Shown here piece after piece: positions 1 to 64,000 of a stretch of 64,000 nt of DNA (its first letter is position 1; each line of letters opens with the position of its first letter). A program made the translations under genes and the position numbers. Under the pieces are notes generated by a model. The model was not told the DNA's origin, did not search any database, and saw only the letters and a program-made list of their open reading frames with translations. This stretch comes from an uncultured delta proteobacterium (GTDB lineage Bacteria > Myxococcota_A > Polyangia > Polyangiales > Polyangiaceae): positions 64,001-128,000 of the forward strand of contig CAWKKR010000011.1 in NCBI GenBank assembly GCA_963850305.1, in the 5' to 3' direction.

Positions 1-529
1 CGTCAGCCTGGCGTCCGTCGCGATGGAGCAGACCATCGGATTCTATTTCCAGGATCGACTGCACTTGTCACCGCGCGGCACGGCGGAAGCCGTGGGCATT
101 GCCCTGGTCTCGTACGGCGTCGTCGCTGTCCTCGCTCAGGGGTTCATCGTCCGGAGATTCAAATGGTCCCCGCTGCGTTTGCTGGGGCGCGGGTTACCGT
201 GCGCGCTCGCCGGCTTCGTAGGACTCATCGTGGCCCACACCATGTTGGGACTGACGCTTGCCCTGACGATTCAAGGGTTTGGTCAGGGACTGGCCGCGCC
301 CGGAGTTACGGCGGCGATCTCGCTCGGTGCGACCGAAGATGAGCAAGGCGCAGTGGCGGGACTGAACGGCTCCGCGCAAGCACTGGGACGCCTGCTCGGC
401 CCCGTGGTGGGGACCGGCCTTTACCAGATTCGACCGGAGTACCCGTATGGTTTCAGCGCCGGACTGCTGGTCCTCGTGCTGCTCGTCCTCGGATTCAGCC
501 CGCGGTTGCGCGGCGCCGTGGGCTCGTAA
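1..529 (+). CDS. MFS transporter, C-terminal part (5' truncated by window edge)
   Basis: Multiple hydrophobic helices; 'EQGAVAGLNGSAQALGRLLGPVVG' is typical of TetA/DHA1-type MFS C-halves. Confidence 0.8.
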   Translation, partial: VSLASVAMEQTIGFYFQDRLHLSPRGTAEAVGIALVSYGVVAVLAQGFIVRRFKWSPLRLLGRGLPCALAGFVGLIVAHTMLGLTLALTIQGFGQGLAAPGVTAAISLGATEDEQGAVAGLNGSAQALGRLLGPVVGTGLYQIRPEYPYGFSAGLLVLVLLVLGFSPRLRGAVGS

Positions 530-639
530 CCAGGCGCCGTTCATCGACAAAGGCGGGACGAAGCAAAGCCATCATGCGGGAGGCCGCACCGGGATGAGTG
601 AAACCGCTAAGTCCAGCCAATTCACGGCCCGCGCGCGGA

Positions 640-711
640 GCGAGCCCGCCGAAGGCGGTGGGGGGGAGCGGTCGCGAAAGCGAGCCGGGGGGCAAGGCCG
701 CAAGGCCCCCC
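640..711 (+). repeat. REP-like GAA-hairpin repeat, single copy
   Basis: gcgagcccgccgaaggcgg..gggggagcggtcgcgaaagcgagcc matches the copies near 9845, 10000 and 25223-25496. Confidence 0.85.
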
Positions 712-929
712 TGAAACCCAATTCCACGCCGCGCACCGTCGTTTCTGGATAGCGAGAAGCCTGTGACGCTTGCGGTGTAGGGAAGTGTCGGGGCCCACGA
801 AGGGACAATCGCACGTTGACCCCGTGGTGCATCGCGAGCGTCGCGCGACGCTCGCGCAAAAAGAACATGACCGTCACCGGAGGCCGCCTTCCAGGAGGCG
901 GATCGTGCGACTATCGTCGGAGGGAATCC

Positions 930-5183
<4,254 letters not shown>

Positions 5184-5187
<4 letters not shown>

Positions 5188-8100
5188 ACACCACCTTGGT
5201 GGGCAGACTCCTCGGCTTGGCCTTGATCGTATCCTCCGCGTTCGGTGCGGCGGGCTGCACCACGAGCTCGTTCTGTTTCGCCAACTGCGATGGCCAGGGT
5301 GCGGGTGGCGCGGGCGGCGGGAACAACCAGGGCGGCCAAGCCGGCGTGGTGATCAGCGTGGGGACCGGAGGAGAGGTCATCAAGCTGACGGAGGGCGGGA
5401 CCAGCACGAGCTGCGGCACGGTCGAGATCCCGTGCAACGGGATCGACGACAACTGCAACGGGCAGGTCGACGAAGGCACGGACTACACCGATCCGAGTCA
5501 ATGCGGCACGTGCGCGAACAACTGCCGCGCCTTGCTATCGAACGTGGTTCAGACCTCCATCACGTGCACGCCGCCGCCCGCCGCAGAGCTCGGGACCGTC
5601 GCGGGCATTTGCAATTTCACGCAATGCGCGCAGGACTTCTACAACATCGACGGGAATGCGACGAACGGGTGCGAGTACTACTGTCCGTACGACCCGGACG
5701 GCGGCGTCACGATCGACATCAACAACCACGGGCACTGCGGGATCGACGACAACTGCAACGGCAAGATCGACGAGAATCTCGACACCTGCACGGACCCCAA
5801 CAACTGCGGCGCCTGCGGGAACTCGTGCGTGGTTCCGAACGGCACGGCCAAATGCGTGTCGACCGCGGCTCCGGGCGCAGCCTGCACGAAGGACAACACG
5901 TCATGCCAGGTCGACAAGTGCGACCCCGGCTGGTGGGCGCTCCCGGGCGGTGAGGGGTGCTGGTACCAGTGCACGCCGACGAATAACGGCGTCGAGATCT
6001 GCGATGGCCTCGACAACGACTGCGACAACAAGATCGACGACGCCGACCCCGATCTCCAGACGGGCGACCCGGCCATCGGGCAGAGCTGTCAGGGCGGGGC
6101 CGACGGCATCTGTGCCAATCCGGCCAACGCGGGCGTCAACAAGTGCATCCTGGGGGCGATCGCCTGCTGCGATGTCGACTCGAACAACACTCCGGCGCAG
6201 GACCCGAACCTGCCGGCCACAGGCCTCCTGAACGGCGAGTGTCACGGCACCGTCGGACCATTCGTGATTCATCCCGGCAGTGACCAGGAGACATGCAACG
6301 GCCTCGACGACGACTGCGACGGCACGGTCGACGACAACGTCGTCGACGTCGGCCAAGCCTGCGGTAGCTCCGTCGGCATCTGCAACAAGGGCGTCAATAT
6401 TTGCGTCAATGGTGCGCCCGTCTGCAACGGCGCCACGATGCCGTCGGCGACCGACCCGTGCAACGGCGTGGATGACAACTGCGACGGGGTCATCGACGGC
6501 ATCGTTCCCGCCAGCGGTGCCGTCGCTTGCACGTCCAACGCGAACTGCACGGGCGGCACCATCTGCATGGTCCGCTCGAGCGCCTCGGACAAGGTCTGTG
6601 CAACGCCGGACCCGGAAGTGGGTCAGGCATGCGATCCGCCGCCGACCGCACCCTGCGTGAACGCGTCGGGACAGCAGGTAGATTGTGGAACGGCCGGAGC
6701 GACTCCCGTTCCGCAGCCGTGCAAGGCCGGCACCTGGACGTGCGCCGGAGAGCTCGTGTGCACGGGCGCCGTAGGCAAGACCAGCTCGACCGATGCGTGC
6801 GGCGTGGACTCGAACTGCGACGGGCGCCTCGACGCACAACCCGATCTCCAGAACGACGTCGCAAACTGCGGCGCCTGCGGGCACAACTGCAACGTCGCGG
6901 GGGCACACGAGAACTTCACCTGCGTGAAGGGTGTCTGCACGGTCGGGGCACAAAAGTGCGTCGCCGGATACATCGACTGCGACAGCAACCCGAACGACTG
7001 CGAGCGCGCTTGCACGCCGAACGGCGCCGAGCTGTGCAACGGCGTGGACGACGACTGCAACTGCAAGATCGACGACGGCATCGTCCCACCGGCACCCTCA
7101 CAGGTGTGCGGCGTCTCGCCGAGCGCGTCCGATCCGAACTGCGGTGCCGGCGCAGTTCACGTCGCCTGCACCGGCGGCGCGTGGGGTTGCACTTTCCCGT
7201 CGGGTTATTGCAACCAGGGGACGCCCCCGAGCTGCTCGACGACGGCCGACGTTTGCGACGGCAAGGACAACAACTGCAACGGCGCGACGGACGAAAACCA
7301 GAAGTTGCCGGTTCTGACCACGGGCTACCTCGGAGAGGCGTGCGCGAGCGACGACGGTAAAGCCGCGCCTGGAGACGGCGCGTGCCGCGGCACGGGCGTT
7401 TACGTCTGCAACGGCACGAGCGCGACCAAGTGCAACGCCGTGCGAAACACCAGCGCCGCGAGCCAGGAAGTCTGCGACGGCGTGGACAACGATTGTGACG
7501 GGCTGGTCGACGAGACCTTCAACAACCCCGGGACGAACGCATTCTTCGTCAAACCGGCGGTCGTGAAGGTGAACTCGACGACGTGGATGTACCAATACGA
7601 AGCTAGCCGGCCGAATGCGACCGGATCGGCGCCGGGCACCGGCGACGGTTACTGGTGCACGGGGAGTGGTTGCGCGTCGGGCATCCCGGCCGCGCCCTCG
7701 GGCGTGACACTCGACAAGACTCCCGCTTGCTCGGCCGCCTCGAAGATCCCGTGGTTCAACGTGACGCCCGCCGAGGTCGAGGAAACGTGCAACGCGATGG
7801 GCGGTACCGCGTGCCCCACGAGCGTGTTCACGACGGCGTGCCAGTCGAGCACCGGATCGTGTTCCTGGGGGTACTCGACGGCTTGCACGACGAGCCCCGC
7901 TACGCTCACCGCGGGCGATGGCACCGTCTACTACGACACCAGCAAGACGCCATTCTGCAACCTCGGTCCGTACGACTTCGACGGTACGCCCGGGGCGCCG
8001 AACTCCGACGGCCTTCTGCCGACGGGCGGCGGCGGGATCCTCAAGGGCTGTTATGCGCCGTTCGGCGGCGGTGCCTCGACGAGCCTCTTCGACATTACCG

Positions 8101-8288
8101 GCAACCTGCGCGAGATCACGAAGACCGGCAGCGGCGGGAGCGCAACTTACCCGGTGATGGGTGGCGCGTTCGATACACAGGTGGACACCGGTGCGGCGTG
8201 TACATTCACCTTCTACACGGTGGCGTCGACGTTCAGCCTCTACGACACCGGGTTCCGGTGCTGCTTCACGAGCGATCCGACTCAGTAG
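5184..8288 (+). CDS. Cys-rich repeat lipoprotein with C-terminal FGE-sulfatase-like (C-type lectin fold) domain
   Basis: Lipobox AAGC; CNG.DD.C repeats; C-terminal 'MYQYEAS..DITGNLREIT..GGAF..DTGFRCC'; ATGA overlap with the upstream gene. Confidence 0.85.
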
Positions 8289-8365
8289 ATGCCCATCGGC
8301 GAGAGCGCCTTCCCCGAAGCATGAAGCTCGGGTCGTCGCGTGGACGGTGGAGTCGAGTGTATCCT

Positions 8366-8530
8366 GCCGCGGCGTCGGGAACGAGGTCGGCCGTGACTTG
8401 GTGCCAAGAACCCGTTCAGTAGATGGACCCGGAGCCCTGCGAGCACCCCGAATTGTGACCGCGGGTCGAAAGATCCGGGAGCACGCCTAGTAGACTTCGA
8501 TGACGAGGGCTCCTCTCGACGCGCCGAAAG
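8366..8530 (+). ncRNA. Putative IS110 bridge RNA (ends approximate)
   Basis: Stem-bounded loops contain TCAGTAG (8416-8422, matches the target flank) and CCTAGTAGA (8486-8494, matches the predicted circle junction). Confidence 0.6.
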
Positions 8531-8536
8531 GAGGAG

Positions 8537-9769
8537 ATGGTCATGGAAGTCATGTATCCCCGTTGCGCGGGCCTCGACGTCCACAAGGATAGCGTCGTTG
8601 CCTGCGTGCGCTGCGTCAGCGAACCAACGCGGCGCGAGGTCCGAACGTTCGGCACGACCACACGTAGCCTCTTCGAGCTGGCGGAATGGCTCGAGGAGCA
8701 CGGCGTGACCCACGTGGCGATGGAGGCCACCGGCGTGTACTGGAAGCCGGTCTGGCACATGCTCGAAGGGAGCTTCGAACTCGTGCTCGCGAACGCCCAG
8801 CACATTCGCAACGTGCCAGGGCGCAAGACCGACGTGAACGACGCGACGTGGATCGCCGATCTGCTCGCGCACGGGCTGATCCGCAGCAGTTTCGTGCCTC
8901 CTGCGCGAATCCAGGAGCTGCGCGATCTCACTCGAACGCGCAAGCAGCTCGTGCGAGAAATCGCCCAGCACACGCTGCGCATACAGAAAACGCTCGAGGA
9001 CTCGAACATCAAGGTCGCGAGCGTCCTGTCCAGCGTGCTCGGGACCAGCGGCCGGGCGATGCTCGCCGCTCTCATCGCCGGAGAAGATGACCCCGAGCGC
9101 CTTGCCGATCTCGAGGTCGGTACCGCGCGCAAGAAGAGGGCCGACTTGATCGAAGCGCTGCGCGGGCGGGTTACCCCTCATCACCGAGCCATGCTGAAGC
9201 TGCATCTCGGCGTCATCGGCTCGCTCGAAGGGGCCCTGGCCGAGATCGATGCAGCTGCGGGAAAAGCGCTGGAGCCGATCCGGGCGCACGCCGAGATCCT
9301 GACGACGATGCCGGGAGTGAGTGACATCGTCGCGAACGTGATCGTGGCGGAGATCGGCGTCGACATGTCGCGCTTCCCGTCTGCGGGACACCTCGTGTCC
9401 TGGGCCGGCCTCTGCCCCCGCAACGACGAGAGCGCCGGCAAGCGTCGCTCGACGCGCGTCCGCAAGAGCGCCAACTGGCTCAAGACGACGCTCGTCACAT
9501 CCGCCTGGGCCGCGGTGCGCACGAAGGAAAGCTACCTTCGAGCCCAGTTTCTCCGGCTCAAGTCCCGCCGTGGAGCAAAGAAGGCGATCTTGGCCGTCGC
9601 CGCATCGATGCTCACCGCCGCCTTCTACATGCTCCGCGACGGCACTCCCTACCGCGACCTCGGACCCCATCACTTCGACCGCCGCGACCAGAGCAAGACC
9701 ATCAAACGCCTCGTCCGCCGCTTGACCGACCTCGGCTGCGAAGTCGAGATCAAACCTCATGCGGCGTAG
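8537..9769 (+). CDS. IS110 family transposase/recombinase (DEDD RuvC-like + Tnp20)
   Basis: GLDVHKD, MEATGVYW, KTDVND, PGVS, WAGLCPRNDESAGK motifs; RBS aggagg. Confidence 0.97.
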   Translation: MVMEVMYPRCAGLDVHKDSVVACVRCVSEPTRREVRTFGTTTRSLFELAEWLEEHGVTHVAMEATGVYWKPVWHMLEGSFELVLANAQHIRNVPGRKTDVNDATWIADLLAHGLIRSSFVPPARIQELRDLTRTRKQLVREIAQHTLRIQKTLEDSNIKVASVLSSVLGTSGRAMLAALIAGEDDPERLADLEVGTARKKRADLIEALRGRVTPHHRAMLKLHLGVIGSLEGALAEIDAAAGKALEPIRAHAEILTTMPGVSDIVANVIVAEIGVDMSRFPSAGHLVSWAGLCPRNDESAGKRRSTRVRKSANWLKTTLVTSAWAAVRTKESYLRAQFLRLKSRRGAKKAILAVAASMLTAAFYMLRDGTPYRDLGPHHFDRRDQSKTIKRLVRRLTDLGCEVEIKPHAA

Positions 9770-9778
9770 AGCTTCCTA

Positions 9779-10067
9779 GTAGTTCCGCACCGACGAGCAC
9801 CGTCGTCCCCGAGGGATCAAAGAGCTGCGGAACTACGCGAGCGCAGCGAGCGCGCCGAAGGCGGCGGGGGAGCGGTCGCGGAGCGAGCCGCGGGGGCAAG
9901 GCTCCCTTTGTCAATAGTAGCGCAGCGAGTACCGGGGGGAGGGGTTGCGTAGCAAGCCCCGGGGGGCGGGCAACGCCTGGAAGGCCCCCCTTGAGCAAAG
10001 CGAGCCCGCCGAAGGCGGCGGGGGGAGCGGTTGCGAAGCAAGTCGCGGGGGCCAAAGGTCCCCTTTT
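9779..10067 (+). repeat. REP/REPIN-like cluster: GTAG..CTAC inverted repeat followed by two full and one degenerate GAA-hairpin units
   Basis: gtagttccgca (9779-9789) / tgcggaactac (9826-9836) perfect 11-bp IR; units at about 9846-9908 and 10000-10066 match the 70-bp repeat. Confidence 0.8.
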
Positions 10068-10068
10068 G

Positions 10069-11067
10069 TCAGTGACGCTCAGGAGCGCCCGAGGCTTTCG
10101 ACCCGACACGGCGGCGGAACGCCTTCGTCGCCGGAGCGGTGTTCCGGGTGCGAGCACCAGCGCACTCACGGCGCGCCTCCGCGAGCCGCGCCGTGAGGTG
10201 CTCGACGAGAAAGTCCCGGAGCAGCGCCACACGCGAAGGGACGTGGACCGACGTCGGCAGGACGACGTGCACACCCCCACCCTCGAACGTGTATCCGCCC
10301 AGCACCAGCTCGAGTTCGTCGCGGCGAACGAACTCGCGCGCCAGCGCCACCGGAAGCAGGGCGATGCCCGCGCCGGCCGCCGCCAACCGGCCGACGAATT
10401 CCATCTCGTCAGCCGAGACCCTGCTCGAAACCTCAATCGACTCATCGCCGTTCGGTCCGCTCATGGTCCACGTCGCCCGTCCGCCGCGGCCGCGAAACAG
10501 GACGCACCCGTGGTGACGAAGGTCCGCGAGTTTCTCGGGGCGACCGCGCCGTCCGAGGTACGACGGTGCTCCGAACAGCGCCATGCTCGCCGCTCCAATC
10601 CGGCGTGCGACCAGCGAAGAGTCCACCAGTTTACCGGCACGAATCGCGAGGTCGACCCCCTCCGAAATGAGGTCCACGTTCCGCGCGGTGAGGATGAGCT
10701 CCACCTGAATCTTCGGGTACCGCGTAAGGAATTGGGCCACGATCTCGGGCAAGCCGAGCGACTGCGAGTCGGGGGGGCCGGTGAGGCGGACGGTGCCCCT
10801 CGGCTCGGAGCCATCCTCCTTCGCTGCATTCGCGGCGTCATCGACGTCCGCTACGGCCCGGCGCACGCGCTCGAAGAACGCCTGCCCGGCGTCGGTCGTC
10901 GCGAGCCGTCGGGTCGATCTGTGAAGGAGCCGGACGCCGAGAGATTCCTCGAGCCGCGCCACGCCACGACTCACCGACGACTTCTGGACGCCGAGCTTTT
11001 CTGCGACAGCGGTGAAGCTTCCCAGTTGCACGACTTGAACGAACAGGGAGACGTCGTTGTAGTCCAC
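10069..11067 (-). CDS. LysR-family transcriptional regulator (CrgA/DmlR-like)
   Basis: HTH 'FVQVVQLGSFTAVAEKLGVQKSSVSRGVARLEESLGVRLLHRSTR'; 'VDLISEGVDLAIR'; GTG start inferred. Confidence 0.93.
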   Translation of the reverse strand: MDYNDVSLFVQVVQLGSFTAVAEKLGVQKSSVSRGVARLEESLGVRLLHRSTRRLATTDAGQAFFERVRRAVADVDDAANAAKEDGSEPRGTVRLTGPPDSQSLGLPEIVAQFLTRYPKIQVELILTARNVDLISEGVDLAIRAGKLVDSSLVARRIGAASMALFGAPSYLGRRGRPEKLADLRHHGCVLFRGRGGRATWTMSGPNGDESIEVSSRVSADEMEFVGRLAAAGAGIALLPVALAREFVRRDELELVLGGYTFEGGGVHVVLPTSVHVPSRVALLRDFLVEHLTARLAEARRECAGARTRNTAPATKAFRRRVGSKASGAPERH

Positions 11068-11157
11068 TGTTGCGAAAATAACATCAATGTGTTTCTTTTC
11101 AACCAGCTTGTTCGACATTTTGCAACGACCCATGTTCCCGCCGAAGGGAAGGTCACC

Positions 11158-11604
11158 ATGACTCGAAACAAGCTCACCTCTGGCGTTCGCATACTGCTCG
11201 GAACCGCTTTCTTCGTCTTCGGACTCAACGGATTCCTCCACTTCATCCCGATGCCTCCACCGCCGCCCCGGGCGGGAGCGTTCTTCGGTGCCCTGCTGGC
11301 CACCGGGTACATGTTTCCCCTCATCAAGGGAACGGAAGTGGCCATGAGCACCCTGCTCCTTGCGAACCGGTTCGTGCCGCTCGCACTGACGATTCTCGCG
11401 CCTGTACTGGTGAACATCCTGGCGTTCCACCTGTTCCTGGCGCCCGCGGCATTGCCGCTTCCGCTGTTGCTGCTCGCTGCGGAGCTGTTCCTGGCTTACC
11501 GCTATCGCAGTGCCTTCGCGCCAATGCTCGCGGCGCGTGTGGACGCGACCTCCGAGCACCCGGCGGCGCGGAGTGTCCGCGGGGAGCTGCATCCGGCTTC
11601 GTGA
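11158..11604 (+). CDS. DoxX-family membrane protein
   Basis: 'RILLG..FFVFGLNGFLHF..TGYMFPLIKGTE..NILAFH'; divergent from the LysR gene. Confidence 0.8.
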   Translation: MTRNKLTSGVRILLGTAFFVFGLNGFLHFIPMPPPPPRAGAFFGALLATGYMFPLIKGTEVAMSTLLLANRFVPLALTILAPVLVNILAFHLFLAPAALPLPLLLLAAELFLAYRYRSAFAPMLAARVDATSEHPAARSVRGELHPAS

Positions 11605-11621
11605 GCGTTACCCCGTGCGTG

Positions 11622-11653
11622 AGCCGCGGTGCCCGTGACGGGACACCGCGGCT
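11622..11653. terminator. GC-rich hairpin between convergent genes
   Basis: agccgcggtg ... caccgcggct inverted repeat; no clear U-tract. Confidence 0.5.
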
Positions 11654-11692
11654 TCCACGTTCTCACGTGAACCGGGCGTTCTCCGGCAAAAA

Positions 11693-13432
11693 TCAGAATT
11701 CGGCAGGATCCGTGTAGGTCCCGAACACGTCTCGGAGGACGTCACAGATCTCCTGCTGCGTCGCGTACGCTTTCGCAGCCACGATTATCGACGGTACGAG
11801 GTTCCGCTGCTCCGTCGCTTCGCGGCGCACGCTCTCGAGAGCAGCCATGACGGCCGGACCCGATCTCCCGGCCTTGACGCGACGGAGGTTCTCCACCTGC
11901 TCTTTCTGAACGGCCTCGTCGATCTTCAGCGTCGGGATGTGTCCGCCGGCTTCTCGCTCGTGTCGGAAACGATTCACGCCCACGACGACTCGCTCGCCGG
12001 CGTTGATGAGGCGCTCGAGCTCGTAGGCGCTTCGAGCGATTTCACGCTGCGGATAGCCGCTCTCGATGGCGCGGAGCATGCCGCCCATGCCGTCGATCCG
12101 GCGGATGTACTCGTCCGCCCGTCGCTCCAGCTCGTCCGTGAGCGACTCGAGGTAGTAGCTGCCGCCCAGCGGATCGACGGTGTTCGCGACGCCGGTCTCG
12201 TGCGCGACGATCTGCTGCGTGCGGAGCGCGATAGTCACGGCCTCCTCGGTCGGCAGCGCATACGTCTCGTCGAGCGAGTTCGTGTGGAGAGACTGCGCAC
12301 CGCCAAGCACCGCGGCGAGAGCCTGGATCGCGACGCGTGCGACGTTGTTGTAGGGCTGCTCCGCGGTCAGAGAGACGCCAGCCGTCTGCGCGTGCGTCCT
12401 GAGCTTCAGACTGTTCGCGCTCTTCGCGCCGAACCTCTCTTTCATGAATCTCGCCCACATCCGACGCGCGGCGCGAAACTTCGCGATCTCTTCGAAGAAG
12501 TCGTTGTGCACATCGAAGAAGAAGCTCAGCCGCGGCGCGAACGCATCGACATCGAGCCCCCTCGCGACGCCCGCTTCCACGTAGGCGAGGCCGTCGGCGA
12601 GCGTGAACGCGAGCTCCTGCACGGCCGTCGCCCCCGCTTCGCGAATGTGATAGCCGCTGATGGAGACCGGGTTCCAGCGGGGCGTCTCGTGCGTCGAGAA
12701 CTCGATCGTATCGGTCACGAGGCGCATCGCCGGCGCGGGTGGCACGAGCCACGCGTGCTGCGCGATGAATTCCTTCAAGCAATCGTTCTGCGTCGTACCG
12801 CCGAGGGCGCTCCGCGGGACTCCGCGGAGGTCGGCGAGCGCCACGTAGAACGCGAAGAGCACGATCGCCGGGCCGTTGATGGTCATCGACGTCGTGATCT
12901 CGTCGAGCGGGATCCCCGAGAAAAGCACGTCCATGTCGCGCAGCGTGTCGATTGCGACGCCGCACATCCCCACCTCGCCGAGCGAGCGCGGAGAATCCGA
13001 GTCGTAGCCCATGAGCGTCGGAAAATCGAAGGCCGTGGAGAGCCCGGTCTGGCCTTCGCCGACGAGGAAGCGAAAACGCGCATTCGTCTGCTCCGGGGTT
13101 CCGAACCCGGCGAACATGCGCATCGTCCAGAGCCTTCCCCGGTACATGTTCGGCTGGACGCCTCGCGTGAAGGGGTACTGCCCCGGGAGGCCGAGCTTCT
13201 CGCGGTACCGGAGCTCGTGCTCCGCCGGTGTCACGACGTCCGGCACGGGAACCCCGCTCCACGTCTCGAACGACGAGGAGCGGGGCTTCATCCGTTCGTT
13301 CGCCTGCGCCAGCAATCCCCGCCGCCATTCCTCCACGTCGCGACGGATCGCATCGATCTCGGAGCCCGCGAGCGCCGGCATCTCGCCATTCGAAGTGAAC
13401 TCCGGTTCTTCGGCGATCGAGCTCCGCGGCAT
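11693..13432 (-). CDS. Methylmalonyl-CoA mutase family, large (substrate-binding) subunit
   Basis: [47 protein letters not shown]; lacks the DxHxxG B12 domain. Confidence 0.95.
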
Positions 13433-13440
13433 GGGCTAGT

Positions 13441-14574
13441 TTACCCCGAGAAGCCCAGGAAGAGCTCGCGGGCACTTTTTCTCGGAAACTCGACGAACCG
13501 GTACGTGAGAGCGGACACGAGGAAGATCAGAACGAGCCGGACGACGGTGTAGCGGAGGCTCATCGTCGGATCTTCGAACGGATGCATCCCGAGGAGATGC
13601 CACAGGTAGAGCGAGTAACACATCGCGCCTGCGAGCTGCACGGGCGCAAGCGTGAACACGAACCGTATTGCGCGCGGAACGCCTCCGAGAAGTCCGAGCA
13701 ACAGAAGCGCGAAGCCGACCAGCAGGACGTCATTTAGCTCCGCGGAGACGACGAACGGCAATCGCGCGGCGAGAACATTGTCCCATGCGAGCGAGGCGAA
13801 CGTCAGGAGCGCCGCACCCGCGACGAATGCGCACGTCGACGTCGCGCGCGAAGCTAGAGGGCGCCGCACGTAGACCCCACAAATGGCCATACCAACGACG
13901 AAGTCATCGAGCCGACCGAAAGGTCCGTTTGCGGCGGGCAGGAGAAACGTAGGTTCCCCGTTCCAGAGGGTCGCCGGGTGGTATCGGACCACGAAAGCGA
14001 CCGCCCCGACGGCGAGCGTCACCGGCAGCGCGCCAATCCGCCGAAACGCGATGAGCAGCAGCGGGAAGGCGACGGAAAACCAGAACTCGACGCCCAGCGA
14101 CCAGAGCACCGCGTTGCAATGGACGAAGAAGTGACGACCGCTGAACACGAATGTGAACGTCGCCACCGACAGGGCCTCCTCGAGGTACCTGCGAAGGTCG
14201 ACATCGAACCGCGTCTCGAAGAGCAACGCGACGGCGAGGCACAGGTAGTAGAGCGGCAATAGTCGCCGCGCGCGCCGGACGTAGAAGGACAGTACGTCGC
14301 GCGCCGACCGAACGTCGCGCTGCCCGAGCGTGTAAGGCAGCGCCAGCACGAAGCCGGAGAGCACGAAGAACAGATTGACCCCGAGCCAGCCGTTTTCGAA
14401 AAACGTGTAAGGCGAGGCGAGGTACGCGCCGACGGGCAGTCCGGCGTCCTCCAGCCCCGGCGTCAGGTGCTGGGTCAGGAGATGGAAATAGAGGACCCCG
14501 AGGATCGCAAAGCCGCGAAGGCCGTTGATCACGGCGAGCCGAGGCGCGGAATGGGAGTCGACGGCGGCGGCCAT
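13441..14574 (-). CDS. Acyltransferase 3 (OafA-like O-acyltransferase)
   Basis: GLRGFAIL..H, GVNLFFVLSGF, RRARRLLP, WSLGVEFWF, CYSLYLWH. Confidence 0.92.
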   Translation of the reverse strand: MAAAVDSHSAPRLAVINGLRGFAILGVLYFHLLTQHLTPGLEDAGLPVGAYLASPYTFFENGWLGVNLFFVLSGFVLALPYTLGQRDVRSARDVLSFYVRRARRLLPLYYLCLAVALLFETRFDVDLRRYLEEALSVATFTFVFSGRHFFVHCNAVLWSLGVEFWFSVAFPLLLIAFRRIGALPVTLAVGAVAFVVRYHPATLWNGEPTFLLPAANGPFGRLDDFVVGMAICGVYVRRPLASRATSTCAFVAGAALLTFASLAWDNVLAARLPFVVSAELNDVLLVGFALLLLGLLGGVPRAIRFVFTLAPVQLAGAMCYSLYLWHLLGMHPFEDPTMSLRYTVVRLVLIFLVSALTYRFVEFPRKSARELFLGFSG

Positions 14575-14711
14575 TCGCGCCCGAATCTATCAGCGGTCCA
14601 CGATTCCTCGGCGCATTCGATTGGCCCGGGAGGCCCGGACGCCCTTCCGCGAGCGCTCTTTCCGTTTTCGGGTAAACAATCCTCTCGGCCTTTTGCTAGG
14701 TTCCGCGCGCC

Positions 14712-16328
14712 ATGCTGACCGCCAACGACATCTCGATGCACTTCGGGGGCAAGGTCCTCTTCGACCACGTGACGGTGACGTTCAACCCTGGCGAGCGCTA
14801 CGGCCTCACCGGTCCGAACGGATGCGGCAAGTCGACGTTCATGAAGATCCTCTCGGGCGAGCTCGAACCTCAGAGCGGCTCCGTGACCGTCCGGGGGCGT
14901 CTCGGAGTCTTGAAGCAAGACCATTCGATCTACGCGAGCCGCCGGATCCTGGACGTCGTTCGCATGGGAAACCCGGTACTGTGGGCCGCACTCGAAGAGA
15001 AGGAACAACTCCTCGAACGCGAGGCGTACCTGACGGAAGAGGAGGGCATGCGCCTCGGCGAACTCGAGATGACGATCGCGGAGGAGGACGGCTACACTGC
15101 AGAGTCGGAGGCCGCCGGACTCCTCCAGGGTCTCGGCATCCCGGAGCAATTCCACGAAGAAAAGCTCGAGGTGTTGCAGGGCGGCGACCGCGTGCGCGTT
15201 CTCATCGCGCAGGCGCTCTTCGGCAACCCCGCGACGTTACTCCTCGACGAGCCGACGAACAGCCTCGATATCGCGAGCATCCGCTGGCTCGAGTCGTTCT
15301 TGCTCGCGTATCAGGGCGCGCTCGTCGTCATCAGCCACGATCGTCACTTCCTGAACGAAGTGTGCACGTGCATCGCGGACGTGGATTACGAGACGATCAT
15401 CGTCTACCCCGGAAACTACGACGACATGGTTTCCGCGAAGGCCGAGGCGCGCGGGGCACTCGAGCTCCAGAACGCGGCCAAGCAGAAGAAGGTCTCGGAG
15501 CTGCAGGAGTTCGTGCAGCGCTTCCGGGCCGGCTCCCGCGCAAGCCAGGTAAAGTCACGGGAAAAACAGGTCGAGCGCGAGAAAAAGGCGATGGCGGATC
15601 TGAAGCGGTCCAACATCGAACGCCCGTTCATCCGCTTCGAGACGGCCCGGCAGAGTGGCAAAAATGTCCTCTCCGTAGTGAGCCTCGGCAAATCCTTCGA
15701 CGAGAAGATCATCTGCAAGAACTTCAACCTGAGCCTCATGCGCGGCGACAAGATCGCACTCGTCGGCCGAAACGGTATCGGGAAAACGACGCTGCTCCGT
15801 CTGCTGAACGACGAGATCGAGCCTGACGCCGGCAAGGTCGAGTGGGGCTATGAAGCGCGCATCGGATACATGCCGCAGGAACACGCCGAGCTCATCGGGC
15901 GCTCAGAACAAACCGCGCGCGACTGGCTCCGCCAGTTCAACGACAAGGTCGACGAAGAGAATCTTCGCGCTCTCTTCGGACGGTTGCTCTTCAAGAAGGA
16001 CGAGCCTCTCAAGCCGACGAAGGTGCTCTCCGGAGGCGAGACGGTGCGCCTCTTGCTCGCGAAGCTGATGCTCTCGCAGCCGAACGTGCTCCTCCTCGAC
16101 GAACCGACGAACCACCTCGACCTGGAAGCGATCCGCTCACTCACGGAGGCGCTTGCCGTCTACGACGGCACCGCGATCTTCGTGACGCACGATCGCAACA
16201 TGGTCGATCGCGTCGCCACGCGGATCCTCGAGATGTCCGACGACGGCCTCCGCGAGCTCTCGCCCCACGAATTCCAGGAGGGCCGCTTCCTCATGAAGCA
16301 CGCCACGTACGAGAAACCCGCGGCTTGA
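14712..16328 (+). CDS. ABC-F family ATPase (YbiT-like)
   Basis: Two NBDs (GPNGCGKST, GRNGIGKTT, LLDEPTN twice), no TM segments. Confidence 0.95.
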   Translation: MLTANDISMHFGGKVLFDHVTVTFNPGERYGLTGPNGCGKSTFMKILSGELEPQSGSVTVRGRLGVLKQDHSIYASRRILDVVRMGNPVLWAALEEKEQLLEREAYLTEEEGMRLGELEMTIAEEDGYTAESEAAGLLQGLGIPEQFHEEKLEVLQGGDRVRVLIAQALFGNPATLLLDEPTNSLDIASIRWLESFLLAYQGALVVISHDRHFLNEVCTCIADVDYETIIVYPGNYDDMVSAKAEARGALELQNAAKQKKVSELQEFVQRFRAGSRASQVKSREKQVEREKKAMADLKRSNIERPFIRFETARQSGKNVLSVVSLGKSFDEKIICKNFNLSLMRGDKIALVGRNGIGKTTLLRLLNDEIEPDAGKVEWGYEARIGYMPQEHAELIGRSEQTARDWLRQFNDKVDEENLRALFGRLLFKKDEPLKPTKVLSGGETVRLLLAKLMLSQPNVLLLDEPTNHLDLEAIRSLTEALAVYDGTAIFVTHDRNMVDRVATRILEMSDDGLRELSPHEFQEGRFLMKHATYEKPAA

Positions 16329-16461
16329 GCGCCGGCGCACCCGGCCACGTCGCAGGTTTCGTCTGGTTTTTGGGGCTCTGCGCGACGAAAACCGGACCAA
16401 GGCCGTGGCCGCTCGCCCGGAGTTGACGAATCGCGCGGTCTACTTCAGATAACGGAGCGTC

Positions 16462-17646
16462 ATGATTCCGACGTTCGGACAGCTGAGCGCCCTCGGTTTG
16501 CTGCTGGTCGTCGTCGTCGCGGCCTACGCGCGGGGCCGCTTCTACGCGACGTTCGCGGGCGTCGTACTCGGCATTCACACCCTAGTCTCGGTGGCGCTCG
16601 CGCCGTACTTCGCTTGGACGCATCCCCTCTATGGGTGTCTCCAGGCGGCCGTGTACCTGCACTTCCTCTCGCTGGTGCGCCCGCGGCTCCGGCCGTTCGC
16701 GTATCGGGCGGTCGTGAGCATCCCGGCGTCGTGGTTCGCCGCGGGCACGCTGCTCGCATTCCCCTGGGCCATCGCTGCCGGCCTCGGCTTCCATCCCTTC
16801 GCGCCCTGGTTACCCTACGCGATTGCACTGGCCGGGATGATCGACACGCTGTCCGCACGTGAAGAGGACGTGGACGTCGTGCTGGACGGAGCTTCGATCC
16901 CGGAACTGCAGCGAACTCCCCGCGGCAACGCACGCTCGGTGCGACCGCTCCGGATCGTCCAGATCACGGACCCGCATCTCGGTCCGTTCATGTCCGTCCG
17001 CAGGCTTCGCAAGATCTGCGAGCGCGCGGTCGCGAAGAACCCCGATCTGGTGCTCCTGACGGGAGACTTTCTCACCATGGAATCGCAGGGCGATCCGCGT
17101 TACCTCGCGGACGCGCTCGAGCCGCTTCGAGCCATGGCCGGGCGCGTCCTCGCGTGCCGGGGTAACCACGATCTGGAGGTGCCGGACGTCGTGGCGCGCG
17201 CGTGTGAGTCCGCGTCGGTGCGCTTGCTGATCGACGAGTCCGTGCGAGTCGAGACGGGAGCCGGAACAGTCGAGGTGCTCGGTGTCGATTTTCGGTTTCG
17301 AGACCGCGAAGCTCACCTTGCCGAGGTGTTCGCGATGCACCCGCGGCGCGAAGGAGAGCTCCGGATCGCGATGCTCCATGACCCGGGCGCGTTCAAGTAC
17401 GTCCCCGACGGCGGCGCCAATCTCGTTCTCAGCGGACATACGCACGGCGGACAACTCGGGCTGCTCTGGCTCGGGCTGGAGGCGACCATCGTGTCCGCGC
17501 TGACATCCCTTCCGGATCACGGTTTCTGGGCGCTCGGCTCGAACCGGCTCTATGTGCATCGCGGCACGGGGCACTACGGATTCCCGCTTCGGGTCGGTGT
17601 CCCGTCGGAGCACAGCGTGCTGTCGGTGCATCACGTGCTCGACTGA
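16462..17646 (+). CDS. Membrane-anchored metallophosphoesterase (YkuE-like)
   Basis: DPH, TGDF, GNHD, SGHTHGGQ motifs after N-terminal TM helices. Confidence 0.92.
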   Translation: MIPTFGQLSALGLLLVVVVAAYARGRFYATFAGVVLGIHTLVSVALAPYFAWTHPLYGCLQAAVYLHFLSLVRPRLRPFAYRAVVSIPASWFAAGTLLAFPWAIAAGLGFHPFAPWLPYAIALAGMIDTLSAREEDVDVVLDGASIPELQRTPRGNARSVRPLRIVQITDPHLGPFMSVRRLRKICERAVAKNPDLVLLTGDFLTMESQGDPRYLADALEPLRAMAGRVLACRGNHDLEVPDVVARACESASVRLLIDESVRVETGAGTVEVLGVDFRFRDREAHLAEVFAMHPRREGELRIAMLHDPGAFKYVPDGGANLVLSGHTHGGQLGLLWLGLEATIVSALTSLPDHGFWALGSNRLYVHRGTGHYGFPLRVGVPSEHSVLSVHHVLD

Positions 17647-17728
17647 AGGCGCTGTCCGGACGCCTTGACGGATCGGACACGCGGGAGCAAAAGCTCAGAC
17701 CGATTTGGCCTGGCTCCACGTACCCTCG

Positions 17729-19327
17729 ATGGTTCGACTCGGTTCGAGCCTCGCCGTCGGAGCGCTCGTAGCCGGGTGCGCTGCGGCGCCGAAGCCGAGG
17801 CCCGCTTCTCCGCGCGCCGCTCGAGCGCCGTCACCCTCCCCGCCGCCGCCCGTGCCGGGAAAGACGCCGATCGCACCGGTTCCGTCGTCCGCGCCCGCCG
17901 CACCCGCCTCGCCGGCGACGCCGGTCGAGGCGAGCGGGCCGCCCCTCGGCGCCGCCTGGGGAACCGCAAATCCGGCCATTCTGGTGGCCGCTTCTCCGGA
18001 GCGGCGCTGGCTCGCCGTGTGTCAGGCGCGGCGTGACACGAACGGCGACGGCGTGGTCCGGGTCGACGTCGGACCACAGGGCGAGCTCCGGGGGGACCAG
18101 CTCGACGGCTTCTTCCTGGAAGGACCGGGCGACGGGTTCCGCATCGACGCGTTCGGCGGGAGCGACCCGACGGGGCGCTTCGTCGCGCTGGTTCGCGATG
18201 GGCAACTCGTCCTTTACGATTCGACGACGCACTCCGAGGTCACGCTTGGACCGGACGCCGACACCCGCGACGACCTTGGCTCCTTCGTTCACCCGCGCGC
18301 GGTCGCGTTCGACCCGACGGGTCGCCGCTTGCTCTATCTACGCAGATCCGGCCCGTTCGATCGCATCGTCGTTCGATATCTCACCCTTCCTAACGAAGTA
18401 TCGGTCGACCCTGGAGACGGTGAGTTGTGGCGAGCAGACTTCGATCCATCGGGCGACTGGGTCATTGCTCGCGTCATCACCACGGACACGAATCACGATG
18501 GGCGGCTCGACTGGACGGTGAAGGAAGCGCCGGCACCATGGATGCGTTGCCAGGGGCCCTTGCCCCGGTACGCCGTCTGGGAACGTCCCGGCGACGAGTC
18601 CGAAGCGCGCGTGGCGAAAGCGACGGGGGGCGACGCGATCGTCGCGCCCGGGCTCGTGATGCCGTTCGGCGACACGCTCCTCGAACGCGATCCGGACGGA
18701 ACGCTCGCGCGAGTCGAGCCCGACGGCAAACGCAGCGTGCTCGCCGTCAAGACCTGCGAGGCACGCCTTCTCCACGTGGACGGAGGGCGGGGCACCGCGT
18801 TAATCACGTGCCTGGATAAGAAGAAGCGCCACGGAGTGTCCTTCGTGGACCGCACGGGCGTGCGACCTTTGCCGATCACGCTGACGGTCGCGGTCGGCGA
18901 TCACTTCGTCGAGGGATCGCCTCGTCTGATCGCGCTTCAGCCCGGCTCCAGCGCGGTGCTCGTCGACATGGACCATGGAACCATCGACGGGCTCGACGAT
19001 GGGGATCGCATCCTCGCCACGCGGGGAGCGCGGGCGCTCGTGCTCCGCGGGCGCCACCTCGTCCTGCACGAGTCCGGGGGGCTCGAGCGAGCGATTACAG
19101 GAGACCTTGTGCCGCTCGGTCACACGCTTTGGAGCAACGACACGTTCTTCGTGCCGCCGCTCGTCGTGAATCTCGATGAAGGTGTGCTTCTGGGTACGTC
19201 GCAGGCTCGCGCGATCGCCGTATCCAGGGACGGAGCGTTGCTGGTACCCGAGAAGGCCGCAGACGCCCGTCGCCTCGCATCGGGACCATTCCGGTGGGTA
19301 GCGTCGGAGGCCGTGCCTCCCAGGTGA
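17729..19327 (+). CDS. Hypothetical lipoprotein, probable beta-propeller
   Basis: Lipobox VAGC, Pro-rich linker, DTNGDG/DTNHDG Ca-binding-like motifs, 'FDP.G' repeats. Confidence 0.7.
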   Translation: MVRLGSSLAVGALVAGCAAAPKPRPASPRAARAPSPSPPPPVPGKTPIAPVPSSAPAAPASPATPVEASGPPLGAAWGTANPAILVAASPERRWLAVCQARRDTNGDGVVRVDVGPQGELRGDQLDGFFLEGPGDGFRIDAFGGSDPTGRFVALVRDGQLVLYDSTTHSEVTLGPDADTRDDLGSFVHPRAVAFDPTGRRLLYLRRSGPFDRIVVRYLTLPNEVSVDPGDGELWRADFDPSGDWVIARVITTDTNHDGRLDWTVKEAPAPWMRCQGPLPRYAVWERPGDESEARVAKATGGDAIVAPGLVMPFGDTLLERDPDGTLARVEPDGKRSVLAVKTCEARLLHVDGGRGTALITCLDKKKRHGVSFVDRTGVRPLPITLTVAVGDHFVEGSPRLIALQPGSSAVLVDMDHGTIDGLDDGDRILATRGARALVLRGRHLVLHESGGLERAITGDLVPLGHTLWSNDTFFVPPLVVNLDEGVLLGTSQARAIAVSRDGALLVPEKAADARRLASGPFRWVASEAVPPR

Positions 19328-19427
19328 AACCAAGATGCAGCCATCGAAGTCGACGTCGCAGCGCGCCTCTGGAGCCTTCCTTTCGTGATCGCGCCTCGCA
19401 CGGTTTCGCGGATGTTTCCGAGCTGCG

Positions 19428-19449
19428 TTGAATTACTCTATAATTTCAA
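19428..19449. promoter_or_regulatory. AT-rich imperfect palindrome, candidate regulator site
   Basis: TTGAATTA-ctcta-TAATTTCAA in an AT-rich island about 50 bp upstream of the 19498 start. Confidence 0.45.
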
Positions 19450-19497
19450 GTATTTATATGCTTGCGTGGACAGGTAAATCCTTAGGTATTGGAGGCG

Positions 19498-21522
19498 ATG
19501 GACGTCTCGCCTGCCGCCCCCGCACCCCCCGACTCGACGCGAGGCCCGCTGGGTGGGAAGCGAATTGCGTTGTCGTCTTCACCTGGCGCGGACGCCCTGT
19601 CGACGTTGCTCGAGAACGCGGGAGCGCGGGTTCTCAGGTTCGAGCTGGCGCGGCCGCCCGACGAGCGCGAGCTGGAGCGCTGGCTCGGCGCGCTGACGCG
19701 GGGCGAGTTCGACGACATCGTCTTCTTCACGGCGCAGGGCGTTCGTTTGCTGTACGAGATGGCCCGGCAACTCGGGCGCGAAGGGGCGGCCCTCGAGGCG
19801 CTGCGAGCGACCCGACTGATCGCGGATGGCAGCCGCACGGCGCGGGCACTCGCGGAGCTCGGGTTGCGCGCGACGGCACGGGCCACCGGAACGATCACGC
19901 TGCAGGAAACCGTGATGTCCCTTGGCGTCTCGGGGCGCGTGGTGGCCCTCCAACCCCGAAGCTCCCCGGAGGACCTGGAGCTCGCGCGCGAACTCCAGCG
20001 AGCGGGTGCGACGGTTCACATCACGACCCGCGCGGACATGCCGGACACGGCCGCCGACGACATCGTGCACCGGATGCTCGACGCTAGCGTGGACTCGGTC
20101 GTGCTATTCGATGCAGAGCAGGTCGCGTGGGTATGGGACGCGGCCCTTTCCACCGGTCGAACCGGCGCGCTTCGCGATGCGTTGGGAAAGATGTGCATCG
20201 TCGCCAGCGAGTCTGCGACCGACGCGCTCCGCGATCTCGGCGTGCGTGCGCAGGCCGTGCCCTCCCGAATGCTGCACGGCCAGGCCAGCATCGAAGACGC
20301 CGTGGCGCTCTTCACGCCACCGAAGCGACGAAGCGCGTCGCGCACCGACGCCGGCCGCATCGTCGTGGTTGGCCGTTCGGCGGCCGCGGACGCTTTCTGT
20401 GAACGGCTCGGAGAACTCGACGAGGCAGGTGCGTTTCAGCTGACGACGCTGGCAGAAGATCGGGTGACGGGGCTCGACTGCGAGCGGCAGGTCGTACACG
20501 AGGCTTCTGGAGGGTCGGTCTCGTACGATCTGCTCGTGCTGGCACCGGGCACGACCAGCGTCGCACCCACCTTGCCCGGCACCGATCGGGAGGGAGTCGC
20601 AATTCACGAGTCACGACCGGATCTCTCAGCACTGGGCGAGCGCGCACGGACGGCCCGCGCCGTGGTCATCGTCGGGACCGGCGCGGCGGCCCTGGAGGTC
20701 GCGGAAGCAGTTCACTCGGACGGGAACGTGACTCAGCTCGTCGAGAGCGGGCCTCATCTGCTTCCCGGAACGCTCGATCCCGGAGGCGCCGCGCTTCTCG
20801 AGCGGATGCTCGAGAAGCGCGGACTGACCGTCCATCTCGGAAAGACGGCCGTTCGAATCACCGGAGACCAGCGAGTCACTGGACTCCGTTTGAACGACGG
20901 CACGAAGCTCGACGCCGATTTCGTCGTTCTCATCGCGGCGGCGCGGCCGAACCACGAGCTCGCCGAAGACGCCGGGCTGGACGTCGCGGACGGTGGAAGC
21001 CTCGTCGTGGACGACGAGTTTCGAACCAGCGACGCCCATGTTTATGCGCTTGGACCGGGTGTCACCTGCCGTGTCGACGGGTTGGTGACGCCTCGTACCG
21101 ATGAGGAGGCCGCAGCGCGTGCCCTCGCAGAGCGCATCGCAACCGACTCCGGCGCTCATGCCTTTCGTGCGGCAGCCTCGTCCAGGCGAAGAATCTTTGG
21201 CATCGATGTGGCAGCCCTGGGAGACCCGATCGCGGAGCGCCGGACCGGACGTTCCCTCGTCCTTTTTGACGCGACGCGCGGAACGTACAAGAAGCTCGCC
21301 CTCTCGGAGGACGGGGCGCGCCTGGTCGGCGCGGTGCTCGTCGGCGAGGTCGACGACCACGCGGAGCTGCTGTCCGTGTATCGGGATGGCCAGCTTGCGG
21401 AGTCAGTACAGCACGGGACGAATGGCCATGCCGCAGGGGCGCGGTCGAGCGGATTGATCGGCGCGATCCTCGTCGCGGACGATCGGGTCCGAATTCTGCC
21501 CAGCGGACACGTCATTCCGTGA
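19498..21522 (+). CDS. Uroporphyrinogen-III synthase (HemD)-like domain fused to a NirB/rubredoxin-reductase-like flavoprotein region
   Basis: N-terminal 'PLGGKRIAL..LLENAGA..FDDIVFFTAQGV'; C-terminal 'YDLLVLAPG', 'RPNHELAEDAGL', 'VDDEFRTSDAHVYALG', 'YKKL..RLVGAVLVG'; RBS ggagg. Confidence 0.75.
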   Translation: MDVSPAAPAPPDSTRGPLGGKRIALSSSPGADALSTLLENAGARVLRFELARPPDERELERWLGALTRGEFDDIVFFTAQGVRLLYEMARQLGREGAALEALRATRLIADGSRTARALAELGLRATARATGTITLQETVMSLGVSGRVVALQPRSSPEDLELARELQRAGATVHITTRADMPDTAADDIVHRMLDASVDSVVLFDAEQVAWVWDAALSTGRTGALRDALGKMCIVASESATDALRDLGVRAQAVPSRMLHGQASIEDAVALFTPPKRRSASRTDAGRIVVVGRSAAADAFCERLGELDEAGAFQLTTLAEDRVTGLDCERQVVHEASGGSVSYDLLVLAPGTTSVAPTLPGTDREGVAIHESRPDLSALGERARTARAVVIVGTGAAALEVAEAVHSDGNVTQLVESGPHLLPGTLDPGGAALLERMLEKRGLTVHLGKTAVRITGDQRVTGLRLNDGTKLDADFVVLIAAARPNHELAEDAGLDVADGGSLVVDDEFRTSDAHVYALGPGVTCRVDGLVTPRTDEEAAARALAERIATDSGAHAFRAAASSRRRIFGIDVAALGDPIAERRTGRSLVLFDATRGTYKKLALSEDGARLVGAVLVGEVDDHAELLSVYRDGQLAESVQHGTNGHAAGARSSGLIGAILVADDRVRILPSGHVIP

Positions 21523-21645
21523 CGCGTCGCGCTCGACGCGGGCGCGTCTCGTGCCAGGGACGACCGTGTTCTGACGCGGACCGTCGCGAAGAGCCCTCGT
21601 CCGCGATTTGTGCGCCTCGCGATCGGGCGGTAAGATTCCGAAACA

Positions 21646-21891
21646 ATGCCGACACGAAGCCCACTCAAGCCCGCAGAAGCCGAAAGCATCGTCACCGAGT
21701 TACGGGAAGAGCATGGGCTCGGACAAAAGTATCGGCTGAAGGTCGAAGCTGCGCAGCGAGGGTGGCACGTGCAGGATCAGCAGGGTCGAGTCGAGTCGGT
21801 GCCGCCGATGCCCGCCGGCGAGTGGCGCGAATATCTGGAAGAGCGCTTCATCGAAGCCATCACCCAGCACGACGAGACATCGGAAGCATAG
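21646..21891 (+). CDS. Small hypothetical protein
   Basis: 81-aa ORF with protein-like composition filling an intergenic gap. Confidence 0.5.
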   Translation: MPTRSPLKPAEAESIVTELREEHGLGQKYRLKVEAAQRGWHVQDQQGRVESVPPMPAGEWREYLEERFIEAITQHDETSEA

Positions 21892-22017
21892 CCGCCTCGA
21901 TGGTCACGGGTCCGCGTTCGAGGTGCAGCGTGGGTCGAGAGATGCCGAAGGCCAATGACCCCAGCATCGGGCAAGTGCCGCGACCATGCCTGCCGCGCAG
22001 GCGCCGTTACCAATGTT

Positions 22018-22875
22018 TCAGGGCAGCTCGAACCGAAAGCGGATTCGTTCGGCGAGATCGCAGGCGATCCCGCCCGGGCGTCCGTTGCCGACCGCGCGCT
22101 CGTCGAGCGAGACCACCGGCATCACCAGCTGCGACGTGGAACAGATGAAGACCTCGTCGGCAGCGGCGACGCGGTCGAGCGAAATCAGCTCGCCCCGAAC
22201 GTCGATACCTGCCTCCCGGGCGCACTCGACTACGAAAGGACGCATCGTACCGGGCAACAGGTCGCTCGATTGCGCGGGCGTCTTGAGCTCACCGCGCTCC
22301 ACGATGAAGACGTTGCTCGACGCGCCTTCGTGGACGACTCCGGACGCGCCGACCAGGAGCGCTTCGTCGGCGTTCCTCCGCTTGGCCTCCCGCTTGGCAA
22401 GGATCGCGGGCAGGAGCATCGTGGTCTTCAAGTCGCGACGCGACCAGCGAATGTCGGGTGTGGAGATGGCTCGAATGCCCCGAGCGACGTCGGCAGCCGT
22501 CGGGAACGTGAAGGGAGTCACGTAAGTGAAGAACGTCGGATGGGGCGCGACCTCGGGGAGATGCGTCCGCGGAGTGGCACCCCCGGTGACCTGCGCGTAG
22601 AGCAGGGCCTGTTCGACGCCTTCGTCCGCGATCAGAGCCGCGACGATCCGCTGCCAGTCCATGAGCTCGGGAACGCCGGATTCCAGCCCGAGCTCTTTCG
22701 CCGCATTGCGCATACGGGTCACGTGCGCTTCGAGAAGGCGCGGCACGCCGCGCGTGATCGACGTTACCTCGTACAGGCTTTCCCCGAACTCTAGCCCGCG
22801 ATCGTCGAGAGGGATCCTGGCTTCCTCGAACGGAACGAACCGATCGTCCAACCACGCGCGCTTCGGAACGGCCAT
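22018..22875 (-). CDS. Class IV aminotransferase (D-amino-acid aminotransferase-like)
   Basis: DRGLEFGESLYE, DIRW..RDLKTT, EGASSNVF, LPGTMR, ADEVFICST. Confidence 0.92.
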   Translation of the reverse strand: MAVPKRAWLDDRFVPFEEARIPLDDRGLEFGESLYEVTSITRGVPRLLEAHVTRMRNAAKELGLESGVPELMDWQRIVAALIADEGVEQALLYAQVTGGATPRTHLPEVAPHPTFFTYVTPFTFPTAADVARGIRAISTPDIRWSRRDLKTTMLLPAILAKREAKRRNADEALLVGASGVVHEGASSNVFIVERGELKTPAQSSDLLPGTMRPFVVECAREAGIDVRGELISLDRVAAADEVFICSTSQLVMPVVSLDERAVGNGRPGGIACDLAERIRFRFELP

Positions 22876-22885
22876 TCTTCGAGAG

Positions 22886-24991
22886 CTATTGTACCGGCGG
22901 TGGCAAAACGCCCTTTTTGACGGCGGCCGGGCAGCCGCGATCGACCCCGGTGGGGCCGTCCTCGGTCTTCACGACCTTGAACTCGACTCGGCGATTCTTG
23001 TCCCACGCGGCCATGTTGTGGCCCGGGTCGACCGGGCAATATTCACCATAGCCCTGAGAGACGAGACGCTGGCGTTCGACGCCCCGCTGGACCATGGCCT
23101 CCACGACCGAACGTGCCCGATCCTGGGTGAGCTTCAGGTTGAACTCATCGTTCGAACGCTCGTCCGCGTGTCCGGCGACTTCGACGACCAGAAACTCTGG
23201 ATGGTGCTTGAGGGTCGTGGAGACTGCATCGATGATCGGGAAGGACTCGGGGAGGATTTCTGCGCTCCCGGTCTGGAACAGCACCTTGTCCATGATGAGA
23301 ATGTCGCTGCCCTCGATGATGACTTTGCCCTTGTCGGGACACCCGTCCTCATCTTCGAAGCCGTTGTAGGTCTCCGGATCGTTCGGACACTTGTCCGAGA
23401 CATCGGGGATCTGGTCGTGATCGTTGTCGGGGTCGGGGCAACCGTCCGTATCCTCGAAGCCGTCCTTGTCCTCGGGGTCGTTCGGACACTGGTCGACCTT
23501 GTCCGGAATGCCGTCCTTGTCGTTGTCGGGATCCGGGCAGCCGTCCGTGTCCTCGAAGCCGTCGCGATCTTCGGGGTTGTCGGGACACTTGTCGTGAGAG
23601 TCGAGGATGCCGTCGCCGTCGCGATCGCCGTCGGACGTCTCGGGGCAACCATCCTGGTCCTCGTCGCCGTCGAAATCTTCGGGAATGTTCGGGCAGCGAT
23701 CCCTGACGTCGGGGATGCCGTCGTTGTCGTTGTCCGGATCGGGGCAGCCGTCCTCGTCCTTGAAACCGTCGAAATCCTCCGGCTCGTCAGGGCACTTGTC
23801 TTCGTCGTCCTTGTAACCGTCCCCGTCACGATCGCCGATCGAGGGCTCGAAAACGAACCCGAGCAAGAGCCGCACGTCCGCTGCCTCGAAGCCTGTACTG
23901 AAGGCGCGCGAGCCCGCACCCATCATGAGGTAGCTGTTGTTCTCCACGAAGAGCTTGATGCCGCCGACGATCTCTTCCGAAAGCTTCTGCGCGGAGTCGG
24001 AATTGGCGTCGAGCAGATACGTCCCATAGGTCTCGCCGACCAAATCCAGATCGTCGAGAGCGCGCCAGGCGAAGCCAGCCTGGAACGTCCCGAGATTGCC
24101 GTTTTCGAATGCGCCCTCCTTCAGCTCGTTCCGCCCGAACTGGTCCATGCCAAACTGCGCGTTCGAGCCCGTGTGCCCCCGAAAACCCACGTTCAGGCCG
24201 AGCTTGAATCGCCCCGTTGCGCCGAATCGCTTTTCGCCGATGAGCTGAGGCCAGAACCACGCGCCCGGATCCGCCCCGAGGTTGTTCTTCGCGCTCCCGA
24301 TGGGAACGCCTACCTGGATCAGGGCGGCGAGCCCGATCCCCTTCTCGACGCGCGTGAGGCGCACCTTGCCGTGGAGCGCGATGGTGCTGAACCCCTGCGT
24401 GTCGAGCTGTGCCGTGTTGTACTGCCCGCCCGTCGGCCCGACGTCGAAGGCCGGATCGCCCGACATGAGCACGACGGGCACCGTCAGGCCCACCACCGCG
24501 AGGTTCGCGATGCCGTAGTTGAAGCCGAACGTGCCTTGAAACGAGTCTTTCACGAGCGCATTGACGCCCGTGCCGCCCTTCTTCCCGTCGATGAACTTGC
24601 AGTTTTGATAACTGCAATTCACCTGCTCCATGATGGGCGTCCCATCGGCGGCGGTTTCGACCTTCCCAGTGGTCGGGTCGATCGTGGGCTGCGTCGTCTG
24701 GGGAACGGCGCTGTTGCTCGTGCGAAGGATGTTCCGGCCGTAATCGAGGATGAGTCCGAAGCTCGTGTCCCCCGCGCCGAGAATGTCGGACCCGTTGACG
24801 GAGAAGAACCCCTTCGAATCCACGGCGGGGCGAAACAGATGCGTGTCGGCACCCTGATTCACTCCGGACGGCGTTCGATCGGTATAACCCGTCAGCTGCT
24901 GCTGTGCGCCGGCGGTGGCTGACGCTGCGGCGATCGAAAGGGCGCACCCTGCCCCGTGAATCTTCGACCAGCGCCGCGACATCTTCGCCAT
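22886..24991 (-). CDS. OmpA-family protein with OM beta-barrel and thrombospondin type 3 repeats (TraB-like architecture)
   Basis: Signal peptide; amphipathic strands; about 7 'D.D.DGI.D..D.CP..PED.DGFED.DGCP' repeats; OmpA-C 'GHAD..N..L...RA..V..GYGE..P..NRRVEF'. Confidence 0.92.
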   Translation of the reverse strand: MAKMSRRWSKIHGAGCALSIAAASATAGAQQQLTGYTDRTPSGVNQGADTHLFRPAVDSKGFFSVNGSDILGAGDTSFGLILDYGRNILRTSNSAVPQTTQPTIDPTTGKVETAADGTPIMEQVNCSYQNCKFIDGKKGGTGVNALVKDSFQGTFGFNYGIANLAVVGLTVPVVLMSGDPAFDVGPTGGQYNTAQLDTQGFSTIALHGKVRLTRVEKGIGLAALIQVGVPIGSAKNNLGADPGAWFWPQLIGEKRFGATGRFKLGLNVGFRGHTGSNAQFGMDQFGRNELKEGAFENGNLGTFQAGFAWRALDDLDLVGETYGTYLLDANSDSAQKLSEEIVGGIKLFVENNSYLMMGAGSRAFSTGFEAADVRLLLGFVFEPSIGDRDGDGYKDDEDKCPDEPEDFDGFKDEDGCPDPDNDNDGIPDVRDRCPNIPEDFDGDEDQDGCPETSDGDRDGDGILDSHDKCPDNPEDRDGFEDTDGCPDPDNDKDGIPDKVDQCPNDPEDKDGFEDTDGCPDPDNDHDQIPDVSDKCPNDPETYNGFEDEDGCPDKGKVIIEGSDILIMDKVLFQTGSAEILPESFPIIDAVSTTLKHHPEFLVVEVAGHADERSNDEFNLKLTQDRARSVVEAMVQRGVERQRLVSQGYGEYCPVDPGHNMAAWDKNRRVEFKVVKTEDGPTGVDRGCPAAVKKGVLPPPVQ

Positions 24992-25222
24992 CGGTGAAGC
25001 TCCCGTCTCGGAAATCCGCGAAAAGTACGGCCTTGTATAAGGTTTCACGGTATCACCCCCTAAAATCCCCTGTCAACGCGAGTTCCTTCTTCCTGAAGTG
25101 TCTCATGGAGGCGATCTCTTCCGAGACGGCCCAGCCACGCTTCTCGCTCCGCATCGACGACAGCATCTCGACGACGCCGTCGTCTCCGAAGAATCAACGA
25201 GGCGCGGAACTACGCGAGCGCA

Positions 25223-25496
25223 GCGAGCCCGCCGAAGGCGGCGGGGGAGCGGTCGCGAAGCGAGCCGCGGGGGTCAAGACCCCCTTGCGAGCGCGAGCCC
25301 GCCGAAGGCGGCGGGGGAGCGGTCGCGAAGCGAGCCGCGGGGGTCAAGACCCCCTTGCGAGCGCGAGCCCGCCGAAGGCGGCGGGGGAGCGGTCGCGAAG
25401 CGAGCCGCGGGGGTCAAGACCCCCTTGCGAGCGCGAGCCCGCCGAAGGCGGCGGGGGAGCGGTCGCGAAGCGAGCCGCGGGGGTCAAGACCCCCTT
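25223..25496 (+). repeat. Tandem array of 4 x 70-bp REP-like GAA-hairpin units
   Basis: gccgaaggcg recurs at 25231, 25301, 25371 and 25441; units identical with no spacers. Confidence 0.97.
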
Positions 25497-25545
25497 TCCT
25501 AGTAGACTTCCTGGGCCGCTCGTGGGTTCTTCGGTGGGAGGTTCC

Positions 25546-26914
25546 GTGCCCGGAGGAGAAGTCCGTCTCCATTGCTCGACTGTGGGTCGCGCGCTGAGCC
25601 AGCGCGCGGTTCGATGGTGGGCAGGCTCGGCACTTTTGTGCCTGACGATGTTCCTGGCGGGGCCGGCGCGGGCGGATCCGGTCCCGACGCTCGAGGGACG
25701 ATGGTCGGCAACCCCACTCACCGTGCGCTGGATCATCGGAGAGTGGGGCCCTCCTTGCGGACCTCGACCGAGCGGAGGGGGCGAGGCCGGCGCGAGCGTC
25801 GTCGTCAGCCGCGCTGGAGCGGAGCTCCTCATCTCCGGCGGAGGACGCACGTACTCGACCGCACAATGCTGGGAGCAGTACCCGGGCATCGGGCGCGTGA
25901 GCCACTCGGCTTCGACCCGCGCTTGGAAGACGACGTGTCGGACGTCGACGGACGACCCACGGCAAGCGACGATCACCACGACGCTCACGGGAACGGACGA
26001 TTCGTTGTCCTTCTACGAGGCGGGGCAATACCAGTTCGTCATTCAAGGCCAGAACTGCACGGCCAGCGTCGGGCGCTACCGCACCTACTCGCTCGTCGAG
26101 CGCGCGGGAACACCTGAACCACCTCCGCCGCTCGCGGCGTCGACGCCGCCGGTCCAGCCGAAGGCTCCGCCCGTCGAAAAAGGCGCTGACTCGAGCCGGT
26201 GCGCGAGCCCCGGCCCCCCGGCGCGCCTCGAAGTGCGACCTGCGCGGAAGCTCATGCGAGCGGGTGACGATTTTCAGCTTCCGGGCGATCGTCTACGACG
26301 CCTCGGGGTGTCTCCTGTACGTGAAACCCGCGTGGGCAATCGACTCGGGCGCGGACCAGGTCGATCTGAATCCGAACGGCGACGCGCGAGTTCATCCCGA
26401 CGCGCCCGAAGGAGAAGTACGATTGACGGCCTCCGTCGGCGGGCGGTCCGCGCTCGTGACGATCGAGATCGCATCTTCTGCGCGCTACGACGCCCTGCTG
26501 AAGAGTGGTGCCTTCAACGCGGACGGCGAGGTGGACGAGGCGGCGTCGGTGGCAATTGCATCGCAGTCGATCGGTGCCGGCGACGCGGTCGCTGAAGACA
26601 CGGCGACCCGACGCAAGCACCTGTTCGTGGGGCTCGTCGTGATAATCGCGGCATTACTGGCCGCAGGCGCGGCACTGCTCTTCAGACAGGCGCGCGGCAA
26701 CGCCAGGACGAAGGCGGCCGAAGACGCGGCGCGGCGCGCAAGATTCTCTCCGCCCGAGCCACCGGCCGCGGTCCCTTTGGATCCCCCGGTCGAACCCGAG
26801 CCCGCCGCCCCACGGCCGAACCCGAAGACCATCTGCCCGATCTGCGGCAAACAATACGCGGCGGAAGCGCGTTTCTGCGGCTCCGATGGCGCGACCCTTC
26901 TGCCCTTGAATTGA
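25546..26914 (+). CDS. Exported/membrane protein with Ig-like domain, TM helix and C-terminal zinc ribbon (about 455 aa after correcting a +1 frameshift at 26271-26274)
   Basis: Signal-like 'ALLCLTMFLAGPARA'; frames join at the TTTT run; C-terminal CPICG..FCGSDG. Confidence 0.7.
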
Positions 26915-27007
26915 CGGCCCTGGCGGTGATGACCTCGATCGACTTACGTAGCCAGGGTTTTTAGAGTTGGGACCAGCTTTTCGCGCTACCCTCGGGCGCA
27001 CGCTGAC

Positions 27008-28918
27008 ATGATTGTCGACTGCCACTCCTGCGGCGCCACTTACAACATCTCCGACGATAAGGTCCGCGGCCGTCGTGTCCGGGTCCGCTGCAAGAGCTGC
27101 GGGGAGGGCATCATCGTCGATGGCGCGCAGCTGGCGGCCGAAGACGCGACGCGCGTCTACTCGCCGAACTTCGAGCCCGCGGCATATGGCGGGACCAGGG
27201 AAAACGACGAATCGACGCGGGTGATGTCCGCGCCGAGCGATCTGCACCGGCTGGCCCCAGACGCGGGCGACGAGTGGACGGTGAACCTGAGCGAAACGGA
27301 GCAGCGCACCATGAGCACCGAAGAGCTCGTGCGCGGATATCACGGCGGATCCATCGGGGACGACGCGTTCGTGTGGCGCGACGGCATGTCCGACTGGCTG
27401 CCGGTCCTGGACGTTCCCGAGTTGCGCTCGGCGGTGGAGGCGTCGGAAGCGACACGAGTCGTGAGTCCGGCGGCTGCGGTGCGCGCGCCGCTCGGCAGGG
27501 GCGGAACCGGCTCGCTCCCGGCACCGCCAATTCCACCGCCACCGGTCAAGGTGACGCCGCCCCCGCCCGCGCCGCAGGCCGTTGCCTACTCGGCACCCGC
27601 AGCGCCACCGCGCGCGGCCCAGTGGTCGCCGGCTGCCGAGGCTACCGTCGAATACGTCGCTGCTCGTCCGCCGCCCGCGCCTTCGGCATTCGCCCCCCAG
27701 GCGAGACCCGCCCCGGCCGCGCGCGCAGCACCGCCGGCTCGGGTTCGAGAGGGGCGTCAGCGCGGGCCGGATCTCTTCGGCGGCGGCAGGGACGCGGCCG
27801 GGGAGGACGCTCTGCTGAACAGCTCGTCGATGCCGCTCGCGCAGTACGAAGAAAAACCCATCGGAGCGAGAAACGAGAACTCGGTCCTGTTCTCGCTCGA
27901 CACCCTGAAGGCGGGAGCCAGACGCGGACCGTCGACCGTTCCACCTCGCTTTCCACAGGCTTCGGCCCCCACCGCAGCCGACATTTTGGGACTCAGTGCC
28001 GGGGGAGCGTTACCGGGCATGGACACCGGCGCCGCCCTCTTGAGCGCCCCCGCCGTCGAAGCGCCCGTGCCCGTTTTTGCACCCGAACCGCAGTCGAGAA
28101 GCCGTATGGACACGACGCCTCCGACGTCGCGCGGAAAGATTCCGCTGGTCGTCGTCGGGCTGGTTGTCCTCGGTGCGTGCGCGGTCGCAGGCGGTGCGTT
28201 CATGATGTTCGAGGCGCGGCAGCAGTCAGCTTCGCCGGCCGCGAGCGTGTCTCGAACGACCGCAACCACGGAACCGAATGCACTTCCGAGTGCCGCGGTT
28301 CCGCCCGCCCCCGTGGCGACTCAAGCGGCACCGGCGAGCCCCGTGGCGACGGTCCAGGCCGCGCCCGAACCCGCACGCGTCGCGCCCGAACCAGTGGAAG
28401 CACGCCCCGCACCCGTGGAGCCGGCGCCGGGCCGTCCGACGGCCCCGAGCGGCGCGAGAGACGAACGCTCGGCGGAGCAAGCGAAGATCGAGGCCATGAA
28501 AGAGGCCCTTCGAGCCAACGCTGGACCGAAGCCCGACAAGGCAGACACCACCGCGCCGCAAAAACTCGTCCTGGCGGAAGACAACTCGAGCCCGGGCACT
28601 GGCGGGAGCGACACACCGGCCGCGCCCCCGGACGAACCCCCGAAGCCCCCCTTCGACACGAGCGCCGCGAGAGCCGCCCTCGACGCCGCGGCGTCGAACG
28701 CCGCCTCTTGCAAGAAGGACGATGGCCCGACCGGTCGCGGCAAGGTGCAAATCACTTTCTCGCCGAGCGGTCGAGCGACGAGCGCGACCGTCGTGGAGGG
28801 GCCCTTTGGTGGAACGGCGACGGGAGGCTGTGTCGCCCGGACCTTCCGAGCCGCGCACGTCCCCGCGTTCAGCGGCGACGCGGTGACCGTTTCGAAGAGC
28901 TTCACGATCCCGGAGTGA
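27008..28918 (+). CDS. Zinc-ribbon + GYF_2 + TM + periplasmic TonB-C-like protein (GltJ/AgmX-like)
   Basis: CHSC..Y.I.D.K..VRVRCKSC; 'FVWRDGMSDWLP'; 'GARNENSVLFSL'; one TM; C-terminal 'ITFSPSG..GCV'. Confidence 0.85.
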   Translation: MIVDCHSCGATYNISDDKVRGRRVRVRCKSCGEGIIVDGAQLAAEDATRVYSPNFEPAAYGGTRENDESTRVMSAPSDLHRLAPDAGDEWTVNLSETEQRTMSTEELVRGYHGGSIGDDAFVWRDGMSDWLPVLDVPELRSAVEASEATRVVSPAAAVRAPLGRGGTGSLPAPPIPPPPVKVTPPPPAPQAVAYSAPAAPPRAAQWSPAAEATVEYVAARPPPAPSAFAPQARPAPAARAAPPARVREGRQRGPDLFGGGRDAAGEDALLNSSSMPLAQYEEKPIGARNENSVLFSLDTLKAGARRGPSTVPPRFPQASAPTAADILGLSAGGALPGMDTGAALLSAPAVEAPVPVFAPEPQSRSRMDTTPPTSRGKIPLVVVGLVVLGACAVAGGAFMMFEARQQSASPAASVSRTTATTEPNALPSAAVPPAPVATQAAPASPVATVQAAPEPARVAPEPVEARPAPVEPAPGRPTAPSGARDERSAEQAKIEAMKEALRANAGPKPDKADTTAPQKLVLAEDNSSPGTGGSDTPAAPPDEPPKPPFDTSAARAALDAAASNAASCKKDDGPTGRGKVQITFSPSGRATSATVVEGPFGGTATGGCVARTFRAAHVPAFSGDAVTVSKSFTIPE

Positions 28919-29095
28919 CCACAGCGGGCGCGTGTTCCGGCGATACCCGCGCGCTTACGGCCTCGTGCCGCAAAGATTGCCGCTCGGCACCGAAGCGTGG
29001 CGTCCCCGCGACGCAAGCACAGCGGGCCAGCAGCGGCTCTCGTCGCTGCACGGCCGCCGCACGCAATGGCCCGCGTCGTGCTTGGCCGATCGCCC

Positions 29096-30085
29096 ATGCA
29101 AGCAACATCGGTAGCAGAAACCAGGTCCACGGCGTCTCCCCTCGAGCGTGGACCCGCGTTCAGACCTTACGCGGAGGCGCTCCGCCATCTGAGCGTCGCG
29201 TCCGTGAAGAAGAACTTCGACGCTTACGCGGACATCGCCTGGGAGACGCCGAGCTTTTCCATCGACTCCACGGACGAGCGCTGGGCCTATCACAACGTCA
29301 CCGACGATCCGCTCGTGGAGACGGATTGGTACGCGACCCTCGACTCGGAAACGAGGTCCGCTCTCGGACTTCACGTGATGGCAAACTTCGCCAAGATCGG
29401 AATCGGGTTCGAATCGATTCTCCAGCGCGGGCTCATCGCGTACGCAGCCGAGCTCCCGAACGGCGCTCCTGAATTTCGGTACGCCTATCACGAGATCGTC
29501 GAGGAGGGTCAGCATAGCTTGATGTTCCAGGAGTTCGTCAATCGGTCACGGGTGGACGCCGCCGGCCTGCCGGGATGGTTCCGGCACGGGGCGCGGGCGG
29601 TCATCGAGCTTGCGACGCGATTTCCGGAGCTGTTCTTCATGTACGTTCTCGGCGGCGAAGAACCGATTGACTACGTGCAGCGACGCAGCCTTCGCGAAAA
29701 GGAACGATTGCCACCGTTGCTCCGGCGCATCTCGGAGATCCACGTCACGGAAGAGGCGCGGCACATTTCGTTCGCGCGGACGTACCTGCGGGAGCGCGTA
29801 CCGTCGCTCCCGGCCCATCGAAAACTGGCGCTGGCACTGACGACTCCCGCGTTGCTCGGCCAGATGACACCACTGATGATCCGTCCGTCCGAGGCCACGG
29901 TCCGAAGGTTCGCGATCCCCGAAGAAGCGTGGAGCGACGCCTACGACGACAACCCCGACTATTCGGCTAGACTGACGGCTGCGACGGACAAAATCCGCGT
30001 TCTCTGCGCGGAACTCGACCTCGTCCCGCGAGCCGCGCGCATTCTCTGGAAGCGCTTCGGCATGTGGCCGGCCGCGGATTGCTGA
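29096..30085 (+). CDS. AurF-like diiron oxygenase (ferritin-like)
   Basis: FESIL, EIVEEGQH, GEEPID, HVTEEARH iron ligands; start uncertain (29066 or 29096). Confidence 0.88.
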   Translation: MQATSVAETRSTASPLERGPAFRPYAEALRHLSVASVKKNFDAYADIAWETPSFSIDSTDERWAYHNVTDDPLVETDWYATLDSETRSALGLHVMANFAKIGIGFESILQRGLIAYAAELPNGAPEFRYAYHEIVEEGQHSLMFQEFVNRSRVDAAGLPGWFRHGARAVIELATRFPELFFMYVLGGEEPIDYVQRRSLREKERLPPLLRRISEIHVTEEARHISFARTYLRERVPSLPAHRKLALALTTPALLGQMTPLMIRPSEATVRRFAIPEEAWSDAYDDNPDYSARLTAATDKIRVLCAELDLVPRAARILWKRFGMWPAADC

Positions 30086-30099
30086 CGCGGTCCGAGCGG

Positions 30100-30615
30100 T
30101 CAGAAAGTCAGATCGGCGTTGATGCCCGGGGCGATGAACTTCAGCGCGCCGCCATCCCCTACACTGACGTGGTCGTAGGCGACGTGAGCGCCGATATTCA
30201 ACATCGGAAGGGCCGTGAAGTCGAGGGACAGGCCCGCGTCGTAGCTGAACCCCCAGTGATGACCGACGATCGGAAACACCGTATCGCCTTCGCCGACGTG
30301 CACGAACACGCCAGGGCGCAGCACTTCGCCGATTGAAAGACGACCACCGGCTTTGAGGTTGTAGAGCTTCACGCTATCGCCGAGGCCGTAATACGAGAAG
30401 CCGACCTCGGGGGTCAGGACGACGAGGGGCAAATGGAGCTCCTTTCCCACACGAATGCCGAAGCCCCATCCGCTCGACGGAGCGCCGGAGCCGACCGGGA
30501 ATGCGAGGTCCAGATCCCCGCCGATGTTTGCGCTCGCCAGCCTGGGCATCAAGAACACGCCCGCCGCGATGACGGATGCCGTGACGAGTGAACCGACCCT
30601 TTGATTCAAGTTCAT
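30100..30615 (-). CDS. Small outer-membrane beta-barrel protein
   Basis: Signal peptide, about 8 alternating strands, C-terminal Phe. Confidence 0.75.
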   Translation of the reverse strand: MNLNQRVGSLVTASVIAAGVFLMPRLASANIGGDLDLAFPVGSGAPSSGWGFGIRVGKELHLPLVVLTPEVGFSYYGLGDSVKLYNLKAGGRLSIGEVLRPGVFVHVGEGDTVFPIVGHHWGFSYDAGLSLDFTALPMLNIGAHVAYDHVSVGDGGALKFIAPGINADLTF

Positions 30616-30639
30616 TGGTTTCTTCTCTTTCGGCGGGGC

Positions 30640-30810
30640 TCATGCCGCGCCCCCTCGGCCGAGGCCGAGCAGCAGCACTATAGCCGCAACAATCAGGAAA
30701 CCAACGAATAGCATTTTCGTGAAACTCGCCGCCGCACCCGCATGCCCCCCGTATCCCAAAAATCCCGCGACTATTGCGATGGCGAAGAAAATCAACGACC
30801 AACGGAGCAT
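30640..30810 (-). CDS. DUF1328 (UPF0391) small membrane protein, not in the ORF track
   Basis: Hand translation MLRWSLIFFAIAIVAGFLGYGGHAGAAASFTKMLFVGFLIV..; RBS aggaggt. Confidence 0.88.
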   Translation of the reverse strand: MLRWSLIFFAIAIVAGFLGYGGHAGAAASFTKMLFVGFLIVAAIVLLLGLGRGGAA

Positions 30811-30901
30811 GCGGGCACCTCCTTTTGCGAAAACTGCGCGACGGCGCGTCGAGCTAGGACGAGCAAGGTCCGTGCCTCCTCGGCCACTTTCGAACCGAGA
30901 T

Positions 30902-33044
30902 TCAGGCGTTCCGCAGGCGTTCGGCGAGACGGGTTAGCCGGTCTTCGCGACGCGTCTCGGCCAGCGCGACCTTGATGGCTCGCGGGTCAGCGACCAGAAC
31001 ACAAAGCTTCTTCGCGCGCGTCACGGCAGTGTAAACCAGGTTCCGCGACAGCATGACGAAGTGGGCCGTGAGGATCGGCACGACGACCGCCGAATACTCG
31101 CTCCCCTGACTCTTGTGGATGCTGGTCGCGTACGCGAGGATCAAGAGATCCAGCTGGACGTCCTCGTATGGGACCTCGCGACCCTCGAAACGCACGATGA
31201 GCCGTTCTTCCTTCGGCTCGACCGCGGTTATGACGCCGAGATCGCCGTTGTACACCTCGCGCTCGTAGTCGTTTCTGGTCTGCATCACCTTGTCGCCGAC
31301 CCTGTAGGTGACGCCGCGGCGCACGAGGGACGGGCCCTCTGGATTCAACGCGACCTGCAGCGCGGCGTTCAGCGCTTGCGTGCCCGCCGGACCGCGGTGC
31401 ATCGGCGTGAGAACCTGCACGTCGTCCCGCGGATGCAGACCGAACCGGCGTGGGATTCGCTGACTGACGAGTTCGACCACGGTGCGAGCCGCTTCGTCCG
31501 CCTCCGTGCGCTGTACGATGAAAAAGTCGGCGTTCGGGTCGTCCGCGGCGGCGCTCTCCGGGGCGCGCCCGTGCAGCATGGCGTGAGCGTTCGATACGAT
31601 CCGGCTCGCGCTCGCTTGCCGGAAGATGCGCTCGAGCCGCACCGTCGGGACGGCGCCGCTGTCGATCACGTCGCGCAGCACCGCGCCCGGACCCACTGAC
31701 GGAAGCTGATCGACGTCGCCGACGATGACCAGACGCGCCGCTGACGAGAGCGCCACGAGGAGGGCGCGGGCGAGCTCGACGTCGACCATCGACGCTTCGT
31801 CGACGATCAGCGCGTCGGCGCCGAGGGGATGCTCGGCATCGCGCGTGAACTTCCGGAGGCGCGGATCGTAGTCGAGCAGCCGGTGAAGCGTGGACGCGGG
31901 CTTGCCCGTCGCTTCCGACATTCGCTTCGCGGCGCGTCCCGTGGGCGCCGCCAGGCGTACGTCGAGCCGCGCGCGTTCGAAGACGCTCAGGATCGCCCGC
32001 ACAATCGTGGTTTTTCCGACGCCGGGGCCGCCCGTCACCACGACGACCTTGTCCTTTGCCGCAGCCTCCACGGCGCGCCTCTGTTCGGGCGCGAGCTCGA
32101 CGGACACGGCCTTTTCGAACGCGCGGAGCGAAGCCTCGAGTCCGAAGAGCGGGCGCGCGGGGGACGAGAGCAACTGGCGCAACTCGTCCGCGACGGTCAC
32201 CTCGGCCGCGTGCAAGCGCGCCGGATACACGAGCTCGCCCTCGACGACGACACGTCCGGCGGCCCAGAGAGCATCGATGGCGGCCTCGACGTGCGCACCC
32301 TCGATTCTGTAGCATCGCCGCGGCTCTTTCGACGAGCGCGACGCACGGCGCGGCGAGGTGACCCCGTTCCGTGGCTTCGTCGAGAACGTGCAGCGTCCCG
32401 GCCTGCGCCCGCTCCGGATGGTCTCCCGCGATCCCGAGCGACCGGGCGATGCGGTCCGCGGTCTTGAACCCGACGCCGCGCACGTCGAGCGCGAGACGGT
32501 AAGGGTGCAGTTCTACGATCTGCGCAGCGCGGTCACCGTACCGGTCGTGAATGCGTGCGGCGAGCGACGGCGAAGCGCCATGCGTCTGAAGGACCAGCAT
32601 GACGTTGGAGATGGCGTGCTGCGACACCCAGCGCTTGCGGATCTCGTCCGCCCGCTTCGCGCCGAGACCCGGCACGCCGGCAAGCTTGGCCGGCGACTCG
32701 TCGAGCACCTTGAGAGTCTCGAGCCCGAACGTCTCGACGATGCGTTTGGCGAAGCCTGGGCCGATGCCGGGAATCGCACCCGACCCAAGATAGCGCTCGA
32801 GGCCCACGAGCGTGTCCGGCGCGACCGGCACCAATGTCTCGACGCGGAACTGCTCGCCGTGGCGCGGATCGTTCACGAAGTCCCCGGTGAGGCGAACGTG
32901 TGTTCCCGGACCGACCGCAGGGTATTTACCGACCGCGACGATGGAACCGCGACCTTTCACGGATCCGACGCGGATCACGCGAAAGCCGGTTTCTTCGCTC
33001 TCGTAGGTGACGCGCTCGACGTCGCCCGTCACGGTCGTGGCCAC
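30902..33044 (-). CDS. recD2: RecD2-like ATP-dependent DNA helicase (about 713 aa after correcting a +1 frameshift at about 32305)
   Basis: YLGSG.I.GIG, GVGFKTAD, GGPGVGKT, VDEASM, GDVDQLPSVG, YATSIHKSQGSE. Confidence 0.93.
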
Positions 33045-33131
33045 GCGGGGATTCTACCCGGAATGTCGAGCGCGCTTCTCGATAACCTGCGCTTGCCGAT
33101 CGCGAGCGGAAGGGCTACCCGTGGACCTCGC

Positions 33132-35701
33132 ATGCCGGCTTCTCACCGCCTTCACCAGCGCTGCGCGGGCGCGTCGGGCCCCTTCGTACTCGCGGGCACG
33201 ACCAGGAAATACGAGCGTTCCAGGCCTTTTTCGGTGAAGCACCTCGACCTCGACGTCGCGGTCGATCCAAAAGAAAAGACGATCTCCGCACGGGCGAAGG
33301 TCGAGTTCGTGCGGCGCGCGCCGGCCGCGAAGGAACTCGAGCTCGACGCGGTGGGCTTCGAGCTGTCGCGCGTGCGGCTCGACGTGGGAAAAGGGTTTCA
33401 GCCCGTCGAATACACCTACGACGGTGACACGCTCACGACGCCGGTCCCGAAGAGCGCGAAAGGCGGGCGCCTCGAGATCGTCTATCGCGCAAAACCCAAG
33501 CGCGGACTCTATTTCTCGCGCCGGACAGCGCCGTGAAGGATCGGCCGGTCCAGGTCTGGAGTCAGTGCCAGGACGAAGACGCGCGTCACTGGTTCCCGTG
33601 CCACGACAAGCCGCACGTGAAGATGACGACCAAGATCACCGTGCGCACGCCGCCTGGCTTCACGGCGATCTCGAACGGCGATCTCATTTCGAAGGAGACC
33701 CCGCGTGGCAAGAAGCCGTGGGTGCACTCGTTCGAGATGAAAGATCCTCTCCCGAGCTACCTGGTGACGCTGGTCGTCGGACACTTCGACGTCGTGGAAG
33801 ACCGCGCCGCCGTTCGGACGGGTCGCCCGAGCGTGCCCGTCAGCTATTACGTGCCCAAGGGACGGGCCGCGGACGCGAAGCGGTCGTTCGGTGAAACACC
33901 GCGCATGATCGAGCTCTTCGGACGGCTCACCGGGACGCCGTTTCCGTGGAGCCGCTACTCGCAGATCGTCGTGAGCGACTTCATCTTCGGCGGCATGGAG
34001 AACACGACGGCGACGACGATGTACGAGCACGTCCTCCTGGACGAGCGCGCCGCTCTCGACGTCACGAGCAACGATCTCGTGGCGCACGAGCTGGCGCACC
34101 ACTGGTTCGGGGATTTCGTCACGTGCCGGGACTGGTCGCACGCCTGGCTGAACGAGGGCTTCGCGACGTACTTCGAGCACCTGGAACGAGAAGACCGTCT
34201 CGGTCTGGACGAGTACGAGCACGGCGTCGCCGGAGACGTGAACGCGTATCTCGGCGAGGCCGGTGGTCGCTATCAGCGCGCGATCGTCTGCCGCGACTAC
34301 GAGGAGCCCATCGATCTCTTCGATCGCCACCTCTACGAGAAGGGCGCGCTCGTCCTCCATTTGCTACGCCGCGAGCTCGGGGACGACTTGTTCTGGAAGG
34401 GCATCGCCCTTTATCTCGGTCGCCACGGAGGCGGCATCGTCGAGACCAGCGACCTGACGCGCGCCTTCGAAGAAGTGAGCGGGCGCTCGCTGGAGCAATT
34501 CTTCGACAGCTGGGTGTATCGCCCCGGACACCCCATCTTGAAGGTGCAGGTGAGCTGGGAGCATGGGCACGTGAACGTCCGGGTTCGGCAATCGCAAAAG
34601 AGCGGCGACGTGCCCCTCTTCGCGTTCCCAATGGAAGTGGAAGTGGGGACGAAGTCCGGCAAGGTACACCGCCACCAGAAGTCGATGGATGCCGAGAGCG
34701 ACGCGCTCGTCGTGTCGTCGCCGGAGCGGCCGCTCTGGGTCGCGTTCGATCCCGCATTCCGCGTGGTCGGCGCGATCACGGTCGAGGCACCGGCCGATAT
34801 GCTTCGGCATCAACTCGCTCGCGCGTCCACCGCACGCCTCAGAGCCGCCGCTGCCACCGCGCTAGACAAGCGCACGGATCCGGAGACCGTCACCGCGCTC
34901 GGCATTGCGCTCGCGAAGAAGTCCGAGGCATGGATGGTCCGCGCCGAGGCTGCGCGCGTCCTCGGCAAGATCCGCGGACCCGACGCCTTCGCGAGCCTCG
35001 CCGCGGAAGTCGAGACACCACATCCGAAAGTTCGCCGCGCGGTCGCCTCGGCGCTGGGCGAGTTCCGCACGGACGAAGCCGCAGCGCTCCTGTCGCGCGT
35101 CGCGACGCAGGACGACAGCTATCTCGTCGGCGCCGAAGCGGCGCGTTCCCTCGGTGAAACACGGAGACCACACGCGCTCGACGCCCTCGTCACGGTTCTG
35201 GGGTCGGGCTCCTGGTCCGACGTGAAGCGCGCCGCTGCGCTCGATGGCCTCGCTGCACTCCGCGTCGACGAAGCCGTCCCTCACGTGCTCGAGCGCACGA
35301 AGTACGGCCACTCGAGCCAGACGCGCCGCGCGGCAGTCGTCGCCCTGGCCCGCCTCTCGGACGAGCGCAAGGTGCGCGAGCATCTGGAGTCCTTGCTCGA
35401 GGACGACGATCCTCACTTCCGCATCTCGGTCGTTCGCGCGCTCGAGACCATCGGCGATCCTCGGACCCGCAGCGCGTTCCGGAAAGCCCTCGACCGGGAA
35501 CCCGACGGTCGCGTGGCGCGGCGGATCCGCGAGGCGCTGCGTGCCTTCGGCCAGAGTCCGACCGCGGAACAGAAGAAGACGACGGATGAGCTCGAACAGC
35601 TCCGGCGGGATCTCTCCGACATGAAGACGCGACTCTCGAAGCTCGAGAGCAACCGGAAGCCACGGAAGAAGCGTTCCACCTCGCGAAGTAAGCCCTCATG
35701 A
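33132..35701 (+). CDS. M1 family aminopeptidase with C-terminal HEAT repeats and coiled coil (about 856 aa after correcting a -1 frameshift at about 33515)
   Basis: ARHWFPC, GGMEN, HELAHHWFG, WLNEGFA, YEKG. Confidence 0.93.
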
Positions 35702-36486
35702 GCGACGACGCGCCCGTTCGACTCGATCGCCGCGACAGCGTGGCGATTCTAGTCCTGGACCGCCCGGACCGGATGAACGCGATCAGTCGCAAGATGGTGA
35801 CCGAGCTCGGCCGCCTCGGTCGCGAGCTCGCCTCGGACTCGAGCGTGCGCGCCCTGATCCTGACCGGCGCCGGCAATCAGGCGTTCTGTGCTGGTGCGGA
35901 TTTGAAAGAGCGCGCCCGCATGTCGGACGACGACGTGCGCGACCAGCTCCGTCTCTACCGCTCCGAGTTCGCGTGGCTCGAACCCTTTCCGGCGCCCGTC
36001 ATCGCCTCGATCAACGGCGTGGCGCTCGGCGGAGGTCTCGAGCTATCGATGCTCTGCGATCTTCGCGTGGCCGCCGAGCACGCGATCCTGGGCCTGCCGG
36101 AGACGTCCCTGGGCATCATTCCGGGCGCGGGCGGCACCCAGCGGCTCCCGCGACTCGTCGGTGAAGCGCGCGCGAAGGAACTGATCCTGCTCGGACGTCG
36201 CATCAGCGCCGCCCACGCCCTCGCGATCGGTCTGGTGAACCGCGTGTGTCGACCGGGCGCCAACGTCCTGGACGACACGCTCGAATGGATCCGGCCCATC
36301 GTGGACGGCGCGCCCATCGCCCAGCGCGCCGCGCTCGACGCCATCGACGAGGCAGGCCGGCTCTCGCTCCCGGAAGGGCTGACGCGCGAGGCCGAGCTCT
36401 ACGAACACTGTCTCGCGAGCGAAGATCGCCGCGAGGCCCTCGTGGCGTTCGCGGAGAAGCGCAAGCCGGCGTTCAAGGGTCGCTGA
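35698..36486 (+). CDS. Enoyl-CoA hydratase family (methylglutaconyl-CoA hydratase-like)
   Basis: AFCAGADLKE, ALGGGLE, PETSLGIIPGAGGTQRL. Confidence 0.93.
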   Translation: MSDDAPVRLDRRDSVAILVLDRPDRMNAISRKMVTELGRLGRELASDSSVRALILTGAGNQAFCAGADLKERARMSDDDVRDQLRLYRSEFAWLEPFPAPVIASINGVALGGGLELSMLCDLRVAAEHAILGLPETSLGIIPGAGGTQRLPRLVGEARAKELILLGRRISAAHALAIGLVNRVCRPGANVLDDTLEWIRPIVDGAPIAQRAALDAIDEAGRLSLPEGLTREAELYEHCLASEDRREALVAFAEKRKPAFKGR

Positions 36487-36619
36487 CGATGTTCGGGGGG
36501 ACGTCGCTCGTTCGGCGGGTTCGACGACGAACCCCCGAAAGGGTAGATTCAGCGTCGATGCACGCCTCGACAGCCCGCGTGAAGATCGGTCCAGCCGCGC
36601 GCAGCTTGTTCCTGGACGA

Positions 36620-37777
36620 GTGATGGCTCCGGATCGTAAAGACGCGCGACCGGGAACGATCCGTCGCGGACGAGTCCTGTCCCGCGTCGCGTTCGTGGCC
36701 GCGCTCGCGATGTCGAACGCCTGCCGCCGCGACACGGCGCACGCCGCCCCGCCCGCCGCGTTGCCGAAGACGGTGGCCACTCCCACAAAAGCCGCCGCGC
36801 CTTTCGCGACGGAAAAGGTCGATTTCACGGCGCCGGCGATGGGCACCGAGGTCCATTTCGTCGCATTCACGACGCCGAAGCTCGACGCGCCGTCGATCCG
36901 CGCCGCGATGGAGCGCGCCCACGCGGAGATCAAGCGCATCGAAGGCATCATGACGTCGTGGCGCGACGACAGCGAGGTCGGCCAGATCAACTTGCACGCG
37001 GGCCAGCCGGTCAAGGTCAGCGACGAGACGATCGACGTCATCGAGAAGAGCAAATGGTCCGGCGACATCTCGTCCGGCGTGTTCGACATCACGTTCCACG
37101 CGCTCGGCGATCTCTGGAAGTTCGGCGATGCGGCCGAGGCAAATCCGAAATTGCCGGACCCGGCCGTCGTCGCCCGGCAGCGAAAATACGTCGACTACCG
37201 CAAGGTTGTCGTCGACCGCGCCGCGCACACGGTGAAAATCGAAAAGGGGATGAGTATCGATCTCGGTGGCATCGCCAAGGGCTACTCGGTCGATCGGGCG
37301 GCGGCCGTGCTGAAGGCGGCGGGGCTCACGAGCTTCCTCGCACAGGCCGGCGGGGATCTGTTCGGCGCGGGCCGAAAGCCGGATGGCGCACCGTGGGTGA
37401 GCGGCATTCAAGATCCGCGGCAGCCCCCCGGCGCTTTCTTCGCGACCATCGAGCTCACCGATCATGCGTTCTCGACGGCAGGCGACTACGCGCGCTCGTT
37501 CATCCTCGGCGGCCGGCGCTACCACCACATCATCGATCCGCGCACCGGCTATCCGGCAACCGCGAGCCGCAGCGTGACGATCTGGGCGCCCGACGCCTTC
37601 ACCGCCGACGCGATCGACGACGCCGTGTTCATTCTCGGGCCCAAGCGCGGCCTCGCGCTCATCGAATCTCTGCCGGGCACGGGCGCGGTCATCGTCGACG
37701 CACACAACAAGGTATGGGTGAGCCAACGCCTGGTCGGCAAAGTGCATGTCCTGCATCCGCCCACCGACGGGATCTGA
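36620..37777 (+). CDS. apbE: FAD:protein FMN transferase lipoprotein
   Basis: MGT, DLGGIAKGYSVD, GGD, STAGDY, HHIIDPRTG. Confidence 0.93.
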   Translation: MMAPDRKDARPGTIRRGRVLSRVAFVAALAMSNACRRDTAHAAPPAALPKTVATPTKAAAPFATEKVDFTAPAMGTEVHFVAFTTPKLDAPSIRAAMERAHAEIKRIEGIMTSWRDDSEVGQINLHAGQPVKVSDETIDVIEKSKWSGDISSGVFDITFHALGDLWKFGDAAEANPKLPDPAVVARQRKYVDYRKVVVDRAAHTVKIEKGMSIDLGGIAKGYSVDRAAAVLKAAGLTSFLAQAGGDLFGAGRKPDGAPWVSGIQDPRQPPGAFFATIELTDHAFSTAGDYARSFILGGRRYHHIIDPRTGYPATASRSVTIWAPDAFTADAIDDAVFILGPKRGLALIESLPGTGAVIVDAHNKVWVSQRLVGKVHVLHPPTDGI

Positions 37778-37870
37778 CTCGCCAGCAGGCCGCGGAACGC
37801 GAGGTCACCTCATCGATTCCGTCCGCGGCGGACGACCGGAACGAGGTCACCTGTTCGATTTCGCGCCGTC

Positions 37871-38401
37871 TCACTCTTCGTCGACGCCCTCGTCCTCGGC
37901 GCTATCGAAGAGCGTCCCACCCCTTACCGGAATCGCGCGCGCGGCCGCGACGTATTCGAGCGCCATGGCGAGCGCGTCGCGGTCCTCCACTTCCGGCAAG
38001 TACGCACGGCTGCCGTCCCAGAGGTCGAACGCGATGATCGACGACGGGTCGAACACGATCTGTTCGATCTGCGGCCACCTGTAGCGCCGCGCCTTGGGCA
38101 CGATGAGATTCACGACATCCCGCGCCTCGACCCCGTCCGGACGGATGCGCACCCCGCGCATTCCCGCGCGAACCACCGACGCGAGCGAGCTGATGACGAG
38201 AATGACGGCGAAGGTCTGGATGCTCATGACCCGCGCCCGATCTTCCTCGACCACGTAGTGGAATAGCCAGGTTCCAGTGGCGCTTTGCTCACCGAGGACC
38301 ACGAGTGCGCCCGTGGCGAGCGCCGCCAGGAGATACAAGATGGACGGAACGCGCGCCAGGAAAGGCGGCCCGAAGACCGTCTCCCGGGGCCGGTAACTCA
38401 T
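37871..38401 (-). CDS. Hypothetical membrane protein (2 TM + PH-like domain)
   Basis: Two hydrophobic helices followed by 'GVRIRPDGV..YRWPQI'. Confidence 0.7.
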   Translation of the reverse strand: MSYRPRETVFGPPFLARVPSILYLLAALATGALVVLGEQSATGTWLFHYVVEEDRARVMSIQTFAVILVISSLASVVRAGMRGVRIRPDGVEARDVVNLIVPKARRYRWPQIEQIVFDPSSIIAFDLWDGSRAYLPEVEDRDALAMALEYVAAARAIPVRGGTLFDSAEDEGVDEE

Positions 38402-38565
38402 GTCGAAGCCGGGCGGCCGCGACCGTCGCGCCATTCCCCGGAACGTACAGCGAAACCGCGCGGAGCGCCTTTCGGAACGCCGCCACCCTTGCGCCGGACT
38501 AGCCGTGGGGTTACCGAAAACGTGAAGGTTACAAGAATTCCAAACGATCGAGCGGAGGCGAAACC

Positions 38566-39213
38566 ATGAAATTCTTCATCGACAGCGGAGACATTGGAGA
38601 GATCAAAGAGGCCGCGGCGATGGGCGCGATCGACGGCGTGACGACGAACCCGTCGCTCCTCGCGAAAGCCGGCGTGCCGACCAAGAAAGCCATCGTCCAG
38701 ATCTGTGAGGTGGTCGACGGCCCCGTGTCGGCGGAAGTCATCGCGACGGACACGGCGGGTATTCTCGCGGAAGGTCGCGTCCTCGCGAAGCTGCACCCCA
38801 ACGTCGTCGTGAAGGTGCCGCTCATCCCGGATGGCCTCAAGGCGGTGCAGGTGTTTTCGAAGGAGGGCACTCGCACGAACGTGACGCTGTGTTTCTCGCC
38901 GACGCAGGCGATCTTTGCCGCGAAGGCGGGCGCGACGTTCGTCTCGCCGTTCATCGGTCGCCTCGACGACATCGCCGACGAAGGGATGGATCTCATCGAG
39001 AAGATCGTCACCATCTTCGGCAATTACGACTACGACACGGAAGTGCTCGTCGCGAGCGTTCGGCACCCGGTGCACGTCGTTCAGGCCGCGCTCATTGGAG
39101 CTGACGTATGCACGATCCCCTTCAAGGTGATCACCCAGCTCGTCAAACATCCGCTCACCGACGCCGGGCTCGCCAAGTTCCTCGAAGACGCGAAGAAGAT
39201 CCCGAAGGACTGA
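38566..39213 (+). CDS. fsa: Transaldolase / fructose-6-phosphate aldolase
   Basis: [36 protein letters not shown]. Confidence 0.95.
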
Positions 39214-39221
39214 GCGGCCGC

Positions 39222-39875
39222 GTGCCGGTCGTCGTTTTCCGGAATGCGCCACGGTCGCCGTCGCTCGACGCGCGCGCCGTGAAGCGTCGCGCGGAGTCGA
39301 TGCTCGCGTCGATCGGTGAGTCGCGCGCGGAGCTGTCCGTGATGTTGACGGACGACGCGAGCATTCACGAGCTGAACCGCAAACATCGGCGCAAATCCAG
39401 GCCCACGGACGTGCTCGCGTTCCCGATGGACGAGAACGGCGAAGGGCCGAGTCGCGCCGTGCGATTGCTTGGCGACGTCGTGATCTCGCTCGACACCGCC
39501 GCCCGCCAGGCGCGCGAACGGCGAAGGGCCCTCATGGATGAAGTCGTGCATCTCCTCGCGCACGGCCTCCTGCACCTGGTCGGCTACGACCACCATACGG
39601 ACGCGGATGAACGCCGCATGAACGCCGCGGCCGAGAAGCTCATCGCCGCTGCAGACCGTCGCGACGCCGGCAAAACCCGACTTACCGCGACGCTTGCGGA
39701 AATCGACCCTAAGGCCGCGCTCTCGTTGAACAAGTTTACCCTCGGATCAGGCTATTTTCAGCCGATTTCGCTCGCTCGACATGAACCCGGACGGCGACCC
39801 CGTGTGTGTCCATTCGGTACATCCGCGGGGAGTCCTCGCCGCGACCGATCGAGGATCCCGCCTAATTTCCCTTGA
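39222..39875 (+). CDS. ybeY: rRNA maturation RNase YbeY (C-terminal extent uncertain)
   Basis: LNR..R....PTDVLAF, LGDVVIS, HGLLHLVGYDH. Confidence 0.9.
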   Translation: MPVVVFRNAPRSPSLDARAVKRRAESMLASIGESRAELSVMLTDDASIHELNRKHRRKSRPTDVLAFPMDENGEGPSRAVRLLGDVVISLDTAARQARERRRALMDEVVHLLAHGLLHLVGYDHHTDADERRMNAAAEKLIAAADRRDAGKTRLTATLAEIDPKAALSLNKFTLGSGYFQPISLARHEPGRRPRVCPFGTSAGSPRRDRSRIPPNFP

Positions 39876-40003
39876 AAGGCAAAAGGGGGCCTGTTATCGG
39901 TCAACGCGCCTTTGGTGATTACGAGCGTGCGGAACCGAGTCCGGCGCGTGACACTTGAGGGCGGGAAACGCCGTTCGAAGGACTTTTTCAGGAGGAAGTG
40001 GCT

Positions 40004-40315
40004 ATGGCTGGCAAGAGACTGACCAAGGCTCAGGTCATCGCAGAAGTTTCGGGTACGACAGAGCTCGACAAGAAGAGCGTCGCGCGAGTGTTCGATGCGC
40101 TGCAGGATCTCATCCGCAAGCAACTCACGGGTCGTGGTCCGGGCGAGTTCGTCGTTCCGGGTCTCGTGAAGCTCCGCGTGGTGAAGAAGCCTGCAACGAA
40201 GGAACGCCCGGGCATCAACCCCTTCACGAAGGAACCGATCACGATTGCGGCGAAGCCGCCGAGCAAGAAGGTTCGCGCGACGGCGCTCAAGAACCTGAAG
40301 GACCTCGTCCAGTAA
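40004..40315 (+). CDS. HU-family DNA-binding protein
   Basis: LTKAQVI, 'KPATKERPGINPFTKEPITIAAKP'; RBS ggagg. Confidence 0.93.
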   Translation: MAGKRLTKAQVIAEVSGTTELDKKSVARVFDALQDLIRKQLTGRGPGEFVVPGLVKLRVVKKPATKERPGINPFTKEPITIAAKPPSKKVRATALKNLKDLVQ

Positions 40316-40395
40316 GGGCCGCCGCGACAACGCGGTGATTCTGCCCTCGGGAGATCCCCGGCGTTCCGAGAGGACGTCGGGGATTTTCAATTTCG

Positions 40396-41181
40396 ATGCA
40401 GCCCATCGGTACGATTTCCGGCGAAGAGGCACGCGGCCTTCGTGCGTTCCTGTTCGACCTGGACGACACCCTCCTGGACCACGGTCGCCTCACCGAGCGA
40501 GCGTACGCTGCGCTGTTCCGCCTGAAAGAGAGCGGGCTCGTGCTCGTCGCCGTCACGGGGCGGCCTTCGGGGTGGGGCGAAGTCCTCGCGCGCCAGTGGC
40601 CGGTCGACGGAGTCGTCGCGGAGAACGGCGCGATCACGTGCGCGCGTAACGACGGCCACGTCGACGTGATCGACTTCGCCGGAACCGAGCGAGCCTCGCG
40701 CGCCCGGCACCTCGGCGCCATCGTCGGGGAACTGCGCGACCGCTTTCCGACATTACGCCCGACGGACGACATGGCCGCCCGGCGTGCCGACTTCACGTTC
40801 GACATCGGTGAACGCGAGCGCGTGACGGACGACGTCATCGCCGCGGCGTGTTCCTTCGCGTCGGCACGCGGCGCGCGCACGTCCACATCGAGCGTGCACC
40901 TGCACGTCACCCTCGACGGCCTCGACAAGGCCTCCGGCGTGGCGCGCTTTCTCAGCGAGCGCTTCGGTTTCGACGAGACGGCGCTCTTGCACCATGCCGC
41001 CTTCATCGGCGACAGCGAGAACGACGAAGCTTGCTTCTCCGCGTTCCACACGACGATCGCCGTCGCGAACCTCCGAGGCCGTCCGACGGTCGCGCCGCGG
41101 TACGTGACGAAGGGCGAGCGCGGAACGGGGTTCGCGGAAGCGGCGGGGACCGTCGTCGCGCGGCGGGGACGCACCGTTTGA
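40396..41181 (+). CDS. HAD-IIB family hydrolase
   Basis: DLDDTL, VTGR, AENG, DK, IGDSEND. Confidence 0.9.
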   Translation: MQPIGTISGEEARGLRAFLFDLDDTLLDHGRLTERAYAALFRLKESGLVLVAVTGRPSGWGEVLARQWPVDGVVAENGAITCARNDGHVDVIDFAGTERASRARHLGAIVGELRDRFPTLRPTDDMAARRADFTFDIGERERVTDDVIAAACSFASARGARTSTSSVHLHVTLDGLDKASGVARFLSERFGFDETALLHHAAFIGDSENDEACFSAFHTTIAVANLRGRPTVAPRYVTKGERGTGFAEAAGTVVARRGRTV

Positions 41182-41216
41182 TCGCCCGCGTCCAACCAGT
41201 GTAGATCCAGAACCAG

Positions 41217-43647
41217 GTGCGCATCAGGGTAAGGCAGTGGGCCCGCGTAGCCCGGCGAGTAGGGCTCCCGCTCTCGCTCTTCGCCGCGATCGCCGTCTTC
41301 GGGTTTGTCGTCAACGGCCACTATCCTGCGTCGCGCTGGCTCTTCTGGCGGTACGGTGAGTACTGGGCAGCCGCTACGTTCTGGGGCGCTGCGTGCGTCG
41401 TGGGTGGTGACGCGCTCGCTCGACGACTGATGCCCGACCTCCCCGCCTCGGAACGTCTCGTCGGCGCGCTGAGCGCCGGGCTGCTCGTTTTCTTCCTGGG
41501 CATGTTCTTCGGCGGGCTGCTGCACCTCTACGGGCACGCGTTCTTCTTCGCCTGGCCGCTCGTGATGATTGCGGCCGGGGGGCGCAATTTCGCTTCCTTC
41601 ACGCGACGGCTGGGACGTCACGTCCTCGCGAGACGTCGTCGCTCACCTCCATCGCTCGTCGAAATCGGGATCGTGCTGTTCGGCCTCGCAGGGGTCGGCA
41701 TGATTCTATTTCAACATCCTCACGCCGGGGAACATCGCCGCGGATGCTTACTGGTACCACCTGGCCATCGCGGAGCATTACGTCGCGGCGGGCGGAGTCG
41801 AACGGTTTCGAGAGGGTTGGTATCAGGGCACGCTCCCTCACCTGGCGAGCTTCATTTACACGTGGGCTTACCTGTTGCCGGCGAGCACCGCGTTCGACCG
41901 CGTCGAACTTTCTGCGCACCTCGAATTCGTCGTCTTCCTCTGGACGCTCTTTTCCATTCCGGTGCTCGTTCGTCGGGCGACCTCGGCGGCGCTCCGAAAG
42001 ATCGCTCGACGCACGAGCGCACCACGAGGGAAGGCTCGCTCATCGCTGCTCTCGGCCTGGGCAGCATTGTTTCTTTTTCCCGGCATCTTTCTCTACGACT
42101 CGTCTCTGAGCGCTGCTGCAGACCACGTCGCCGCCTTTTGGGCCGTGCCCATCATGCTCGCGCTACTGCGTGCGCTTCGCGCTCCGACCCCCAGAAACTC
42201 ATTCCTGCTCGCCGTTCCGATGGCTGGGGCCCTGCTCACCAAGTACCAGGCGGTGGCGCTGGTTGCGTTCCCCGCCGCCGCCTTTCTCGCGCGGGCTACG
42301 TGGCTGGTCTTCCGTGGTGATCCAACACGACGTCACCTGAAGCCTCTGCTCGGTCTCGTGACGATGGCCGTCGCGGGAGCCGTGCTCACCGCGCCTCACT
42401 GGCTCAAGAATCTCATCTGGTACGGGGACCCGGTCTACCCGTTTCTCCACCGCTACCTGCACGAGCGACCGTGGACGGCGGACTCCGCGAACCTGTTCGA
42501 AGAGGTCTTCAAACACCAACTCTGGCGTCCGACCGGCACCACGGCCGCGCAACTCGAGGAGACGTTGAAGGCCCTCGCGACCTTCTCGTTCGTGCCGCAC
42601 GATTGGCCTCGATTTCATGGAGCAGTGCCAGTTTTTGGTTCGCTCTTCACGCTGTCGGTCGTCCCCCTTCTCTTTCTGCGAAGAACGGCGCGCCTGTGGC
42701 TGATAGTTGCAGCAGCCCACGTTGGAGTGTTCATCTGGTATTGGACGTCGCACCAAGATCGCTACTTGCAGGCGCTGCTGCCGTGGATGGCCGTCGTCGT
42801 GGCGGGAACGATTCGCCTCGCCTGGGAACAGGGTCTCGCCAGTCGAGCGGGCCTGGGTCTGCTCGGTGGGCTTCAGATCATCTGGGGAGGCGACGTATAT
42901 TTCCTGCCCACTCATGCCGTCCTCGGCACGGCTCCCGCCAAGGTGGTGATCGATCTTCTTTCGACGGGGTACCGGAAGGACTTCGCGGCCAGAGAGAACG
43001 TCTATAGCGCCTTCACCGAGATCGCGACCGCCCTGCCGGCGCATTCGAAGGTGCTGGTCCACGACAGGCACGATCACCTCGGCATCCAGGCAATGTCCGT
43101 TGCGGACGAGGGACCGTGGCAGGGTGGCATCAGCTACGGACGCATGACGTCCCCGCGCGCATTTTACGACGAAATGCGCGAGCTCGGTGTGACGCATTTC
43201 GTCTGGCGTGCGCAGGCAAGCACGGGCACGGACAGCCTCGCGGGCGATCTGGTGTTCTTCGCATTCATGACGCGTTACGCGGGGGCCGCTCGGTCGTTCT
43301 CGGGAACGATGCTCGCCAGCATGCCCTCGGAGCCGCCGCCCACGGTCCGGTGGCTCGACTCTCGCGTCGCGGTCTTCATGTGCTCGGAAGGGTACGCTCC
43401 CGGACTCTATCGGCTCGGGGACCTCACGGTGCCGACGGTCGGTCCGCGGCATTACCCACGCCCGCGTGAGCGGCTCAAGCGCCACGTCAGCGCAATGAGC
43501 CTGGTCGACGAAAGCCAGTTCATCGCCTGGGACCGGAAATGTCGACCGCGCGTTTCGCTCGCGCCTGGCTCGGCATTTCAGAAAGTCGCCGTGCGGAACG
43601 GGACCGAGCTGTGGGTCCGCGTCCGCCACGAGGGAGCGCCTGAATGA
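41217..43647 (+). CDS. Polytopic membrane protein, putative GT-C glycosyltransferase, paralog 1 (about 809 aa after correcting a +1 frameshift at about 41705)
   Basis: Colinear with 43644-46058; 'DAYWYHLAIAEHY', 'LLTKYQ', 'WLKNLIWYGDPVYPF', 'QDRYL'. Confidence 0.75.
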
Positions 43648-46058
43648 AACGGTGGGGCGGAGCAGTCCGTCGAGTGGGACTCGCGGCGTCATTGCTGGCG
43701 GGGGCTGCCGTATTCGGGTTCGTGGTGAACGAGCATTACCCGATCTCGCGCTGGCTCTTCTGGCACTACGCCGAATACTGGGCGGCCGCGGCGTTCTGGA
43801 CGGCCGCGTGTGGAGCTGCCGGAGACGCTTTCGTTCGGCGGCTCGTGCCGGAACTCCCCGCGTCCGAGCGCCTCGTGGGCGCGCTCAGCACCGGCCTCCT
43901 CGTCTTCTTTCTGGGCATGTTCGCGTGCGGGCTGCTGCACGTCTACGGCGCGATCTTTTTCTTCGCGTGGCCTCTCGCGATGCTGGGACTCGGCGGGAGA
44001 GGATTTTTTCGTTTCATGAGACGCCTGGGGCGTCATGTTCTGGCGAAACATCGTCGCTCATCGGTATCGCTCGTCGAAGTCGCCGTCGTTCTGTTCGGTC
44101 TGGTGGGCGTCGGGATGGTCTATTTCGAGATTCTCACACCCGGAAACGTCGCGTTCGACTCGCGCTGGTATCACCTCGCCATCGCAGAGCATTACGCTGC
44201 GGCGGGCGGGGTCGAACGTTTCAGCGAGGGCTGGTACCAGGGCGCGCTCCCCCACCTGGCCAGCTTAATCTACACATGGGCTTACCTTCTGCCTGCGAGC
44301 TCGGCTTTCGATCGCGTCGAGCTCGCTGCACACCTCGAGTTCGTCGTCTTCCTGTGGACGCTCTTCTCCATCCCCGTCCTCGTCCGCTGGACGATCGCTC
44401 GCGCACTTCACGACGTCGATCGTGACCGAAACGCGCATCCGAACGCTAGCGCATCGCAACTCTCGACGTGGGCCGCGGTCTTCGTGTTCCCCGGCATCTT
44501 TCTTTACGACTCATCGTTGGGCGGAGCCGCGGACCACATAGCCGCGTTCTGGGCCGTGCCCATCTTGCTGGCGTTCGTACGGGCCTGTCGCAGGCCCAGT
44601 CCGAGGAATTCCTTCTGGTTTGCCTTGCCCCTGGCAGGAGCGCTGCTCACCAAGTACCAGTCCGCTGCCCTGGTCGCATTTCCGGCGCTGGCGTTCGTCG
44701 CGCGCGTCACATGGCTCGTTCTTCGTCGCGATCCGAAGCGCACCTCGTCTCGTTTTCGGCCTCTGCTCGGGCTGATGACGACAGGCGTGGCGGGGCTGGT
44801 GCTCACCTCGCCCCACTGGCTGAAGAACTGGATCTGGTACGGCGACCCCATCTATCCGTTCCTCTATCGCAACCTGCACGTTCGACCCTGGACGGTCGAC
44901 TCTGCGAACTTCTTCGAACACGTGTTCAAGGGGGAGCAACTCTGGCGCCCGGCCGGCACGGTCGCCGAGCAACTCGAAGAGACGCTGAAGGCAATACCGA
45001 CCTTTTCATTCGTCCCGCACGATTGGTCGACCTTCCACGGCACCGTTCCCGTCTTCGGTTCGCTCTTCACGCTGACCCTCTTGCCCCTGCCCTTTCTCCG
45101 AAAAGCGGGGCGCCTCTGGCTGGTAGCAGCGTCGGCAAACACCGGCGTGTTCGTCTGGTACTGGATGTCGCACCAGGATCGGTATCTGCAAGCTTTGCTT
45201 CCGTGGATGGCCGTCGTGGTCGCGGGCACGGTCCGTCTGGTGTGGGCACGAGGGCGAGTGAACCGTATCCTGCTGACACTCCTCGTGGCACTGCAGATCA
45301 TCTGGGGCGGCGACGTCTATTTCCTGCCGACGCATGCGATGCTGGGGACCGCTCCCGCGAAGACGGTCATCGACCTTCTCTCATCCGGATATCGGAAGGA
45401 CTTCGGCGCGCGGGACAATCCATTCGGTGTCTTCGGCGAGGTTGCGGCTCGTCTTCCGCCGCACGCAAAGGTGCTCGTCCACGATAGGCACGATCACCTG
45501 GGCATCCAGGCGATGTCCGTCGCGGATGAGGGGGCATGGGTCGGTGGTATCAGCTACGGACGCATTGCGTCCCCGCGCGCTTTCTACGATCAGATGCGCG
45601 GCATGGGCGTGACCCATTTCCTGTGGTCTTCGCACTCCAACGGGGCCGATAGCCTGGCAGGGGATCTCGTATTTTTCACATTCATGGCTCGCTACGTGGA
45701 GGGCACACAGTCGATTTCTGGCCTGTTCCTGTCCAAGATGCCGTCCGATGCGCCGCCGGCGAGTCCGTGGCGCGAGTCGATGGTTGCGGTCTTCATTTGT
45801 TCCGAGGGATACGCTCCGGGGCTCTATCGCTTGCGCGATCTCACGGTCCCGACGGTCGGTCCGCGTCGCTACCCGCGCCCACGCGAGAGACTCGGAGCAG
45901 ACATGAACCCCATGAGCCTCGTCGAGAAAAGCCAGTCCGTCGCGTGGGGCCCGAAGTGCAAACCGCACGTATCGCTCACGCTCGGATCGCCGTTTCGAAA
46001 GGTCGCGGGGCGAGCCGGAAACGAGCTCTGGGTGCGCACCGACGCGCCGCCGCGCTGA
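43644..46058 (+). CDS. Polytopic membrane protein, putative GT-C glycosyltransferase, paralog 2
   Basis: More than 12 hydrophobic segments; 'DSRWYHL', 'KYQ', 'KNWIWYGDPIYP', 'RYL'; ATGA overlap. Confidence 0.78.
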   Translation: MKRWGGAVRRVGLAASLLAGAAVFGFVVNEHYPISRWLFWHYAEYWAAAAFWTAACGAAGDAFVRRLVPELPASERLVGALSTGLLVFFLGMFACGLLHVYGAIFFFAWPLAMLGLGGRGFFRFMRRLGRHVLAKHRRSSVSLVEVAVVLFGLVGVGMVYFEILTPGNVAFDSRWYHLAIAEHYAAAGGVERFSEGWYQGALPHLASLIYTWAYLLPASSAFDRVELAAHLEFVVFLWTLFSIPVLVRWTIARALHDVDRDRNAHPNASASQLSTWAAVFVFPGIFLYDSSLGGAADHIAAFWAVPILLAFVRACRRPSPRNSFWFALPLAGALLTKYQSAALVAFPALAFVARVTWLVLRRDPKRTSSRFRPLLGLMTTGVAGLVLTSPHWLKNWIWYGDPIYPFLYRNLHVRPWTVDSANFFEHVFKGEQLWRPAGTVAEQLEETLKAIPTFSFVPHDWSTFHGTVPVFGSLFTLTLLPLPFLRKAGRLWLVAASANTGVFVWYWMSHQDRYLQALLPWMAVVVAGTVRLVWARGRVNRILLTLLVALQIIWGGDVYFLPTHAMLGTAPAKTVIDLLSSGYRKDFGARDNPFGVFGEVAARLPPHAKVLVHDRHDHLGIQAMSVADEGAWVGGISYGRIASPRAFYDQMRGMGVTHFLWSSHSNGADSLAGDLVFFTFMARYVEGTQSISGLFLSKMPSDAPPASPWRESMVAVFICSEGYAPGLYRLRDLTVPTVGPRRYPRPRERLGADMNPMSLVEKSQSVAWGPKCKPHVSLTLGSPFRKVAGRAGNELWVRTDAPPR

Positions 46059-46067
46059 GGCATTCCG
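45946..46067 (+). repeat. 122-bp direct repeat, copy 1 (gene 3' end + 9 bp)
   Basis: Matches 46756-46877 with 2 mismatches. Confidence 0.97.
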
Positions 46068-46111
46068 ACTGCTCCCCTCCCCAACCCGCCCCTCGGAGTA
46101 CCGGTCTACCC

Positions 46112-46752
46112 GCCGTGGTAACCACTTCACGCGCCGTGAGGACACCTCCGTCGGCCGTGATACCCCCTTCACACGCCGTGAGGAGGCGTCCGTCGGCCGT
46201 GAGACCCGCTTCACACGCCGTGAGGACACCTCCGTCGGCTGTGATACCCGCTTCACACGCCGTGAGGACGCGCCCGTCGGCAGCGCGGACGCGTTCTCAC
46301 GGCCGTGATACCCACTTCACGCGTCGTGAGGACACCTCCGTCGGCCGTGATACCCACTTCACGCGCCGTGAGGAGGCGTCCGTCGGCCGTGATACCCGCT
46401 TCACACGCCGTGAGGACACCTCCGTCGGCCGTGATAACCCCTTCACACGCCGTGAGGACGCGCCCGTCGGCAGCGCGGACGCGTTCTCACGGCCGTGAGA
46501 CCCGCTTCACACGCCGTGAGGACGCGTGCCCGTCGGCCGTGAGACCCGCTTCACACGCCGTGAGGACACCTCCGTCGGCCGTGGTAACCACTTCACGCGC
46601 CGTGAGGACGCGCCCGTCGGCAGCGCGGACGCGTTCTCACGGCCGTGAGACCCGCTTCACACGCCGTGAGGACACCTCCGTCGGCCGTGGTAACCACTTC
46701 ACGCGCCGTGAGGACGCGTCCGTCGGCCGTGGTAACCGCTTCACGCACCGTG
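46112..46752 (+). repeat. Higher-order tandem array of about 30 x 21-bp units
   Basis: GCCGTG recurs every 21 bp; alternating A/B units plus three 22-bp C units. Confidence 0.97.
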
Positions 46753-46755
46753 CAA

Positions 46756-46877
46756 GGGGCCCGAAGTGCAAACCGCACGGATCGCTCACGCTCGGATCGG
46801 CGTTTCGAAAGGTCGCGGGGCGAGCCGGAAACGAGCTCTGGGTGCGCACCGACGCGCCGCCGCGCTGAGGCATTCCG
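46756..46877 (+). repeat. 122-bp direct repeat, copy 2
   Basis: Offset 810 bp from copy 1. Confidence 0.97.
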
Positions 46878-46937
46878 TGTCTTGCGCCCGATGCCCCCCC
46901 GTTTCCCGTCCCCTTCCGCAATGCTAAGGAGACGCCC

Positions 46938-48140
46938 ATGGAAGCGTCCGCGTCGGCTCTCCTCGCTTCGGCGGGAGCCCACCTTTACCCGAACTATCGT
47001 CAACCTCCGCTGGTCCTCGCGCACGGGCGTGGAACGGAAGTGTGGGACCTCGACGGCAAGCGGTACCTGGATCTCGCGGCGGGCATCGCCGTCAATTCGC
47101 TCGGGCACGCGCATCCCGCGCTCGTGAAGGCGGTGTCGGAGCAAGCCGCGAAGCTCATCCACGTCTCGAATTACTTTTACAACGAACCGAACATTCGCCT
47201 CGCGGAGCGCCTCACGCGCCTCACGCGAATGGATCGCGCCTTCTTCTGCAACTCGGGGACCGAGGCGATCGAAGCGTGCCTCAAGCTCGCGCGCCGTCAC
47301 TTCTTCTCGAAAGGAGAAGAGGCGCGTCATCGCGTGATCGCGTTCGAACAATCGTTTCACGGACGCACGCTCGGCGCCCTCGCCGCGACGGGACAGAAGG
47401 CGTATCGCGACGGGTTCGGGCCGCTCGGCGGCGTGACGCACGTTCCGTTCGGCGACCTCGGCGCGGCTCGCGCGACGCTCGGCAAAGACGTGGCCGCCAT
47501 CCTCGTCGAACCGGTTCAAGGCGAGGGCGGCGTCGTACCCGCGCCGGACGGCTTCCTCGCAGGTCTGAGGAAATTGGCGGACGAGCACGGCGCTCTCCTC
47601 ATCGCGGATGAAGTGCAGACCGGCGTCGGGCGCACCGGAAAGTTTCTCGCGTTCGAGCACGCCGGTGTCGAGCCCGACGTGGTGGCGCTCGCCAAGGGCC
47701 TCGGCGGCGGTCTCCCCATCGGCGCGATGCTCTGCAAGAACGCGCTCGCGGAAGCCCTCCCGGCGGGCAGCCACGGCTCGACGTTCGGCGGCAATCCCCT
47801 CGCCTCCGCAGCGGCCCTTGCCGTCCTCGACACGCTCGAAAAAGAGGGCCTCGTCGCGGGAGCCAGGGACAAGGGACAGAAGCTTTCCGGGTTGCTCGAG
47901 GGTTTGTTGGGGACCCATCCGCGGGTCGTCGCGGGGGTTCGCGGGCTCGGCCTGTTACAGGCCCTGGTCATCCAAGACGGGGTCGACGCCCGCACGATCG
48001 CCGGAAATCTACGGGATGCGGGCGTGCTCGTGACGGTCGCGGGGGGCCACGGGCTCCGCTTCTCCCCGCCCCTGACGGTGAGCGTCGCGGAGCTCGAAGA
48101 GGGCGTCGCCATCGCGAGCCGGGTGCTCGCGGTGCTCTGA
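46938..48140 (+). CDS. argD: Acetylornithine aminotransferase
   Basis: FFCNSGTEA, SFHGRT, EPVQGEGG, DEVQTG, AKGLGGG, HGSTFGGNP; adjacent to argF. Confidence 0.95.
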   Translation: MEASASALLASAGAHLYPNYRQPPLVLAHGRGTEVWDLDGKRYLDLAAGIAVNSLGHAHPALVKAVSEQAAKLIHVSNYFYNEPNIRLAERLTRLTRMDRAFFCNSGTEAIEACLKLARRHFFSKGEEARHRVIAFEQSFHGRTLGALAATGQKAYRDGFGPLGGVTHVPFGDLGAARATLGKDVAAILVEPVQGEGGVVPAPDGFLAGLRKLADEHGALLIADEVQTGVGRTGKFLAFEHAGVEPDVVALAKGLGGGLPIGAMLCKNALAEALPAGSHGSTFGGNPLASAAALAVLDTLEKEGLVAGARDKGQKLSGLLEGLLGTHPRVVAGVRGLGLLQALVIQDGVDARTIAGNLRDAGVLVTVAGGHGLRFSPPLTVSVAELEEGVAIASRVLAVL

Positions 48141-48189
48141 CATCTCCGTGATCGACCCAGCTCAGCGCTGGGTCTAGGCTCCGAACCCC

Positions 48190-49104
48190 ATGCCTCGTCA
48201 TCTCACGAACCTGACCGACCTCGGTCCCGGTGGACTCGTGCGACTGCTCGACGCGTCGGATCGCTTCCTCGCGACGCGGGGGTCGGCATCCGCGCCGCGG
48301 CCCCTCGCGGGGAAGTCGGTCGCCCTCGTGTTCGAGAAGGCGTCGACGCGGACGCGCCTCTCGCTGGAGGTCGCCGTCTACGAGCTCGGCGGGCACCCCG
48401 TCGTGCTCTCGAGTGCCGGGTCACAGATTGGCCGCGGTGAACCGATCGCCGACACGGCGCGGGTGCTGACGCGAATGGTGCACGCCATCACGTTCCGCAC
48501 GTTCGCCGCCGGGCGGCTCGAGGAGCTCGTGAAGCACAGCACGGTGCCGGTGCTGAACGCGCTCACGGATGCGGGCCACCCGATGCAGCTCCTCGCCGAC
48601 CTGCAGACGGTCCGGCGACGTCGGAAGCAGCTGGAGGGGCTCCGGTACGCGTGGGTCGGCGACGGCAACAACATGGCAAACTCGTGGATCGAAGCCGCGG
48701 GGCTGCTCCGGCTCGAGCTCGTGCTCGCGTGTCCTGCCGGCTACGACCCGGACTCCACCCTGGTGTCTTCGGCGAATGCGCTCGGCGCCAAGGTACGCGT
48801 CGTTCGAGATCCGCGCGACGCGGTGGACGGCGCCCACGTGGTGAGCACGGACGTGTTCGCGAGCATGGGACAAGAAGTGGAGCAGCAAGAGCGAGCGGCG
48901 GCGTTCCGCGGGTTCACGGTGAACCGCGCGCTCCTGCGCGGCGCCGCGCCCGACGTCACGGTCCTCCACTGTCTGCCCGCCCATCGCGGCGAGGAGATCG
49001 AAGCCGAGGTCATCGACGCCCCGACGAGCGCCGTCTGGGACCAAGCCGAGGCGAGGTTACACACCGCGAAGGCCGCGCTCGCCTGGTCGCTCGGTGATGA
49101 CTGA
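48190..49104 (+). CDS. argF: Ornithine carbamoyltransferase
   Basis: STRTR, HPMQ, GDGNN, D..SMG, HCLP. Confidence 0.96.
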   Translation: MPRHLTNLTDLGPGGLVRLLDASDRFLATRGSASAPRPLAGKSVALVFEKASTRTRLSLEVAVYELGGHPVVLSSAGSQIGRGEPIADTARVLTRMVHAITFRTFAAGRLEELVKHSTVPVLNALTDAGHPMQLLADLQTVRRRRKQLEGLRYAWVGDGNNMANSWIEAAGLLRLELVLACPAGYDPDSTLVSSANALGAKVRVVRDPRDAVDGAHVVSTDVFASMGQEVEQQERAAAFRGFTVNRALLRGAAPDVTVLHCLPAHRGEEIEAEVIDAPTSAVWDQAEARLHTAKAALAWSLGDD

Positions 49105-51350
49105 GTCGACGCGGGCCCCCGTGTTGCCGCGCGCTGCTCGAGAGGTTGCCTGCTCCACGTGCGGGGGCCCCGTGGATCCGCTGCGGGCCGCGCGAGTGGC
49201 GGCGTTCGAGGACAAGTTTCGCTACTTCTGCAGCGCCGCGTGCCACGAACGTTACGACTCGAACGCCGGACGCACGCCGCTGCCCCTGCCGCGTCGCCCC
49301 GCGCGTCCGGTATCGCACGAAACCCCGACGGCGGAGGAGGCGGCCCGCGTATCGGCCCTCCGAACCGCTGCGGCGCTCGCAGCCGTGGCGGGCGACGGCA
49401 TCGACGAAGTCCGGAGGAGTGCGGACCCGTCCACGCCGGTCGACGAGGAGCCGCTGGAAATCGGCGGCGGGCGACGTCCCGGCGCCGATCGACGTCGGAG
49501 CGCTGCTCGTCGCCATCTCGGCGGTCTCGGGGTGCCTCGCGGCCGCGCTGGTGCTCGTCGGACCGTCGTCGATTGCGCTCACGGCGCGCCTCGTGCTCGC
49601 GCTCGTCGCGGTCGGGTCGTTCGTGGCCCACGCGTTCACCACGCCGCGCGGCGCCAGCGGGCTCCATCCCGCGCTGAGCGTCGCGGCGCCGATCGCCGCC
49701 GCCACGGTGGCGGTGCTCGCGCGCGCGCTCGAGCACCCCGACGCGAGCGAGATGATCGGCTTCGCGGGGATCCTGGTGGCTAGCCTCGCGATCATCGTCT
49801 GGCTGGTCGATCGCGCGGCCCATCCGATCGACGTCGAACGCGCGCTCGTCGGCGAGAGCCTTGCCGTCACCGGTCACCGCGTGATCGGCGACGACGTCGC
49901 GGACGCACCGGTGGACGATCTCCGGGCCGGGGAGGAGCTCGTCGTCGAAGCGGGCGAGATCGTGCCGGTCGACGCGACCGTCATCGCGGGTTCCGCCCTC
50001 GTCAACCCGTGGCTCGGCGCGCTGGCGAGGGTCCGTCGCGAAGAGGGGGATGCCGTCGTCGCGGGTGCTCGCGTCGTCGAGGGCCGGCTCCGCGCCGTGG
50101 CGGGCTGGACGGGAAACGATCGGGCGTGGATGCGGCTGACGCATGACTCGAGACGCCGCGCCGACGTGCACGCGCCGCTGTCACGGCTCGGCCAGAACCT
50201 CGCGATCCGCGGCTCGCTCGTCGCCGCGGTCGTGGCGGCCCTGGCCGGATTCTCGGCGGACAAGGACCCCCTCGTCATCGCGACGTTCGCCATCGCGGCC
50301 TTCGCCGCGCTCGCGAACGCGGCCGTGTCGCGCCTCCCTTCGCTGTATGCCGGACAGACCGTGCTCGCGGCGCTCCGCCGCGGCGTCGTCTTCCGGACCG
50401 CGGACGCGCTCGATCGCGCGGGGCGTGTTTCGACCGCCGCGTTCTGCGCGCGCGGCACGCTGCTCCTCGGCGAGCCGGAGGTCGCGAACATCGACGCCTT
50501 CGCCAGCGCCGAGCCGGAGGCGGTCCTCGCATTGATCGCGGGAACGGAGACCGGTGCGGCGCATCCGACCGCGGTGGCAATCCAGCGCGCCGCGCGCGCG
50601 CGCGGCGTGCGCCCCGACGGGGTCCGCAGCCCTGCGACGCAGCCGGGGCTCGGCGTCACCGCCGTCGCGGCCAGCGGCCAGACGCTCGTCGTCGGGAGCC
50701 GCGGGCTCATGCTGCGCGAACGGATCAGCGTCGCGCTCGCGGAATCGCGCATCACGGAGCTCGAGGCCATGGGGCGCACGGTGCTCCTCGTCGCGCTCGG
50801 AGGGAAACTCGTCGGGCTCCTCGGGCTTCAGGATGGACTCCGTCCCGGGGCGCGCGCGGCGGTGCAGCACGTGCTCAACGCCGGGCTCGAACCCGTGCTG
50901 CTCTCGGGCGACACCCGGGAGACCTGCGAAGCCCTCGGCCGAGCGGTGGACATCGATCACATTCGCCCCGAGGTGCTGCCGGCCGACCGCGGCGACGAGA
51001 TCCGGCGGCTTTCCGACGGCGGTGCCGTCGTCGCGGTCCTCGGCCGAAGCCCCACGGACGATCCCGCTCTTTCGGCAGCGGACGTGTCCGTCGCGCTAAA
51101 CTCGGCTGGTTCGAGCTCCGCCGAGTGGAGCATTCAGCTCGCCTCCGACGACGTCCGCGACGGTGCATTCGCGCTGCGACTCGCGCACGATTGTCGCAAA
51201 GACGCGACCCTGTCGTTGCTGTGGGCCGCGGGACCGAGCGTGGGGTGCGCGCTGCTCGTCGGACTGTCCATGGTCCCCGTCGTGACGCCTGCTCTTGCGG
51301 CGCTGGCGGGAAGCGCGGTTGCCGTGTCGAGGCTGCGGGCGCGGCGATGA
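49097..51350 (+). CDS. P1B-type ATPase-like protein with degenerate catalytic motifs and N-terminal YHS/TRASH-like Cys motif (about 750 aa after correcting a +1 frameshift at about 49460)
   Basis: GEIVPVD, HPTA.AI, PGLGV, D.LRP, EVLP; DKTGT replaced by CARGT; N-terminal CSTCG..YFCSAAC. Confidence 0.8.
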
Positions 51351-51505
51351 ACGGAGGCCCTTGCCCTCCACCCTCGCCCTCGCCCCTTGCCCTCCACCCT
51401 CGCCTCCGCCCCGCGAAAACACACCTCGCCTTGACCCTGGCCCCCATCGGGCGATAGCTCTTGTCAGTGTCGATCGGGGACGAGCGCGGACAGAAGACCA
51501 CCGGG

Positions 51506-51973
51506 ATGAGGCTCCCGCGGCCCGACGTCGGGCGGTTGCGGCGGAACCTCGAGACGTACATGTCGCGCAAGGGGCTCCGGTCCACCGAACAGCGGCGGCT
51601 CATCGTGGAGACTTTCTTCGAGACGCCGGAGCACGTGACGCTCGATCGGTTGCTGGAGCGAGTGCGCGAGGTGGACTCGCGCATCGGGTACGCCACCGTT
51701 TACCGGACGATGAAGATGCTGTCGGACGGCGGGGTCGCGCACGAGCAGAAATTCGGCGACGGACTGACGCGGTACGAGCTCGCGGACGGCGACGCGCACC
51801 ACGACCATCTGATCTGCATGGACTGCGGCCGCATTCAGGAGTTCGAGGAGCCGCAGATCGAGCAGCTCCAGGACCGCGTGGCGCACCGTCACGGGTTCGA
51901 GGTGCACCACCACAAGCATGAGCTTTACGGACGCTGCGGGACCTGCGCCGCGAAGCTCGGCCGGCTTCGCTGA
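51506..51973 (+). CDS. Fur-family transcriptional regulator
   Basis: GLRSTEQR, ATVYRT, HHDHLICMDCG, LYGRCGTC. Confidence 0.95.
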   Translation: MRLPRPDVGRLRRNLETYMSRKGLRSTEQRRLIVETFFETPEHVTLDRLLERVREVDSRIGYATVYRTMKMLSDGGVAHEQKFGDGLTRYELADGDAHHDHLICMDCGRIQEFEEPQIEQLQDRVAHRHGFEVHHHKHELYGRCGTCAAKLGRLR

Positions 51974-51974
51974 A

Positions 51975-52589
51975 TCACGGTAGGAGCAGGCGCGCGTCGG
52001 TGACGACGATGTCGCACGCAACGTCGCCCTCGGTCGTGGGCAACTCCGCGAGGAGCTGGAAATCGAAGGCGACCACGACGGCGCGCGCCGGCGGCCGGAA
52101 CCGCGGCAGGATCTCGTCGTAAAATCCGGAACCGTAGCCGAGGCGATGCCCGTGCTCCGACACGCCGAGGGCCGGCACGACGATGACGTCGATCTCCCCG
52201 CCATGCGCGAGAACGGCGCTCGCGCTCGGTTCGAGAAAGCCGCGGCCGGTCTCGGCGAGCTCGCCGAGAGCGCCCACCCGCGCGAACTCCGGCGTGGATT
52301 CTTCTCGACCCGGGTCCGACCGGATCAGCGGATAGAAGACGCCCGTGCCCCTGGCCCGGAGCGCGGCGTCCAGGGCCCGGAGGTCGACCTCGGCTTCCAT
52401 CGGGTGGAAGAGGGCGACGGCGTGGGCGCGGGTCACCTCCGGCAAACCGAGTAGCCGCTCGACGATCGCGTGACTCCTCACGGCGAGCGCGGCGGGGGGT
52501 ATCGCGTTCCGAAGCGCCCGCATCCGGCCACGGAGCTGCCGCTTGGCCCGGTACTTGAGCGCTTCGAGCGCTGGCCCTTCGAGATCCAT
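51975..52589 (-). CDS. 5-formyltetrahydrofolate cyclo-ligase
   Basis: KRQLR, EVD, DVIVVP, RLGYGSGFYD, D...D.VVT. Confidence 0.93.
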   Translation of the reverse strand: MDLEGPALEALKYRAKRQLRGRMRALRNAIPPAALAVRSHAIVERLLGLPEVTRAHAVALFHPMEAEVDLRALDAALRARGTGVFYPLIRSDPGREESTPEFARVGALGELAETGRGFLEPSASAVLAHGGEIDVIVVPALGVSEHGHRLGYGSGFYDEILPRFRPPARAVVVAFDFQLLAELPTTEGDVACDIVVTDARLLLP

Positions 52590-52658
52590 CGGTACGCGAG
52601 CCTACAACGGCGCGGCGCATTCTGTTGTAGAGTGAAGGACCGATTTTTCTCCGCGAAG

Positions 52659-53531
52659 ATGCAGTTCTCCTGCGACCAATGTGCGACGCGCTACTCGGTT
52701 CCCGACGAACGGGTGCGCGGCAAACGCGTGCGCACGAAGTGCCGCAAATGCGGGGGCGAGATCATCGTGGTGGGACCACCCGGCCCCCCGGCGAGCGGCG
52801 CGACGTCGATATCGATTCCGCCCGCGCCTCCGTCGGAAGTCGCGGGACCTGCACCGGGCCCACCGGAAACGACGCCCGACAGATCCGCACCAGCAAACCC
52901 TCCCCCTCCTGCTCCACCCGAGCCGCGCCCGGGTTCGTTCGACTTCGACGACGAAGCGACGGCCGTGATCGCGCCCGATCGCGCCCGGGAGCTTCTGGAA
53001 GCGGAAGCAGCGAAGAGCGAGGAGCCGCCGGAGTCCGAGGCGCCCGAGACCCCCCTCGCGTTCGGGTTCGACGATGAGTCGACGAAGGTCTTCGATTCTG
53101 CGAACGCGGAAGCCTCGATGGGCGGCGAACCTCCCGAGATCGGACCGACGCCCCCGGCGCCGGATACCCTCGAGCCTCCCGGGCCAGCGCAGTCCTCCGA
53201 CGCGACGGCAGACACGACGCCGAAGGCCGACGCAGACGCTCCGGGGCGCGAGGAGCCGAGCATCGTCGTCGCCGAAGGCGTCGGAGCGACCAAGCCGAGG
53301 CCGAAGGCGAAGGCGCCCACCCCACCGCCGGAACCGCCGAAGCTCTCGACTGCGCACGACATCATCGGTTTGCAGAACGAACCGACACGGGTGGTGCGCC
53401 TGCGAAAGCAGGGAATGGGCGGGAGTTTCTGGATCGTCCTGTTCCTCGCGCTCGCGGCGGCTGCGGCGGGCGGCTTCGTCGCTTCCCAGCTCCTGGAGCA
53501 TCCGGCGCATCGCGGGCACCCGAAGCCATGA
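52659..53531 (+). CDS. Zinc-ribbon (MJ0042-type) protein with Pro/acidic linker and C-terminal TM
   Basis: CDQC..Y.V.DE.V.GK.VR.KCRKC; single TM near the C-terminus. Confidence 0.85.
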   Translation: MQFSCDQCATRYSVPDERVRGKRVRTKCRKCGGEIIVVGPPGPPASGATSISIPPAPPSEVAGPAPGPPETTPDRSAPANPPPPAPPEPRPGSFDFDDEATAVIAPDRARELLEAEAAKSEEPPESEAPETPLAFGFDDESTKVFDSANAEASMGGEPPEIGPTPPAPDTLEPPGPAQSSDATADTTPKADADAPGREEPSIVVAEGVGATKPRPKAKAPTPPPEPPKLSTAHDIIGLQNEPTRVVRLRKQGMGGSFWIVLFLALAAAAAGGFVASQLLEHPAHRGHPKP

Positions 53532-54244
53532 GTCTCGCCGTCGCGGCGGTCGTACCGGCATTCAACGCGGCACGGACCATCGACGCGGTCGTCCGCGGGT
53601 TGCTCGCCGAAGCACCCTGGCGAGACGGGAACCCCGTCGTCGTCGTGGACGATGGCTCCACGGATGAGACCACCGAGGCGGCCAGAGCGGCGGGAGCCGT
53701 CGTCCTCGGTCACGACCGGAACCGGGGCAAGGGAGCCGCGCTTCGCACCGGATTCGAACGCGCCCTAGCACTCGGCGCGGCGGCGGTCGTCACGGTGGAC
53801 GCGGACGCACAGCACTTCCCGGTCGAAGCCGCGAAGCTTGCGCTCTCGGCGGCCCCTCGCGACGCGCTGGTGCTCGGGGTTCGCGATCTCGTGCGTGACG
53901 GCGCGCCCCGCGCGAATCGATTCTCGAACGGTGTCTCCAATTTCTTCGTCTCGCACTTCGCTGGACGGGCGCTGCGGGACACGCAATGCGGGCTCAGGCG
54001 CTATCCGCTCCCCGAGACGCTCGCCCTCGGCGCGACCGACGATGGCTACGCGTTCGAGACCGAGTGCGTGCTCCGCTTTGCACGTGCGGGCCTTGCAATC
54101 GTCGAGGTCCCGGTGCGCGTGTATTATCCCCCGGAGACGGAGCGCATCACGCACTTCCATGCCGTGAGAGACCCGGCAAGAATCGTCTACCAGGTCGTCG
54201 CGACGGTCGCGAGGACACGACGGCGCACCGTTCGAGTCCGATGA
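53528..54244 (+). CDS. Glycosyltransferase family 2 (DPM1-like)
   Basis: VPAFN, VDDGSTD, NRGKG, DADAQH, DTQCG. Confidence 0.93.
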   Translation: MSLAVAAVVPAFNAARTIDAVVRGLLAEAPWRDGNPVVVVDDGSTDETTEAARAAGAVVLGHDRNRGKGAALRTGFERALALGAAAVVTVDADAQHFPVEAAKLALSAAPRDALVLGVRDLVRDGAPRANRFSNGVSNFFVSHFAGRALRDTQCGLRRYPLPETLALGATDDGYAFETECVLRFARAGLAIVEVPVRVYYPPETERITHFHAVRDPARIVYQVVATVARTRRRTVRVR

Positions 54245-55614
54245 AACGGCGCTGCGTGGCCTCGCTCGTCCTTCTTATCCCCTGCGCGCTCTTCGCCTTT
54301 CACCAGGTGCTCCGCGCCGTCTCGCGGATTGTCCCGCCGCCGGTGGACGTTCCCCTGTTTCCGGTGTTCCACGACGGAAACGTCCGCCGCGCGGGCCCGG
54401 GTTCGGCACGGAGCGTCGGCAAGATCCTCGAGGTGCGCCTCCGCGGGACACCGGAGGCGATCGGCGCCGAGCACGCCGCGCTGCTTCACGAGGAGATGGC
54501 GGAGACCGAACGAGTCGTGTGGGACGTCTTCGCGCAGAAGGTCACGAATCCTTTCGCGCGATTCCTTCTTCTCGACGCGGGCCAGTTTGCTTACCGAAAG
54601 GTCGCGACGGGGATGTCCGATGAGTGGCGCCGCGAGCTCGCCGCGACCGCCGCGCGCTTTCGACCCGATCCGTTCGAGGATCGCTTCGAGACGTTCCAGC
54701 GATTCGTATACCTGGCGACGCTTTACGATATCTCCCTCGCGTACGAGGCGTCGCCGCTCGTCGGGTGCACGACGTTCACGGTTTCGGGGTCCGCGGCGGC
54801 ATCCTCGCCAATCCTCGCCCGGACGTTCGACATGGAAGTGAGCGACGTGTTCGACCGGAAGAAGGCCGTCTTTCTCGTCAGCGAAGACGGCCTCATCCCG
54901 TTCGCGTCCGTCGCGTGGCCCGGCCTCGTCGGCGTCGTGAGCGGGATGAACCGGGAAGGGCTCGCCGTGGTCGTGCACGGCGCGCGGGCCGGGCCGACTC
55001 ATACGGTCGGGGAACCTCTCGTCGAGGAGCTCCGGAGACTCCTCTCTCGCACGAGGACGACGGAAGAAGCCGTCGACGCCCTCCGCGAGACCAATCCGCT
55101 CGTGAGCCACATCGTGGTCGTGATGGACGCCGCCGGGCGCGCCGCGGAAGTCGAGCGAGTGCCCGGCGCGCCGCCGTTCGTACGGTTCCTCGGCGAGCGT
55201 GCCGTGGTCACGAATCACCTCGAGGGGCCGTTCGCCTCGGACCCGAAGAACGTGCGCATCCGGCAGAGCACCACGACGCTCGCACGACGCGCGCGTGGAG
55301 AAGAGCTGTTGCGAGAGCTCTCGAAGCCTGCGGACGCGGTCGATGCCGTGTCCTGGCTGCGCGATCGCCGCGCGGTGGGCGGCGCGCCGCTGGCGCTCGG
55401 AGATCGTCGGGCGATCGACGCTCTCATCGCGACGCACGCCGTCGTCATGGAAACCGCGAAGCGACGGCTCTGGGTGAGCGAGGCGCCGCACGTGCTCGGG
55501 CGGTTCGTCGCGTTCGATCTCGGGCCCCTGCTGGACCCGAACCTCTCGCCGAGCGAGGAGCCGCCGCACGAGGTGATCGCGGCGGACCCGCTGGGGAAGA
55601 GCCCTTCGCCGTGA
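54241..55614 (+). CDS. C45-family Ntn hydrolase/acyltransferase
   Basis: G|CTTF nucleophile, ARTFD, SGMNREGL, VTNH. Confidence 0.85.
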   Translation: MKRRCVASLVLLIPCALFAFHQVLRAVSRIVPPPVDVPLFPVFHDGNVRRAGPGSARSVGKILEVRLRGTPEAIGAEHAALLHEEMAETERVVWDVFAQKVTNPFARFLLLDAGQFAYRKVATGMSDEWRRELAATAARFRPDPFEDRFETFQRFVYLATLYDISLAYEASPLVGCTTFTVSGSAAASSPILARTFDMEVSDVFDRKKAVFLVSEDGLIPFASVAWPGLVGVVSGMNREGLAVVVHGARAGPTHTVGEPLVEELRRLLSRTRTTEEAVDALRETNPLVSHIVVVMDAAGRAAEVERVPGAPPFVRFLGERAVVTNHLEGPFASDPKNVRIRQSTTTLARRARGEELLRELSKPADAVDAVSWLRDRRAVGGAPLALGDRRAIDALIATHAVVMETAKRRLWVSEAPHVLGRFVAFDLGPLLDPNLSPSEEPPHEVIAADPLGKSPSP

Positions 55615-55658
55615 AGGGCGGAGGGCGCAGGGCGCTCTGCGGATCTCCATGCGTGCGC

Positions 55659-56825
55659 TCACGAACTCATACCGAACCAGGCACCGCCGCAGGCGAGGCC
55701 GAACGCGACGGGCGCAATCGCCAGCGCGAAGATGACGGCCGCCGGCGCCGTCACGGCCAGCAGCACGGTCGTCCCGGCGATCGCGACGATCGAGGCGAGC
55801 GCGGGCTCGAGCACGCCGCGGGTGCCGCTCGCGCGGGCGACGAGATACCCGGCGAGGGGGAACGCGCCGAGAACTGCCGCACCGAGGAACAGGAGGGGGC
55901 CGTTCGATCGCATGTCCGCCTCGTCCGCCGCGGAGAGGTCGATGCCGAGCCTCCGCGCGACGGCGACCGCGACGGCCATGCAGACAATCACGGCCCCGAC
56001 ATTGACGAACGCGCCGAACGCGATCCATCGGACGACGAGCGGCTGTTCGTTGCGCTTCAACGCCCGGCGAACGGCGCGAAGGGACGGCGGCTCCGGCAGG
56101 TGGAGCGGCAAGATCGAGTGACGGTCGTCCGCGAAGGGTGCGATATCGCGGAGGGCGCTCCACGCTACGAGCCCCATCGCGATGAGCATCGGCAGCGCGA
56201 TGACGAGCATGCCGGGACCGCGTCCGAACACGATGTGGTCGTAGAGCGCGTGCCCCGCGACGGCGAAGAGCCACGCAGGGCCGAACCAGCGCGCGCGGTG
56301 GTGGATGCGACGGCCGAGCGCGTACCCCCAGATGCCCGCGAAGAACGGGTGTGCGAAGATCCCCGCGAGCGCGCGCACGACCCGGACGAAGGTGAGCGGC
56401 TCGCTCACGAGATAAGCCGCCGTGTCGGAGGCCGCAAAGCCCGACGCCGCACACACGGCGAACGTCGCGATCACCCAGGGGCCGTCGGATCTCCGTGCCA
56501 TGGCCGCGGGCCAGACGACCAGCACCTTGGCCGCTTCCTCCAGCGGCGACACCATCAGGAACAGCGCGAGGAGAGCCGCCGGGCCCGTGGTGGCGCCGGT
56601 GATGGCGCCCGGTGTCGTCGTGATTTCGACGGAGAGCTCGGTGAACCCGAGGATGGCCCGCTCCGCGAAGCACGCCGCGAGTCCGGCGCACGCGCCGCCG
56701 AAGACGAGCGCCCCGGCGACGGTCCACGATACCGGCCGCTCGCGGCGAACGAATCGCACGAACCGGCCCGCGGCACCAATCGTAAGTGCGGCGAGGACGA
56801 GCGCCAGCGCGACTCTAGAGATCAT
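55659..56825 (-). CDS. PrsW-family intramembrane metalloprotease
   Basis: EEAAK, GFAASD, AH, HALYD in a polytopic membrane protein. Confidence 0.85.
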   Translation of the reverse strand: MISRVALALVLAALTIGAAGRFVRFVRRERPVSWTVAGALVFGGACAGLAACFAERAILGFTELSVEITTTPGAITGATTGPAALLALFLMVSPLEEAAKVLVVWPAAMARRSDGPWVIATFAVCAASGFAASDTAAYLVSEPLTFVRVVRALAGIFAHPFFAGIWGYALGRRIHHRARWFGPAWLFAVAGHALYDHIVFGRGPGMLVIALPMLIAMGLVAWSALRDIAPFADDRHSILPLHLPEPPSLRAVRRALKRNEQPLVVRWIAFGAFVNVGAVIVCMAVAVAVARRLGIDLSAADEADMRSNGPLLFLGAAVLGAFPLAGYLVARASGTRGVLEPALASIVAIAGTTVLLAVTAPAAVIFALAIAPVAFGLACGGAWFGMSS

Positions 56826-56849
56826 CGCCGCACTCGAGGATCGCCGGTA

Positions 56850-57641
56850 TCAAAAGTGGAGTCCGATGACCGCCGTGCCGGTGAGCGCACCGCCGACGCT
56901 CGAGCCACTGGCCTTGTAGATGTCGCCCGCGGCTGCCTGGGCCTGCTGCGGGTTGGTGCTGGCACCGGTGGAGGATACCGTTTGAAGAGCCGAGATGCTG
57001 ACGCCCGGCCGCGTGAGCTCGAGGACCTCGCCGGTGACGCTTGCGCCGATGGAGAACCAGTGCGTGATGTAAATGTCGAGACCGCCGCCGCCGCGGATGT
57101 CGTAACCGGTGACGGACACGTCGCCAGCGCTGACACCACCCAGGTTCGCGGCACTGAATGCGCCGAGCGACGCATACCCGCCGCTGACCGTGAAGTACGG
57201 CTCCACGACGCCGAGCGGAACGCGGAGACCTACCTCGCCGTCGAGCGTCCACACCTGGTAGTTGCTGAAGGAGCCGAGCCGGAACCTCGCGCCGAGCGTG
57301 ATGAACACGATGCGGATTCCGGCGCCCGCGCCGTAGAGCACGCCGGTCTGGGTCGAAGGGACCACCTTGGAGTCGAAGAGATTGCTGGTAGCCTTGAACG
57401 TCTCGAGCCCGAGGTGCTCGAAGCCGATTTCGCCGTTCAGGTAGATCCACTCGAGGCCGCTCCCGCCTTTCTTCTGGCCCTCCGAGTCGGGTTTCTGCTC
57501 CGTTTCGGTAGAACCGGGCTCTCCCTTCGCGGGCGCCGCCGGCGTGGTCGCGGGTTGCTCCTCATCGTCCCCTTGAGCAGCCGCCACCCTCTCCGTCGCG
57601 AGCCCCGACAGCAGAACGCACGTCAGAAGAGCAAACTTCAT
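56850..57641 (-). CDS. Outer-membrane beta-barrel protein
   Basis: Signal peptide, alternating strands, C-terminal 'IGLHF'. Confidence 0.75.
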   Translation of the reverse strand: MKFALLTCVLLSGLATERVAAAQGDDEEQPATTPAAPAKGEPGSTETEQKPDSEGQKKGGSGLEWIYLNGEIGFEHLGLETFKATSNLFDSKVVPSTQTGVLYGAGAGIRIVFITLGARFRLGSFSNYQVWTLDGEVGLRVPLGVVEPYFTVSGGYASLGAFSAANLGGVSAGDVSVTGYDIRGGGGLDIYITHWFSIGASVTGEVLELTRPGVSISALQTVSSTGASTNPQQAQAAAGDIYKASGSSVGGALTGTAVIGLHF

Positions 57642-57753
57642 CCGAAGCAGCGTAACACGGCGCCCCTCGCGAGCGAGCCCGCCGTGGCTCGCGGCGACTC
57701 GAGGGCGACCGAACATCCCCTCGAAACTGTCCGCGAAGCCTGCAGGTGTGGCG

Positions 57754-57978
57754 CTAACGTATGCGCCTCTTGAAACACCACAGAACGTTATCGGCGTTGC
57801 CGGCCGCTGCGGCCATCTCCCACCCCTCCTTACCGAGCTCGCTCGACGAATGCGCGACCCCGCCCCAGGCGTCGATGCAGCGGTATTCCCACCGGACGGG
57901 AGTACGCGAGGAGGAGTCGGGCATGCACCCCGTCGTCGGCAAAGCCATGAGCGCCATCGGGACGAGAATTCGGTACAT
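57754..57978 (-). CDS. Small lipoprotein (DUF4177-like)
   Basis: Lipobox-like TTGC; 'WEYRC..LGKEGWEM..FKR'. Confidence 0.65.
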   Translation of the reverse strand: MYRILVPMALMALPTTGCMPDSSSRTPVRWEYRCIDAWGGVAHSSSELGKEGWEMAAAAGNADNVLWCFKRRIR

Positions 57979-58049
57979 CGTGACTGGCCTCGGAGTCGTG
58001 CTGAGGAATCTGACCCATATCACCATCCGTGGCATAGTCGCGACGGAAC

Positions 58050-59042
58050 GTGATTCGCTACCGCATCGTACGTGTCTGGGACCGAGCGGTGCACCTCTGG
58101 GCGCAGATTCTTTATCTGAACCCTGCGGCGAGTCTCGCGCGCCACGGGGTGCGGCTCGTGCGCGACGTGGCCTATCGCGATACGGGACGTCGCGGGCATC
58201 TTCTGGACGTGTACGTACCGGAGGGCGCGCATTCGCCGCCGGCGGTGCTCTACGTGCACGGGGGCGGCTTCGCGATGCTCAGCAAAGAGACGCACCGGGT
58301 GATGGCGCTGGAGTTCGCGCGACGAGGCTACGTCGTGTTTCTCGCGAACTATCGCATCGGGCCCACGCACCGCTATCCGGAGCCGCTCGAGGACGTCGTG
58401 GCGGCACTCGGCTGGGTCGCGGACCACGCGCGCGAATACGGGGCGGACGCGAACAAGCTGGTCCTTGCGGGCGAATCCGCGGGTGGCAATCTCGTGACGA
58501 CGCTGGCGTATCTCGCGACGCACCCGACTTCCGAGCCCTTTGCGCGAGCGCTGTACGATCGGGCGCTCCGACTCTCGGCGGTGCTCACGGTCTACGGGTT
58601 CCTGGATCTCCAGAACCTGGAGCGATTCGCGAACCCGCGCCTCCCCTGGTACGTGAAGCGGACGATCCTCGACGCGGCCGCGTCGTACGTCGGTCGCCCC
58701 GTGCGAAAGCGGGCGAAGGAAGCCACGCTCGCAAGCCCGCTCCGCCTCCTTGCGAGCGATCCGCCGGAGGGCGCACGTCCGCTGCCGCCGTTCTTCATCG
58801 CGTGCGGCACCGCGGATCCGCTCCTGGGGGATTCGCGGAAGCTTCACGCGATTCTCGACGCACGCGGCGTCCCCAACGAGCTATCGATTCACCCGGACGA
58901 GATCCACGGCTTCAACGCCATGCTGTGGCGGCGAGAGGCCCGCGCGATGTGGCGCGCCGCGTTCGCGTTCCTGGCGCAATGGGCCCCTTCAGTCTCGCCG
59001 AAGAGCGACAGCTACGATTCGGCTCCTGTTCAGGTTCACTGA
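58050..59042 (+). CDS. Alpha/beta hydrolase (HSL-type esterase)
   Basis: HGGGF, GESAGG, DPL, HGF. Confidence 0.93.
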   Translation: MIRYRIVRVWDRAVHLWAQILYLNPAASLARHGVRLVRDVAYRDTGRRGHLLDVYVPEGAHSPPAVLYVHGGGFAMLSKETHRVMALEFARRGYVVFLANYRIGPTHRYPEPLEDVVAALGWVADHAREYGADANKLVLAGESAGGNLVTTLAYLATHPTSEPFARALYDRALRLSAVLTVYGFLDLQNLERFANPRLPWYVKRTILDAAASYVGRPVRKRAKEATLASPLRLLASDPPEGARPLPPFFIACGTADPLLGDSRKLHAILDARGVPNELSIHPDEIHGFNAMLWRREARAMWRAAFAFLAQWAPSVSPKSDSYDSAPVQVH

Positions 59043-59197
59043 AGCTTTCTGCTTCGGGTGCATCAGCAAGCTGACCGTTGAGCTCGATCGGCTCGATTTC
59101 GCGCGCTGGACTTCGAGCCGGGGCATACTGATCGGTACAGTTATTCCGCGGGCCCCTCGCAGCGGCCGACCTTCACCAGCGGGATTGCAAAAGGCGC

Positions 59198-60337
59198 ATG
59201 AAGCACGTTCTCGTCTCTTCCTTCACGCTCGTGACGGCACTCGCCGCCGCCGGGTGTGGCAGCACCAGTAACAAGCCTTCGGAGACTGCCGACGCCGCCA
59301 CCGGGCCGTGCGGTGTCGGAAAGCCGAGCGGGTTTCCCGGCGACTCGCAGTGCTTGATGCCTCCGGATCCGGACGTCGGTCTGCAGCTCCACGTCGGGCC
59401 GACGGACTACGACGATCCGGATCAGATCTGGATCGTGGAACCGAGCGCCGAGCCAACGCAGAACTACCACATGTACACGCCGAACACCGACGACGTGTAC
59501 TTCTTCGATCAGCAGTACCGGATGCGACCCGGCTCGCATCACATGATCATCTCGACGTCGGGCGACACGACCTCGCCGGAAGGCTGGACGGATTCGGAAG
59601 GCAACATCGTCGGAGCCATCGGCGGCACGCAGCACGAGACCGAAGATTTTCCGCCGGGCGGCGTCGAAGCACCCGAGGACAAGGGCCTCGGACACGAGCT
59701 GGCGGCCCACACGCCCCTCGACATTCAACTCCACTTCATCAACACCCTCGAGGAACCCGTGCTTCGCGAGGTCTGGGTCAACCTTCTCTACAAGCCGAAG
59801 AGCGAGGTGACGACCGTGCTCGGCTACCTCGGTGGATTCGCGCCAATCAACGTGCCCGCGAACTCGGTGGTGACGACCGGTGGCACGTGCACCTACGCAC
59901 AGGCGGTGCTGTCGCCGAACACGACGAGCGAGCGCATCGTCACCCTGTTCGGACACACGCACTCTCACACGACACGCTTCGTCGTGTACCGCGACAACGC
60001 GGATGGCACGACCGACACCGTGTACGACAACTACGATTGGTCGGAAGGGCCGACGTACACGTACAACTCCGTCGTGAAGAACCCCGTTCCGAACCCGACC
60101 GCGAAGCTCGCAGGCGCCACCAGCGGCGATCTGTTGCTGAACCCGGGCGACCAGCTCCGCTACGAGTGCGACATCACGAACGACACCGACCTCGCGCTGC
60201 CATTCGCCGAGCACGTCTACACTGCCGAGATGTGTAACCTGTTCGGCACGGTCGCGAGCCCCGGGTTCCCGTGCTTCGATCTCGCTGCGTTCGAGGCCAG
60301 GCAGAGCGGCGGCGACGCGGGCGTGGACGGCGGCTGA
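59198..60337 (+). CDS. Lipoprotein resembling copper type II (PHM/DBM-like) monooxygenase
   Basis: Lipobox AAGC; HH (SHHMII), QLHF, HTH and EMC copper-ligand pattern. Confidence 0.75.
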   Translation: MKHVLVSSFTLVTALAAAGCGSTSNKPSETADAATGPCGVGKPSGFPGDSQCLMPPDPDVGLQLHVGPTDYDDPDQIWIVEPSAEPTQNYHMYTPNTDDVYFFDQQYRMRPGSHHMIISTSGDTTSPEGWTDSEGNIVGAIGGTQHETEDFPPGGVEAPEDKGLGHELAAHTPLDIQLHFINTLEEPVLREVWVNLLYKPKSEVTTVLGYLGGFAPINVPANSVVTTGGTCTYAQAVLSPNTTSERIVTLFGHTHSHTTRFVVYRDNADGTTDTVYDNYDWSEGPTYTYNSVVKNPVPNPTAKLAGATSGDLLLNPGDQLRYECDITNDTDLALPFAEHVYTAEMCNLFGTVASPGFPCFDLAAFEARQSGGDAGVDGG

Positions 60338-60546
60338 CCGCCCGCGGACGGCCGCACGCCCGTTTTCAGCGGGAAGCGCGCGAGCGTGCCGGGCCTTGCC
60401 GGACCGGCTCTGGCAACCGGCTGGGGCGCGGAAAGGGCGTAAATCCTCCCGGCAAGACCGCGGGGCTGCGGAAACGTGCGGAGCTGCCGCTCATCGGCCT
60501 TGCGTCGCGGATGGAGGCCGGGCGAAGATTCTCGTCGAGTAACCCA

Positions 60547-61167
60547 ATGGCATCTTTCGCTCGCCTCGCGACCTTCTCGTTAGTCCTCCCGCTTTCGGTC
60601 GCTTGCTCGCTGATCGTCGACATCGATCGCAGCAAGATAAAGGCTGGACAAAGCAATGACGCCGGGGCCTACGACGCAAACTTCGGCTCCGGCGGCAGCG
60701 ACGCGAGCAGCGGCTCGGGCGGCAGCGTGAGCGCGGGCGGTTCGGGTACGGGCGGCCTTGGCGCAGGCGGTGCGGGCCAGGGTGGCATGGATTCGGGCCT
60801 GGATTCCGGCAACGGCGGCGGAAACCCGGGCGCGGGCGGCGCAGAGACCGGTGGCATCACGGGTTCCGGTGGCGCGGAGACCGGCGGCATCACGGGCTCC
60901 GGTGGCGCAGAGACCGGTGGCATCACGGGCTCCGGTGGCGCGGAGACCGGCGGCATCACGGGCTCCGGTGGCGCGGAGACGGGCGGCGCCACGGGTTCCG
61001 GCGGCGCGGAGACCGGTGGCGCCACGGGCTCCGGTGGCGCAGAGACCGGCGGTACCACGGGTTCCGGCGGCGCCACGGGCTCCGGTGGCGCAGAGACCGG
61101 CGGCACGTCGAACGACGCGGGGCCTGGCGACGCCGGCCCTGCCGACGCGGGCCACGACGCGAACTGA
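60547..61167 (+). CDS. Gly-rich low-complexity lipoprotein
   Basis: Lipobox VAC; GGAETGGITGS repeats. Confidence 0.75.
   Translation: MASFARLATFSLVLPLSVACSLIVDIDRSKIKAGQSNDAGAYDANFGSGGSDASSGSGGSVSAGGSGTGGLGAGGAGQGGMDSGLDSGNGGGNPGAGGAETGGITGSGGAETGGITGSGGAETGGITGSGGAETGGITGSGGAETGGATGSGGAETGGATGSGGAETGGTTGSGGATGSGGAETGGTSNDAGPGDAGPADAGHDAN
60835..61104 (+). repeat. Coding 33-bp tandem repeat (7 full + partial units)
   Basis: ggYggcgcRgagaccggYggc..cacgggYtcc; variation mostly at third codon positions. Confidence 0.92.
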
Positions 61168-61224
61168 CAGGCCCAAGGTCCACACGAGCCGCGCATCGGC
61201 TTCGCGGGCGCTCGCTCTTCGGCG

Positions 61225-61785
61225 CTATCTCGTGCGACGCCGCAGCAGGCTGATTCCGATCGCGAGCGCGGCGGCACTGGCGAAACCGGCAACGCCGTCC
61301 ACGGGACCGCGCGGACTCACGCGAGCGCAGCCGTAGCTCGGCGTCGCGCCTTCGGCGCAGACCAGCGGCGCGCCCGGCGTCGGATCATCCGGATCGGTGG
61401 GAACGCCCTTGCCTTCGGGATCGCCCGTCGTGAGCTCCAGCATGTCCGGAGTGCCGTCACCGTCCGAGTCGAGCTTGTTCTGCGCGGCTTCATCGAGCGC
61501 GGGAGCCCAGGTGCCCTGGTCCGTTGGGTCGAGACCGTCGGGGAGCTGCGCCTTGAGGTTCATCCCCATTCCGGGATCGCCCGCCGTCGTCGTGCGCAGC
61601 GTATTGAAGCCGCCGCTGTTGTCCCTGTGGCAGATCGTGCACTGCGGCGTGCACGGCATCTCCCAATGCTTCTCCACGAACGCCGGCAGCAACGGGTCCG
61701 CGCGCGCCATCGACGCGCCGAGTGCGAACGCCACGGCCGCGAACGCAGCAGAGAATCTTCGAACGGAGGGGCTGAAGCGCGGCAT
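61225..61785 (-). CDS. Secreted CxxCH (putative monoheme c-type cytochrome) protein with MYXO-CTERM-like tail
   Basis: Signal peptide ending ARA; CTICH; DSDGDG; tail 'YGC..hydrophobic..RRRTR'. Confidence 0.75.
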   Translation of the reverse strand: MPRFSPSVRRFSAAFAAVAFALGASMARADPLLPAFVEKHWEMPCTPQCTICHRDNSGGFNTLRTTTAGDPGMGMNLKAQLPDGLDPTDQGTWAPALDEAAQNKLDSDGDGTPDMLELTTGDPEGKGVPTDPDDPTPGAPLVCAEGATPSYGCARVSPRGPVDGVAGFASAAALAIGISLLRRRTR

Positions 61786-61796
61786 CGGCGGCAGGG

Positions 61797-63038
61797 CTAG
61801 AAGTAGTAGTGGAACTGGGACAGGAAAGTGGCCGGCTCGTCCTGGTGCAGGATGAGATCGAGACGCGCGTCGAAGTGCGTGAAGAAGTACCAGGCCGCCG
61901 TGAACCAGACGCCGAGCTTCGGCTCGCCGGCGCCCGGAGCGGAGGTGCTGCCGGCCGCGGTGGACTTTCCCGCATCGAGGATCTCGCCGGTCAGGATGCC
62001 GTGGAAGCCTTGCACGACCTCGTAATCGGCCTGGAGCATCCCCACGTACCCGACGTTCGTCTGGTTCGAGAGCAATACGTCCGCTTCGGCCAGTATCGCG
62101 AGGGGCTCCACGGGCGCGAAGCGGCCCGTGAGACCATGGGCTTGCCGCGTGTAAGGGACGTCATTCGCCAGGAAGCGATCGTCGGCCGCGTGCGTCACGA
62201 GACTGCTCACGCCGACCGCCGTGTGCGGGTCGATCACGTATTCGCCATAAGCAGCGTAGCCGCGCTCCCGGAACCTGTCGGGACTGATCTGATAGTTGCC
62301 GAGCACGGCCATGAGCTCGGCCCGAAACTGTCCACTGCTGTAGTCGATGGCGGCGCCGTCCTGCTGCTCGCTCTCCCGATCCGTGCGCGTGGCCGCGCGA
62401 ACCCACATCGTGTGCTCGGCCATGCGGATGCCGAAGGGGAGATTGAGGCGCCCGGCGCGAATCAGCACGGCGTCGGACACGTCATAGCCGACCCAGTGCG
62501 TCCGCGAGATCAGGTTCAAGTCCCCGTCCGCGTTGTTCTCCGTGATCTGTGCCGCGCGCGACTCGATCCGTCCCTTGGTCGCATCCCCCACCCCGAGACT
62601 ACCCGACACGCGGAGTCGCTTGAAAAAGCGGAGCTGTCCGTAGACGTCCATCTGCATGGGGAACGAATCGAACTTCCCAGCGGCACCGTCCTTCGGGAAT
62701 TGATAATCCGCGTCCATGACGCGAACGCTGCCGCCGAGGTTCAGCCACGCGGGCTCTTCCAGGCCGAAGAAGAGCATCGCGTTCCGCGTCGGATCCGTGC
62801 TGCCGTCGTAGCGAGACGAGAGGGTCGTGTCGCTGATGACGCGGCCGAAGCCGGTCAGCGTCTCGCCGCCCATCGGATCCGTGTGGCACGAGGCGCATTT
62901 GGCGAACCCGTGACGGATCATCCAGGGATACGCCTCGGACGTCGACGACAGCGACAGCACGACGAGCGCCGCTCCGACGAGAACCCAGGCTCGCATCAGA
63001 CGACCGATCGGATCGCCGATGAAGCGGCGGCGGGACAT
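61797..63038 (-). CDS. Outer-membrane beta-barrel with N-terminal CxxCH (cytochrome-porin fusion candidate)
   Basis: Signal peptide then 'YPWMIRHGFAKCASCH'; amphipathic strands; C-terminal 'QFHYYF'. Confidence 0.8.
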   Translation of the reverse strand: MSRRRFIGDPIGRLMRAWVLVGAALVVLSLSSTSEAYPWMIRHGFAKCASCHTDPMGGETLTGFGRVISDTTLSSRYDGSTDPTRNAMLFFGLEEPAWLNLGGSVRVMDADYQFPKDGAAGKFDSFPMQMDVYGQLRFFKRLRVSGSLGVGDATKGRIESRAAQITENNADGDLNLISRTHWVGYDVSDAVLIRAGRLNLPFGIRMAEHTMWVRAATRTDRESEQQDGAAIDYSSGQFRAELMAVLGNYQISPDRFRERGYAAYGEYVIDPHTAVGVSSLVTHAADDRFLANDVPYTRQAHGLTGRFAPVEPLAILAEADVLLSNQTNVGYVGMLQADYEVVQGFHGILTGEILDAGKSTAAGSTSAPGAGEPKLGVWFTAAWYFFTHFDARLDLILHQDEPATFLSQFHYYF

Positions 63039-63101
63039 GGCCGCTACATTTGCCCCGACACCGGGACCTTCGTCAACGACCGTGGCAGACGCGCCAGCGA
63101 T

Positions 63102-63728
63102 TTACGGCCGGTCCGGGACGTAACGCACGGCGCGACGCAACGCGCCGGTGAGCGGCCATTCGTACCGAACGTCGGCGTCGATGCAGAGTCCGTTCGCCTC
63201 CGGCGGCTCCTCGCGCGCGAGGAGCACCCAGACGCTCGACGGGGCGATTCGTGCTCCCTCGCGTAACCAGAGCGGCGGCGGGAGCGTGGCGCGCGAGACG
63301 GCGACGTCCCAGCCGCCGTCCGCGAGCTTGTCGCTCCGTCCTCGTTCGACCGTGACGCCGGACAGGCGCAGTTTTCCAATCGTGCTCCTCAGGAACGCGA
63401 CGCGGCGAGCGCGCGGCTCGACCAGCGTCATGGTCGCCGCTCTCAGCATCATCGCGAGCACCAGACCGGGCGCACCGGCTCCACTTCCGACGTCGACGAA
63501 GCGCCCCTGGTCGGCGGAGTGTCCGGCGATGACGGCGGCATCCGCGAGCGTGAGATCGACGAGCTCTTCCGCGCTCCGGGCGGCGGTCAGATCAGTCTTT
63601 TGGTTCCAGATCGCGACCTCGTCCAGGTAGAGGACCACCGAGTCCACGAGCTCGGAGGAGACGCGTGTAGGTCCAAGGGCGCGCACCACCAGCGGCCGAA
63701 AGCCGGAGCCCGGGCGCAGGGCGACCAT
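63102..63728 (-). CDS. rsmG: 16S rRNA m7G527 methyltransferase (start uncertain)
   Basis: WN...LTA, DVGSGAGAPG, LVEPR..R..FL, SRA. Confidence 0.88.
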   Translation of the reverse strand: MVALRPGSGFRPLVVRALGPTRVSSELVDSVVLYLDEVAIWNQKTDLTAARSAEELVDLTLADAAVIAGHSADQGRFVDVGSGAGAPGLVLAMMLRAATMTLVEPRARRVAFLRSTIGKLRLSGVTVERGRSDKLADGGWDVAVSRATLPPPLWLREGARIAPSSVWVLLAREEPPEANGLCIDADVRYEWPLTGALRRAVRYVPDRP

Positions 63729-63777
63729 CCGTGAACCTTCTACCGCGGGCGCCCGGAGCGCGGTAGTACCGGGTTCG

Positions 63778-64000
63778 ATGTCCGCGAACGGCGAGCTACC
63801 CCTCGAGCGCCTGGACGCGCTCGTCCGGCGCGTTCGCGGCGACGCGACTCCGCTCGCGTTCGAGGAAATGCCGGGCGGCGCTTCGACGCGACGGTTCTTC
63901 CGCGTGCAGCTCGGGAGCGGACGAACCGGCGTCGCCATGTACGTGCCCGAAGCCGGGAAGCCCGACGAGATCGCCAAGGTGAACGAGTCCGGCAGAAGGT
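63778..64000 (+). CDS. Phosphotransferase (AmgK/APH-like), N-terminal fragment
   Basis: Hand translation contains 'MPGGASTRRFFRV'; truncated by window end. Confidence 0.65.
   Translation, partial: MSANGELPLERLDALVRRVRGDATPLAFEEMPGGASTRRFFRVQLGSGRTGVAMYVPEAGKPDEIAKVNESGRR

What the first reader, a model, noticed from the sequence alone, without database searches (positions are those of the whole stretch)
8282..9790. IS110 with a readable bridge RNA: internal loops match its own target and donor junctions
Seen: the left junction is actc-AGTAG-atgccc (8284-8288) and the right junction is ttcct-AGTAG-ttccgc (9778-9782). The empty target would therefore be ctcagtAG|ttccgc and the circle junction cctagtAG|atgccc. 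The 248-nt left non-coding end holds TCAGTAG (8416-8422) inside an acccg/cgggt stem, matching the target's left side. It also holds CCTAGTAGA (8486-8494) inside a ggagc/gctcc stem, a 9/9 match to the predicted circle junction. Known: IS110 recombinases such as IS621 use a left-end bridge RNA with a target loop followed by a donor loop, the same order as here. Inference: this is a myxobacterial RNA-guided recombinase with an AG (or TAG) core. Caveats: the right-hand guides are not obvious (only gaatt at 8450-8454, needing a wobble), and the first loop also matches 10 nt across the left junction (tcagtagatg).
Basis: partly seen in the sequence, partly recalled or inferred. Interest (0 to 1): 0.85.

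Follow-up and report, generated by a model that had tools for sequence, protein, structure and literature searches.

The report
IS110 element with readable bridge RNA
This is an active RNA-guided jumping gene whose guide RNA letters match its landing site and its own ends, a known kind of system with its guide pieces in an unusual order and miniature offspring that serve as its landing pads.

Summary
Window 8289-9782 is an IS110-family element, and the genome holds 8 copies at 99.7% identity or more. In about 100 relatives, 8416-8420 tracks the left flank (z 11.6-14.8) and 8487-8491 tracks the element's right end (z 7.7-11). The core is AG.

- Neither proposed stem is supported. The supported fold is P1-P4 plus two hairpins.
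- "gaatt" at 8450-8454 does not track the right flank. The right target guide is GACU at 8395-8398, upstream of the left guide.
- So the guide order within the target loop is reversed relative to IS621, and apparently within the donor loop too.

Two bases after the left guide (8423-8424) track the element's own first two bases.

The target is the left junction of an abundant miniature element that carries this IS lineage's ends. Two IS copies carry that miniature element exactly at the DNA encoding the left guide.

Verdict: a well-supported variant of a known kind. Expression, circle formation and activity are untested.

The parts
8282..8288 (+). Left target plus core (TCAGTAG; core AG at 8287-8288). 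TAG at 8286-8288 is also the stop codon of the upstream ORF 5184-8288.
   Evidence: 7 of 8 genomic copies have TCAGTAG here, after unrelated flanks.
8289..9782 (+). IS110-family insertion sequence. The boundary can shift by up to 5 nt because AGTAG occurs at both junctions.
   Evidence: 8 copies, 99.7-100% identical.
8294..8325 (+). Left-end terminal domain shared with the head of the miniature element.
   Evidence: local alignment with the head consensus, z 7.0 for this copy and 11.8 for the closest relative L072.
8372..8522 (+). Bridge RNA core, closed by stem P1 (8372-8378 with 8516-8522).
   Evidence: covarying pairs. G-U pairs fit the + strand only.
8385..8429 (+). Target-binding loop, closed by P2 (GGUC 8385-8388 with GACC 8426-8429).
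   Evidence: helix 2 is 97.2% paired, and 3 of 4 pairs show changes on both sides.
8395..8398 (+). Right target guide GACU. CU pairs with core AG, and GA pairs with the flank's TT (one G-T wobble).
   Evidence: antisense covariation with the first three flank bases, z 6.1, 5.0 and 3.3 (n=73).
8399..8414 (+). Hairpin P3 between the right and left target guides.
   Evidence: helix 3 is 97% paired and mostly invariant.
8416..8422 (+). Left target guide UCAGUAG (same sense as the left flank plus core).
   Evidence: z 11.6-14.8, match fraction 0.93-0.99.
8423..8424 (+). Two-base extension of the left guide (AU) that matches the element's own first two bases (AT at 8289-8290).
   Evidence: same-sense covariation with the element's first two bases, z 5.9 and 8.3, fractions 0.96 and 0.94. 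No signal with the right flank.
8431..8513 (+). Donor-binding loop, closed by P4 (GGAGCCCU 8431-8438 with AGGGCUCC 8506-8513).
   Evidence: 7 of 8 pairs show changes on both sides.
8451..8454 (+). Presumptive right donor guide AAUU.
   Evidence: pairs with the core (1.0, 0.89-0.90) and with the element's first two bases (0.88, 0.68), but no covariation, because 48 of 66 elements start with TT. The assignment rests on its position, which mirrors the target loop.
8455..8484 (+). Donor-loop hairpin of variable length. In this copy it is capped by a GAAA loop (8462-8477).
   Evidence: in helix 6 all 5 pairs change on both sides. Searches show length variation.
8487..8493 (+). Left donor guide CUAGUAG (same sense as the right end plus core).
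   Evidence: z 7.7-11.
8537..9769 (+). Recombinase gene, 410 aa.
   Evidence: Intact in 7 of 8 copies.
9776..9782 (+). Right end of the element: left donor plus core (CTAGTAG). Only 13 nt lie after the stop codon.
9783..10078 (+). Miniature non-coding element. A head (TTCCGCA...GCGGAACTAC) resembles the IS left end and is followed by roughly 70-nt units. The IS sits at its left junction.
25147..25505 (+). Second copy of the miniature element in the window: head, four 70-nt units, end ...CCCTTTCCTAGTAG.

Best explanation
Window 8289-9782 is a recently active IS110-family insertion sequence. Its 248-nt left end encodes a bridge RNA, and its 410-aa DEDD/Ser recombinase uses that RNA to recombine the element's joined ends with a target at an AG core.

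The RNA core (about 8372-8522) has an outer stem enclosing two loops.

Target loop. [quoted passage not shown] A hairpin follows. [quoted passage not shown] The next two bases read the element's own first two bases, probably pairing with the recombined left junction.

Donor loop. It has the same layout: AAUU (8451-8454, presumptive), a hairpin, then CUAGUAG (8487-8493), which reads the right end.

Within the target loop the short antisense guide comes before the long sense guide. This is the reverse of IS621, and by position the donor loop appears to follow the same pattern.

The preferred target, TCAGTAG|TT, is the left junction of an abundant miniature element. That element carries this IS lineage's left-end head and right-end tail, so it is most likely moved by the same machinery acting in trans.

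Shown here: boundaries, copy number, protein family, RNA fold, covariation of three guides, target preference, and homology of the miniature element's ends.

Inferred: transcription, RNA-protein binding, recombination chemistry, trans-mobilisation, and the role of the two-base extension.
For: - Protein family and catalytic residues.
- 8 copies at 99.7% identity or more, 7 with an intact ORF.
- Fold. RNAalifold predicts 23 pairs, 15 of them with compensatory changes. With my structure, 88.9% of cells pair against 77.2% in shuffles and 34-46% when the partner is slid. 21 pairs change on both sides against 13.0 expected. For every measure, 0 of 500 shuffles reach the observed value.
- Left target guide: z 11.6-14.8, n=72. 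Left donor guide: z 7.7-11, n=53.
- Exact own-guide matches in 64 of 78 and 64 of 83 loci, against 2 of 780 and 10 of 830 for foreign guides.
- Right target guide: z 6.1, 5.0 and 3.3. Both of the first two flank bases pair in 0.55 of loci against 0.18 in the null, whose maximum over 2000 shuffles is 0.33.
- Four close relatives (93-100% aa identity) have different flanks with fitting guides: TT/GA, TT/AA (read one base to the right of the tested register), GG/CC and AG/UU.
- Target preference in this genome: 6 of 15 TCAGTAG|TTCCGCA sites are occupied against 1 of 45 other TCAGTAG sites (Fisher p 0.0006).
- The sense rules for the guides agree with IS621 (passages read in PMC11208160).
Against: - No RNA data. 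No listed sequencing run is on record as RNA.
- No sigma-70-like promoter was found in the linear form.
- No circle junction was seen in the Logan contigs laid.
- Single-sequence folding is no better than shuffles (z 0.5 and 0.02).
- The right donor guide has no covariation support, and this element's own first base (A) mismatches it.
- The right target guide fits only about 70% of relatives at each position. In some the core-pairing letters are not CU, or the register shifts by one.
- Related sequences can inflate shuffle statistics. I removed duplicates only by guide-and-flank identity.
Confidence: 0.85

Rival explanations
1. The internal copies of the junction sequences are DNA sites bound by the transposase (subterminal repeats), not RNA guides. 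No bridge RNA would be involved.
For: This copy alone cannot distinguish DNA motifs from RNA guides. No RNA data exist.
Against: The left guide and the GACU segment track flanking host DNA, which is not part of the element. They sit in a scaffold with compensatory base-pair changes and invariant G-U pairs, which make sense only for a + strand RNA. The protein matches the family that NCBIfam names RNA-guided.
Confidence: 0.04
2. The mobile unit is IS plus the downstream miniature element as one composite. The true right end would lie beyond 10078, and the 'target' TTCCGCA would be part of the element.
For: 7 of 8 copies have the miniature element downstream. Three of them share a head variant (TTCCGCACCGACGAGCACCG) seen in none of the solo heads listed. 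ISPpu9 is reported to move together with MITEPpu9 through alternative circles (PMC12288879, passages read).
Against: One copy ends at CCTAGTAG with an unrelated flank. Downstream arrays differ in length, from 119 to 675 nt. IS copies are 99.7% identical or more, while the arrays are about 80-97.6% identical to each other. Relatives in other genomes end at the same CCTAGTAG-type terminus with unrelated flanks. 9 unoccupied TCAGTAG|TTCCGCA sites exist.
Confidence: 0.2
3. The repeat is an ordinary host REP-like element unrelated to the IS. The IS merely targets it, as IS621 targets REP, and the end resemblance is chance or convergence.
For: Targeting of repeats by IS110 members is well known (PMC11208160 reference list; PMC12288879). 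The internal 70-nt units have no counterpart in the IS.
Against: The head consensus aligns with the left-end terminal domain of the closest relative at 28 of 33 positions, z 11.8. For this copy z is 7.0. Many arrays end in ...CCCTTTCCTAGTAG, which shares 10 nt with the IS right end. The elements are bracketed by AGTAG, as the IS is. A complete 125-nt copy is cleanly inserted at a guide-matching site inside the IS.
Confidence: 0.15
4. The guide order is as in IS621. The real right target guide would lie downstream of the left guide, and the signal at 8395-8396 would be a phylogenetic artefact.
For: Only two to three positions carry the signal, and about 30% of relatives do not fit. Related sequences inflate shuffle tests.
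Against: No column downstream of the left guide shows antisense covariation with the right flank as a diagonal. Above threshold were only 8395-8396 and two isolated cells, 8424 and 8491. The downstream candidate 8450-8454 gives z 0 and -1.8. Long matches occur at the upstream position in several relatives, for example L051 at 8 of 8. The donor loop shows the same layout. The reverse order is already documented for IS1111-type seekRNAs (PMC11187229, abstract and passages).
Confidence: 0.12

Closest known systems
IS621 bridge RNA and recombinase (IS110 group; Durrant 2024 PMC11208160, Hiraizumi 2024 PMC11208158; passages and one section read)
   Same: - DEDD plus Ser recombinase, with homology at E 1.1e-12.
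- The RNA is encoded in the left end upstream of the gene, target loop first and donor loop second.
- Long guides are same-sense as the left flank or right end and include a 2-nt core.
- The right target guide is short, 4 nt, and antisense.
- The target is a repeated element.
   Different: - In IS621 each loop runs stem, left guide, stem-loop, right guide: LTG A50-U58, then RTG G77-G80. Here the right target guide comes first (8395-8398, then 8416-8422).
- The core is AG, not CT.
- Left guides are 7 nt, not 9 and 8.
- Two bases after the left target guide read the element's own first bases. IS621's handshake guides sit beside the right guides.
- The protein is 410 aa against 326.
IS1111-type seekRNAs (Siddiquee 2024, PMC11187229; abstract and passages read)
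   Same: In those RNAs the segment complementary to the top strand precedes the segment matching it. That is the same order as here.
   Different: Those RNAs lie downstream of the gene, and the elements have 7-17-bp subterminal inverted repeats. Here the RNA is upstream, and only 13 nt follow the stop codon.
ISPpu9 with MITEPpu9 in Pseudomonas putida KT2440 (PMC12288879; passages read)
   Same: An IS110-family element that recombines at an AG dinucleotide. A miniature element carries copies of the IS end boxes, lies downstream of most IS copies, and also occurs alone. Mobilisation in trans has been proposed.
   Different: MITEPpu9 carries an sRNA gene (ssr9) and has 8 copies. Here 57 arrays were listed, with internal 70-nt tandem units. 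The target is the miniature element's own left junction rather than a REP sequence. Relatedness of the two IS at sequence level was not tested.
Tandem non-coding repeat units beside IS110 transposases (bioRxiv 10.64898/2026.08.14.744561; passages read)
   Same: The preprint reports tandem build-up of non-coding repeat units next to IS110 modules, with unit boundaries that keep matches to the left donor only. Here the arrays end in, and some units approach, the right-end motif CCTAGTAG.
   Different: I did not test whether the 70-nt units arose by recombinase action or by slippage. Most internal unit ends here read ...CCCCCTTGCGAACACGAG, not the donor motif.

Membership tests
IS110 family, IS110 group (bridge-RNA-guided) | N-terminal DEDD (RuvC-like) domain plus C-terminal Tnp domain | tested here: met
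   PF01548 at 98.2 bits and PF02371 at 80.3 bits. NF033542 at 283.6 bits against a cut-off of 140.
IS110 family, IS110 group (bridge-RNA-guided) | Catalytic Asp, Glu, Asp, Asp and Ser | tested here: met
   D14, E63, D99, D102 and S299 align with the IS621 residues that PMC11208158 names D11, E60, D102, D105 and S241. The PDB chain numbering is offset by 2.
IS110 family, IS110 group (bridge-RNA-guided) | Long non-coding left end upstream of the gene encoding a conserved structured RNA | tested here: met
   248-nt left end. Covarying stems.
IS110 family, IS110 group (bridge-RNA-guided) | Sense guides matching the left flank plus core and the right end plus core | tested here: met
IS110 family, IS110 group (bridge-RNA-guided) | Antisense guide for core plus right flank | tested here: met
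   8395-8398, z 6.1 and 5.0.
IS110 family, IS110 group (bridge-RNA-guided) | Antisense guide for core plus the element's left-end start | tested here: inconclusive
   8451-8454 pairs in most relatives, but the partner bases hardly vary. It mismatches this element's first base.
IS110 family, IS110 group (bridge-RNA-guided) | Same short core at both junctions and no other duplication | tested here: met
   AG within AGTAG at 8284-8288 and 9778-9782. AG is nearly invariant in both guides across relatives.
IS110 family, IS110 group (bridge-RNA-guided) | IS621-type order within a loop (left guide 5' of right guide) | tested here: not met
   The right target guide lies 5' of the left guide. This feature defines the IS621 layout, not the family.
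IS110 family, IS110 group (bridge-RNA-guided) | Circular intermediate with a junction promoter; RNA expressed and bound by the recombinase | not testable with these tools
   No RNA run was listed and only contigs were available. The promoter scan covered the linear form only.
IS1111 group | Guide RNA downstream of the gene and 7-17-bp subterminal inverted repeats | tested here: not met
   Only 13 nt follow the stop codon, and the RNA is upstream. Inverted repeats were not searched for specifically.
Miniature non-autonomous derivative of an IS (MITE-like, as MITEPpu9) | Both ends resemble the parent IS ends, no gene, many copies, bracketed by the same core | tested here: met
   The head matches the left end (z 7.0-11.8). 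The tail is ...TTCCTAGTAG. 57 arrays of 27-675 nt were listed. AGTAG lies before most heads. Actual mobilisation was not tested.

The most novel reading that the evidence does not exclude
This widespread clade of left-end-encoded bridge RNAs has both binding loops circularly permuted relative to IS621: short antisense guide, hairpin, long sense guide. It adds a two-base 'bottom-strand handshake' after the left target guide that reads the element's own first bases. In this genome the system acts in trans on a miniature-element family whose joined ends fit the donor loop better than the IS's own (TT against AT). Because a sense guide is spelled in DNA, the guide gene is itself a half-target, and it has been hit by the miniature element in two IS copies.
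Probability: 0.45. Interest if true: 0.6.

Novelty: new variant of a known kind. Interest (0 to 1): 0.45.

Why it matters
Bridge recombinases are being engineered as programmable DNA-insertion tools, almost entirely from IS621/IS622-type RNAs.

- A clade with about 100 natural variants gives a second scaffold for design. Its guide positions can be read directly from covariation, and the guide order in the target loop is reversed.
- The variants include close relatives that differ only in their guides.
- The two-base extension that reads the element's own end points to a testable control of reaction direction or product stability.
- The miniature elements are a natural case of trans-mobilisation. 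They also show a guide gene being hit as an off-target half-site, which bears on specificity.

Tried and rejected
- Single-sequence folding of 8289-8536 and 8380-8536 was no better than shuffles (z 0.50 and 0.02). It is uninformative at this G+C content.
- Rfam 15 at E up to 10 gave only a chance miRNA hit on the minus strand.
- Tandem Repeats Finder on 9700-10700 returned no rows.
- The promoter scan of 8150-10150 found 0 sigma-70-like sites. I did not scan the joined ends.
- Sequencing runs: no RNA holder was listed. Logan contigs of four soil-metagenome runs from one study covered fragments at low depth. They showed no joint between right and left ends and none skipping the element.
- I tested whether the elements home to stop codons. 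By a crude codon-phase test, only 5 of 53 solo heads follow the stop codon of a coding frame. Dropped.
- A regex for heads (AGTTCCGCA) gave 145 hits, mostly spurious. I replaced it with BLAST-defined heads.
- Handshake guides of the IS621 type beside the right guides: the adjacent bases are invariant stem bases here, so no signal was possible.
- Look-ups of earlier findings by place and by sequence returned nothing. One word search also returned nothing.
- Did the two IS copies carrying the miniature element arise from one insertion? The inserts are identical, and the next best genomic copy is 96% identical. But the two IS copies differ at 8942-8943. Unresolved.
Full report
WHAT IS THERE

A 410-aa ORF (8537-9769) follows a 248-nt non-coding stretch. 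The protein carries the two IS110 domains. It matches NCBIfam's "IS110 family RNA-guided transposase" at 283.6 bits against a cut-off of 140. It aligns with the IS621 recombinase of PDB 8wt6 (E 1.1e-12). D14, E63, D99, D102 and S299 fall on that enzyme's catalytic residues (residue names from PMC11208158, passages read).

The window's genome (6.26 Mb, 66.5% G+C) holds 8 copies at 99.7-100% identity.
- Seven copies have an intact ORF. One has a single-base insertion near the 3' end.
- Left flanks are unrelated up to TCAGTAG in 7 of 8 copies, and GTAGTAG in the eighth.
- All copies end in CCTAGTAG, followed by TTCCGCA in 7 of 8 and by CCCCGTC in one.
- So the element is 8289-9782, with a 5-nt ambiguity because AGTAG stands at both junctions.

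RELATIVES AND THE RNA FOLD

Scans with the protein returned 41 loci from genome contigs (47-85% identity, many phyla). From metagenome contigs they returned the best 80 of 204. Of 122 loci with a protein match, 106 had at least 200 nt upstream and were aligned. The left end is conserved across them.

On a subset of 27 sequences, RNAalifold predicts 23 pairs, 15 of them with compensatory changes. I took these 27 from the 33 rows. I left out four near-duplicates (L047, L052, L055, L062) and two that aligned poorly (L049, L067).

I then counted a fuller structure:
- P1: 8372-8378 with 8516-8522
- P2: 8385-8388 with 8426-8429
- P3: hairpin 8399-8414
- P4: 8431-8438 with 8506-8513
- a hairpin within 8455-8484

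For this structure 88.9% of cells pair, against 77.2% in shuffles and 34-46% when the partner is slid. Twenty-one pairs change on both sides against 13.0 expected. In every measure 0 of 500 shuffles reach the observed value. An invariant U-G pair and many G-U variants fit only a + strand RNA.

The gctcc at 8509-8513 pairs with ggagc at 8432-8436, not with 8478-8482. The cgggt belongs to the donor-loop hairpin.

THE GUIDES

I compared every left-end column with 10 nt of each flank and each element end, against 200 permutations of the pairing between loci. I dropped loci whose junction match had more than 2 mismatches, and duplicates by flank and guides. That left n = 72, 53, 76 and 71.

- Left target guide. 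Columns 8416-8420 are same-sense with the five bases before the core (z 11.6-14.8, fraction 0.93-0.99).
- Left donor guide. Columns 8487-8491 are same-sense with the five bases before the core at the right end (z 7.7-11).
- Own against foreign guides. The own 7-nt guides occur exactly at the expected place in 64 of 78 and 64 of 83 loci. Foreign guides do so in 2 of 780 and 10 of 830 trials.

This is the sense rule of IS621, where the left guides pair with the bottom strand (PMC11208160, passages). The core is AG, nearly invariant in both guides.

Right target guide. The antisense signal with the right flank lies at 8396 (first flank base, z 6.1) and 8395 (second base, z 4.9). Two isolated cells, at 8424 and 8491, form no diagonal. 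I repeated the test with the 10 nt anchored on the start of hairpin P3 (83 loci, 73 after removing duplicates). This gave z 6.1, 5.0 and 3.3 for the first three flank bases. Both of the first two bases pair in 0.55 of loci, against 0.18 in the null with a maximum of 0.33 in 2000 shuffles. About 30% of loci do not fit at each position. In some the core-pairing letters are not CU, or the register shifts by one.

Four close relatives (93-100% aa identity) have different flanks with fitting guides:
- this copy: TT with GA
- L072: TT with AA, read one base to the right of the tested register
- L092: GG with CC
- L117: AG with UU

In this copy GACU (8395-8398) pairs with AG|TT through one G-T wobble.

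It pairs with the core (1.0, 0.89-0.90) and with the first two bases of the element (0.88, 0.68). Those bases are TT in 48 of 66 loci, so covariation cannot be measured. By its position, directly 5' of the donor-loop hairpin as GACU is of P3, it is the presumptive right donor guide. This element's own first base, A, mismatches it.

Extension of the left guide. The two bases after the left target guide (8423-8424) are same-sense with the element's first two bases (z 5.9 and 8.3; fractions 0.96 and 0.94), not with the right flank.

LAYOUT COMPARED WITH KNOWN SYSTEMS

In IS621 each loop runs stem, left guide, stem-loop, right guide: LTG A50-U58, then RTG G77-G80 (PMC11208158, passage). Here the target loop runs stem, right guide, hairpin, left guide, stem. 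By position the donor loop appears to run the same way. Topologically this is a circular permutation of the IS621 loop.

The reverse order of the two target-matching segments is documented for IS1111-type seekRNAs, which lie downstream of the gene (PMC11187229, abstract and passages). Durrant et al. note diverse bridge RNA structures (section 12 read).

Two full-text searches found no paper describing this layout for a left-end-encoded RNA: 'bridge RNA, IS110, permut' and 'bridge RNA, RTG, LTG, reversed'. I could not see figures or supplements, and the clusters of a 2026 preprint may include it (passages). Other agents of this scan report reversed guide order in at least five other genomes. 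Those are unchecked leads, not evidence.

THE TARGET AND THE MINIATURE ELEMENT

The sequence to the right of the IS is a repeat.
- Its 56-nt head gives 70 BLAST hits in the genome, mostly preceded by nAGTAG.
- 57 arrays with a head-like motif were listed, 27-675 nt long. Many end in ...CCCTTTCCTAGTAG followed by unrelated DNA.
- The head consensus, built from 61 heads, aligns with the terminal domain of the IS left end. For the closest relative L072 the match is 28 of 33 positions, z 11.8. For this copy z is 7.0. Of 91 relatives, 18 have z above 4.
- The tail shares 10 nt with the IS right end.

So the repeat has the parent's two ends, is bracketed by the same AGTAG, and has no gene. It is a miniature derivative, with internal 70-nt tandem units.

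The genome has 68 TCAGTAG sites. Before insertion, 15 were followed by TTCCGCA and 6 of these are occupied. Of the 45 others, 1 is occupied (Fisher p 0.0006). All 11 TCAGTAG|TT sites are of this repeat, so the 2-nt guide cannot be separated here from other features of the repeat.

The closest relative, from a metagenome (L072, 95% aa identity), sits at the same TTCCGCATCG.

The nearest published parallel is ISPpu9 with MITEPpu9 (AG recombination site, miniature element downstream of most copies; PMC12288879, passages). Tandem non-coding units beside IS110 genes are described in a 2026 preprint (passages).

A MINIATURE ELEMENT INSIDE THE GUIDE GENE

Two IS copies (G000 C5:149074 and C8:718130) carry a complete 125-nt miniature element exactly after TCAGTAG of the left guide's DNA. 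It runs from TTCCGCA to CCTAGTAG and is followed by ATGGACC. That DNA is by construction a copy of the left half of the target, so this looks like a half-matched self-hit.

The two inserts are identical, and the next best genomic copy is 96% identical. Yet the two IS copies have different flanks, and they differ at 8942-8943. Either a copy with a broken guide gene moved with RNA supplied by other copies, or the same element hit twice, or copies exchanged sequence. I cannot tell which.

WHAT IS NOT SHOWN

- No RNA run was listed.
- The contigs laid showed no circle junction.
- No promoter was found in the linear form.
- Transcription, protein binding, recombination, trans-mobilisation and the role of 8423-8424 are inferences from the family's known mechanism.

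VERDICT

This is a real IS110 element with a readable bridge RNA. The stems and the right-hand guide are corrected. It is a variant of a known kind. It is of moderate interest for its guide order, its self-reading extension and its miniature-element partners.

Noticed in passing
window 25147-25505: A second copy of the miniature element: degenerate head CTCCGCATCG..., four 70-nt units, and an end ...CCCTTTCCTAGTAG. It is not preceded by AGTAG.
   Followed up: partly
window 5184-8288: A 1034-aa Cys-rich ORF with five MopE-type metal-binding motif matches. Its stop codon TAG is part of the TCAGTAG landing site, so neither the miniature element nor the IS changes the protein.
   Followed up: no
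G000 C8:1204432-1204946, C5:298941-299562, C8:864176-864850: Arrays of up to about eight 70-nt units (GCCGAAGGCGGC..GGGGGTCAAGACCCCC..) inside the miniature elements. It is open whether slippage or the recombinase made them.
   Followed up: partly
G000 C11:73783, C5:150706, C8:830549: Three IS-adjacent heads share the variant TTCCGCACCGACGAGCACCG, which none of the solo heads listed has. This hints at co-movement of IS and head, or at gene conversion.
   Followed up: partly
L036-L039, L060, L055 (Dehalococcoidia MAGs): A multi-copy relative (about 50% aa identity) whose guides end in AA(T), not AG. It has a longer apparent right target guide (UGUCA against a TGACA flank). In L039 its right end is followed directly by another copy's left end.
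   Followed up: no
L082: The relative's right end CTTAATAG is followed by TAG TTGCCCA..., which looks like the start of its own left end. This is the same arrangement of an IS followed by a left-end-like head as in the window.
   Followed up: no
G000 C8:864844-866352: This IS copy has a one-base insertion near window-equivalent 9745 that removes the normal stop codon. It is also the copy with the deviant left flank GTAGTAG.
   Followed up: no
G000 C7:290986-291391 and C8:1022309-1022652: Head-to-tail runs of two to four complete miniature elements. Each follows ...TTAGTAG or ...CTAGTAC of the previous one, as expected if new copies land at the left junction of resident ones.
   Followed up: no
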